Virus record (IMG/VR): IMGVR_UViG_3300020463_000061
Coordinates: 1 to 34,682 of that record
Length of the DNA: 34,682 nt
DNA from: a virus
Taxonomy: Duplodnaviria; Caudoviricetes
Strand: one strand, 5' to 3'
In this document: positions 1 to 34,682 of the stretch, in pieces
How positions within the stretch are numbered: position 1 is the first letter of the stretch
How the letters are laid out: the number at the start of each line of letters is the position of its first letter
Made by a program: the position numbers and the translations under genes
Notes under the pieces: generated by a model
What the model saw: only the letters and a program-made list of their open reading frames with translations
The model's database searches: none
What the model was told of the DNA's origin: nothing

Positions 1-223
1 TCTTATATTTTCTAATAGACTGTTCACCCCTTGCGTATAACTTCAACCGATGGAACTCTCTCCATTGGTCATAGAATCTGCACCCATTTCCATCTTTACG
101 AAACCATTCATATTGAATGGCTTGTCCTATCATCAATCCGTATTCATCTGTTGCTTTTTCTGCATCCGAAACGAATTGACTTGGGAAACCTGCAGATGAA
201 ATATTTATCTTTACATCTTTCAT
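1..223 (-). CDS. Portal protein, N-terminal part (runs off the window edge)
   Basis: Manual translation MKDVKINISSAGFPSQFVSDAEKATDEYGLMIGQAIQYEWF...RLKLYARGEQSIRKYK; start overlaps the terminase stop (ATGA); position directly downstream of terL and resemblance to flavobacterial phage portals. Confidence 0.7.
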   Translation of the reverse strand, partial: MKDVKINISSAGFPSQFVSDAEKATDEYGLMIGQAIQYEWFRKDGNGCRFYDQWREFHRLKLYARGEQSIRKYK

Positions 224-2448
224 CTAATAATTTGACTTATATTGCCTTTGTTGCTATACCTTGCAAAGTTAATCATAATTCTTGACTCTTTTCGTTCAGG
301 TTGATAAAGGTGTTTTTGACAAGCCATAATGGCTAGTCCCGAACTTATTGATGCATCAAACTTAGTTCTATTACTTATATCAAACCTTGCCCAATCCTCT
401 AAAGTTCTATTAAAATACATTTGACCCATATCTCCTGAATCTTGCATTCCTACAAAATTTTCTATGTAAGATTCAATGGCAGCAGCGTGAGCTTGTTTTA
501 CATCTTCACTTGAGTTTGGTATCCCACCCAACTCTTTTTCTGTTTTAGATAGTTTGATGAATTTCTTATCAGGTCTATTCATACAAAATCCTCTATATCC
601 TCTGTTTTTAAAATGATAAAGCAAACGAGGCTTATTGTTTTCAATAAGAATTGGCATACCAAAAAACACACAAGCCATTAAAACATCTTCGAAAAAAATC
701 TCTGCGGTTTGTGGTCTAGCTATATATTCCAAGAAAAATTCATTTGCCGGTGCCTCTTCCATACTAAATTTAGTAAGTCCATGCAAAGCTCCGTTCGACC
801 CCACACCTCCAACCGTTCCGCTTATATCATACGAGTCACAACCAAAAGCTCCAATGTGTTCATTGCCGGGATGAAATATTCCATTTTTTTTAATTACATT
901 ATTTTGAATATTTAAGTTGGGAACCCATGTAATCTTAAACCTACCCCTTTTATCAGGAGAAAATGTGACCTTAGAATCTTTTATACCATTCTTCCAAGAA
1001 AAACTTCCCTGTGTTATATAATGCTCAGATAACATTGAATCATTATAATCAATTTGTTGATACAGTCGAGTAAGATTAAAAAGAGATTGTTTACTTTCAT
1101 CACGGAAAGCGTGTGATTCAGTTCTTGGAAATTGTCTATAATATTCGTTTAATGCGTCGGGGTCTTTTTTTAAAGACTCTACTTCATTCTCCCAATAATC
1201 AATAGCGCCCATTTGTATGTCCTCTTCATCTATGCCTCTTACTATTGAATTGGTTGTAAAGACGGGGTTTCCATATCTATCAATGAACCCTTCCATATTC
1301 CACTCCATTGGTATGAACAAACTATAAAGCCCGGTTTTTGTTTGACCGTTTGCGTTTCGTTGTGTTACATCTGAATCGTAATAAAGTTGTTTGAAATTAT
1401 TTCCACCTTTATTTAATGCATTCGATGTAGAACCCATCATACATTTTCCTATGACTTTACTACCTAATCTTAAACAAGTTTTTGTTACCCTCCAATTGTT
1501 TAATATATTATTTGGTTTCAACCACTTTCCACTTTCATCGTGTACTAACAATAAAAGTTTTTCTCCATCATAAGAGTTGTCATCTGTGTTTTTCCAATCA
1601 ATAGTTGTATCTAAGCCTTGTATTTCATCTTGCTCAATGTCATACATATTCTTTTTTGTAATCTTTGCTGCAGGAACTCTATATGCTAATTCTGTTTTCG
1701 GCTTATCCATACCATCCATAATAGGTCTGAAAAAGAAAGGTAATCTACTATTTATTGGTACCACTTTATCAGTAAACATTTTTTTAGCATCTGAACCTGT
1801 TTTAGATAATATACCTACTCTTGAATCTTTAGCTAACGTTCCGGTATGCACACATTCAGATGAAGACATAAAAGAAAAACCTGAACGTCTAATTTTTAAA
1901 TAAATCATTCCAAAACTTCTTTTGTCAGCTTTACACGCTTCCCAAAAAATATACAACAATCTATTAGCTTCTCGGTAGTCAGGATACCCAACATCTATTT
2001 GGGTCCATTGTAAATACATATAATGAGCTCCCGTAATGTATGTAGGTGTACCGTAATTTTTAAACCAATACCCCTGCTCTCTATAATCAAACTCCTTTTC
2101 AATATAATCAACCCAAAGATTTTTAAATGTTTTTGGCATTTCATTCCATTGAAAAATAGAGTTAATTCTATTCAAACTCTTGGGTAATTCTTTTCGCTCC
2201 CAATATTGTTCTTCTTTGCTTTTGTGTCTTTGAAGACACTTTTTGGGGGCAAGAGGTAATGCAATAGTTAAATTATTAATTTTAATAATATCTCCTATTT
2301 GACCGGTCTTTGATATAACTATAACATCATATTTAGAGTTATATCCATATACCCAAGACCTGTTTCGGTTTTTATTGGTGATTACATTTTTTGGTACGTA
2401 ATCAATAAGAACTTTATATAAAACGCTATTTTGACCTTCTTTCAGCAA
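220..2448 (-). CDS. terL: Terminase large subunit
   Basis: 742 aa; Walker A-like LKIRRSGFS, Walker B LLVHDESGK, coupling motif MMGSTSN, C-terminal nuclease motifs FGCDSYD and KFDASISSG. Confidence 0.9.
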   Translation of the reverse strand: MLKEGQNSVLYKVLIDYVPKNVITNKNRNRSWVYGYNSKYDVIVISKTGQIGDIIKINNLTIALPLAPKKCLQRHKSKEEQYWERKELPKSLNRINSIFQWNEMPKTFKNLWVDYIEKEFDYREQGYWFKNYGTPTYITGAHYMYLQWTQIDVGYPDYREANRLLYIFWEACKADKRSFGMIYLKIRRSGFSFMSSSECVHTGTLAKDSRVGILSKTGSDAKKMFTDKVVPINSRLPFFFRPIMDGMDKPKTELAYRVPAAKITKKNMYDIEQDEIQGLDTTIDWKNTDDNSYDGEKLLLLVHDESGKWLKPNNILNNWRVTKTCLRLGSKVIGKCMMGSTSNALNKGGNNFKQLYYDSDVTQRNANGQTKTGLYSLFIPMEWNMEGFIDRYGNPVFTTNSIVRGIDEEDIQMGAIDYWENEVESLKKDPDALNEYYRQFPRTESHAFRDESKQSLFNLTRLYQQIDYNDSMLSEHYITQGSFSWKNGIKDSKVTFSPDKRGRFKITWVPNLNIQNNVIKKNGIFHPGNEHIGAFGCDSYDISGTVGGVGSNGALHGLTKFSMEEAPANEFFLEYIARPQTAEIFFEDVLMACVFFGMPILIENNKPRLLYHFKNRGYRGFCMNRPDKKFIKLSKTEKELGGIPNSSEDVKQAHAAAIESYIENFVGMQDSGDMGQMYFNRTLEDWARFDISNRTKFDASISSGLAIMACQKHLYQPERKESRIMINFARYSNKGNISQIIR
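264..271 (-). promoter_or_regulatory. Bacteroidota-type -7 element (TAACTTTG) upstream of portal
   Basis: Matches TAnnTTTG about 40 nt before the portal start; no -33 TTTG. Confidence 0.45.
2224..2239. repeat. 16-bp palindrome variant GTGTCTTTGAAGACAC (inside terL)
   Basis: One mismatch from GTGTCTTTAAAGACAC. Confidence 0.85.
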
Positions 2449-2707
2449 ACCCTTGTTTTGTTTCTACATTATTCCCCTCACCTAATTCTATATTTTCTTT
2501 TTCTTCTTCAATCTTTTTTAAAATGTCAAAAGCATCAAAGATGCAAAGTTTCTTTGTGGCTGCAGCATTTTTTAATCTATCTGCGGCTAAATCATCTTCA
2601 GGGTCAGGTTTGATTATCTTTTCTTTTGCAACCTTTATAAGTTGTTCTACCGCCTGATGACCTGCCTCTATTATTTTTAACTTAACATACTTAATTTCTT
2701 TACTCAT
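2426..2707 (-). CDS. Small helical protein, candidate terminase small subunit
   Basis: Immediately upstream of and overlapping terL; likely start ATG at 2707 (MSKEIK...); function inferred from position only. Confidence 0.45.
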   Translation of the reverse strand: MSKEIKYVKLKIIEAGHQAVEQLIKVAKEKIIKPDPEDDLAADRLKNAAATKKLCIFDAFDILKKIEEEKENIELGEGNNVETKQGFAERRSK

Positions 2708-3270
2708 AATACTAAAGTTATTGAATGGTCGTACATTCTCCAAAGTTTTTCGCCATCTATATTAAACTCATATTCTTGTTTCGGTTTATAACAAATCTTA
2801 TCCCCTACTTTTACCCCTTCGTTTTTTAGGGTTTCATTTAATATTGCCATTTCTGCCATTAATGGTTCATTACTAAATGGTTTATAGATATAACTTTCTT
2901 CTGTTGGGATAGGTTTTACAAAACAATACCTATCATATCCATACCATTTGTTATTTTTTTTAAACGCATAGAATTGTTCGGAATCAACAAAGAATATATC
3001 ATCTCTAAAAAAACTACGACCACTTCTGCGCCGACCTCTCATGTCATTGTAAAACTTAAATACATTGTGATGAACCAAAAGGGTGTCACCCTTTTCAATA
3101 GGTCCACAGTAATTAATGGGTGTTTCTAAAACAATCGCTTCTCTATTAGATGCGGATGCATCTTCTTCTGAAGTGCTTATAATTAAATCAACACCTTCTA
3201 TTTCTTTAGTGTTGTTATAACGATTTTTATTTAGGGGTTCAACTATAAATTGATATATAGATTTCATCAA
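2704..3270 (-). CDS. GroES-like fold protein (possibly tandem co-chaperonin-like domains)
   Basis: 188 aa; two GroES-like segments (FIVEP...IEKGDTLLVHH and CFVKPI...VKVGDKICYK...EFNIDGEKLWRM). Confidence 0.55.
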   Translation of the reverse strand: MMKSIYQFIVEPLNKNRYNNTKEIEGVDLIISTSEEDASASNREAIVLETPINYCGPIEKGDTLLVHHNVFKFYNDMRGRRRSGRSFFRDDIFFVDSEQFYAFKKNNKWYGYDRYCFVKPIPTEESYIYKPFSNEPLMAEMAILNETLKNEGVKVGDKICYKPKQEYEFNIDGEKLWRMYDHSITLVL

Positions 3271-3494
3271 AAGTTTATATTAAATTCTACGGACACAGGA
3301 ACAGTGGAAGTAAACTCCTTCCAACAGACTATAGCTCCACTATCTTCTTCAATCCATATTTTGTATGAATCAGAATCTTCGTAGTATTTAATAAGATGAA
3401 TTTTGTAAGAGCCATTTAAAACGGACTGTCCTACTATGTAGTGCATGGCTCCTGATTTATAATCAGGACCTATAGAAATTTTTCTTATGTCCAT
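3267..3494 (-). CDS. Hypothetical phage protein
   Basis: 75-aa ORF with overlapping stop/start in the late operon. Confidence 0.7.
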   Translation of the reverse strand: MDIRKISIGPDYKSGAMHYIVGQSVLNGSYKIHLIKYYEDSDSYKIWIEEDSGAIVCWKEFTSTVPVSVEFNINF

Positions 3495-3509
3495 TTAATT
3501 AAAATTAAA

Positions 3510-5735
3510 TTACGGTGTTATGTTTATTTTAACAACACCGTCAGTGTGATATAATCCTCCGAATCCTATACCTGATGCTGCTGCTGCCGTATCATCGGGA
3601 TGGTTGAAACTACCGTTTACTAATTGGTCCAAATAAATAACACTAAACAATGGACCGGAAACTCTTGATACGTGCAAAGCATTTTTTCTGTTAGTTGAAG
3701 AATTACCAACACCTACTTGGAAACTACCCTTACCTTGAGTTCCAAAAACGGTTTCGTCATTGTTTTGTCCCACTACAACAGTGTTACCTGAATTTTCTAT
3801 TACGAGGTTGCTTCCAAGAATAGAATTGTTTGCCTGTGATACTATTTTATTATTGTTACCCGTTATGAATGAATTGTTGGAAGCAGCGACAGTACCCAAT
3901 TTATTACCAAAGCCACTAACAAATGCTCTTTGAGTTCCGTTAATAACTTGACTATTTTGTCCAAATACTACGTTTCTAGTTCCTGTAATCGAATGTCCTC
4001 CACCATTCAGTATAACATTCCCATCACCTGATATTGTACCTGCTCCTCCAAATACTGTATTGCCATTTCCTGTCAAGCTAATTGAAGGGGTGTTGAATAA
4101 AAAGTTTTCATCGGAACCATCAGTAATAGATGCCGAAACAGTACCAACTGCAACACCCCATAAGAAGTTGTTTCGAATACTGTTTAGTTGATAAACGGAA
4201 CTTGGTGTTGTGGCAAAAACAAAGTTATCTTGCGTATCAAATAAAGATACATTGTTGCTGCCTAGAATATAGTTGTTGTCATTGTTATTACTGTTATTAG
4301 ATGCCGTGATAGCATTGCTATCACCATTGATAATAACATTACCATCCATCGTACCTCCATTGTTACTCAGCATCGTTGTATTAGCTGAGTTTACAATTAA
4401 ACTACCGGTAATTTTACCAACCTCTGCTGCAGAAACTGCCGTGGTTTCGGACAATAATGTATTGCCTGAATAATCGTTTGTTATACTGCTTAGTTTATCT
4501 CCTAATATTATATTATTTTTAACCGCATCTACATTCATGTTTGTCATGTTAGCGGTTCCAATAACATTTCTATTGGTATTAGGTCCGTATGTATTTGGGT
4601 TTAATACAATATTACTATTGCTAAATAATGACGTTCTACTTCCTACTAAAAAGTTTGAAGATACAGTACCATCATCAGCAGAACTACCTAAACCATTATC
4701 TGTTCCGCCTGTGCTTATAACGACATTTCCGGCTGTAACATATTTTTGATTATTACTTGCTGCACCAATTATAATATTTTTACTTATAGGAAATCCGGGC
4801 TTTCCTCTAAAATTATTTCCTGCATTTTTACCAATGAATACATTTGTGTCCACGGCAACATTATTTTGGTCTCCTACTCCGGGAGTTTGCGAAAAGGGAC
4901 CTGCTTTTATTCCTAACCCCGCAGCAGCTCCAATAACAACATTCTCGCTTATAGACGACCCATATCCTTGTACCCCAACGCTTCTCAACGCCCTCATACC
5001 TAACACGGTATTTTGAGTAGTAGTCGACCCCGGTAAATAAAATATATCTGCCATTGCTTGATGACCTACGATGGTATCAAAGTTATGACCTGCAGGTAGT
5101 GAAGAATTGGCATTGGGATTACCTGCGGAAAAACCTATACCTATACTTCCTTGGTTAAAGGTTATTCCTTGCGTGGATGGATTAACTGACGAACCTAATG
5201 CATTTTTGGATATAGCAACATTATTGAATCCTTCTGTATTTTCTTTTAAGGAATCAACTCCTATTCCAACATTATTTGTTCCTGTTGTTGTCTTAGCTAA
5301 AGAACCAAAACCTATGGCTATATTTACACCGGGTTCTCCCTGACCGGTGGTTGGGTTTATACCTGCAATAAAAGATTTTAAAGATTCATCTCCAATACCG
5401 ATATTCTGTTGAGGAACTACTACGTCAGATACAATTCCTGCATCTTTACCAATGAATACTGATTCACCTGTTCCGGTAATTCCTATTCGACCACCAACAT
5501 TAATTGTTTCGGGTAGGATAGTAGAATCTTGTGTGATTATAGAATCCACATAGTCAACTCCATTAGATATTGGAACAAACAAATCTGTTACTATACTTGG
5601 AATTGGTGGTACTAATGAAATAATATCCCCTAATGTATAATTCTTGGTTATGTTAGAATCGTTTACGTCAGTCCCAATAACTTTATCTGCTAAAGTTGGA
5701 GTTGCGTCAATTGCATAGGAAGATATTTTTGCCAT
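3510..5735 (-). CDS. Tail fibre / receptor-binding protein with Gly-Asn-rich beta-solenoid repeats
   Basis: 741 aa; repeated N-x-A-I-G / N-x-x-I-G units, N-terminal MAKISSY...KVIGTD anchor, C-terminal GVGNSSTNRKNALHV. Confidence 0.7.
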   Translation of the reverse strand: MAKISSYAIDATPTLADKVIGTDVNDSNITKNYTLGDIISLVPPIPSIVTDLFVPISNGVDYVDSIITQDSTILPETINVGGRIGITGTGESVFIGKDAGIVSDVVVPQQNIGIGDESLKSFIAGINPTTGQGEPGVNIAIGFGSLAKTTTGTNNVGIGVDSLKENTEGFNNVAISKNALGSSVNPSTQGITFNQGSIGIGFSAGNPNANSSLPAGHNFDTIVGHQAMADIFYLPGSTTTQNTVLGMRALRSVGVQGYGSSISENVVIGAAAGLGIKAGPFSQTPGVGDQNNVAVDTNVFIGKNAGNNFRGKPGFPISKNIIIGAASNNQKYVTAGNVVISTGGTDNGLGSSADDGTVSSNFLVGSRTSLFSNSNIVLNPNTYGPNTNRNVIGTANMTNMNVDAVKNNIILGDKLSSITNDYSGNTLLSETTAVSAAEVGKITGSLIVNSANTTMLSNNGGTMDGNVIINGDSNAITASNNSNNNDNNYILGSNNVSLFDTQDNFVFATTPSSVYQLNSIRNNFLWGVAVGTVSASITDGSDENFLFNTPSISLTGNGNTVFGGAGTISGDGNVILNGGGHSITGTRNVVFGQNSQVINGTQRAFVSGFGNKLGTVAASNNSFITGNNNKIVSQANNSILGSNLVIENSGNTVVVGQNNDETVFGTQGKGSFQVGVGNSSTNRKNALHVSRVSGPLFSVIYLDQLVNGSFNHPDDTAAAASGIGFGGLYHTDGVVKINITP

Positions 5736-5736
5736 T

Positions 5737-5970
5737 TTATTTCTTTTTAACTTCTCCCGTTTTGATGTTTATAACGGAATCTTTCCCATATTTTTCTATA
5801 AGAGATTGTTCCATTTTCGAAAACTCTTGAGTAAGTGCATTGACTTTACCAAATAAATCGAGTTTTTGAATTTCTAACTCACCTAACGAGAGCTTTAGTT
5901 TGTTTAATGAATCAGTAGCAATTTGTAGCTTTTCTAATTCTTCTTTTTCTAATATTACGTTTTCTGCCAT
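5737..5970 (-). CDS. Small coiled-coil protein (possible fibre assembly chaperone)
   Basis: 77 aa, heptad-rich, directly upstream of the fibre gene. Confidence 0.6.
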   Translation of the reverse strand: MAENVILEKEELEKLQIATDSLNKLKLSLGELEIQKLDLFGKVNALTQEFSKMEQSLIEKYGKDSVINIKTGEVKKK

Positions 5971-5990
5971 TTTACTTAATTTAATTTATA

Positions 5991-5998
5991 CAAAGATA
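5991..5998 (-). promoter_or_regulatory. Late-type promoter -7 element TATCTTTG
   Basis: ATAGTATCTTTGT, 20 nt upstream of the 5970 start. Confidence 0.6.
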
Positions 5999-6400
5999 CT
6001 ATTTTTTATTTTTAATTTTTTCCCAAGACCTTCCTCCAAAATATGAAGCAATGACTGTTGCAAGAATTAACTGCAAAAGAGAAATCCATTCTTCTTTGAC
6101 TTCAAACTTAATTGAACCGGCTTCTATAAATATTAAAAGCATAGTGCACACAATTAAAAATATAAGCACCATTGGTCTAACGTTTTTCGAAAGCCAAGAA
6201 TCTGAAGTCATGTCTGTTCGCCATCTCTCAGTAACGTTTTGTTGCATATCAGCCTCGGCTTGAATAAAAAGTTCTGTCATTTCTTTTTCAAACTTGGCTT
6301 TTTCTTCTTTACTGTAAATGTGTTTACCAATAATATCGCTAAGTTTCTCAGCAATACCTCCGCCTATTTTACCAAATAATTTATTTAATATTTCTTTCAT
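5999..6400 (-). CDS. Holin (3TM / GTA-holin-like)
   Basis: RW.DM.SDSWLSKNVRP motif, two hydrophobic helices, YFGGRS.EK C-terminus; adjacent to the amidase. Confidence 0.75.
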   Translation of the reverse strand: MKEILNKLFGKIGGGIAEKLSDIIGKHIYSKEEKAKFEKEMTELFIQAEADMQQNVTERWRTDMTSDSWLSKNVRPMVLIFLIVCTMLLIFIEAGSIKFEVKEEWISLLQLILATVIASYFGGRSWEKIKNKK

Positions 6401-6825
6401 AATGTACCGTATTCACTTTGAACATCAAAACTCGGACAAGCCTTCGGAGAAAACTCATTGTGTCCGTGTATTGTTGCTTCAGGAAATATTTTTTTTAATA
6501 ATCTTAATAATTCTAGCATAGTTGCAATTTGTGCAGCACTTCTAGTGTCTTTAGGTATCCATTTACCTTTTGCGTCTCTTTTGTTTTCCACCCCACCAAT
6601 ATAACAAATCCCTATAGAAGAATGATTCATATTCTTTACGTGAGCTCCAACCTCGTCCATCATCCTTCCTAACTCAATTGTTCCATCAATTAAAATTACA
6701 AAATGATAACCAATACCTTTCCAACCTCTAGCCTTATGCCAACGGTCAATTACTTTAGCATTAACTGAATTGTCACCTTCTTTTGTGGCTGAACAATGAA
6801 TTATAAGTTTGTTTATGTTTCTCAT
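6397..6825 (-). CDS. N-acetylmuramoyl-L-alanine amidase endolysin (T7 lysozyme-like)
   Basis: IIHCSAT, WH..RGW..IGYH, GAHVK..N..SIGICYIGG, HGHNE..KACPSF zinc-amidase motifs. Confidence 0.93.
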   Translation of the reverse strand: MRNINKLIIHCSATKEGDNSVNAKVIDRWHKARGWKGIGYHFVILIDGTIELGRMMDEVGAHVKNMNHSSIGICYIGGVENKRDAKGKWIPKDTRSAAQIATMLELLRLLKKIFPEATIHGHNEFSPKACPSFDVQSEYGTL

Positions 6826-6947
6826 CTCCCTTGACCTCTGTATTTTTTTTTGTAACCTTTTTGGTTTACACTTGCGTTCTTAGAATGAACACCGGGGCGT
6901 TTGGTTTTGTGACGGAAGGAGTATGTGGCTAGATTTATTTTTGCCAC
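6822..6947 (-). CDS. 41-aa basic protein (not in ORF track)
   Basis: GTG start; MAKINLATYSFRHKTKRPGVHSKNASVNQKGYKKKYRGQGR; stop overlaps the amidase ATG. Confidence 0.65.
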   Translation of the reverse strand: MAKINLATYSFRHKTKRPGVHSKNASVNQKGYKKKYRGQGR

Positions 6948-6948
6948 T

Positions 6949-7104
6949 TTATTTTTTATCTTTAGAGTTCTTGTGTATTTTTTGAACTGTATAAATAATA
7001 GTAGCTATAAGCAGAATAATTTTCAAAGCCATTTCTATCTGTGTGAAAGAGATTGCAAACACACTTGAGTTAATACCGTAAATTTTTAAATCTTCGAAGG
7101 ACAT
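6949..7104 (-). CDS. 51-aa membrane protein, possible second holin or lysis accessory (not in ORF track)
   Basis: MSFEDLKIYGINSSVFAISFTQIEMALKIILLIATIIYTVQKIHKNSKDKK; hydrophobic core, basic tail, next to lysis genes. Confidence 0.6.
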   Translation of the reverse strand: MSFEDLKIYGINSSVFAISFTQIEMALKIILLIATIIYTVQKIHKNSKDKK

Positions 7105-7173
7105 TCTACTATATCATATATTATTTCTAAATCTTCAATCATTAATGTCGTAGATGATGTCCAATATTTCATT

Positions 7174-7656
7174 TTACCAAAGAGCTACAATTTTTGTTGC
7201 AGTTGTTTCACCCAAGATTGGGTCATCTTTTAAAACTTTAGCCACCATTATTGGGAGAGTTGTTCCTGCTTGAACTCCTTCTAATTTTACTAAGTCTCCT
7301 CCTGCCGTAACTACCACTAAGTCACCTGCTCCACCTACATATAGTACAGGACCGATGTTTGGTTGAATGTTATAAACAATAAAATCTTCACCTATTACAA
7401 AGAAAATGTTATCATCTATAAATAGTTTATCATCTTCTATTCCAATAACATTCGCAACTTTACTTGTAGTGGTGTTGTATACTACTGCTCCTGCAGTTAC
7501 TTTACCTAAAAATGTAGTTCCTGTGGGTGCAAGTAATACAGATGCTCCAATTGCAGCCGTTGTTCCACTAGCCACTTTATTCCCGGGCATGGGAATTACG
7601 CTATCAGTTGGGATAACCGCAATTGCTCTTAACTGTTGTAACTTTTGATATGCCAT
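7174..7656 (-). CDS. Head-spike base-like structural protein with internal insertion
   Basis: C-terminal LYVGGAGDLVV..AGG.LV.L.GV.AGT.LPI.V.KV...T.ATKIVALW resembles the RcGTA Rcc01079 spike-base family. Confidence 0.55.
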   Translation of the reverse strand: MAYQKLQQLRAIAVIPTDSVIPMPGNKVASGTTAAIGASVLLAPTGTTFLGKVTAGAVVYNTTTSKVANVIGIEDDKLFIDDNIFFVIGEDFIVYNIQPNIGPVLYVGGAGDLVVVTAGGDLVKLEGVQAGTTLPIMVAKVLKDDPILGETTATKIVALW

Positions 7657-7662
7657 AACTTT

Positions 7663-7827
7663 TTATTGGTAGGGTATAATTCTATTTAGGGTATCCTGCC
7701 TTTTTCCACACCCACAGTCTCGCCCTACTTTTTTCGAAACTGTATCTACTACAGATTTAATACCTGTTAATTGTGTGACTTTAGCAACCGTATCTCCAAA
7801 CCCACGTGATTTCTGATTTAGTTTCAT
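7663..7827 (-). CDS. 54-aa protein with CGC motif (not in ORF track)
   Basis: MKLNQKSRGFGDTVAKVTQLTGIKSVVDTVSKKVGRDCGCGKRQDTLNRIIPYQ; tightly packed between neighbours. Confidence 0.7.
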   Translation of the reverse strand: MKLNQKSRGFGDTVAKVTQLTGIKSVVDTVSKKVGRDCGCGKRQDTLNRIIPYQ

Positions 7828-7964
7828 TTTTTACACATACATTGCGAAACAGGACATTCACTTACTTCTACTATAAGTTTTGAGACTGCCCAATTCCATT
7901 TACACAAAAATTTTGTCCAAGTCTTTTGTATCCAAAGACCTAACTTTACTAATGCTTTACCCAT
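7824..7964 (-). CDS. 46-aa Trp/Cys-rich protein (not in ORF track)
   Basis: MGKALVKLGLWIQKTWTKFLCKWNWAVSKLIVEVSECPVSQCMCKK; ATGA overlap with the next ORF. Confidence 0.6.
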   Translation of the reverse strand: MGKALVKLGLWIQKTWTKFLCKWNWAVSKLIVEVSECPVSQCMCKK

Positions 7965-7968
7965 TGGT

Positions 7969-8178
7969 TTACTTTTTAATAAGTCCCCCTAAATGACCGT
8001 GCACACTTTTTGGATAATGCTTGTCTTCTTTCATAGAGTGATTACCACTGTATGCATGACCTGTCATTGCTTTAGCCATTCCTTTTGATTCATCTCTACG
8101 TGATTTCATTGATTGACTTTTCTTGCCATTCTTTGCACCTAAAGACTCATCTAGCCTACTATTATAACCTTGTCCCAT
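7969..8178 (-). CDS. 69-aa basic low-complexity protein
   Basis: MGQGYNSRLDESLG...; K/S/G/H-rich. Confidence 0.7.
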   Translation of the reverse strand: MGQGYNSRLDESLGAKNGKKSQSMKSRRDESKGMAKAMTGHAYSGNHSMKEDKHYPKSVHGHLGGLIKK

Positions 8179-8187
8179 AATTTTAAT

Positions 8188-8376
8188 TTATTTGCTGCAG
8201 CCAAAGTTTTTAGCAAAATTTGCTTGTTTGACTATAGCGGGTTTATACTTCTTTTTATTTGCCATTACTGCTGAAGCAGCACTGCATACCGATTTGCCCG
8301 GCATATTTTTTTTAGCCCACGCAGTAAATTTGCCTTGGTTGGCTTTTTTAATTTCAATGTCTTGTTGTTTTGCCAT
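8188..8376 (-). CDS. 62-aa basic protein
   Basis: KKANQGKFTAWAKK...VKQANFAKNF; own -7 promoter element upstream. Confidence 0.7.
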   Translation of the reverse strand: MAKQQDIEIKKANQGKFTAWAKKNMPGKSVCSAASAVMANKKKYKPAIVKQANFAKNFGCSK

Positions 8377-8391
8377 TACAAATCGTTTCTA

Positions 8392-8399
8392 CAAAGATA
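8392..8399 (-). promoter_or_regulatory. Late-type promoter -7 element TATCTTTG
   Basis: TTACTATCTTTGT upstream of the 8376 start. Confidence 0.6.
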
Positions 8400-8421
8400 G
8401 TAATATTTTTTTCAATTTTTT

Positions 8422-8985
8422 TTAGACCTCCGGAAGTATTTGAATTGTCAAATGTATTCTATCATTTAAAGCATCAACTATCTCAACAGGCACTATTGTG
8501 GCTGCGTTACCCACTCCATTGTTTTGTACCTTCATTAACCCTACAATTATTTCATCATTACCATCGTTAGCATAAGCACTTGCCATAAAAAAGTTACCGG
8601 GGTTTTCTCCTTGTGGGTTTACATAGATAGCAATTCTTCTTGCGTCGGGCATAGTTGCTGCAGCAAAACTAATTGTGTATTGTCCTAATGCACTACCTGT
8701 TCCTGCGGTTGCAGTTTGCGGAAAAAACAAAGATGTGGTATTCGTGTGGTCTAATATAAAAGCATCTTGACCTGCAAGATTCTGAACCAAAGTAATTTTA
8801 GCTTCAGTAAACACGGGAGGAGTTGGAGGCGGTGGTGGACCACCTTGACATTCAGTGACGGTTTCACAAATGTCAAGCATTGTGTAAATTCTACGTTGTG
8901 AGTTGGCGCTCTCAGAGCCTAAGTTCTCAGTTACTACATCTTGAAATAGTGTATGAAATTTTTGTTCGTTAGGTATTATTGCCAT
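8422..8985 (-). CDS. Putative virion decoration / head fibre protein
   Basis: 187 aa; N-terminal motif shared with 8987..9574, Pro-rich linker, beta-rich C-terminus. Confidence 0.5.
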   Translation of the reverse strand: MAIIPNEQKFHTLFQDVVTENLGSESANSQRRIYTMLDICETVTECQGGPPPPPTPPVFTEAKITLVQNLAGQDAFILDHTNTTSLFFPQTATAGTGSALGQYTISFAAATMPDARRIAIYVNPQGENPGNFFMASAYANDGNDEIIVGLMKVQNNGVGNAATIVPVEIVDALNDRIHLTIQILPEV

Positions 8986-8986
8986 C

Positions 8987-9574
8987 TTAAACTTGTTTCA
9001 TTGTCAACACTACATTAGCTTCTTCAAAAGCATTACTGAATTGTTGACTTGTTATACAAGTAAATGCAATAGCTTGACCTTTATTTACTGATATTGTACT
9101 ATTTGGAATTTCAATAAATCCGGGAAACTCTATACCATTAGTTTGAACCAAGGTATTTAATTCATAGTCGGTCCAATTGCTTGGGTCAGTCATATTCTTT
9201 CCTAAGTCTCCTACGGATAGTTTAAAGCTGAGAGTTTTTGGTGTGGCACCTGCAGCATCTCCTATCTCTACTTTTGATGCCCATTGCCAACCTACTGACA
9301 TTACTTCCATATCTACAGTTGCAATCACAAAACCTACGTGGTCACCTGCACTAGCTTTTTCAGCTCCAAAATCTGCAGAGTCTCCACCAAGGGGACCTAC
9401 GTTTGTAACTAACCCGCCTACATTTACCATTGTTCCTGCAAAAGCAAGAGGTAAATTGAAGTCAGTAGGAAACGTGTAAACGTTTCTTTGTGCATTTGCT
9501 TGTTTAGAGCCGAGGTTTTCTGTTTCCACATCCGGTGCGACTCCATGAAACTTTGTTCCGATTGGGATTGCCAT
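8987..9574 (-). CDS. Putative virion decoration / head fibre protein
   Basis: 195 aa; N-terminal KFH...ENLGS..AN.QR.VYT motif shared with 8422..8985. Confidence 0.5.
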   Translation of the reverse strand: MAIPIGTKFHGVAPDVETENLGSKQANAQRNVYTFPTDFNLPLAFAGTMVNVGGLVTNVGPLGGDSADFGAEKASAGDHVGFVIATVDMEVMSVGWQWASKVEIGDAAGATPKTLSFKLSVGDLGKNMTDPSNWTDYELNTLVQTNGIEFPGFIEIPNSTISVNKGQAIAFTCITSQQFSNAFEEANVVLTMKQV

Positions 9575-9595
9575 AATTATTGTTTTTACTTTTTA

Positions 9596-9603
9596 CAAAG
9601 ATA
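9596..9603 (-). promoter_or_regulatory. Late-type promoter -7 element TATCTTTG
   Basis: TTAGTATCTTTGT upstream of the 9574 start. Confidence 0.6.
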
Positions 9604-9894
9604 CTAATATTTTCCTTGTCTATTTTTTGGACTTGACTTCTTTGAACCACCCTTACCTGCCCATAAATTTTTACAAGCCCAATATCGTGCGGTTAACTTA
9701 GATTTTGCCGTACTACATTTGTGTCTAGCCTTAAAAGATTTACGTGCGGCTGCAGAATAATTGTGTCCATAGCCTTTAGCTCCAAAGTGAATTAGTTTTT
9801 CTTTCCCGCCCTCACAGGCTTTAACCATTTTCTTTTTTCCCGCTCTGTCGCTGCGAACAACAACATTACATTTCATTTTAGATTTTTCCGCCAT
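9604..9894 (-). CDS. 96-aa highly basic Cys-containing protein
   Basis: IHFGAKGY...ARKSFKARHKC...TARYWACKNLW; very Lys-rich. Confidence 0.75.
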   Translation of the reverse strand: MAEKSKMKCNVVVRSDRAGKKKMVKACEGGKEKLIHFGAKGYGHNYSAAARKSFKARHKCSTAKSKLTARYWACKNLWAGKGGSKKSSPKNRQGKY

Positions 9895-10024
9895 ATCTTT
9901 TACTTAATACATTCATCAAACTCAAAAACTCATTGTAGTCGGTAATCCAATCATCAGATTCCCTATTACGGTTGTATTGGTTTACGTACCACTCTTTGCT
10001 ATGCGTTTCTAACTCTTCCGGCAT
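9878..10024 (-). CDS. 48-aa acidic protein (not in ORF track)
   Basis: MPEELETHSKEWYVNQYNRNRESDDWITDYNEFLSLMNVLSKRYGGKI fills the gap and overlaps both neighbours. Confidence 0.5.
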   Translation of the reverse strand: MPEELETHSKEWYVNQYNRNRESDDWITDYNEFLSLMNVLSKRYGGKI

Positions 10025-10241
10025 TTGTATTGCTTACAAATTGTTTTTTACTACCACCCTGTCTTTTTTTCTTTCTTGCAGTTGCGGCTCTTTCAGACTT
10101 GCTCATGGATTTAGCTTTAGCTAAAGGCAAACAACGGTCGGGGTTCTTTTTATTCTTGCTTGTTCCACAAGCTCCAAGAATTGAACCATCAGTTCCTATT
10201 CGAACCCACTTCTGTTCTCTCCACTTTTTGAGTTCACCCAT
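9999..10241 (-). CDS. 80-aa basic protein
   Basis: LKKWREQKWV...CG...RCLPLAKAKSMS...ARKKK. Confidence 0.75.
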   Translation of the reverse strand: MGELKKWREQKWVRIGTDGSILGACGTSKNKKNPDRCLPLAKAKSMSKSERAATARKKKRQGGSKKQFVSNTNAGRVRNA

Positions 10242-10402
10242 TAGTATCCGTATTCTGTCTTTGCTTTATTGGGATTGTTCTTCATAGAACCACCCATTGT
10301 CTTTGCAAACGTGTGCGCTTGAGCTTTACCCATAGCATTGTATGGAAAACTTTTTTTCATTTTTTTGCCCGTATCAGGACAACTATAACTAACTGTTGGC
10401 AT
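10241..10402 (-). CDS. 53-aa basic protein (not in ORF track)
   Basis: MPTVSYSCPDTGKKMKKSFPYNAMGKAQAHTFAKTMGGSMKNNPNKAKTEYGY; TAATG coupling with the next ORF. Confidence 0.65.
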   Translation of the reverse strand: MPTVSYSCPDTGKKMKKSFPYNAMGKAQAHTFAKTMGGSMKNNPNKAKTEYGY

Positions 10403-10406
10403 AATT

Positions 10407-10529
10407 TTAAATTTTAGATTTATTACTTTTCTTTTCTTCTTTCAATACTTTAAAATCTGCTGCAGTAATTTTATGAAACGGCATTGCTGCTCTTGCAATC
10501 ATACGTTGCTTCTTACTTAATTTGCTCAT
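10407..10529 (-). CDS. 40-aa basic protein (not in ORF track)
   Basis: MSKLSKKQRMIARAAMPFHKITAADFKVLKEEKKSNKSKI. Confidence 0.6.
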   Translation of the reverse strand: MSKLSKKQRMIARAAMPFHKITAADFKVLKEEKKSNKSKI

Positions 10530-10648
10530 TTTTTCATTTTTGTTAAATCCAAAACATTAACACCGTTCAATGATGCTACTCCTGTTTTTTTATTTACCTT
10601 AACTTTCTTAACCTTTCTAGGTCTCTTGTTTCTGTGCAACTTACTCAT
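10526..10648 (-). CDS. 40-aa basic protein (not in ORF track)
   Basis: MSKLHRNKRPRKVKKVKVNKKTGVASLNGVNVLDLTKMKK; ATGA overlaps at both ends. Confidence 0.6.
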   Translation of the reverse strand: MSKLHRNKRPRKVKKVKVNKKTGVASLNGVNVLDLTKMKK

Positions 10649-10764
10649 TTCTTTTTCTTTGACATTGACTTTATTAATCTATCTATTTTTGCAGCTTGTC
10701 CTTTGTGCATCGCAGATGCTTTTTTTAATTGACTTGAAATTTCTTTTAATTTTTTTGCGTCCAT
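10645..10764 (-). CDS. 39-aa basic helical protein (not in ORF track)
   Basis: MDAKKLKEISSQLKKASAMHKGQAAKIDRLIKSMSKKKK. Confidence 0.6.
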   Translation of the reverse strand: MDAKKLKEISSQLKKASAMHKGQAAKIDRLIKSMSKKKK

Positions 10765-10769
10765 AATTA

Positions 10770-11006
10770 TTATGGTTTGTTTTTATCTATAATACTAATT
10801 TTTTTATCTCCTTTAATTACTGCCTTTGCATCCTCAGTAACTTTTTTAACTTTCTTCTTTGCTCCTTGGAATAAAGACTTAACGCCTTCTTTAACTTTGG
10901 TCTTTTTTTCTTTTCTACAAGCTCTAAGATTTTGTAGCTCACTAAGTGTATAGTCTCTACTTCTTTTGTTATCTAATCCTAATTCAGTTTTACAATTATC
11001 CGGCAT
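10770..11006 (-). CDS. 78-aa Lys-rich protein
   Basis: ORF track; packed within the small-ORF cluster. Confidence 0.6.
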   Translation of the reverse strand: MPDNCKTELGLDNKRSRDYTLSELQNLRACRKEKKTKVKEGVKSLFQGAKKKVKKVTEDAKAVIKGDKKISIIDKNKP

Positions 11007-11008
11007 CT

Positions 11009-11176
11009 TTATTTCTTTTTATTTTTTGAACCTTTGGCATAGTTAGGGTCTTTACAATATTTACTTGCAGCCATATTTGCATAAGCTGATGGGTATCTGT
11101 CAAAGGTTCTTTTAGCCCATGCAATCCCTGCAGGACATATCTTATTACCTTTTTTCTTTGCTCTACCTTTTGCCAT
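11009..11176 (-). CDS. 55-aa basic protein with YPSAYAN motif (not in ORF track)
   Basis: MAKGRAKKKGNKICPAGIAWAKRTFDRYPSAYANMAASKYCKDPNYAKGSKNKKK. Confidence 0.7.
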   Translation of the reverse strand: MAKGRAKKKGNKICPAGIAWAKRTFDRYPSAYANMAASKYCKDPNYAKGSKNKKK

Positions 11177-11181
11177 TTCTT

Positions 11182-11343
11182 TTAATTTGAGAATTGTCCC
11201 ATTGAAGGGTTTAATACTGCTAATCCTCTGAGCATTGAGTTAGGACCTTTTAATTTAGATGGAGGTTTGTTATAACTTGGTCGTTTAGGCATACCCAATC
11301 TTTTCTTTACATTTGCTTTAAAAGTGTCACTTACGTAGCTCAT
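11182..11343 (-). CDS. 53-aa basic Pro-rich protein (not in ORF track)
   Basis: MSYVSDTFKANVKKRLGMPKRPSYNKPPSKLKGPNSMLRGLAVLNPSMGQFSN; first ORF after the promoter at 11366-11373. Confidence 0.55.
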   Translation of the reverse strand: MSYVSDTFKANVKKRLGMPKRPSYNKPPSKLKGPNSMLRGLAVLNPSMGQFSN

Positions 11344-11365
11344 TATTTTATATTGTATATTTACA

Positions 11366-11373
11366 CAAAGTTA
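11366..11373 (-). promoter_or_regulatory. Late-type promoter -7 element TAACTTTG
   Basis: TTAGTAACTTTGT heading the small basic ORF cluster. Confidence 0.55.
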
Positions 11374-11394
11374 CTAAATAAAATTTACTATAAT

Positions 11395-11829
11395 TTGAGC
11401 GCAGACTATTTAAAGTATTGGAGGGTAATACGTCAATATGTAAAAGTGAAATACGGAATTAGTCAATCAGAACTTGACGTGTTGCTCTTCTTAAAATCAG
11501 AACCTTATTTTTCTAAAGACAAGTTTCAAGAGTTTGATAGAATCCTGTCATGGGATGAAAACAGATTTGATAAACTACTAAGAGATGGTTGGGTTGAGGT
11601 GTTCAGAAAAAGGAAAGGTAAAACAAAAGCATTATATTCTTTATCATATAAATCAGTAAGACTCTTGACCTCGGTTTATAAAAAACTTAATGGTGAAGAG
11701 ATGCCTACTTCTCCTTCTCAAAATCCAATGTTTTTAAAAAATGTTTCCTATACTGACAGAAGATATAGAGAAGCTATTAAGAATATGAATGAGTTTATTC
11801 GACAACAACGACATCACGCTCCTGAATAA
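11395..11829 (+). CDS. Winged helix-turn-helix (MarR-like) DNA-binding protein
   Basis: YGISQSELDVLLFL...RFDKLLRDGWVEVFRKR...ALYSLSYKS pattern; only credible + strand gene in the late block; start uncertain (TTG 11395, ORF track 11353). Confidence 0.6.
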   Translation: MSADYLKYWRVIRQYVKVKYGISQSELDVLLFLKSEPYFSKDKFQEFDRILSWDENRFDKLLRDGWVEVFRKRKGKTKALYSLSYKSVRLLTSVYKKLNGEEMPTSPSQNPMFLKNVSYTDRRYREAIKNMNEFIRQQRHHAPE

Positions 11830-12052
11830 TAGTAACCATTTCTCCATTGATTACAAGAGTGTATGAGTTTCTCGTGTCGTAGTATATAATATCATTTTCT
11901 TTTAAATGAATTACATCAGAACCGGGAAGTATTATTTTTCCTTTTTGATACCTAAATGCTTTTGCATCAGTATTAGAAAGTAACAGACCGCTTTCAGTTG
12001 TAATCTGTTCTTCTATTTTTTCAATTACTATGTTCTTCCCTATTGCTTTCAT
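11795..12052 (-). CDS. groES: Co-chaperonin GroES
   Basis: MKAIGKNIVIE..E.ITTESGLLLS...G.I...G..V..LKEND.I.Y...I.GE...IIQERDVV. Confidence 0.85.
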   Translation of the reverse strand: MKAIGKNIVIEKIEEQITTESGLLLSNTDAKAFRYQKGKIILPGSDVIHLKENDIIYYDTRNSYTLVINGEMVTIIQERDVVVVE

Positions 12053-12293
12053 ATTGTCCTTTAATTAACCAATTACCTTCTAGGTCCTTTATAGCATAGC
12101 CTTGTCTCAATAATAATTTAATAGCGTGAGTCTGTTGCTTCACTCTGTCTTTTATTTTGTGTGAATGAAACAATTCCCCCTTTATTGGATTTTGAATAAC
12201 TATACAGTTATTTTCTTCTAGCAGTTTTTGCGCTGCGTCTATTTCTCTTTGTTTACTTCTATACGCTTCAAATATTTGATTACTTATTACCAT
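12021..12293 (-). CDS. Hypothetical protein between groEL and groES
   Basis: 90-aa ORF overlapping the groES start. Confidence 0.6.
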   Translation of the reverse strand: MVISNQIFEAYRSKQREIDAAQKLLEENNCIVIQNPIKGELFHSHKIKDRVKQQTHAIKLLLRQGYAIKDLEGNWLIKGQYESNREEHSN

Positions 12294-12404
12294 CTTTATT
12301 TAATTTAGATTTATCGTTCTTTAATATAGATTTTTCTTTTTCAGATTTATTTGGAAATATTTTATCTATAAATTTTTTCATTCCATCTGTATGTTCTCGG
12401 TTTC

Positions 12405-14018
12405 TCATTTTGATGATGCTTCATAGCTACGTGCCATTGTCACGATAGCATTAGTTGATAGTATCGTTACGGCAACAGACACTGCATTTTGCAGAGCTTG
12501 TCTTGTTACTTTAACAGGGTCTATTACTCCAAGAGTCATTAGGTATCCGTACTTTTCATTTTTTACATCATACCCATAGTTTGCACCTTTGCTATTTTTG
12601 TATATCTCCTCAAGTTTTAAACCTGCGTTTATTAATATCTGATTCATTGGGGCTGACAATGATTTAGATAAAATTGCATACGCAATTTTTTTTGAAAAAT
12701 TTTCCTCACTGCTTTCTTGAACCGCACAAGACTTGGCATGATTATATAAGGCTAGTCCTCCGCCCGGAAGTATACCTTCTTCAAGTGCGCTTCGTACTGC
12801 ACATACCGCATCATCTACTCTATCAAACAATTCTTTTTGTTCTAAGTCTGTATTACCACCAACATATACTACACCTATACCTCCGGTTAGCGAAGCTATC
12901 CTTTGGTTTATAAAATCTTTATCTTGTTTCTTTGTGGCTTCTTCATAAGCCTCATGAAGTTGTGCAACTCTTTCTTCAACTTCTTCATTGGAAGAATCTT
13001 CATCTTTCACGATGACTGTTGAGTCACGTCCAACTATCACCTTGGAACAATGACCCAAATCGTTGAAACTAATCAAACTCAAATCATCGCCTGTCTTTTC
13101 GCTGAAGTAGGTTGCTCCTATGCTTATTGCAATGTCTTGCATTAACTCGTGTTGTCTGTATCCAAAATCCGGAGGGACTATGTTACAAATCTTTAAACCA
13201 TTCTTTACTACGTTAGCCGCCAAAGTATTTATTACGTTTGTAGAGCACGGAGCTATAATCAAAAGTTTCTTACCTTCTGATATTATTGGTTTTAATATAT
13301 TTTCTATTTGTAGTATGTTACTTATCTCTCCATCACAAACTAATACGTAGGTGTCTTCAAAGACACACTCATCTCTTTTTTGGTCGTTGATAAATAAGCC
13401 TGATGAATACCCTCTCTTTATTTTTATCCCCTTAGTGGTTTCGTAATATGTAGATGAGGTTTTACTTTTTTCTACAGTGACTACTCCGTCCTTGCCTACG
13501 CTTTCGTAAACGTCCGCAATAATTCCACCAACTGTTTTATCGTTGTTGGCTGATATAATGGCAACGTCCCTTAGTCTCTTTTCGTCTAGCTTTTTGCCTT
13601 TTACTTTTAAAGACTTTGAAATTAATTTCGTTATCTCTACCAAATGTCGCAAGACCTCTGTTCGATTTACTTTAGCATCAATTAACTTTGTACCTGCATC
13701 CACTAGAGCTTCTGCTAATACAATAGCAGTTGTGGTTCCATCACCTGCTGAGGTAGCCGTTCTGTCTGCAGCTTCTTTCATCATTCTAACCGCTAGGTTT
13801 TCTACCGGGTCTAATAATGAAATAGACTTTGCTACAGTAACACCATCTTTAGTTACTGTTATACCGTGTAAGTGTTCGGGTGATTCTATTAGAACAGTAT
13901 TACCTCTAGGTCCAAGTGTGGACTTTACTGCGTTTGCTATTTGTTTTATTCCTTGAATTAACTTGTCTCTCCCTTCATCTGAGAAATGAAGTTGTTTGGG
14001 ATTGAATCCTTGTTGCAT
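12405..14018 (-). CDS. groEL: Phage-encoded chaperonin GroEL
   Basis: 537 aa; VKSTLGPRG, TVTKDGVTVAK, AGDGTTTA, EEGILPGGG, GVIDPVKVTR; lacks the GGM tail. Confidence 0.96.
   Translation of the reverse strand: MQQGFNPKQLHFSDEGRDKLIQGIKQIANAVKSTLGPRGNTVLIESPEHLHGITVTKDGVTVAKSISLLDPVENLAVRMMKEAADRTATSAGDGTTTAIVLAEALVDAGTKLIDAKVNRTEVLRHLVEITKLISKSLKVKGKKLDEKRLRDVAIISANNDKTVGGIIADVYESVGKDGVVTVEKSKTSSTYYETTKGIKIKRGYSSGLFINDQKRDECVFEDTYVLVCDGEISNILQIENILKPIISEGKKLLIIAPCSTNVINTLAANVVKNGLKICNIVPPDFGYRQHELMQDIAISIGATYFSEKTGDDLSLISFNDLGHCSKVIVGRDSTVIVKDEDSSNEEVEERVAQLHEAYEEATKKQDKDFINQRIASLTGGIGVVYVGGNTDLEQKELFDRVDDAVCAVRSALEEGILPGGGLALYNHAKSCAVQESSEENFSKKIAYAILSKSLSAPMNQILINAGLKLEEIYKNSKGANYGYDVKNEKYGYLMTLGVIDPVKVTRQALQNAVSVAVTILSTNAIVTMARSYEASSK
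13351..13366. repeat. 16-bp palindrome variant GTGTCTTCAAAGACAC (inside groEL)
   Basis: One mismatch from the perfect palindrome. Confidence 0.85.
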
Positions 14019-14042
14019 TATAAATTGAATTTAATTGTTATG

Positions 14043-14072
14043 CAAAGGTAACAAAATTAAATTAGAAACAAA
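14043..14072 (-). promoter_or_regulatory. Promoter for groEL (TTTG-N18-TACCTTTG)
   Basis: Both Bacteroidota sigma70 elements present, 24 nt upstream of the ATG. Confidence 0.6.
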
Positions 14073-14240
14073 TGCTAACTTTTTGTGCTCTTATACTACT
14101 ACTACTCTTATTATCCTTTATTGTTTTTTATTAATACGAGGCTTTAAACTAAGCATTTTAAGCATTTAATAATTAAGATGTTGATAATCAGTTAGTTATA
14201 AAAAAAAAGTAAGCACAAACTAAGCACTAACTAAGCATTA
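14073..14240 (+). repeat. Origin-like element A: AT-rich tract plus five TAAGCA repeats
   Basis: TAAGCA at 14150, 14159, 14210, 14221, 14232; TTGATAATCAG at 14181; architecture repeated at 23312-23460. Confidence 0.6.
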
Positions 14241-14257
14241 GGTTAATGTAAGTGTAC

Positions 14258-14294
14258 AAAAAAAGGGACCACCTTTCCGAAGAGTCCCCTTTTT
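14258..14294 (-). terminator. Intrinsic terminator, possibly bidirectional
   Basis: GGGAC...GTCCC stem flanked by A7 and T5 tracts, downstream of ORF 14337..14534. Confidence 0.65.
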
Positions 14295-14336
14295 ATCAAA
14301 CATCAATCACTATAATTTACGACACTTATAGTATTT

Positions 14337-14534
14337 TTATTTCTTGAATAAGTCAATGTTAGCTTTGGCTAGTTCATTACCTTCTGCTATCATTTGAACT
14401 TTGTTATAACGCTTCATTGAATTTTTCATGTCAATCATTTTTGAGATACCCATTTGAGGTTCCGGTGCGTTATTGATAAGTCTTCCGTCTTTAACGTCAT
14501 AACCCATCATTGAAGGTGGTATTTTAAAATGCAT
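14337..14534 (-). CDS. Hypothetical 65-aa protein
   Basis: ORF with upstream -7 element (14557-14564) and downstream terminator. Confidence 0.7.
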   Translation of the reverse strand: MHFKIPPSMMGYDVKDGRLINNAPEPQMGISKMIDMKNSMKRYNKVQMIAEGNELAKANIDLFKK

Positions 14535-14556
14535 AACTTATAGTTTTTCGTTTATA

Positions 14557-14564
14557 CAAAGATA
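14557..14564 (-). promoter_or_regulatory. Late-type promoter -7 element TATCTTTG
   Basis: TTACTATCTTTGT upstream of the 14534 start. Confidence 0.6.
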
Positions 14565-14595
14565 GTAAAAATTTTGTTAGGTGTATATAGTATTT

Positions 14596-14820
14596 GGGTC
14601 CCCCCCACCCCACGGCGCCGGACCCTGCTGCGGAGGTCGGTTTTTTTTGTCGGGGGGGGTCGTCTTTTTTGCGCTGCGGTTCTGATTTTTTTGGCTTTTT
14701 GTGTGGTCCCTTTGCCCCTGTGACCTGTGACCTGTTGACCTCGTCCCCGTTCCCCGTTCCTTTGCCCCCGTTCCCGCCGGTAACCGCTACCGGTACCGGC
14801 TCCCGTCCCCCGTTATCCCT
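14596..14820. other. GC-rich non-coding island at the strand switch (candidate genome end / packaging region)
   Basis: Abrupt GC rise, homopolymer C/G/T tracts, CCTGTGA and CCCCGTT repeats, located between divergent gene blocks. Confidence 0.5.
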
Positions 14821-14834
14821 TACAAAGTGAGTTT

Positions 14835-14850
14835 GTGTCTTTAAAGACAC
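14835..14850. repeat. Perfect palindrome GTGTCTTTAAAGACAC
   Basis: Exact 16-bp inverted repeat, intergenic. Confidence 0.95.
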
Positions 14851-14984
14851 GGAGATTAAAGGGAACAACAGAGCGACCAAAATTAAACCATTATAAAACT
14901 AAGGGAACAAACAGATATTAAACCACTGATTAACAGAGAGAACAAAAGAAAATTTAAAAAAATGTAAAAAAATACCGTTTTACC

Positions 14985-15015
14985 TTTGGTAGTATGTAGA
15001 ATTAAACTATATTTG
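14985..15015 (+). promoter_or_regulatory. Early promoter TTTG-N19-TATATTTG
   Basis: Canonical Bacteroidota -33/-7 spacing; followed by 5' hairpin GTTGGACA-ACGAG-TGTTCAAC. Confidence 0.8.
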
Positions 15016-15065
15016 AACTGTTGGACAACGAGTGTTCAACGATATTTAAACTTAAATCATTGAAA

Positions 15066-15689
15066 ATGAATAATTTAATGCAAATCGAGGCAGATTTTTT
15101 GACCTCACAAAGTGAAGTAAATTTCAGAACTGTTTGGAATTTACAAAGTCAAGTTAGCGATGCAAAGAAATCGAAATTTGACAAGTCGCTAAAGTTAGCG
15201 AAGTTAGTTAGTGAATCACTAGAGTGGTTCAAGAAGCCGGAAACAAAAGGCGAATTGCTTGAAGCCGGTATCGAGTGGACCAATGCGGAAGTATTTTTTA
15301 ACAGAGTTTACGGATGGCAAAAATCATTCGGTCACAAGATGGTTAAAGCCGGTAAACTTGAAACCTCAACCGTCTCAAAATTCAAGAGACAATGCACCCA
15401 ATTAGAGAGCAACGGCGAAGATGCAATAAGAAGCATTGAAGCACTGTTGAAATTTGCGAAAGCGGAAGAAAACGGCGAGGAAGCCGAAGCACCAACGAGA
15501 GCGAAAACTTTGTTTAGCTTGTCGATAGCGAAAGACGGTATCAACGGCGAAAGCGGTTATTCTTTGAGAGTTACCGACGATGCAAATATTACTGAAAGCG
15601 GAGAGGTTGTTTTAACCACCGAAATTAGCGACATGATAGTTAATTTAGCCCGTCTTATATCTGTTGAAGTTCAAAACTTAAATCAATAA
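15066..15689 (+). CDS. First early protein, unknown function
   Basis: Likely start ATG 15066 (MNNLMQ...) downstream of the promoter; helical. Confidence 0.75.
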   Translation: MNNLMQIEADFLTSQSEVNFRTVWNLQSQVSDAKKSKFDKSLKLAKLVSESLEWFKKPETKGELLEAGIEWTNAEVFFNRVYGWQKSFGHKMVKAGKLETSTVSKFKRQCTQLESNGEDAIRSIEALLKFAKAEENGEEAEAPTRAKTLFSLSIAKDGINGESGYSLRVTDDANITESGEVVLTTEISDMIVNLARLISVEVQNLNQ

Positions 15690-15693
15690 TTCT

Positions 15694-15709
15694 GTGTCTT
15701 TAAAGACAC
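15694..15709. repeat. Perfect palindrome GTGTCTTTAAAGACAC
   Basis: Intergenic, upstream of the amidoligase. Confidence 0.95.
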
Positions 15710-15727
15710 CAAAAAACGTAACACAAA

Positions 15728-16768
15728 ATGAGAAATTTATCTAACACCGGTATAAAATTTGAAACTTTGGGGGACACCTCAAGACGTGGTCAAATTGTCG
15801 GCTACCACTGTAAGCCAAATCCGGTTGACCGCTCGAAAGCGGAACGAATAGACATCAACGGGTTAAAAGCCGTGGACCGTCAGAACGTCAAAATTGACGG
15901 GGACGAATACGAAAGCCGTTTCAAAATCGGTATGGAGTTCGAAAAGAACCGTTTACACCGTGGCGCCGTTGAAGAATACCCGTTGTTCTGTGGGTTCGAG
16001 AAAGACAGTTCTTGCGGGTTTACTCAAAGTCAGGGCGGTTATGAAGCGGTTACCCATATACTACCGCTTGTCGGTCCTAGTATGTGGCGAACAAAGGTTT
16101 TTAATATGTTTTACGAAGCACGTAAAATTATTGATGATAATTACAGTCCGTCAAACAGTCGTTGCGGTGGTCACATTACCTTATCTGTTGACGGTATGAG
16201 CGGCACGGAGTTAATGAGCAAAGTAAGAAAATTTGCTCCCGTTATCCTCTCAATATTCCGACACCGTTTGAACAACGGCTACTGTATGGGAAATCCTCAA
16301 ATGCTTGACAGTGAAAGGGACGGGGTCAATTCAAGAAATTACAACGGCTCCCGAAAATACGTGGTTTGTAAAAATACGGGGTTCGGTATCGAATTTCGTT
16401 TGCCGTCACGTTTTACATCTGTGAAACAAACCATAAGACGGTACGAAATTATGTACCACCTCTTAGACTTTGCGGTAAACCAACCCAATGCGACATTGCA
16501 CAAATTCGGTAACACGTTGAAACCGATTTTAATTTCTATGTACGACGGGGACATTGACAAAGTGGATGATGTTTTGGAGTTGGCAAAACATTTTGCGAAG
16601 TTTATGAAAACGGGCAAAGTCAATATGCACACCGCTCCGTGGTTAGAGGGTTGGTGGTCACGACGTAACCGTAATTTTGGAAGTTTTAAACACTGCTACC
16701 AACGAAACTTTAGACCGACGAGCGAGACGGTATCCGAGTGGCTAGATACCAACGGGTACGACCGTTAA
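15728..16768 (+). CDS. Putative amidoligase (COOH-NH2 ligase, glutamine synthetase-like fold)
   Basis: FKIGMEFEK, EKDSSC, GYEAVTH, RCGGHITLS, GIEFRLP motifs typical of the phage putative amidoligase family. Confidence 0.75.
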   Translation: MRNLSNTGIKFETLGDTSRRGQIVGYHCKPNPVDRSKAERIDINGLKAVDRQNVKIDGDEYESRFKIGMEFEKNRLHRGAVEEYPLFCGFEKDSSCGFTQSQGGYEAVTHILPLVGPSMWRTKVFNMFYEARKIIDDNYSPSNSRCGGHITLSVDGMSGTELMSKVRKFAPVILSIFRHRLNNGYCMGNPQMLDSERDGVNSRNYNGSRKYVVCKNTGFGIEFRLPSRFTSVKQTIRRYEIMYHLLDFAVNQPNATLHKFGNTLKPILISMYDGDIDKVDDVLELAKHFAKFMKTGKVNMHTAPWLEGWWSRRNRNFGSFKHCYQRNFRPTSETVSEWLDTNGYDR

Positions 16769-16773
16769 CAAAA

Positions 16774-16800
16774 AGACCTTAGCACGTCTCTAAACTGCTA
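16774..16800 (+). ncRNA. Compact H-type pseudoknot abutting hammerhead 1
   Basis: AGAC(16774-77)/GUCU(16786-89) crossed by UAGCA(16780-84)/UGCUA(16796-800). Confidence 0.5.
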
Positions 16801-16849
16801 CCGTCGGCGGATGAATGTCCGCCCTGAAGAGTTCAAAAGAACGAAACGG
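16801..16849 (+). ncRNA. Type III hammerhead ribozyme 1 (cleavage after GUC, C16805)
   Basis: CCGUC | GGCGGAU-GAAU-GUCCGCC | CUGAAGA | GUUC-AAAA-GAAC | GAAA | CGG: complete canonical core. Confidence 0.92.
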
Positions 16850-16874
16850 AAACTTTAATTTAATAATAATAAAA

Positions 16875-17096
16875 ATGAAAACTTTAAACATCATTCAAAA
16901 CACACTTTTATCAATCATCACACTGTTTGTAATTTCTACCTCTATGCGTTTGCTATGGCATATCATAACAACCGAGGGTCCCGGGCTTACAATCGGTTCA
17001 ATTAGTTTTGGCTTAATTATGGGGTCGTTCTTTGCGTTCCTATATTATGCGGTCATCACTTTGGTGGTTAACCTATGGAAAGAAACAATAGCATAG
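16875..17096 (+). CDS. 73-aa two-TM membrane protein
   Basis: MKTLNIIQNTLLSIITLFVISTSMRLLW...FGLIMGSFFAFLYYAVITLVVNLWKETIA; lies wholly between hammerheads 1 and 2. Confidence 0.7.
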   Translation: MKTLNIIQNTLLSIITLFVISTSMRLLWHIITTEGPGLTIGSISFGLIMGSFFAFLYYAVITLVVNLWKETIA

Positions 17097-17113
17097 GCAG
17101 AGTCTAAGGGGTT

Positions 17114-17129
17114 GTGTCTTTAAAGACAC
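17114..17129. repeat. Perfect palindrome GTGTCTTTAAAGACAC, extended by GGGG/CCCC (17108-17135)
   Basis: Hairpin ends at the base before hammerhead 2. Confidence 0.95.
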
Positions 17130-17135
17130 CGCCCC

Positions 17136-17184
17136 CCGTAACGGGATGCGTGTCCCGTCTGATGATACCAAAAGGTTGAAACGG
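17136..17184 (+). ncRNA. Type III hammerhead ribozyme 2 (cleavage after GUA, A17140)
   Basis: CCGUA | ACGGGAU-GCGU-GUCCCGU | CUGAUGA | U-ACC-AAAA-GGU-U | GAAA | CGG. Confidence 0.85.
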
Positions 17185-17203
17185 AAACTTTAAATTTAAT
17201 ACA

Positions 17204-17407
17204 ATGATAAAATATCCGAGTATCTATGAAATAGTAGGACCGTGGTCCAATGAAGAAACCACACAATGTGTTATTGAAAAAATACACACCGAGAGTTATG
17301 AAACCAACAAAGGTTACATCAACAAGAATTATTGTTTTTGTAATGCAGCCACCGCAAAAGTTGGCGACGAGATAAAAGTAAAGAAAAGATTTTTGCAAAA
17401 CTTTTAA
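17204..17407 (+). CDS. Hypothetical 67-aa early protein
   Basis: ATG 20 nt after hammerhead 2 in an A/T-rich leader. Confidence 0.65.
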   Translation: MIKYPSIYEIVGPWSNEETTQCVIEKIHTESYETNKGYINKNYCFCNAATAKVGDEIKVKKRFLQNF

Positions 17408-17408
17408 T

Positions 17409-17582
17409 ATGGAAGCGCTAAAGTCTTATACAATTTACTACAAAGGAAAGCCCGTCTCAAGAGAGGCGGGTTATACCAAGTACCACGCCCTAGACAAAGC
17501 GTATACAAATTTGTCTCAAAAGTACAAAGGCATCGAGAGAAAAAACCTAGACACCCAAAAAAATAAGTTTGGTTATGTCTAA
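17409..17582 (+). CDS. Hypothetical 57-aa protein (not in ORF track)
   Basis: MEALKSYTIYYKGKPVSREAGYTKYHALDKAYTNLSQKYKGIERKNLDTQKNKFGYV. Confidence 0.55.
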   Translation: MEALKSYTIYYKGKPVSREAGYTKYHALDKAYTNLSQKYKGIERKNLDTQKNKFGYV

Positions 17583-17599
17583 ATTTTGTCGTATCTTTG
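17568..17599 (+). promoter_or_regulatory. Early promoter TTTG-N20-TATCTTTG
   Basis: Canonical Bacteroidota elements upstream of the GATase gene. Confidence 0.75.
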
Positions 17600-17619
17600 T
17601 TTAATGTTAATCGAGTTCT

Positions 17620-17635
17620 GTGTCTTTAAAGACAC
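17620..17635. repeat. Perfect palindrome GTGTCTTTAAAGACAC
   Basis: Between promoter and ATG (operator-like position). Confidence 0.95.
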
Positions 17636-17654
17636 CGCTCACAAATTTAATTTT

Positions 17655-18743
17655 ATGTGTATAATTATAATCAAACAGAAAGGCAAAGTTGTGCCTAGAG
17701 AAATCCTCAAAACATCTTCAAGAATCAATCCTCACGGGTTGGGCATCGTTTGGCTCGACACATTCGAGACCACGTACCACAAGTCAAAAGAGTTCAAAGT
17801 ATTGGACAACGACAGACCTTACATCGCTCACTTTAGATACGCAACAGTTGGGAAAGTTTGCAGAGCAAACACACACCCGTTTGTATGTGGACATAACAAA
17901 GACGAGTTGTTTATGATGAACGGTACGGTTCACGGTTACGGTAATAAGAATATGACAGACACCGAGGACCTAGCAATAAAGTTGGGCAGAACACCACGTC
18001 ACACGTGGAAACAATCACTTGCCAAGTTCGATGCACGGTTCGTTGCAATCAACACACGCACACGGTCGTTTCAAATCTTTAACAAGCACCTCTACACATT
18101 GAGAGACGGGGTTTGGTATTCAAAGACCAACGTTCTACAAGACAACCTAATGGCAGTCTATGGAACATTGCGAAAGGGTAACGGTAATTATTACCGTTAC
18201 TTGCGTAATGCAAAGCACATCGGAACCGGCAAGACCAAATACAAATACCCTATGATAAGCAACGGTATACCGTATGTCATACCCGAAAAGGGAAAGGGTC
18301 ACAACGTAGTTGTTGACGTGTTCAAAGTCAGTGAAACCACGTTGCAGAAGGTGGACGGTTTGGAAGGTCATCCGAAGTGGTACAAGCGGAGACAGATACT
18401 CGTTGAGGTTAACGGCAAGGAGTACCCGTGTTGGTTGTATTTCAACGACGGAGCAAGAACGCAGTGGAACGGGTCAAACCACATTGCTGACTTTAACAAC
18501 AGACCAAAGCCAAAATACACCTATCACACATATCACGCACCAACAAAGGACGTGTACAAATTTGAAGATGCAGCACCCGTGTGTACTCAAATAGATATGT
18601 ATAATGAGTTTGACCGCAGCAAAGAAAAACCAATTTGCATTGACTGTTATCACGACCTAGAGTTTGACGGGTTTGCTAACTATCATTGCAATGGTTGTGA
18701 CGGTTGGTTCACGGAAGAAGAAGTGTTACGTTTCCAAGATTAA
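17655..18743 (+). CDS. Class II glutamine amidotransferase fused to gamma-glutamylcyclotransferase and a C-terminal Zn ribbon
   Basis: True start MCIII (N-terminal Cys nucleophile); NPHGLG, AHFRYATVG, NTHPF, MNG, TDTE; then AVYGTLRKG.GN...VDGLEGHP.WY.R; CxxC...CxxC tail. Confidence 0.85.
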   Translation: MCIIIIKQKGKVVPREILKTSSRINPHGLGIVWLDTFETTYHKSKEFKVLDNDRPYIAHFRYATVGKVCRANTHPFVCGHNKDELFMMNGTVHGYGNKNMTDTEDLAIKLGRTPRHTWKQSLAKFDARFVAINTRTRSFQIFNKHLYTLRDGVWYSKTNVLQDNLMAVYGTLRKGNGNYYRYLRNAKHIGTGKTKYKYPMISNGIPYVIPEKGKGHNVVVDVFKVSETTLQKVDGLEGHPKWYKRRQILVEVNGKEYPCWLYFNDGARTQWNGSNHIADFNNRPKPKYTYHTYHAPTKDVYKFEDAAPVCTQIDMYNEFDRSKEKPICIDCYHDLEFDGFANYHCNGCDGWFTEEEVLRFQD

Positions 18744-18756
18744 CCAAAGTAGGCTC

Positions 18757-18772
18757 GTGTCTTTAAAGACAC
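18757..18772. repeat. Perfect palindrome GTGTCTTTAAAGACAC, extended hairpin 18749-18779
   Basis: Hairpin base overlaps stem III of hammerhead 3. Confidence 0.95.
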
Positions 18773-18776
18773 GGGC

Positions 18777-18829
18777 TACCGTTCAGGAATGTGTATTCCT
18801 GCTGATGAAGTCGAAAGACAGAAACGGTA
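18777..18829 (+). ncRNA. Type III hammerhead ribozyme 3 (cleavage after GUU, U18783)
   Basis: UACCGUU | CAGGAAU-GUGU-AUUCCUG | CUGAUGA | A-GUC-GAAA-GAC-A | GAAA | CGGUA. Confidence 0.85.
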
Positions 18830-18847
18830 ATCTTATAATAAAAAATT

Positions 18848-18982
18848 ATGAAACATAAAAGACAAGAACTGATAAACGAAATAGAAATTCTAAAACAACA
18901 CTTAATTGATATTGATGATGTAGATACAAACCCAAACGCAACGGAAGTATTAAATGATGTTATTAACGAACTAAAAAAATAA
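18848..18982 (+). CDS. Hypothetical 44-aa protein (not in ORF track)
   Basis: MKHKRQELINEIEILKQHLIDIDDVDTNPNATEVLNDVINELKK, directly after hammerhead 3. Confidence 0.6.
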   Translation: MKHKRQELINEIEILKQHLIDIDDVDTNPNATEVLNDVINELKK

Positions 18983-18986
18983 TCAA

Positions 18987-19229
18987 ATGATAACAATAGA
19001 ACAAATAAAAAGAATCGCAGACGACATCAAAGCTGATGATGAATGGGTAAACGATAGCCACTCAGCAGCAGAACACAAAGGAGTAAGAATGGGCTTAGAA
19101 ATGCTTGTAAGACACCTAGAAGAATCAAAACCAAAAAAAACACAACCGAAATGGTGGAGCAAAGCAGATAAAGAAATAAAAGACGGATATTGGTGGGTAA
19201 AATTATCTGACATAAAATTTGGAAAGTAA
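18987..19229 (+). CDS. Hypothetical protein
   Basis: 80 aa; AATCAAATG start context. Confidence 0.65.
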   Translation: MITIEQIKRIADDIKADDEWVNDSHSAAEHKGVRMGLEMLVRHLEESKPKKTQPKWWSKADKEIKDGYWWVKLSDIKFGK

Positions 19230-19272
19230 TTTTAAATACACTATCTTTAGACAAACGTTAAACTTAAATCAA

Positions 19273-19434
19273 ATGGAAATCGAATACACTAACGTACGAT
19301 ACCGCTCCCTAGACACGGGACACAGAGTAATTGAAAACAAAAGCACGGGCGAATGGACTGACGTAGTAACAAAACGTAAGGTCCCGACATATCGTGTACA
19401 TAAATACATATCACTAACATCAAAACCTATATAA
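19273..19434 (+). CDS. Hypothetical protein
   Basis: Likely start MEIEY after TTAAATCAA. Confidence 0.55.
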   Translation: MEIEYTNVRYRSLDTGHRVIENKSTGEWTDVVTKRKVPTYRVHKYISLTSKPI

Positions 19435-19435
19435 A

Positions 19436-19654
19436 ATGGACAATACATTTAACTTTATGAAAACCTTTTTGGCAATGGGAGAATTGACCGAAAACAAAAA
19501 CACCACAATCGCAGACAAAGTAAAATACAAGCAGCGAATTGTGTTTGCTACAATGAAAAGTTTAATACCACATTGGGAAGCACCAAGTGATTGGGATAAA
19601 ATTTCTGACGAGGATAAATTAAAAAGATTAATTCAAATTGAAAAAACAATTTAA
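19436..19654 (+). CDS. Hypothetical protein
   Basis: 72-aa ORF in a tightly packed operon. Confidence 0.65.
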   Translation: MDNTFNFMKTFLAMGELTENKNTTIADKVKYKQRIVFATMKSLIPHWEAPSDWDKISDEDKLKRLIQIEKTI

Positions 19655-19657
19655 AAT

Positions 19658-19906
19658 ATGGCGACACTAATAAAATCAAGCGGTCAACATATTGACGACT
19701 ATCCGTCCGACACTTTAGAGCAAATGCAAAAAGCGGTTGGCGGATATATTGAACCGGTCTACACTAATAACAAGGTAGTAGTGGTAGACGAAGAAGGTTT
19801 GTTAAAAAATCTACCTTTAAACATTGAGGTCTCTGCACTTGTAGGAAAGATGATAGTAGGAAATGCTATTGTCTTTACCCACAAAGAATGGAGAGACCGC
19901 AACTAA
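19658..19906 (+). CDS. DUF3846-like protein
   Basis: LEQMQKAVGGYIE.V...VVDEEGLLKNLPLN..IVGNAI motif. Confidence 0.75.
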   Translation: MATLIKSSGQHIDDYPSDTLEQMQKAVGGYIEPVYTNNKVVVVDEEGLLKNLPLNIEVSALVGKMIVGNAIVFTHKEWRDRN

Positions 19907-19916
19907 ATTAAATCAA

Positions 19917-20276
19917 ATGAAAGCAATATATTTAAAGGAGGCATCTGCAGAAAAGATGCGACCAAACCCACACAAGGGATACATACAAAGACTGCAACGC
20001 ATGGCAGACAAAGAGAAGCCATTGACATTTAGTGTCTTTAAAGACACGGGTACTATTTATAGCAGACAAGATTATGAAAAAGACAACGGAAACTTTTGCG
20101 GTCATCAATTATTAGACGACACTGCAACTATTATTGTTTACATTGGTTGTACGATTATTGAGTGCAACAAAAATAGTGAGTGGTCAGTTCAAATTGGTCA
20201 AGACATTCACAAAAGTAAAGACGTGGAGGAAGTAGAAAAAAAGTTATATGAATTTTATTTATCAGAAGTATCATAA
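19917..20276 (+). CDS. Hypothetical protein
   Basis: Likely start MKAIY after TTAAATCAA. Confidence 0.6.
   Translation: MKAIYLKEASAEKMRPNPHKGYIQRLQRMADKEKPLTFSVFKDTGTIYSRQDYEKDNGNFCGHQLLDDTATIIVYIGCTIIECNKNSEWSVQIGQDIHKSKDVEEVEKKLYEFYLSEVS
20032..20047. repeat. Perfect palindrome GTGTCTTTAAAGACAC (intragenic)
   Basis: Exact match. Confidence 0.95.
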
Positions 20277-20605
20277 TGGACACAACAGAACTAATTAAAG
20301 ACGAGGCAAATAAAATCATAAATCTTTTACTTGAAAAGAACAAGGCTTATGGCGACACCGCTAACAACCCCCCGCAAATCTTCAGCAAACTAGAGGCAGT
20401 CGAGGGATTGTGTGCAAGGATAGACGACAAACTATCTAGGATAAAAACCAAGGGCATAACAGACCTAACAGAAGATACGGTATCCGACTTGATTGGATAC
20501 CTTATTTTGTTAAAGGTGCAACTAAGAAAGCAAGACGAAATAATAAAAGAAAAACTCATTGCTAAAAAGAATGAGAAAAGAACATTCCCTATTTTATTTT
20601 ACTAA
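20276..20605 (+). CDS. Nucleotide modification associated domain 1 (DUF1599-like) protein
   Basis: LLEKNKAYGD...RIDDKLSRI...EDTVSDLIGYLIL. Confidence 0.7.
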   Translation: MDTTELIKDEANKIINLLLEKNKAYGDTANNPPQIFSKLEAVEGLCARIDDKLSRIKTKGITDLTEDTVSDLIGYLILLKVQLRKQDEIIKEKLIAKKNEKRTFPILFY

Positions 20606-20610
20606 AAAAA

Positions 20611-20642
20611 TTTGCACAATAAATAGACAATCGTTATATTTA
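20611..20642 (+). promoter_or_regulatory. Promoter TTTG-N20-TATATTTA
   Basis: Near-canonical Bacteroidota promoter heading the recombination block. Confidence 0.55.
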
Positions 20643-20663
20643 CTTAATCAAAAATCAAATCAA

Positions 20664-20864
20664 ATGGCACAGTCAAAAAAAATGTTTCACGAAATGCGTG
20701 AACAAAATCAGGACCACATCGACGACGAATATAGATATGAAATGTGGATGGGTCAGCTTAATAACAAAAGCAAAATTAATAATGTTAAATCCGCTAAAGA
20801 AGAACTAGACGATTTGTTTGAAACGTTTGGAAGAATCTTTGGCAACATAAATAAAATTCAATGA
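20664..20864 (+). CDS. Hypothetical protein
   Basis: Likely start MAQSKK after AATCAAATCAA. Confidence 0.6.
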   Translation: MAQSKKMFHEMREQNQDHIDDEYRYEMWMGQLNNKSKINNVKSAKEELDDLFETFGRIFGNINKIQ

Positions 20865-21148
20865 AAGAAAAAGCATTCGATGAATACGTAACAAAAGTTT
20901 GTGACCTATTCAACTTAACTCCATCAGAGTTATTTACAAAATCAAAACGCAGAGATATAGTAGATGCCAGGCATCTACTATATTTCTTATGTTATAAGAG
21001 ACCTATGCAGATACGTTATATCCAAGAGTATATGGGTTCCAACGGTTATCAAGTGGGACATTCAACAATCATTCACGGCATTGAGCAAGTGAAAGAAAAA
21101 GTAACTGAGGATAACGATTATGAACTCACCTTCAATCAACTTGCTTAA
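20861..21148 (+). CDS. DnaA domain IV-like helix-turn-helix protein
   Basis: KSKRRDIVDARHLLYFLC...GHSTIIHGIEQV matches the DnaA C-terminal pattern. Confidence 0.75.
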   Translation: MKEKAFDEYVTKVCDLFNLTPSELFTKSKRRDIVDARHLLYFLCYKRPMQIRYIQEYMGSNGYQVGHSTIIHGIEQVKEKVTEDNDYELTFNQLA

Positions 21149-21581
21149 TTATTCACCACAAGATATTATGCAACAAGCAATAGAAGATAACTACGCAGTC
21201 GACGTAAGCGGAGACGGATACGTAGGTAAAATTTTATTCGGTTGTAAAATATCTATGGATAATGAAAGCGAGGAGGTTTTAATTCAATCTACAACGATGG
21301 GTGGCGAATATTACAAAGAAGTTCCGGCAGATATATATGAAACTTTTTTAATAAAAGGTTGGAGAATTGGTGTCTATGAATTATCTTTGTCTAACTATCG
21401 TATAAAACTTGATAGGATTGAGCAGAGTATAAAGACCGAAGTTAACGGCAGAAAAAACCCGAAACAAATTCAGTCACTTAAAGCCTCAAGAGAAAGTGTC
21501 TTAAAAAGATACAGTAAAATTAAATATAAATTAAATCAAATATCAAATGGCAAAATTAAAAACAGTCAACATCAAAGGTAA
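21120..21581 (+). CDS. Hypothetical protein
   Basis: 153-aa ORF; start uncertain. Confidence 0.65.
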   Translation: MNSPSINLLNYSPQDIMQQAIEDNYAVDVSGDGYVGKILFGCKISMDNESEEVLIQSTTMGGEYYKEVPADIYETFLIKGWRIGVYELSLSNYRIKLDRIEQSIKTEVNGRKNPKQIQSLKASRESVLKRYSKIKYKLNQISNGKIKNSQHQR

Positions 21582-22071
21582 AGAGTATGTTGAAGTAAAT
21601 GAAAGACTTATTTATTTCAGAAAAAACTTTCCAAACTATTCACTAACATCAGAAGTTCTTGACAAGACAGATAATTCAATCTTAATAATGGCAAGGATTA
21701 TGAACGAAGCGGGACAAATAATTTCTTGTGGAGTTGCCGAAGAGATAAAAGGCAGCACGTTTATAAACAAGACCTCGTATGTAGAGAACTGCGAGACCTC
21801 AGCTTGGGGCAGAGCCTTAGCAAACTTTGGTATAGGTCTCGACACATCAGTTGCCTCAGCAGAGGAAGTATCTAATGCTATTGCTAATTCAGGTGTGTCT
21901 TCAAAGACACCAAAGAAACCATCACTAAAAATGGGTACTGCTAATTGGGTCAAAGCACAGAAGTGGATTGAAGCCAACAAAAGCAAAGGCATAGACAGTC
22001 TTGTTAATACCTTAGAGACCAAGTACACTGTTACTCCAAAAGTCAAATCAGAAATCGCTAAACTTTTATAA
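21547..22071 (+). CDS. Putative single-strand annealing protein (Rad52/Sak/ERF-like)
   Basis: IKGKEYVEVNERL...INKTSYVENCETSAWGRALA..GIG; followed by exonuclease and SSB. Confidence 0.6.
   Translation: MAKLKTVNIKGKEYVEVNERLIYFRKNFPNYSLTSEVLDKTDNSILIMARIMNEAGQIISCGVAEEIKGSTFINKTSYVENCETSAWGRALANFGIGLDTSVASAEEVSNAIANSGVSSKTPKKPSLKMGTANWVKAQKWIEANKSKGIDSLVNTLETKYTVTPKVKSEIAKLL
21895..21910. repeat. 16-bp palindrome variant GTGTCTTCAAAGACAC (intragenic)
   Basis: One mismatch. Confidence 0.85.
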
Positions 22072-22072
22072 T

Positions 22073-22825
22073 ATGACACAAGAGATAATCAATCAGCTAA
22101 AAAACGACAACGAATACTATAACGGTATTGGTAGACAGTTCCTTTCTAATTCAGACATAGGGACACTACTCTCTAACCCTAAAGAATTTGGAGCCAAGAG
22201 AGAAGATAGCAAAGCATTTGCTATGGGCAGATACTTCCATCAACTTTTTTTAGAGCCTGAGAAGGCAATGGAATGGGACTTTATTGATGTTGCTTCACGT
22301 AACACTAAAAAGTATAAAGAGTATGTAGCAGAGTTATCTGCGAACAGTTCAAGACCTAGAGACTTTGCTTTGCTTTTAAAAGAAAAAAGAGAAGTAGAGT
22401 TTTGGGTTGAGGCAATGAAAACTAATCTTGATTTTTTTGATTGGATATATTCAGACGACAATAAGTTTGAAGTTCCCGCAGTAAAAGAAATATGCGGAGA
22501 AGTATGGAAAGGAAAGGCTGACATCGTCGGCAAAGATTTTTTATATGACCTTAAAACTACAAGTTCCATTTCAGATTTTAAATGGAATAGTCGTAAGTAT
22601 AATTACGACAGTCAAGCATTTATTTATCAATCATTATTTGGTAAGCCAATGATGTTTCTCGTTATAGACAAGACGAGTTTGATGATGGGTGCATTCACTG
22701 TTAGTGATGAAAGTTTAGAAAGAGGTAAACGAAAAGTAGAAAAAGCAGTAGAGGTTTACCGAACATTCTTTGGAGACAATCCCACAGAAGATATTAACCA
22801 ATTTTATTTTAATGAAGAAGTTTAA
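22073..22825 (+). CDS. PD-(D/E)XK exonuclease (RecE/ExoVIII, DUF3799-like)
   Basis: LSNSDI, GRYFH..FLEP, KGKADI...YDLKTT, YNYDSQAFIY. Confidence 0.8.
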   Translation: MTQEIINQLKNDNEYYNGIGRQFLSNSDIGTLLSNPKEFGAKREDSKAFAMGRYFHQLFLEPEKAMEWDFIDVASRNTKKYKEYVAELSANSSRPRDFALLLKEKREVEFWVEAMKTNLDFFDWIYSDDNKFEVPAVKEICGEVWKGKADIVGKDFLYDLKTTSSISDFKWNSRKYNYDSQAFIYQSLFGKPMMFLVIDKTSLMMGAFTVSDESLERGKRKVEKAVEVYRTFFGDNPTEDINQFYFNEEV

Positions 22826-22976
22826 ACAATTGCTCGTGTCTTTAAAGACACGGCTAACAAAAAAGAAACGTGTTCACATAGTGGAAGTTCCAATGACTTG
22901 TGAGACTCGTGCCGAGAAAAGAAGTATAATCTCCGCAACAAAAAAACTATTGGAACAAAACATAATAATTATATAA
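22812..22976 (+). CDS. Hypothetical 54-aa protein
   Basis: Bridges exonuclease and SSB with TAATG coupling. Confidence 0.5.
   Translation: MKKFKQLLVSLKTRLTKKKRVHIVEVPMTCETRAEKRSIISATKKLLEQNIIII
22836..22851. repeat. Perfect palindrome GTGTCTTTAAAGACAC
   Basis: Exact match just after the exonuclease stop. Confidence 0.95.
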
Positions 22977-23254
22977 TGGCACAAGCTAATAATAACGACG
23001 AGAAAATATTTGCCGACGGATTCTCGTTTAAAAGACAAGAAAATGCTCCCGACTTTGTTGTCGGTAGAGTATCGGTAAAATGTGACGATGCAGTTTCGTT
23101 TATGAAGAAGCATCAAAAAAATGGGTGGATAAATATGAACATCAAGTATGCCAAGAGTGGTAATCCATACATGGAACTTGATACATGGACACCCGAAAAC
23201 AAAAAGGCAGAACCCGTTGCAACTCCGGTTGAAGGGGACGGACTACCTTTTTAA
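22976..23254 (+). CDS. Putative single-stranded DNA-binding protein
   Basis: Small beta-rich protein with acidic C-terminal ...EGDGLPF tail; recombination context. Confidence 0.6.
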   Translation: MAQANNNDEKIFADGFSFKRQENAPDFVVGRVSVKCDDAVSFMKKHQKNGWINMNIKYAKSGNPYMELDTWTPENKKAEPVATPVEGDGLPF

Positions 23255-23273
23255 ATTAGAGTTATTCATTTTC

Positions 23274-23301
23274 AGGGGGGATGAAAGTCTCCCCTTTTTT
23301 T
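23274..23301 (+). terminator. Intrinsic terminator
   Basis: GGGGGGAT-GAAA-GTCTCCCC followed by T7. Confidence 0.85.
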
Positions 23302-23311
23302 GACCCAACTC

Positions 23312-23460
23312 TGCTGACTTTTGTCCGCTACAATCTCTTAATTATATTTATTATTTATTATTTTATTTTTTAATACAAGAGAAAAAAGTAAACAAAGTAA
23401 GCAACTCATTGAAAATCAGACAGAAAGAAAGCATAAAGTAAGCACAAGTAAAGCACAAAC
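23312..23460 (+). repeat. Origin-like element B upstream of the primase-helicase
   Basis: AT tract; TAAACA/TAAGCA at 23389, 23398; TTGAAAATCAG at 23409; WAAGCA at 23428, 23439, 23450. Confidence 0.65.
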
Positions 23461-23469
23461 ATCTAAATT

Positions 23470-25884
23470 ATGACATCAGACATTACTATATTCCGAAACA
23501 TTAAAGAAACAGACACACCATTTTACAGACAAGTGGACCATATATTAGAACGCATTAAAGACGGAGCATCTAAGGAACTTGTAAAACGTATCAGACTAGA
23601 GCAACGCAAAGCAGAACGCAACGAATTAAAAAAGAATTTACCCGCCATTTGTTTTTCAGGTAAGTTTATAAAAAGAAATGACAACTCCATCCAAGAGCAT
23701 TCAGGACTAATCTGTTTGGACTTTGACGGATACGAGAAAAGCAAGGAACTATTACAAGACAAAGAAAACATAACTAAGTCTCCTTATACCTTTTCAGTTT
23801 TTATTTCTCCAAGCGGTAAAGGATTGAAAGTGTTAGTGAAGATACCACAAGACGTAGACAATCACGTTAATTACTTCAATAGCTTAAATAAACATTTCAA
23901 TAATGATAAGTTTGACGTTACGTGCAAAAACTTATCACGTGTTTGTTATGAAAGTTATGACCCACTAATTTACCACAACCCTAACTCATCTGTATGGGAC
24001 AAGATAGAAGAGAAAGAATATCAAGAGAAGCACCAATACAGAGACGTTCCAACCATTCCTATAACAGACGAAAACAAAATCGTAGATATACTTATTCATT
24101 GGTGGAATAAAAAATATCCAATGGTTGAAGGACAAAGAAATCACAACTGTTATGTGTTAGCATCAGCCTTTAATGATTTTGGAATAAACAAATCGTTAGC
24201 AGGATACATATTATCTAACTATCAAACATCAGACTTTAACGAAGCAGAAATAAACAGAACTATTGACAGTGCGTATTCCAACACGCAAAATTTTGGTAGT
24301 AAATATTATGAAGATGAAGACCGTGTAAATAATTTAAAGATAAAACTTAAAAGAGGCTCATCAAAAAAAGAGATTCGCTCCCAACTAGAGGACAGTCAAT
24401 TGGAGAGCGACGTAATAGATGCAGTCCTCACACGTATAGACGAAGAAGCACAAGAGACACAGTTTTGGACAAAAAACGATAAGGGAACTATTAAAATTAT
24501 TCACGTGTTGTTCAAGCAGTTTTTGGAAGACAACGGATTCTATAAGTATTGTCCCGAAGGTGGAAAGAATTATGTGTTTGTCAAAGTGACTAACAACTTG
24601 ATAGACCACACTGATGAGAAAAGTATTAAAGACTTTATTCTAAACTACCTCCTTGAGATTGATGACCTAAGTATATATAATTACTTTGCAGACCAAACAA
24701 GATTTTTTAGAGAAGAGTTTTTGACATTACTTTCTACAATAGATATTTATTTTATAGAAGATAATAAGGATACTTCTTATTTATATTTCAGAAACTGTGC
24801 GGTAAAGATTACACCTAAAGAACAAACCATTATAGATTACATAGACTTAGGAGGCTACGTTTGGAAAGACCACGTGATAAATAGAAACTTTACTTCTTGT
24901 GAAGACAACACAGACTACAAAAAATTTGTTAGTAACATTTGTAAAGGAGAAGAAGACAGAGTTAAATCAATGGAGAGTACGATAGGTTTTATGATGCACG
25001 GTCACAAAAACTTATCTTATTGCCCGGCAGTAATTCTGAATGATGAGGTAATATCAGACAACCCCGAGGGTGGTACGGGTAAAGGAATTTTTATGAATGC
25101 GCTCAGTCAAATGAAAAAAGTAGTTACCATAGACGGAAAAGCATTTGCATTCGAAAGGTCTTTTGCTTATCAGCTTGTATCAGCCGATACTCAGATACTT
25201 GTTTTCGATGATGTAAAGAAACACTTTGACTTTGAAAGACTGTTTAGTGTAGTAACAGAAGGTATGACGTTGGAAAAGAAAAATAAAGACGCAATAAAAA
25301 TACCTTTTAGCAAGTCTCCCAAGATAGCTATTACAACTAACTACGCAATAAAAGGCAGTGGTAATTCCTTTGCAAGACGTAAGTGGGAACTAGAACTTCA
25401 TCAGCATTATAATAAAAACCATACTCCCGTAGATGAATTTAAAAAATTATTCTTTGGAGATTGGAATGATGATGAGTGGTGTGCCTTTGATAACTATATG
25501 ATAAACTGTTTACAGGGATACCTCAACACAGGATTGGTCCAAAGCAAATTTGTAAATCTAAAAAAGAGACAGTTATCTGCTGAAACTTGCCACGACTTTA
25601 TAGAATGGTGTGGCTTGATTAACGGTAGTGAACCTAGTGATGTGCTACGAACAGACGTTAGGATTAGTTTACAAAACGCATACATAGATTTTATTGAACA
25701 CTATCCTGACTACGGTCCTAAAGCAAAACTAACAATTAGTAGAATTAGATTCAACAAATGGATGGTTGCCTATGCGGTATTTAAAACCGGTAGTTCACCC
25801 GAGGAAGGTAGAGACCACTCCGGAAAATGGATGAGATTAAAAAGAGCAGATGAAGTGAACTCTCAATCAAGATTAAATGTGTGA
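23470..25884 (+). CDS. Primase-helicase (BT4734/VirE-N-like primase, PriCT, SF3-like helicase)
   Basis: KKNLPAICFSG, HSGLICLDFD, FISPSGKGLK, R.CYESYDP; EGQRN PriCT; EGGTGKG Walker A, VFDD Walker B, ITTN. Confidence 0.85.
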   Translation: MTSDITIFRNIKETDTPFYRQVDHILERIKDGASKELVKRIRLEQRKAERNELKKNLPAICFSGKFIKRNDNSIQEHSGLICLDFDGYEKSKELLQDKENITKSPYTFSVFISPSGKGLKVLVKIPQDVDNHVNYFNSLNKHFNNDKFDVTCKNLSRVCYESYDPLIYHNPNSSVWDKIEEKEYQEKHQYRDVPTIPITDENKIVDILIHWWNKKYPMVEGQRNHNCYVLASAFNDFGINKSLAGYILSNYQTSDFNEAEINRTIDSAYSNTQNFGSKYYEDEDRVNNLKIKLKRGSSKKEIRSQLEDSQLESDVIDAVLTRIDEEAQETQFWTKNDKGTIKIIHVLFKQFLEDNGFYKYCPEGGKNYVFVKVTNNLIDHTDEKSIKDFILNYLLEIDDLSIYNYFADQTRFFREEFLTLLSTIDIYFIEDNKDTSYLYFRNCAVKITPKEQTIIDYIDLGGYVWKDHVINRNFTSCEDNTDYKKFVSNICKGEEDRVKSMESTIGFMMHGHKNLSYCPAVILNDEVISDNPEGGTGKGIFMNALSQMKKVVTIDGKAFAFERSFAYQLVSADTQILVFDDVKKHFDFERLFSVVTEGMTLEKKNKDAIKIPFSKSPKIAITTNYAIKGSGNSFARRKWELELHQHYNKNHTPVDEFKKLFFGDWNDDEWCAFDNYMINCLQGYLNTGLVQSKFVNLKKRQLSAETCHDFIEWCGLINGSEPSDVLRTDVRISLQNAYIDFIEHYPDYGPKAKLTISRIRFNKWMVAYAVFKTGSSPEEGRDHSGKWMRLKRADEVNSQSRLNV

Positions 25885-26122
25885 AATAAACCGAGCAATG
25901 ATAAATACTTTAAACGTCTTTAATGGTGATGTGACCATTGAAGAATTGATTATGCAAGGTGAGGGTTGGTTTGTCTTTAATCCTGAAAAGACCGTGTCTT
26001 TAAAGACACTTCAACAAATGCTAGAATATTTTACAGAAATAGAAGATTATGAAAGATGTAAACAAGTATATAATTTAATAAACGATGGCAAAACTATTGG
26101 GAAAGACTTCAGGATGGAATGA
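25877..26122 (+). CDS. Hypothetical protein (UVR-like C-terminus)
   Basis: ...YFTEIEDYERC..V. Confidence 0.6.
   Translation: MCEINRAMINTLNVFNGDVTIEELIMQGEGWFVFNPEKTVSLKTLQQMLEYFTEIEDYERCKQVYNLINDGKTIGKDFRME
25994..26009. repeat. Perfect palindrome GTGTCTTTAAAGACAC (intragenic)
   Basis: Exact match. Confidence 0.95.
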
Positions 26123-26330
26123 CTGTGAACGTCTAAAGCAGATGGAAATACTGTTTAAAGTTATGAATAAAACAAAGACAGTAAAGATAGGCAGGGGAAA
26201 GAAAGCATACACTAAAGAAGAATTTGTTTATCAAACGGATTCAGACGACGAGGTAAGAGACAATATAAATTATTCAATCAAACACTATAAACAACTATGT
26301 TCACCTTCAGAGTATACCAAACAACAATAA
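26085..26330 (+). CDS. Hypothetical protein
   Basis: 81-aa ORF overlapping both neighbours. Confidence 0.6.
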   Translation: MAKLLGKTSGWNDCERLKQMEILFKVMNKTKTVKIGRGKKAYTKEEFVYQTDSDDEVRDNINYSIKHYKQLCSPSEYTKQQ

Positions 26331-27541
26331 TAAAAAAAGGAGTAGAGATATGTGCGAAACATAAATTCGTATACTTATCTATGGAAGTAAGAACGGGTAA
26401 GACATTGACAAGCATGGGTATAGCCGAGGAGCTTGGGTGTAAAAACGTTTTGTTTGTAACAAAAAAGAAAGCGATAAGTTCTATTGAACACGATTACAAA
26501 CTACTAAATCCGAGCTTTGAAATTACAGTTATAAATTATGAGTCACTTCATAAAGTAAAAAGTAGACCAAGTAATAGGTTTGATTATCTAGTAATAGACG
26601 AGGCGCACTCACTAGGTGCTTTCCCAAAGCCAAGTAAAAGAGCAAAAGATATTAAAAATTTAATCTCTACTAATAATAACCCTTATGTTTGTTTGATGTC
26701 GGGAACACCCACACCTGAGAGTTACAGTCAATTGTATCATCAGGTGTATGGGATTCCTACAAATCCTTTTAAAAACTATGTGAGCTTTTACAAGTTTGCT
26801 AAGGATTATGTTAAGGTCACTCAGAAAATCATCAACTCTGTATACATCAACGATTACTCTAAAGGAACATTGAATATACTATATGAAATGAAACCATATA
26901 CAATTAGCTTCACTCAAAAAGAAGCCGGATTTGTAAACCAAATAGACGAGGAAATATTAAATGTAAAGATGAAGCCCTTGACATACGAGCTTACAAAACA
27001 ATTAAGCAAGTATAAAGTAATTACCGGTGTAGGAGATACTATACTTGCAGATACACCTGCTAAAATGATGCAGAAACTACATCAAATGTATTCCGGAACT
27101 ATTATTTGCGAAAGCGGTAACGCACTTGTCCTTGACGACTCTAAAGCTATATTCATCAAAGAACATTTCAAAAACAAAAAGATTGCAATATTTTATAAAT
27201 TTAGACAAGAATACAAAGCACTAAAGAGTGTCTTTGAAGACACACTTTGTAACACAGTAGAGGAGTTCTGTAACACAGACAAATGTATTGCATTACAAAT
27301 AGTTAGTGGAAGGGAAGGTATTAGTTTAAAAGAAGCTGAAGCTATTGTTTATTACAATATAGATTTTTCTGCAACATCTTATTGGCAAAGCAGGGACCGA
27401 ATGACAACTAAAGATAGACGACATAGTAAAATTTATTGGGTGTTTTCTGAAGATGGAATTGAAAAAGATATTTACAAGACAGTCATTAAGAAGAAAGACT
27501 ATACGGTCCGACATTTTAAAAGAGATTTATTAACTTTGTAA
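26297..27541 (+). CDS. SNF2-like SF2 helicase
   Basis: RVYQ, MEVRTGKT, INYESL, VIDEAH, MSGTP, GREGISL, QSRDR. Confidence 0.85.
   Translation: MFTFRVYQTTIIKKGVEICAKHKFVYLSMEVRTGKTLTSMGIAEELGCKNVLFVTKKKAISSIEHDYKLLNPSFEITVINYESLHKVKSRPSNRFDYLVIDEAHSLGAFPKPSKRAKDIKNLISTNNNPYVCLMSGTPTPESYSQLYHQVYGIPTNPFKNYVSFYKFAKDYVKVTQKIINSVYINDYSKGTLNILYEMKPYTISFTQKEAGFVNQIDEEILNVKMKPLTYELTKQLSKYKVITGVGDTILADTPAKMMQKLHQMYSGTIICESGNALVLDDSKAIFIKEHFKNKKIAIFYKFRQEYKALKSVFEDTLCNTVEEFCNTDKCIALQIVSGREGISLKEAEAIVYYNIDFSATSYWQSRDRMTTKDRRHSKIYWVFSEDGIEKDIYKTVIKKKDYTVRHFKRDLLTL
27228..27243. repeat. 16-bp palindrome variant GTGTCTTTGAAGACAC (inside helicase)
   Basis: One mismatch. Confidence 0.85.
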
Positions 27542-27543
27542 AG

Positions 27544-27774
27544 ATGAAAAAGTTTATTATCTTTTTTATCATTTGGGTGAGTCAAAACCTCGCTATACCC
27601 TTTTGGATTGTTGGACACATACATCTGACATTAAATGTTTATGCTGATTTAAAAGAAATATTTGCGTCAGTAGGAATGAACTTAATAGTAATAGTAGGTT
27701 TCATTTTAGATTACCGAAACAGTTTAAAAGATGACCGAACAAGAGATACAAAAGAAAAGAATAAAGCAACTTGA
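27544..27774 (+). CDS. Small membrane protein
   Basis: Two hydrophobic segments. Confidence 0.6.
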   Translation: MKKFIIFFIIWVSQNLAIPFWIVGHIHLTLNVYADLKEIFASVGMNLIVIVGFILDYRNSLKDDRTRDTKEKNKAT

Positions 27775-27973
27775 AAGTGAAGGTTACTACGTTATAAAGT
27801 TAATCAACACAAACAAGAATGGAATACCGGACTTAATAGCCATTCCTCCAAAAGCTAACGTTCTTTTCAGTGAAATTAAAAAACCCAAAGGTAAAACCTC
27901 TAAGCTACAAGAGTTTAGAATTAAAGAACTTAATGAATATGGCTTTGAAACAGAGATATATAGAGGCGATTGA
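27731..27973 (+). CDS. VRR-NUC domain nuclease
   Basis: MTEQEIQ...GIPDLI...FSEIKKPKGK.S.LQ.FRI..L...GF. Confidence 0.85.
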   Translation: MTEQEIQKKRIKQLESEGYYVIKLINTNKNGIPDLIAIPPKANVLFSEIKKPKGKTSKLQEFRIKELNEYGFETEIYRGD

Positions 27974-28313
27974 TTTATATTATGAAGTAGACGATTGGTT
28001 TGTAACTCAACTTAAAGAGTTTCCACGGCTTGTTGGCATAGAAATAGCAGCACAAGTAAACTCATCGTACGATTCACTACCGCAAAAAAATGGATGGTCA
28101 CAGACCGTAGGTGGTGTATGCAAAGACTTTAAACCACCTGTATATTTCGAAGTTGAATATTTAAACCAAGAGGATGAGCCCCCATTCTTTCTCGACGTAG
28201 TAACTATTGAGGTAGACGATTACCTTGATTATATAATAGAAAAAAACACACTTAAATCTAAATCAAATGCAATCACTAATAAAAACAAACAGAACGTTTC
28301 ATGTCCTCGCTAA
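27933..28313 (+). CDS. Hypothetical acidic protein
   Basis: ORF 27870..28313; ATG at 27933 or 27939 more likely. Confidence 0.6.
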   Translation: MNMALKQRYIEAIDLYYEVDDWFVTQLKEFPRLVGIEIAAQVNSSYDSLPQKNGWSQTVGGVCKDFKPPVYFEVEYLNQEDEPPFFLDVVTIEVDDYLDYIIEKNTLKSKSNAITNKNKQNVSCPR

Positions 28314-28791
28314 AATTATAGACCAATCTCTTAACATAGATATTAAAACATCTTGCAGAAAAAGAGAAACTGTAAACGGGAGAATGATTTATTATAAAAT
28401 TCTAAACGAGTTAAAGTTTGGATGTAGTGCAATCGGAAAAAGTTTAGGTAAAAATCACGCTACTGTCCTGCACGGACTAAAACAGTTTGGTGATTTATGG
28501 GTGACAGAAAAGCAACTGAGAGAGGAATACTATCTGATAAAAGAAATGTTTTTCAATGAAAGCAATTTAGATGCACACGAGTCTTATAGTAGAAAAGAAT
28601 TATTTAAAAGCGTTAAATATTTGGAAAACGAAAATAAAAGTTTAACTTTGGAAGTAGAACGGTTGAACAATCGTCTAAATTCAAGAAACAAATTTAGCGA
28701 CACTATTGAAATTCTTGAAAGAAGACACCTCAGTTTAGACCAATTAAATAAAATTAACTCAAAACTAACACATATTATAAATGGTGTATAG
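28267..28791 (+). CDS. DnaA domain IV-like HTH protein with coiled-coil tail
   Basis: RKRETVNGRMIYYKI...SAIGKSLGKNHATVLHGLK. Confidence 0.75.
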   Translation: MQSLIKTNRTFHVLAKIIDQSLNIDIKTSCRKRETVNGRMIYYKILNELKFGCSAIGKSLGKNHATVLHGLKQFGDLWVTEKQLREEYYLIKEMFFNESNLDAHESYSRKELFKSVKYLENENKSLTLEVERLNNRLNSRNKFSDTIEILERRHLSLDQLNKINSKLTHIINGV

Positions 28792-29029
28792 CATTCAGGA
28801 TATAGATAAAATAATTCAATTTTCGTCTTGGAATGAAAAGAAAAAAATAGATGAGCTTTTACGTATTGATTGCAATATGTATGCTAATTTAGGTACAGAC
28901 TCAAATAAAAAAGACCGGGAACAGGTCAAAATCAATTCACGAAAAATTTACAGACATATAAAAAAAATAAATCCACGCATAGGTTCAGAGTTTCTTAATG
29001 CTATGGATAATGAAAAACATATAGAATAA
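28781..29029 (+). CDS. Hypothetical protein
   Basis: 82-aa ORF. Confidence 0.65.
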   Translation: MVYSIQDIDKIIQFSSWNEKKKIDELLRIDCNMYANLGTDSNKKDREQVKINSRKIYRHIKKINPRIGSEFLNAMDNEKHIE

Positions 29030-29221
29030 GTGGTAGGCATATCATCCATAGATGCAGAAAGAATAAAACACATCAACTATCTAATGGATGGATTACATAA
29101 CCGACTGACAAATCTATACGAAGCACTTGCCGACAAAGAAACAGACCAAGCCAAACAAGAAGTCAAAATATTAATTGAAGATTTAAAAAACCTTCATGAC
29201 TCTTTAGAAGATGACTTATAA
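29030..29221 (+). CDS. Hypothetical helical protein
   Basis: 63-aa ORF, GTG start abutting the previous stop. Confidence 0.55.
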   Translation: MVGISSIDAERIKHINYLMDGLHNRLTNLYEALADKETDQAKQEVKILIEDLKNLHDSLEDDL

Positions 29222-29597
29222 GGTTTGTACAAGTTGCAAGAAAAAAAAACACACATCAGACTACTACCTCACAGGAAAAATAACAAAATCAGGTAGAAAT
29301 ATTCCTAATCGTAGATGTAAAAGTTGTGTTACTCAAACCAAAAAAGACAGACGCCACAACATTAGAGCGTGGCTAAAACAATATAAAAGAAATTGTGCTT
29401 GTGCTTTGTGCGGATATTCAAAAGAAACTCACCCTAATTTCACCATAACGGCTTTAGAGTTTCATCACCCTCAGAACAATAAAGAGTTCGCAGTGGGAGA
29501 AGCAGCAGCTAGAGGGATGGCGATAAAAAAAATTAAAAAAGAAATAGATAAATGTGTTATCTTGTGCTCACGTTGTCATACAGAAATTCATAGTTAA
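29211..29597 (+). CDS. HNH endonuclease with Zn fingers
   Basis: CxxC...CxxC, CALCG...ALEFHH...EIDKCVILCSRCH.EIH. Confidence 0.8.
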   Translation: MTYKVCTSCKKKKHTSDYYLTGKITKSGRNIPNRRCKSCVTQTKKDRRHNIRAWLKQYKRNCACALCGYSKETHPNFTITALEFHHPQNNKEFAVGEAAARGMAIKKIKKEIDKCVILCSRCHTEIHS

Positions 29598-30008
29598 ATG
29601 AGATTCGAATCTAATAAAGATTTAAAAAGAGAAAAAAAAGCAATCGAAAAGTTTGTAAGCAGGTTTAAAGGAACTTATAAAAAACTTGGAGAAAACGACG
29701 TAGACTACAGAGTCTTTGATGAAAATGGCAAACTTATATCTTACGTAGAGGTAAAAGGTAGGTACAGAAACATAGCAGAAGCATATCCACTACCGGTTGC
29801 CGCAAGAAAAATAGTTAAGTTGTGTGACAAAAGGTTAAACCCTGTAATTATATGGGCTTGTGATGATGGCATCATATACGGACTTCCATCAGAAATCAAG
29901 GGCGAAGTACGTTGGGGAGGGAGAAAGCCCCGCAGAGGAGCTTATAATGACGAAGAGCTTATGTTATATTATCCTAAACAAAAGACGTTTAGATATTTTA
30001 AATATTAG
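29598..30008 (+). CDS. PD-(D/E)XK nuclease-like protein
   Basis: DVDY...YVEVKGR motif. Confidence 0.65.
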   Translation: MRFESNKDLKREKKAIEKFVSRFKGTYKKLGENDVDYRVFDENGKLISYVEVKGRYRNIAEAYPLPVAARKIVKLCDKRLNPVIIWACDDGIIYGLPSEIKGEVRWGGRKPRRGAYNDEELMLYYPKQKTFRYFKY

Positions 30009-33000
30009 TCTATTGGATACAACTTGCCGTTGATTTCTTTATAACCCATGTCTTCGAGCATTTGTTTTCTTTGCTCTCTTTGTTCTTTTCTAATTCTGTC
30101 TTTCTCTCCATACTTCATTTCATACAACTCAGGGTCATATCTTTTTAAATCAGTCTTTGTTTTGATACCGCCTTGTGGAATAATACCCTCTACTGAAGAA
30201 CCTCTTTGTCCAAAACCCGGTCTGTATGAAGGTGTAATACCTAGGAAGTCATATATGTTTTCATAAAACTCTTCTTGTGAGGTATTGCCAAACACCCCAT
30301 CCTCAATTGCGTTTATCAGCCCAACAAACGGGTCAACCTGTGCACCCATATAAAGCTCTACAAGTGGTGTTACTGCTGCTAAAACCTTTCTTGCTACTGA
30401 CCCGTCTACCTCTTGTGCTTCTCTATATTGTCTTCCTATTTTACTTAAAATGGAAGTAAATGGATTCACTACGTCATCAACAGGCTTATACCCTTCTCCT
30501 CTAAACCTATTTATTCCGGTTTCTGCTGCCGCACCTATTAGTGGAATTTGATACAATAAGTTTAATCCTAACATTGCATCTGTTATTTTTCTAACAAAAG
30601 CATCTTTATCATCATCATCACCTCTTGTAAGCAACGCTATGTTTGATACACCCACAAACAATACATTGGCTACTGCAAAGTTTAGATAGAAGTCTCTTAC
30701 GTTTTGCTTGTCTTCTAATAATTGTTTCGTACCACGAGCCGTTTTTTTAAGTGTATTTCCTTCTGCTTCAAAACCTGCTAAAAAACTTTTACTTAAATTG
30801 TTTGTACTTTGCATTACCTTATTAATCTGCAAGAATAATGTACTACCAAACATAGTAAAAGCACGAGACGCAAAGTCTCCTTGTAATTGTAATAGTATTT
30901 TTTCCGTACCTCTTCTTGTTTGTTGTGTAGCATTATAATCATTGAACTCTTCCAATGCCTGTGCTTCACTCATGCCGTTGGCTATATTACGTTTGTAATT
31001 TATATAGTAACCCATTACTCCTAAAATATCTCCTAATATTGTAGGACTAGCTGCCACTCTTTTAAAACCTTTTCTAATTTTTTGCAATCGACCTCCGACA
31101 CCTTCACCTACTTGTTTTTGCGTAATAGAACCGGCTTCAAGCCCATAAATATCGCCTTCCAATCCTTCCCTAATCCTTTGGTCAAAGGTTGCAGACATTT
31201 CTCTTGCTTTTGCAATAACTCCTTTACGTCCAACTAAATCAGGAAGAACACCAAATAAAACACCTGCGGCATCTGTAATAAACATAGCCAACTCAAAAGG
31301 ACCTCTTACTGCTTTAGGTATTGCACTGTCGGCTTTGAAATAATTATATTGTGAAAATGCATTTACAAAAGAGGTTGCTTGTTTTAGAATTTGAATTGCT
31401 TTAAACGCTAATGCAAAGCCTGTAAATTTGTTTGCTACTTTTTGCATAAAGTTTCCTGATGCATCTACACCTGCGGCACTTGCTGCAGATTGCGGGTTTA
31501 CAGTAGCATTTACTAATGTTTTTAGTAATGCTTTCATTCCTGTTACATCAAGCAACAAATCAACGGATGGTATATTAAAAAATTGATTTAGTTCTTGCAC
31601 AGGTATAGCCATGGCTTTATATGTTTCCATAGTATCCACGTGGTTTTGCATTGTGTCTATAAAACCTGCAGCTTTCAATATTATCGGACTAAAATTATCT
31701 GTACGCTCTTTAAATGCAGGTGCAGTTTCTGATGAGAATATACCATTAAAGTCTCCGTTTTCTAATAGTTTCCCGTCAACTTTAGTTCTTTCTGTTTTAG
31801 TTGGGAAATAGTTCTCAACAAACCCTAAATTGATTCCGTTAGCTTGTTTATACACCGCATTTACTTCGTTAAAATATTCTGTACTAAAATAATTAACAAT
31901 CTTATCTGCAAAAGAAGTAAGCTCAGGACCTAATTCATTTTTTATTTCAGCTAATACCTCATCAGTAATGCCCATATTTTCAAGTTTCTTTCTCTGTATT
32001 TCATTTTTGCTTAAAGCATACACCCTTAATAAGTTATTAGCATTGAGAGTTACAGTTTTTTTTCGACCTGTGGGCTGATTGTTTTTATCTATAACATTTA
32101 GAGTTAGTTTTTTTACGTTAGGTTTTCCACTTAATTTATTAATACCAAGTCTTGTGTTTAGTTTTCCTTCGAAATCAAGTAAACTTTTAAATCCTGAATC
32201 TACGGCAAAGTCATTTAACTTTCTTTGCATAGTTCTTTTGTTTTGTAAAACAACCTCTGACGCTCTGTTTAGTTTTTTATAAACTTTGTCAGTAAAAACA
32301 GTCAATCCTTTTGCTTTATTGTCTAAGAAATTGGTGACAGTTCCCATGTGAGTTATAAAATTTTTAAAACTCTTTGTAAACTTATCCCCTCTACCAAAGA
32401 TTCCTTTCACAACAGTATTATAAGCCTTCATAATACCTGCTTTCAAAAACCCTTGTTTTATGTCTTCTAGTTCCTGTTCAATTTCTTCTCTTGTTTTAGT
32501 TTCTTCAGTAAGGTTTCCGTCTTCATCTTTTCTAAACAAATCAGGGTTGGTCTCTTTAATTTGATTATTAACTTCCTCAGCTCTTTGTGCTGCTTCTGCG
32601 GCTTTTTGCAAACGTCTTGTGTTAAATTTAAGGATGCCTTCGGCTTTTATGTTTTTTATATCTGTTAGAACCGCTTGTGCTTGTTCTAAGTTACCTTCAG
32701 CTAAATCTGCATATTGGTCATACGCTAATTGCAACTGCAATAAACTTTCTTCTTTTAAGGTTAGTTCCTCATTATTAAGAACTTTTTGTGAAGCCTCAAA
32801 TATAGTCTGTTGATTTGATAAAAGATAATCAGATATTCTTTTAATAGCTTCAGAACGCTTTTCAGGGTTTTTAATCATTACTGCTTTTAAAACTTCTTTG
32901 ATGTTATCAAATACTACTTGAGTTAAAGCATCTACACCTTTAGGTCTTCGTTTTTTAGACTGTAATCTAAACGCACTTTTGGCACTGACTATTTTATATA

Positions 33001-34682
33001 TCTCTGCAAGAGTGTCTCTTTTGATAATAGCACGTTGCTCATCCACTATCTTCATTACTTTTTCTTGAGCGGCTCTAAACTGTTCAGGTTTTTTTAGATT
33101 AGTTACAGATGCAATAAGCCTATTAATCTTTGCTTGACTATATTTTTTTGATGGAGGTAAACTTGCTCTAATAAAATTCTTTAACTGTATCTTTAGGTTA
33201 TTAAGATTAGTTGCCCCTACGTTTTGTTGTTTTAGGTTTGCTCGTATATTACTAATCTCTTGTTGAACTTCAGGATTACCTCTATATCCAAGGCTTCTGT
33301 CAAAACCTATCTGTAGTTCTTGTTGAACTTGTTCGTTTTGTTCTTGGAAGATAGGGTTGGCTTTTAATAACTCTTGAGCTTTTTGTCTTATCTCTGAAAA
33401 GGTTTTTATTCTTTTACCTGCTTTCATTGAAAAGTCTTGCAGCTTTTGATTCACTTCATTAAAAAGTTTTGCTGCCTTTAATATACCACCCTCTACACGA
33501 CTAAACTCTGTTGGCATACTTGTGGTGCCATCAACATCATAAGTCATCGCCTCGTTGATTATATCAGCGCTAAAACCTCTGCCTTTTAATACTTCACGTA
33601 TAGATGCGTCAGAAAATGCGTTCTCTCTACCGATACGAACTATATCAGAAACAGTTTCATCTGCTCTAAACATAGTCTCTGATAAGTTTTCAGTCAGTGT
33701 ATTTAGTTGTTTGTCATCAATTTTAACAGGCTTACCTGAAAGAATATCAGCAACGGCGGTACCTAAGAACTCGTCTAATGTAAGGTTTTGTATTTCTTGT
33801 GGTGATAGGTCCTCTGATAGCTTGAAGGTGTTCTTTACAAAGGTCCATACAGAATCTAACCAATTTTTTATTTTTCCTTTTAACGATTCGTTTACTACGG
33901 TCTCTCCTTTATTACCAATAAGAGTTGCCATAGTTTCATCCACTGCTTTAGTGACGTCCCCGTCAAACTTTTTCAAGTTTCTTCTATAAAGAGCAGTTTG
34001 TTTTATCAAAGCTGCACCTTTATTATATATCTCTTTGCCTTGCAGTTTTAAATTCTCTATCCATACGTGTCCCATCTCGTGTATGGCAGTATTAAATAAA
34101 TCGCTTTTAGATTTATGAACTTCAGGATTGATAAATATCTTACCATCTTTGGTCATACCATATATTACCTGTCCGTTTTTGACGTAAGGTGTAACGTCAG
34201 GACTAGCCAACATCTTATTAAATGTTTCTTGATTTACAGAAAACTGAACGAATGGGAAACTCTTATTAAGGAATTGTAGAAATTTACCCACATCATCCAT
34301 ACCCACATACTTGTCTATCAAGTCGTTGGTATTCATGTTGGTATCAGTATCTTCTACCTGTGTATATTCTTCTGTGGTTACTCCCTCGTTCTCGGCATCA
34401 CGGTTTATTGCGAGGAGGATTTTTTCACGAAGGCTTGTCCCTTCTTGTTGTTGTTGTAAGGAGCCTTGTCTACCATCTGAAAGAATTTGCTTCCGGCTCT
34501 CTTTTCCAATATATCTTGAGTTAATTGCTTTTTTGTCAGAGACTTCATAACTTATGTTTTTTTCATTTAATAAATCTAATAACTTGTCAAGTTTTTCAAT
34601 CCTTTGTGGGTCACTAAATGCAAAAATGTCCAACAAAGTTAATGAATTATTTGTTTCGCTCAAAGTAAATTCATCAATACCT
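30005..34682 (-). CDS. Very large virion/ejected polyvalent-type protein, C-terminal part (start outside window)
   Basis: Frame open to the window edge (>1550 aa); zincin-like IFINPE...TAIHEMGHVW...DE motif; long helical C-terminal region. Confidence 0.7.
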   Translation of the reverse strand, partial: GIDEFTLSETNNSLTLLDIFAFSDPQRIEKLDKLLDLLNEKNISYEVSDKKAINSRYIGKESRKQILSDGRQGSLQQQQEGTSLREKILLAINRDAENEGVTTEEYTQVEDTDTNMNTNDLIDKYVGMDDVGKFLQFLNKSFPFVQFSVNQETFNKMLASPDVTPYVKNGQVIYGMTKDGKIFINPEVHKSKSDLFNTAIHEMGHVWIENLKLQGKEIYNKGAALIKQTALYRRNLKKFDGDVTKAVDETMATLIGNKGETVVNESLKGKIKNWLDSVWTFVKNTFKLSEDLSPQEIQNLTLDEFLGTAVADILSGKPVKIDDKQLNTLTENLSETMFRADETVSDIVRIGRENAFSDASIREVLKGRGFSADIINEAMTYDVDGTTSMPTEFSRVEGGILKAAKLFNEVNQKLQDFSMKAGKRIKTFSEIRQKAQELLKANPIFQEQNEQVQQELQIGFDRSLGYRGNPEVQQEISNIRANLKQQNVGATNLNNLKIQLKNFIRASLPPSKKYSQAKINRLIASVTNLKKPEQFRAAQEKVMKIVDEQRAIIKRDTLAEIYKIVSAKSAFRLQSKKRRPKGVDALTQVVFDNIKEVLKAVMIKNPEKRSEAIKRISDYLLSNQQTIFEASQKVLNNEELTLKEESLLQLQLAYDQYADLAEGNLEQAQAVLTDIKNIKAEGILKFNTRRLQKAAEAAQRAEEVNNQIKETNPDLFRKDEDGNLTEETKTREEIEQELEDIKQGFLKAGIMKAYNTVVKGIFGRGDKFTKSFKNFITHMGTVTNFLDNKAKGLTVFTDKVYKKLNRASEVVLQNKRTMQRKLNDFAVDSGFKSLLDFEGKLNTRLGINKLSGKPNVKKLTLNVIDKNNQPTGRKKTVTLNANNLLRVYALSKNEIQRKKLENMGITDEVLAEIKNELGPELTSFADKIVNYFSTEYFNEVNAVYKQANGINLGFVENYFPTKTERTKVDGKLLENGDFNGIFSSETAPAFKERTDNFSPIILKAAGFIDTMQNHVDTMETYKAMAIPVQELNQFFNIPSVDLLLDVTGMKALLKTLVNATVNPQSAASAAGVDASGNFMQKVANKFTGFALAFKAIQILKQATSFVNAFSQYNYFKADSAIPKAVRGPFELAMFITDAAGVLFGVLPDLVGRKGVIAKAREMSATFDQRIREGLEGDIYGLEAGSITQKQVGEGVGGRLQKIRKGFKRVAASPTILGDILGVMGYYINYKRNIANGMSEAQALEEFNDYNATQQTRRGTEKILLQLQGDFASRAFTMFGSTLFLQINKVMQSTNNLSKSFLAGFEAEGNTLKKTARGTKQLLEDKQNVRDFYLNFAVANVLFVGVSNIALLTRGDDDDKDAFVRKITDAMLGLNLLYQIPLIGAAAETGINRFRGEGYKPVDDVVNPFTSILSKIGRQYREAQEVDGSVARKVLAAVTPLVELYMGAQVDPFVGLINAIEDGVFGNTSQEEFYENIYDFLGITPSYRPGFGQRGSSVEGIIPQGGIKTKTDLKRYDPELYEMKYGEKDRIRKEQREQRKQMLEDMGYKEINGKLYPID

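What the first reader, a model, noticed from the sequence alone, without database searches (positions are those of the whole stretch)
16774..18829. Each hammerhead is fused to an upstream structure: a reusable 'structure + ribozyme + AU-rich leader' cassette
Seen: HH1 begins the base after a pseudoknot (ends 16800). HH2 begins the base after the extended palindrome hairpin (17108-17135). HH3 overlaps the base of the palindrome hairpin (18749-18779 versus stem III from 18777). HH1 and HH2 share the downstream leader GAAACGGAAACTTTAA(A)TTTAATA. Inference: after cleavage the upstream RNA keeps a 3' protective structure and the downstream RNA keeps stem I as a 5' cap. At HH3, hairpin and stem III compete for UAC (18777-18779), which could gate cleavage. 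This physically links the ribozymes to the genome-wide palindrome.
Basis: partly seen in the sequence, partly recalled or inferred. Interest (0 to 1): 0.7.

Follow-up and report, generated by a model that had tools for sequence, protein, structure and literature searches.

The report
End-capped hammerhead cassettes in phage operon
Three self-cutting RNA motifs (hammerhead ribozymes) sit at gene junctions of a marine phage, each directly behind a hairpin or small RNA knot, a layout repeated in many unrelated phages that likely cuts the long message into pieces with shielded ends.

Summary
Three type III hammerheads (16801, 17136, 18779) each abut an upstream structure, and the close relative G001 keeps all three junctions. 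The layout is general: 143 of 197 non-redundant hammerheads of this family have a hairpin ending 0-3 nt before stem III, against 19 of 119 look-alike non-ribozyme matches; 6 more carry the same pseudoknot as HH1. A start codon follows a median 24 nt later. Best reading: self-processing sites that split the operon RNA and leave capped ends (predicted, untested). Two inferences weaken. Gating at HH3 is not favoured (stem III wins by 4 kcal/mol; 3-nt overlaps in 2 of 143). The palindrome is optional (53 of 197) and looks like a DNA site borrowed as the hairpin top. Hammerheads flanking phage genes are known (Perreault 2011); I did not find the fixed upstream cap in the papers searched. This scan has already noted the cassette and the pseudoknot on other DNA. 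Added here: a mapped in vivo RNA 3' end exactly at a LUZ24 hammerhead cut site, and a strong coupling between the cleavage base and pair 10.1-11.1.

The parts
15008..15015 (+). Predicted Bacteroidota-type promoter (-7 box, with -33 box upstream) driving the rightward operon
   Evidence: Consensus scan; consensus recalled; activity untested
15728..16768 (+). 346-aa gene upstream of cassette 1; its stop codon ends 5 nt before the pseudoknot
   Evidence: no Pfam or PHROG hit; amidoligase-like motifs are a recalled resemblance only
16774..16800 (+). H-type pseudoknot (P1 4 bp, P2 5 bp, A-rich linker), member of an abundant post-stop-codon phage family
   Evidence: 9 hammerhead-linked copies: 98.8% of cells paired, 7 of 9 pairs with two-sided changes; family scan
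16801..16849 (+). HH1, type III hammerhead, GUC, G10.1-C11.1, predicted cut 16805/16806
16875..17096 (+). 73-aa hydrophobic ORF between HH1 and HH2 (start 25 nt after HH1)
   Evidence: no family hit
17108..17135 (+). Hairpin topped by the 16-bp palindrome (17114-17129), no U tract
17136..17184 (+). HH2, type III hammerhead, GUA, U10.1-U11.1, predicted cut 17140/17141; next start codon at 17204
   Evidence: same variant and loop type as the PaP3 and phiIBB-PAA2 hammerheads
17592..17635 (+). Predicted internal promoter (-7 box ends 17599) followed by a palindrome copy (17620-17635) with no ribozyme
17652..18743 (+). Class II glutamine amidotransferase / gamma-glutamyl cyclotransferase fusion gene upstream of cassette 3
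   Evidence: Pfam PF06094 E 4e-21, PF13230 E 5e-5; PHROGs
18749..18779 (+). Hairpin topped by the palindrome (18757-18772); its base can extend over 18777-18779
18777..18829 (+). HH3, type III hammerhead, GUU, A10.1-A11.1, predicted cut 18783/18784; next start codon at 18848
   Evidence: kept in G001 with a compensatory stem III change

Best explanation
Each unit is a type III hammerhead sitting directly behind a hairpin or pseudoknot at a gene junction, and it likely acts as a self-contained processing site that cuts the phage's likely early operon RNA into pieces with protected ends. Shown: intact hammerhead cores; a structure that starts a few bases after the upstream stop codon and ends 0-3 nt before stem III; a start codon about 24 nt after the core. 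Inferred: (1) the ribozyme cuts soon after it is transcribed; (2) a type III cut leaves the upstream RNA only 5 nt of ribozyme, so the added hairpin or knot supplies the barrier to 3'-to-5' nucleases that stem III itself supplies in a type I hammerhead; (3) the downstream RNA starts with a 5'-OH and the stem I hairpin ahead of a short standard leader. The unit would work like a terminator whose U tract is replaced by a ribozyme, or like a host-independent RNase III site. The flush junction may also stack on and insulate the weak stem III. The palindrome is likely a DNA-level protein site reused as the hairpin top, with flanking pairs added at RNA level. The HH3 overlap more likely lets the hairpin close over the freed bases after the cut than gate it.
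For: Abutting hairpin (<= -8 kcal/mol, gap <= 3 nt): 143 of 197 non-redundant hammerheads vs 19 of 119 unpaired pattern matches (which are more GC-rich) and 26 of 197 one window further upstream; Fisher p 2e-23; the search patterns did not include the hairpin. Hairpin sequences differ freely between lineages, and 6 cassettes use the pseudoknot instead. Stop codon 3-12 nt before the hairpin in 108 of 142 vs 265 of 2200 random positions. Start codon 15-35 nt downstream in 150 of 197. No U tract: at most 4 T in the 8 nt after the hairpin in 142 of 143. Flanks of ribozyme-linked palindromes: 57 G-U vs 8 A-C pairs, so the stem is kept on the transcribed strand; in whole genomes 21 vs 9, against 30 vs 30 at other copies. 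Predicted unpaired 3' tail after cutting <= 8 nt in 177 of 197. In 11 records the hammerheads lie on one strand each and are clustered. The pseudoknot family sits 5-9 nt after a stop codon in 73 of 140 copies and often precedes tRNAs. Pseudomonas phage LUZ24: the mapped RNA 3' end T004 (2480) falls exactly after the GUC of a type I hammerhead (PMC10914365 Table S4). Perreault 2011 showed cleavage of tandem prophage hammerheads in vitro and in E. coli.
Against: No RNA data for this phage and no cleavage or stability assay. 30 of 197 cassettes have no upstream structure by my criteria, 10 have it further away and 8 have only a weak one. The upstream fold of the phiIBB-PAA2 cassette is no better than shuffles (z -0.5). 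The LUZ24 end belongs to a type I hammerhead, not to this cassette, and the library needed a 3'-OH, so it may be a healed or trimmed end. HH3 has GUU with A10.1-A11.1, for which I found no activity test. Comparative data cannot separate end protection from a folding role. The loci are capped samples from CCG/CGG and CUG/CAG stem III patterns, and related phages remain after de-duplication by shared flanks.
Confidence: 0.62

Rival explanations
1. The upstream structure mainly serves the ribozyme: it stacks on the weak 4-bp stem III or keeps upstream RNA from misfolding it; end protection is secondary.
For: Gap is 0-1 nt in 116 of the 151 cassettes with a strong hairpin, as coaxial stacking would need. 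Modelled stem III probability 0.19 native vs 0.16 hairpin deleted (p 0.03) and 0.12 hairpin shuffled (p 0.001), n 143.
Against: The modelled effect is small. The same pseudoknot and palindrome hairpins occur after stop codons with no ribozyme, which points to an mRNA-end role. A short gap also fits a minimal 3' tail.
Confidence: 0.17
2. Regulated cleavage: the hairpin base or the upstream coding RNA competes with stem III (first reader's HH3 gate, or a gate coupled to translation of the upstream gene).
For: The HH3 overlap is real, includes the outer core pair (C18779), and is kept in G001. With 50-70 nt of naked upstream RNA the model loses stem III (P 0.01-0.03); masking the coding part restores it (1.0). 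Across 143 cassettes: 0.51 hairpin only, 0.17 naked upstream, 0.49 masked.
Against: Locally stem III wins by about 4 kcal/mol (-30.3 vs -26.3) with P 0.97; with 100 nt upstream P is 0.54. Overlap is 0 nt in 91, 1 in 36, 2 in 14 and 3 in 2 of 143. The model lacks the loop I-loop II tertiary contact and co-transcriptional folding. The alternative helices differ between G000 and G001.
Confidence: 0.11
3. The palindrome is an operator or roadblock site placed on purpose in the hairpin, so that a bound protein turns the junction into a conditional stop and the ribozyme acts only on read-through RNA.
For: 23 of 28 hammerheads in 8 genomes have the lineage palindrome within 45 nt upstream; G006 and G007 changed the word both genome-wide and at ribozymes. 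One copy lies just downstream of a predicted promoter (17620).
Against: Only 53 of 197 cassettes carry this palindrome; G008-G010 have cassettes and no copy of it. No binding protein was identified. Most spacious junctions of this region carry the palindrome with or without a ribozyme.
Confidence: 0.06
4. Pieces between two hammerheads are re-joined into circular RNAs (for example the 335-nt HH1-HH2 piece), because the freed ends rebuild a complete hammerhead.
For: In the window both pieces would rebuild a Watson-Crick stem III; 11 of 23 adjacent pairs in 10 records do.
Against: 6 of 23 pairs are mismatched and 6 wobble; one record has a single hammerhead. Perreault 2011 did not detect spliced or circular products for other tandem arrays.
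Confidence: 0.04

Closest known systems
Clustered hammerheads flanking genes in prophages and phages (Perreault et al. 2011, PMC3088659; sections 6, 8 and first part of 11 read, passages, term searches in supplements)
   Same: Several hammerheads at gene junctions, variable neighbouring genes, proposed processing of long phage transcripts; U10.1-U11.1 variant; a type III hammerhead at the PaP3 genome end was among the constructs.
   Different: No fixed upstream hairpin or pseudoknot in the text read ('hairpin' occurs twice in the main text and never in the supplements held as text; figures not visible). No coupling of base 17 to pair 10.1-11.1 mentioned.
Type III hammerhead, Rfam RF00008
   Same: Core, three stems, open stem III, U-starting loop I and A-rich loop II.
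   Different: Very fixed geometry (6-bp stem I, 6-nt loop, 12-nt stem II unit, 4-bp stem III); window copies fall below the gathering score.
Bruynoghevirus (PaP3, PaP4, phiIBB-PAA2, LUZ24) leader processing sites
   Same: PaP3 and phiIBB-PAA2 carry a near-identical GUA / U-U hammerhead just before the first gene.
   Different: Their upstream fold is weak. LUZ24 lacks this ribozyme and has a long imperfect hairpin with a mapped 3' end (998) in the same slot; that it is an RNase III site is my inference.
RNase III sites of the T7 early transcript (recalled, not checked here)
   Same: Cuts a polycistronic early RNA at gene junctions and leaves structured ends.
   Different: Needs a host enzyme and leaves different end chemistry; here the cut is self-catalysed.
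RiboJ-type synthetic insulators (recalled, not checked here)
   Same: A hammerhead gives the downstream gene a standard 5' end.
   Different: Engineered; the added hairpin stays with the downstream RNA, whereas here it stays with the upstream RNA.

Membership tests
Type III hammerhead ribozyme | Core CUGAnGA, GAAA and UH cleavage site | tested here: met
   All three copies
Type III hammerhead ribozyme | Stems I and II closed by loops, stem III open, with covariation | tested here: met
   stems differ freely among 153 copies while staying paired
Type III hammerhead ribozyme | G10.1-C11.1 pair | tested here: inconclusive
   HH1 has it; HH2 has U-U, a published variant; HH3 has A-A, seen in 7 of 197 family members but no activity test found
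Type III hammerhead ribozyme | Rfam RF00008 gathering score | tested here: not met
   HH1 40.6 vs 48.5 bits, E 8e-7; HH2 and HH3 not listed; one family member in L339 scores 50.5
Type III hammerhead ribozyme | Self-cleavage at the UH site | not testable with these tools
   No RNA run holds the stretch
Intrinsic terminator | GC-rich hairpin followed by a U tract | tested here: not met
   At most 4 T in the next 8 nt in 142 of 143; other palindrome hairpins in relatives do have U tracts
STAXI motif (RF01728), considered for the pseudoknot | Two or three tandem pseudoknots matching the model | tested here: not met
   No match in G000; seed sequences differ; single copy here
Coremin / xrRNA-C (lead from earlier scan notes) | Blocks a 5'-to-3' exoribonuclease and protects RNA downstream | not tested
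   No comparison made; placement 0-1 nt before a cut that removes the downstream RNA argues against that role here
Pseudoknot-stabilised hammerheads of Perreault 2011 | Pseudoknot joins loop I to loop II or a tail | tested here: not met
   The pseudoknot is self-contained and lies wholly upstream

The most novel reading that the evidence does not exclude
Phages of several host groups use a modular, interchangeable mRNA punctuation mark: a 3'-end cap (hairpin, the lineage's operator palindrome, or an uncatalogued pseudoknot) fused to a cutter (hammerhead, RNase III-type stem or tRNA). In the hammerhead version the cleavage base and pair 10.1-11.1 co-vary (C with G-C, A with U-U, U with A-A), which would reveal an unrecognised active-site coupling that sets cleavage rate site by site.
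Probability: 0.25. Interest if true: 0.72.

Novelty: new variant of a known kind. Interest (0 to 1): 0.45.

Why it matters
The role of ribozymes in phage genomes is described as open (PMC6765202, passages read). A fixed cap + ribozyme + leader layout gives a specific, testable function, and close versions sit in cultured Pseudomonas phages where the test is routine. The pseudoknot-plus-hammerhead junctions limit what a very common uncatalogued phage pseudoknot can do, since it stays on the upstream piece. The cassette is also a ready-made part for splitting operons without host nucleases.

Tried and rejected
No RNA holder listed for the stretch, so no reads were laid; this says nothing on expression. 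Rfam gave nothing for the pseudoknot; STAXI rejected. A protein search with the 346-aa gene found one related locus, and exact scans for HH3 and the HH1 pseudoknot found only G001 plus three pseudoknots without hammerheads, so HH3's overlap rests on one relative. The ribosome-mask run for G001 covered part of the hairpin and was not used. The first pseudoknot alignment had one mis-set row and the first pair count a shifted helix; both were redone. A text search of the ONT-cappable-seq supplement with four core words found no mapped end at a type III hammerhead. Circularisation is disfavoured. Ten paper searches found no description of the upstream cap or of the base 17 coupling; subscription papers and author manuscripts (for example the 2014 and 2015 twister/pistol papers, and 2010-2012 hammerhead surveys in RNA and JBC) are not in the library, and supplementary figures could not be seen, so absence from print is not established. 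No palindrome-binding protein was identified.

Full report
Setting. The window is a whole IMG/VR virus record, 59% complete, with terminase, tail spike and GroEL genes on one strand and a rightward operon that starts near a predicted Bacteroidota-type promoter at about 15015 (consensus recalled) and runs through small genes into replication-type genes. 'Early' is my inference from that layout.

Observation. A pairing descriptor finds exactly three type III hammerheads, at 16801, 17136 and 18779, all on the + strand; 100 shuffles gave at most one. Rfam lists HH1 as Hammerhead_3 below the gathering score and misses the other two. The shared leader is partly ribozyme core and partly an ordinary AU-rich translation start.

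Conservation. The close relative G001 keeps all three junctions, with compensatory changes in pseudoknot P1 and in HH3 stem III. A hairpin of at most -8 kcal/mol ends within 3 nt of stem III in 143 of 197, against 19 of 119 and 26 of 197 in two controls. An earlier subset of 91 gave the same picture. Of the rest, 6 have the pseudoknot, 8 a weak hairpin, 10 a hairpin further off and 30 nothing. A stop codon lies 3-12 nt before the hairpin in 108 of 142 (random 265 of 2200), and a start codon 15-35 nt after the core in 150 of 197. Leaders follow the host type: 0 of 52 palindrome cassettes have a Shine-Dalgarno-like word, against 58 of 124 others.

Pseudoknot. Nine hammerhead-linked copies pair in 98.8% of cells with two-sided changes at 7 of 9 pairs (I chose the copies because they fit, so this supports the fold, not its frequency). 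A scan for the commonest variant estimated about 6200 stretches in IMG/VR. In 140 distinct copies, 99 have a full P1, 73 lie 5-9 nt after a stop codon, and what follows is a gene, a tRNA, a promoter-like word or, in about 2, a hammerhead. It has no Rfam match and is not STAXI. Because a type III cut separates it from all downstream RNA, here it can only serve the upstream piece.

Palindrome. It occurs 12 times in the window and 7-19 times in six relatives, often inside genes in either orientation, at matching positions in GroEL, and mostly without a longer stem. That pattern fits a DNA-level protein site (inference). At ribozymes it is extended by flanking pairs rich in G-U over A-C (57 vs 8), the mark of an RNA stem. 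It also tops terminator-like hairpins. In eight genomes 23 of 28 hammerheads have it just upstream, and G007 uses its own different palindrome in both roles. Overall 53 of 197 cassettes use it, so the hairpin is the constant and the palindrome a local ingredient.

Gating. At HH3 the fold in which stem III holds 18777-18779 is 4 kcal/mol better than the one in which the hairpin does. After the cut the hairpin is predicted to close over these bases and leave a 4-nt tail. Three-base overlaps occur in 2 of 143 cassettes. Against my reading: with 50-70 nt of untranslated upstream RNA the model loses stem III, and this sensitivity is general, so a translation-coupled gate is not excluded, though the model omits the tertiary contact.

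Cultured phages. HH2 matches a hammerhead in front of gene 1 of Bruynoghevirus phages; the upstream fold there is no better than shuffles. LUZ24 lacks it and has a long imperfect hairpin with a mapped 3' end at 998 in the same slot; its end at 1941 follows a GC hairpin and lies in a second long stem; and its end at 2480 is exactly the cut site of a type I hammerhead (PMC10914365: passages, sections 8 and 18, and supplement rows read). The paper lists these as terminators and does not use the word ribozyme in its main text. Perreault 2011 had listed type I hammerheads in LUZ24 and PaP3.

Side result. Base 17 and pair 10.1-11.1 are coupled: C with G-C 97, with U-U 2; A with U-U 61, with G-C 21; U with A-A 6, U-U 4, G-C 3, 4 others (Fisher p 2e-27, not corrected for relatedness). 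Different states coexist within genomes and differ between copies of the same site. One search found no paper on it.

Literature. PMC3088659 already proposes that tandem hammerheads process phage transcripts and shows cleavage. PMC6765202 calls the purpose unresolved. Passages only: PMC5737381, PMC10085705, PMC7761336, PMC2864571 (plus supplement hits), bioRxiv 2024.05.16.594327. T7 RNase III sites and RiboJ are recalled. Earlier notes of this scan report the same cassette and the same pseudoknot on other genomes; I read them after forming my view and they are not independent support.

Verdict. Real, conserved and general; a new variant of a known kind. End-capped processing is the best reading (0.62) and is untested. 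Interest 0.45.

Noticed in passing
197 non-redundant hammerheads incl. window 16801, 17136, 18779: Cleavage base 17 co-varies with pair 10.1-11.1 (C/G-C, A/U-U, U/A-A); the window's three copies show one state each.
   Followed up: partly
L177 (LUZ24) 2410-2485: Published 'terminator' T004 at 2480 is exactly the cut site of a type I hammerhead; likely in vivo ribozyme cleavage.
   Followed up: partly
L177 (LUZ24) 985-1035 and 1911-1985: Mapped 3' ends at 998 and 1941 lie in long imperfect stems that look like RNase III substrates; the first occupies the slot of the PAA2/PaP3 hammerhead, the second follows a GC hairpin.
   Followed up: partly
window 16774-16800; L556-L688: Very abundant uncatalogued pseudoknot after stop codons (about 6200 stretches estimated), often before tRNAs or genes.
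   Followed up: partly
window 2224, 13351, 14835, 15694, 17620, 20032, 21895, 22836, 25994, 27228: Ten palindrome copies without ribozyme; coding copies sit at matching positions in relatives (GroEL about 650 nt in); binding protein unknown.
   Followed up: partly
G007 and G006: G007 has a different 14-bp genome-wide palindrome (8 copies) that also tops its hammerhead hairpins; G006 has a loosened version with 19 copies.
   Followed up: partly
L175 1090-1140: In phiIBB-PAA2 the annotated start codon of gene 1 overlaps the 3' strand of stem III.
   Followed up: no
window 14590-14830: GC-rich low-complexity stretch between the divergent operons, with short repeats at 14206-14242 that recur at 23424-23460 before the primase-like gene.
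   Followed up: no
window 15728-18743: Unclassified 346-aa gene and amidotransferase/cyclotransferase fusion recall phage peptide-modifying clusters (recalled resemblance).
   Followed up: no
L313, L334, L358, L359, L362: Family hammerheads also occur on contigs of Saccharibacteria and Nomurabacteria genome bins, some without an upstream hairpin.
   Followed up: no

Follow-up and report, generated by a model that had tools for sequence, protein, structure and literature searches.

The early polycistronic transcript of phage T7 is cut by RNase III at intercistronic sites, which leaves a structured 3′ end. These cuts need the host enzyme and produce 5′-phosphate and 3′-OH ends; hammerhead ribozymes cut without protein and produce 5′-OH and 2′,3′-cyclic phosphate ends. 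Clusters of hammerheads that flank single genes or short gene blocks have been described in prophages, where cleavage was shown for three clusters and operon- or single-gene mRNA processing was proposed (Perreault et al. 2011, PMC3088659). The same paper describes U10.1·U11.1 mismatches and weak stem III, lists the hammerhead of phage PaP3 (GUA, U·U) as active, and includes an intergenic type I hammerhead of phage LUZ24 in its Dataset S1. The in vivo role of phage and bacterial hammerheads is stated as open in reviews (PMC6765202, PMC6155905). A synthetic counterpart is RiboJ, a cis-cleaving ribozyme derived from sTRSV that is placed before the ribosome-binding site and gives each gene an identical hairpin at its 5′ end; with RiboJ in E. 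coli, mRNA levels rose about 2-fold and protein levels 2- to 10-fold (Clifton et al. 2018, PMC6206723).

The window analysed here, a stretch of 34,682 nucleotides spanning the virus record IMGVR_UViG_3300020463_000061, contains phage genes for terminase, holin, amidase and tail spike. A first-pass annotation made from the sequence had marked three 49-nt intergenic + strand elements in it as type III hammerheads: HH1 (16801..16849, +), HH2 (17136..17184, +) and HH3 (18779..18827, +). We reproduced these coordinates, and 100 dinucleotide shuffles gave no match even with 3 mismatches allowed. All three elements contain the core C3 U4 G5 A6 N7 G8 A9, G12 A13 A14 A15.1, U16.1 and H17. Loops close stems I and II, stem III is open and pairs covary, as expected of type III. 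Each has the GUH triplet that had been claimed (GUC in HH1, GUA in HH2 and GUU in HH3), which places the predicted cuts after 16805, 17140 and 18783. We conclude that the three elements are genuine type III hammerheads. The sequence of stem I varies among them and its pairing is complete in each, as annotated; six base pairs with a UGNNUR hexaloop fit better than the proposed seven. Stem III is short (4 bp in HH1 and HH2, 6 bp in HH3). Loops I and II (UGAAUG/AAAA, UGCGUG/AAAA and UGUGUA/GAAA in HH1, HH2 and HH3) fit UNmYN and RNnA at the sequence level, in line with the contact motif UN3YN/RNnA (Dufour et al., PMC2632901).

The annotation was right about the stem II loops but overlooked a mismatch below them. 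The pair 10.1-11.1, part of the strict consensus, is G-C only in HH1; for this reason a strict scan retrieves HH1 alone. HH2 has U·U, as in the PaP3-type variant, and HH3 has A·A, so that we file both as core variants and not as consensus members. The proposed search with Rfam Hammerhead_3 (RF00008) succeeded in part: HH1 was matched with 40.6 bits (E 1.3e-5), under the gathering score of 48.5, and HH2 and HH3 were unreported at E up to 1. Even the best score among relatives, 46.7 bits, lies under the 48.5-bit gathering score. An snoR07 match in the window (E 0.83) was set aside as chance. A type I scan that recovered the LUZ24 positive control found no further type I hammerheads in the window; the type II scan of the window was run without a positive control.

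HH1, HH2 and HH3 belong to one compact family, of which we collected 327 distinct sequences. Stem I, whose pairing the search patterns did not ask for, was fully paired in 94/94, 101/101 and 120/121 distinct sequences. With 80 sequences the covariation score was 0.845, compared to 0.227 after shuffling and at most 0.123 after sliding. Stem III followed the pattern CCG/CGG at 117 loci and CUG/CAG in at least 130 cases, and the mismatched combination CCG/CAG did not occur. The stems of the family covary. The predicted contact between loops I and II is supported at the sequence level: loop II ends in A in 140/140 and 101/101 members, unconstrained by the search pattern. When the scan left the cut site unspecified, GU at 16.2/16.1 (GUH) appeared in 120 of 121 members and G17 in none of the 121; the cut-site triplet is under selection in this family. 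None of 140 members lies inside a long ORF. HH2 is identical to the PaP3 hammerhead at 41 of 49 nt and to that of phiIBB-PAA2 at 43 of 49, and 75 Pseudomonas phage records, including PaP3, phiIBB-PAA2 and Clew-1, match the leader region. Family members also occur on Patescibacteria contigs, several of them without a hairpin or nearby ATG. In the suggested check of related genomes, the relative L118 carries all three copies at orthologous sites. Its orthologue of HH3 keeps GUU and A·A and shows a compensatory change in stem III from C-G to U-A.

These data bear on whether HH2 and HH3 might be decayed, inactive copies of HH1. Both are mismatched at the conserved 10.1-11.1 pair and both escape Rfam in the window, as decay would have it. 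However, U·U occurs in 84 of 222 members and A·A in 9 of 222, with intact stems and a matched triplet; stems I and II are paired in each of the 10 distinct sequences that combine GUU with A·A. HH2 and HH3 are also both kept in L118, and the U·U member of PaP3 is listed as active in the paper cited above. We regard decay as highly improbable. Self-cleavage appears very probable for HH1, almost as probable for HH2 and probable for HH3.

The window holds one each of the core classes GUC/G-C, GUA/U·U and GUU/A·A, and class varies with genomic position. Downstream of the amidoligase-like gene described below, 30 of 46 hammerheads are C/G-C; downstream of genes of the GATase-GGCT kind, 12 of 24 are A/U·U and 4 of 24 U/A·A. 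A tree test limited to hammerheads whose locus includes an upstream ORF of at least 200 aa (15 of the 46 and 14 of the 24) suggests, with thin support, that core classes switch at orthologous sites. The proposed co-adaptation joins C17 with G10.1-C11.1 and U17 with A·A, while A17 permits U·U. Such co-adaptation would point to an undescribed coupling of the cut-site base with the 10.1-11.1 position at the foot of stem II. If the coupling is catalytic, it would refine the hammerhead consensus and account for the many natural members that escape Rfam and strict descriptors. In the literature searched, which does not establish absence from print, we found neither an A·A/GUU core or an assay of A·A, nor a coupling of N17 to 10.1·11.1, nor hammerheads on Patescibacteria chromosomes.

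Directly upstream of each element lies a hairpin that the annotation did not mention. The hairpin of HH1 (16780..16800, +) is weak (-3.9 kcal/mol) and of an AGCA...AAACTGCT type that also occurs upstream of other members. Those of HH2 (17108..17135, +; -17.0 kcal/mol) and HH3 (18752..18777, +; G·U-extended, -17.6 kcal/mol) are built around the palindrome GTGTC-N6-GACAC. In the family, a fold of -5 kcal/mol or better is present in the upstream 40 nt of 127 of 135 members, compared to 25 of 135 downstream. The upstream 40 nt are more stable on the sense strand (90 vs 37 of 136 members), and G·U pairs number 123 vs 55. In some members this position is taken by unrelated hairpins, among them ones with UUCG or GNRA loops. 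The gap between hairpin and stem III is 0–1 nt in 108 of 135 members; since a shifted-window control did not discriminate this abutment, coaxial stacking stays a guess. On the other side, an ATG follows each element shortly, as the annotation had stated, with 25, 19 and 20 intervening nt for HH1, HH2 and HH3. The median distance from family motif to ATG is 24 nt, and in PaP3 and phiIBB-PAA2 the ATG lies only 0–2 nt behind the motif. Some family members lack the hairpin or the nearby ATG.

Two other roles for the upstream hairpins were rejected. Intrinsic terminators they are not: they have no U tract and run straight into CCG. No + strand terminator-like site between 14520 and 20478 is among those listed. 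The freed 3′ tail does not re-pair with the upstream hairpin more than permuted tails do (1.79 vs 1.67 nt, p 0.39).

The mRNA processing proposed in the first-pass annotation emerges as the likeliest role, given the hairpin upstream, the ATG downstream and the conserved fold. The putative cassette would comprise hairpin, type III hammerhead and an A/U-rich start-codon leader. In the presumed early message of the phage, the hammerhead would cut without protein and release the 4-bp stem III. The upstream mRNA would keep a 3′ end protected by a hairpin; a 5′-OH, a hairpin cap and a standard leader would start the downstream one. Protein-free cutting probably yields hairpin-protected mRNA units in the manner of T7 RNase III sites or RiboJ, with predicted gains in mRNA stability and context-independent translation. 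The ready-made leader may also allow small accessory genes to be swapped in behind it. A wider reading is that the cassette is a portable insulator in phages of Bacteroidetes and Proteobacteria and on Patescibacteria chromosomes, with three co-adapted core classes whose N17/stem II coupling tunes the cleavage rate at each junction; we put this forward only tentatively.

Several observations speak against processing. The 10.1-11.1 pairing that Perreault et al. (2011) used as a criterion is absent from HH2 and HH3. In ViennaRNA, a model that ignores tertiary energy, including the 40 nt upstream makes stem III less probable: 0.68 falls to 0 for HH1, 0.6 to 0.35 for HH2 and 1.0 to 0.75 for HH3. 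The relative MW202828 has no hammerheads, and the RNA end known from LUZ24 belongs to a type I ribozyme outside the compact type III family. The members without hairpin or nearby ATG, the 0–2 nt distance in PaP3 and phiIBB-PAA2, and window/L118 breakpoints away from hammerheads weigh on the same side.

The same features could mean that the cuts are real but serve to lower or time expression by uncoupling and destabilising the message, with core classes setting junction-specific cleavage rates. In favour, all three classes are present in the window and are distributed by site, the weak stem III has to compete with pairing to upstream sequence, and Perreault et al. (2011) suggested that slower phage variants may be regulated. 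Yet both new ends are predicted to bear hairpins, a better match to protection than to decay; the site preference of the classes may be plain inheritance, and no ligand-binding domain is visible in the fixed 49-nt motif. We consider this explanation unlikely.

The palindrome raises a different question. GTGTC-N6-GACAC occurs in 12 copies in the window and in none of 100 shuffles, within genes as well and in both orientations relative to transcription. MW202828 contains 14 copies in 20.9 kb, at most of its early junctions. The window also encodes two DnaA-C-like HTH proteins (20861-21148 and 28267-28791), candidates for binding the palindrome. The hammerheads could be near-neutral or selfish passengers in older, palindrome-marked junctions whose function resides in the palindrome, likely as a DNA operator; their patchy presence would fit. 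This contrasts with the 327 distinct sequences, in which fold, loops and triplet are under strict purifying selection, with the orthologous retention of all three copies in L118, including a compensatory change, and with the unrelated hairpins that occupy the same slot. Mere passengers are improbable on this evidence. Because MW202828 has the same kinds of genes and the palindromes but no hammerheads, cutting is dispensable in the clade.

That genome also qualifies the claimed tie to an amidoligase/GATase locus. The association is common among these phages, yet it is not obligatory, since MW202828 carries the two genes without any hammerhead. In the window, HH1 follows a 346-aa gene (15728..16768, +) that has an 85% identical relative in L118. 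Its amidoligase-like assignment is a lead only: neither Pfam (up to E 10) nor PHROG gives a match, and an ESM Atlas score of 0.97 links it to a cluster with PF12224 (Amidoligase_2) on 12% of members. HH3 follows a gene (17655..18743, +) for a class II glutamine amidotransferase-like and gamma-glutamyl cyclotransferase protein (PF06094, E 4e-21; PF13230, E 5e-5, slightly under its cut-off). Downstream of HH2 are two small ORFs of 67 and 57 aa without family matches (17204..17582, +), and downstream of HH3 a 44-aa ORF without a match in L118 (18848..18982, +). Divergence between the window and L118 begins directly behind HH2 and HH3, and the remaining breakpoints are not at hammerheads. Across the family, 99 downstream ORFs group into 65 clusters.

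The claimed regularity of the array does not hold: its spacings are 335 and 1643 nt. Cuts at HH1 and HH2 would free a 73-aa hydrophobic ORF (16875..17096, +), found at the same place in L118, on a 335-nt unit (16806-17140). The CCG/CGG shared by HH1–HH3 means that the ends of this unit could pair, and 27 of 38 adjacent hammerhead pairs are compatible in this sense; excised pieces might then re-form a chimeric ribozyme through the shared stem III and self-ligate to circular mRNAs. The 11 mismatched pairs led us to reject most of this idea; hammerheads show no avoidance of the order that is incompatible, CAG upstream with CCG downstream, which occurs in 10 cases, and Perreault et al. (2011) report having sought spliced or circular products and found none. 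Circularisation is thus a very remote prospect.

The message is presumably early and polycistronic. A candidate -7 promoter element, TACCTTTG (14981..14988, +), lies where the block of + strand genes starts, and a candidate internal promoter of the host type (Bacteroidetes) lies between HH2 and HH3 (TTG-N20-TATCTTTG, 17569..17599, +). A Sigma-70 scan was uninformative (21 sites vs 15.6 ± 4.4 by chance). Among the RNA runs listed, none contains the elements. Three metatranscriptome runs from the same sample gave one 377-nt contig at 14601-14972, which leaves the elements uncovered and speaks neither way. Among 125 loci no metagenome contig starts at the cut site; three contigs begin 1–3 nt before the motif.

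The annotation had not recognised such an array as characterised, but clustered phage hammerheads and their proposed mRNA-processing role are already present in Perreault et al. (2011, PMC3088659). As in those clusters, this phage genome has several same-strand hammerheads on either side of single genes or short gene blocks, and the PaP3 hammerhead has the 49-nt geometry, GUA and U·U of HH2. The parts of that paper compared here do not describe A10.1·A11.1 with GUU, a coupling of N17 to 10.1-11.1 or a family-wide upstream hairpin; its Dataset S1 may list marine family members. The locus does not introduce a new type of system. It does make the in vivo role of hammerheads testable, since family members are in culture and a published LUZ24 RNA end lies on a predicted cut site. 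The three classes side by side offer material for kinetics, and the compact motifs are candidate insulator parts for Bacteroidetes.

The LUZ24 hammerhead resembles the window elements in being early-region, intergenic and just upstream of a start codon; unlike HH1–HH3 it is type I, and the type III leader motif is absent from LUZ24 bases 1-3000. Its predicted cut coincides exactly with the in vivo 3′ end T004 (2480; Putzeys et al. 2024, PMC10914365), which favours the processing reading. In the literature searched, where absence from print is not established, we did not find this 3′ end placed at a hammerhead cut, or a LUZ24 ribozyme. With the viroid- and satellite-type hammerheads of RF00008 the elements share type III topology, core, UN3YN hexaloop I and A-ended tetraloop II; they differ in being DNA-encoded and intergenic, with a 4-bp stem III, no rolling circle and sub-gathering scores. 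The likeness to T7 RNase III sites, where the host enzyme acts on a long irregular duplex, is a functional analogy only, as the window elements have a ribozyme core instead. Compared to the engineered RiboJ (PMC6206723), whose added hairpin lies downstream of the ribozyme, the extra hairpin of the window lies upstream, where it would protect the 3′ end of the previous mRNA.

The three 49-nt elements proposed by the first-pass annotation were found on the plus strand at 16801-16849 (HH1), 17136-17184 (HH2) and 18779-18827 (HH3), with predicted cuts after 16805, 17140 and 18783. A pattern built on them matched three times in the window and not once in 100 shuffles, and pairwise they share just 31-33 of 49 bases. 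The conserved core claimed for them is canonical in HH1; HH2 carries a GUA cleavage triplet with U10.1·U11.1 as the first pair of stem II, and HH3 carries GUU with A10.1·A11.1. Because of these departures, a strict hammerhead scan of the window detected HH1 alone, and so did the suggested Rfam search, with 40.6 bits against a gathering score of 48.5. The suggested check for conservation in related genomes was positive: the close relative L118, whose 346-aa gene upstream of HH1 is 85% identical to that of the window, retains all three elements at the same sites, with compensatory change in stem III of HH3.

HH2 has blastn matches in Bruynoghevirus phages, and 75 of the 76 records matching its leader region are Pseudomonas phages. 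The motif of phage PaP3 shares the geometry, the GUA and the U·U pair of HH2 (41/49 identical). Compared by eye, it corresponds to oligo JP126 (Perreault 2011, PMC3088659, Table S1), and the legend of Fig. S6 there, on active core variants, names PaP3. The accessible parts of the same paper describe prophage hammerheads in clusters flanking genes, propose mRNA processing, report cleavage by three clusters in vitro and by one in E. coli, already note U·U and weak stems III, and cite a halovirus 5' end mapped at most 3 nt from the cut site. Hence the array, which the first-pass annotation did not recognize as characterized, has a layout and a proposed role known since 2011, a role that two reviews, as far as accessible, call an open question (PMC6765202, PMC6155905). 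As type III hammerheads HH1-3 are real and well supported, and their arrangement is of a known kind: HH1 is canonical and HH2 belongs to a tested variant. For the HH3 variant we found no published test in the literature searched, which covers subscription papers thinly.

Family patterns that fixed geometry and core and left pairing free returned 117 loci from IMG/VR, with stem I fully paired in all 94 distinct sequences, and 23 loci from GTDB. The CUG/CAG form of stem III accounts for at least 130 loci (about 380 estimated), with stem I paired in all 101 distinct sequences among the matches listed; a mismatched stem III pattern gave no matches. Metagenomes yielded at least 125 loci (about 1600 estimated) with a pattern that omitted the cut site. 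Among the matches listed, 120 of 121 distinct metagenome sequences have GU at 16.2/16.1 (the remaining one contains Ns), G17 is absent throughout, and stem I pairs fully in 120. In 80 sequences (the three window copies and 77 of 111 diverse ones chosen from 223) the covariation score was 0.845, compared with 0.227 when shuffled and at most 0.123 when slid, with both-sided changes at all six stem I pairs; the stem III columns were mostly fixed by the search patterns. Loop II ends in A, as the UNmYN/RNnA loop-loop motif requires in the accessible text of Dufour et al. (PMC2632901), in 140/140 members and in 101/101 among the matches listed, although the patterns did not require A. The pooled family comprises at least 327 distinct members.

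Within this family, the cut-site base N17 appears coupled to the 10.1-11.1 pair. Among the 222 distinct members listed, C17 occurs with G-C (87), U·U (5) or A·A (1), A17 with U·U (73), G-C (36) or G·U (1), and U17 with A·A (8), U·U (6) or G-C (5). The split associated with C17 recurs in every set as raw counts that ignore kinship: U·U in 1/66 members with C17 versus 39/74 without (140-member set), and, among the matches listed, non-G-C pairs in 5/38 versus 52/63 (101-member set) and 5/59 versus 50/62 (121 metagenome members, 92 of them new relative to the other sets). Since 17 identical stem I arms occur with differing 10.1-11.1 pairs, and core class differs between sister taxa on small upstream-gene trees (covering 15/46 and 14/24 hammerheads), the data suggest repeated class switching via A17/G-C. 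A dedicated scan for GUU with A·A gave 17 loci with 10 distinct sequences, all fully paired. Neither this variant nor the coupling turned up in the literature searched, where subscription papers are thinly represented.

The 40 nt upstream of the hammerhead reach a folding energy of -5 kcal/mol or lower in 127/135 members of the 140-member set, versus 25/135 for the downstream 40 nt; among the matches listed, the replicates gave 74 versus 13 of 101 and, for metagenomes, 90 versus 27 of 117. The sense strand of these hairpins is more stable in 90 and the antisense strand in 37 of 136, with 123 sense versus 55 antisense G·U pairs (shuffled difference 0). No U tract follows them in the window. Their sequences are of unrelated types: GTGTC-N6-GACAC precedes 59/140, and a second recurring type, AGCA...TAAACTGCT, fills the same slot (window 16780-16800; L122, L126, L203, L207, L273, L279, L281-L284, L287 and L291). 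The 16-bp palindrome has 12 copies in the window (2224, 13351, 14835, 15694, 17114, 17620, 18757, 20032, 21895, 22836, 25994 and 27228), intergenic and within genes and in both orientations relative to transcription. It is likely a DNA operator doubling as an RNA hairpin, and the two DnaA-C-like HTH proteins of the window are candidate binders. Downstream, an ATG opening at least 30 codons lies within 150 nt in 130/140 members (median 24 nt; 25, 19 and 20 intervening nt for HH1, HH2 and HH3), and none of the 140 hammerheads lies within a long ORF.

Of the 99 ORFs downstream of hammerheads, which fall into 65 clusters, 80 have at most 120 aa. Since the 119 upstream ORFs include 28 homologues of the 346-aa gene (15728..16768, tentatively amidoligase-like) and 17 of the GATase-GGCT gene upstream of HH3 (17655..18743), the window's own counted, the locus singled out by the first-pass annotation is a favoured hammerhead site in this phage clade. 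The association is not strict: the relative MW202828, over the 20.9 kb covered, has both genes and 14 palindrome copies but no hammerhead. The DNA alignment of the window with L118 breaks off immediately past HH2 (at 17207) and HH3 (at 18843), at points of gene insertion or replacement; its other breaks fall elsewhere, not at hammerheads. Hammerhead pairs 301-335 nt apart, each enclosing space for one small gene, recur directly after the amidoligase-like gene (L004, L065, L077, L092, L094, L118 and the window). Among the 23 GTDB matches (L119-L141), 17 are titled as Patescibacteria groups; of 10 annotated loci of this kind, several sit amid housekeeping genes (polA/fpg, L119; polA, L123; PNPase-like, L134; miaA, L137), and in these no phage genes were seen.

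The window is an entire 34.7-kb contig of a tailed phage encoding terminase, tail spike, holin, amidase, GroEL/GroES (11795-14018, minus strand), primase and helicase, with a further PHROG match to 'co-chaperonin GroES' at 2704-3270. Its primase has partial similarity to those of Flavobacterium, Polaribacter and Cellulophaga phages, and several genes are preceded by TAnnTTTG elements, which we take to be the Bacteroidetes promoter consensus; from these two features we infer a probable Bacteroidetes host. Candidate host-type promoters (TATCTTTG) lie in intergenic positions ahead of genes at 5998, 8399, 9603 and 14564 (minus) and 17592 (plus). A non-coding, GC-rich stretch with short repeats (14590-14830) separates the divergent gene blocks and may represent an origin or the end of the genome. 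The sole part of the window under an RNA-library contig is 14601-14972 (contig X1), which may reflect DNA carry-over.

A hint of activity in vivo comes from Pseudomonas phage LUZ24 (AM910650), whose type I hammerhead near 2411-2485 is included in Dataset S1 of Perreault 2011 (PMC3088659). Its predicted cut after C2480 coincides exactly with the plus-strand 3' end T004 at 2480, mapped by ONT-cappable-seq and classed as a termination site in Table S4 of Putzeys 2024 (PMC10914365); by simple arithmetic the chance of this is about 26 in 91,000. T004, one of 26 LUZ24 sites, is listed there with no predicted intrinsic terminator, and the word 'ribozyme' is absent from the main text as accessible. 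The coincidence speaks for cleavage in vivo by phage hammerheads as a class rather than by the type III family. The same type I motif occurs in phiIBB-PAA2 near 2443.

Hammerhead cleavage leaves a 2',3'-cyclic phosphate and a 5'-OH. In the mechanism we propose, for which the family offers its fold, selection on triplet and loops, the hairpin and the spacing, host polymerase would start transcribing the plus-strand block near 14981, and 17592 is a second candidate promoter site. After each predicted cut, the upstream mRNA would end in a hairpin followed by five or six nt, and stem I would form the start of the downstream mRNA; the short stem III would then dissociate and free an A/U-rich leader. 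With both HH1 and HH2 cut, a 335-nt unit carrying one 73-aa gene would be released. Speaking against this mechanism, stem III is disfavoured when equilibrium folding is modelled in native context, most strongly for HH1. Circularisation of mRNA between hammerheads is unlikely, because 11/38 adjacent pairs are incompatible with self-circularising units. There is a likeness to RiboJ, whose self-cut can, according to the accessible text (PMC6206723), raise and standardise expression, and HH1-3 may confer a similar benefit.
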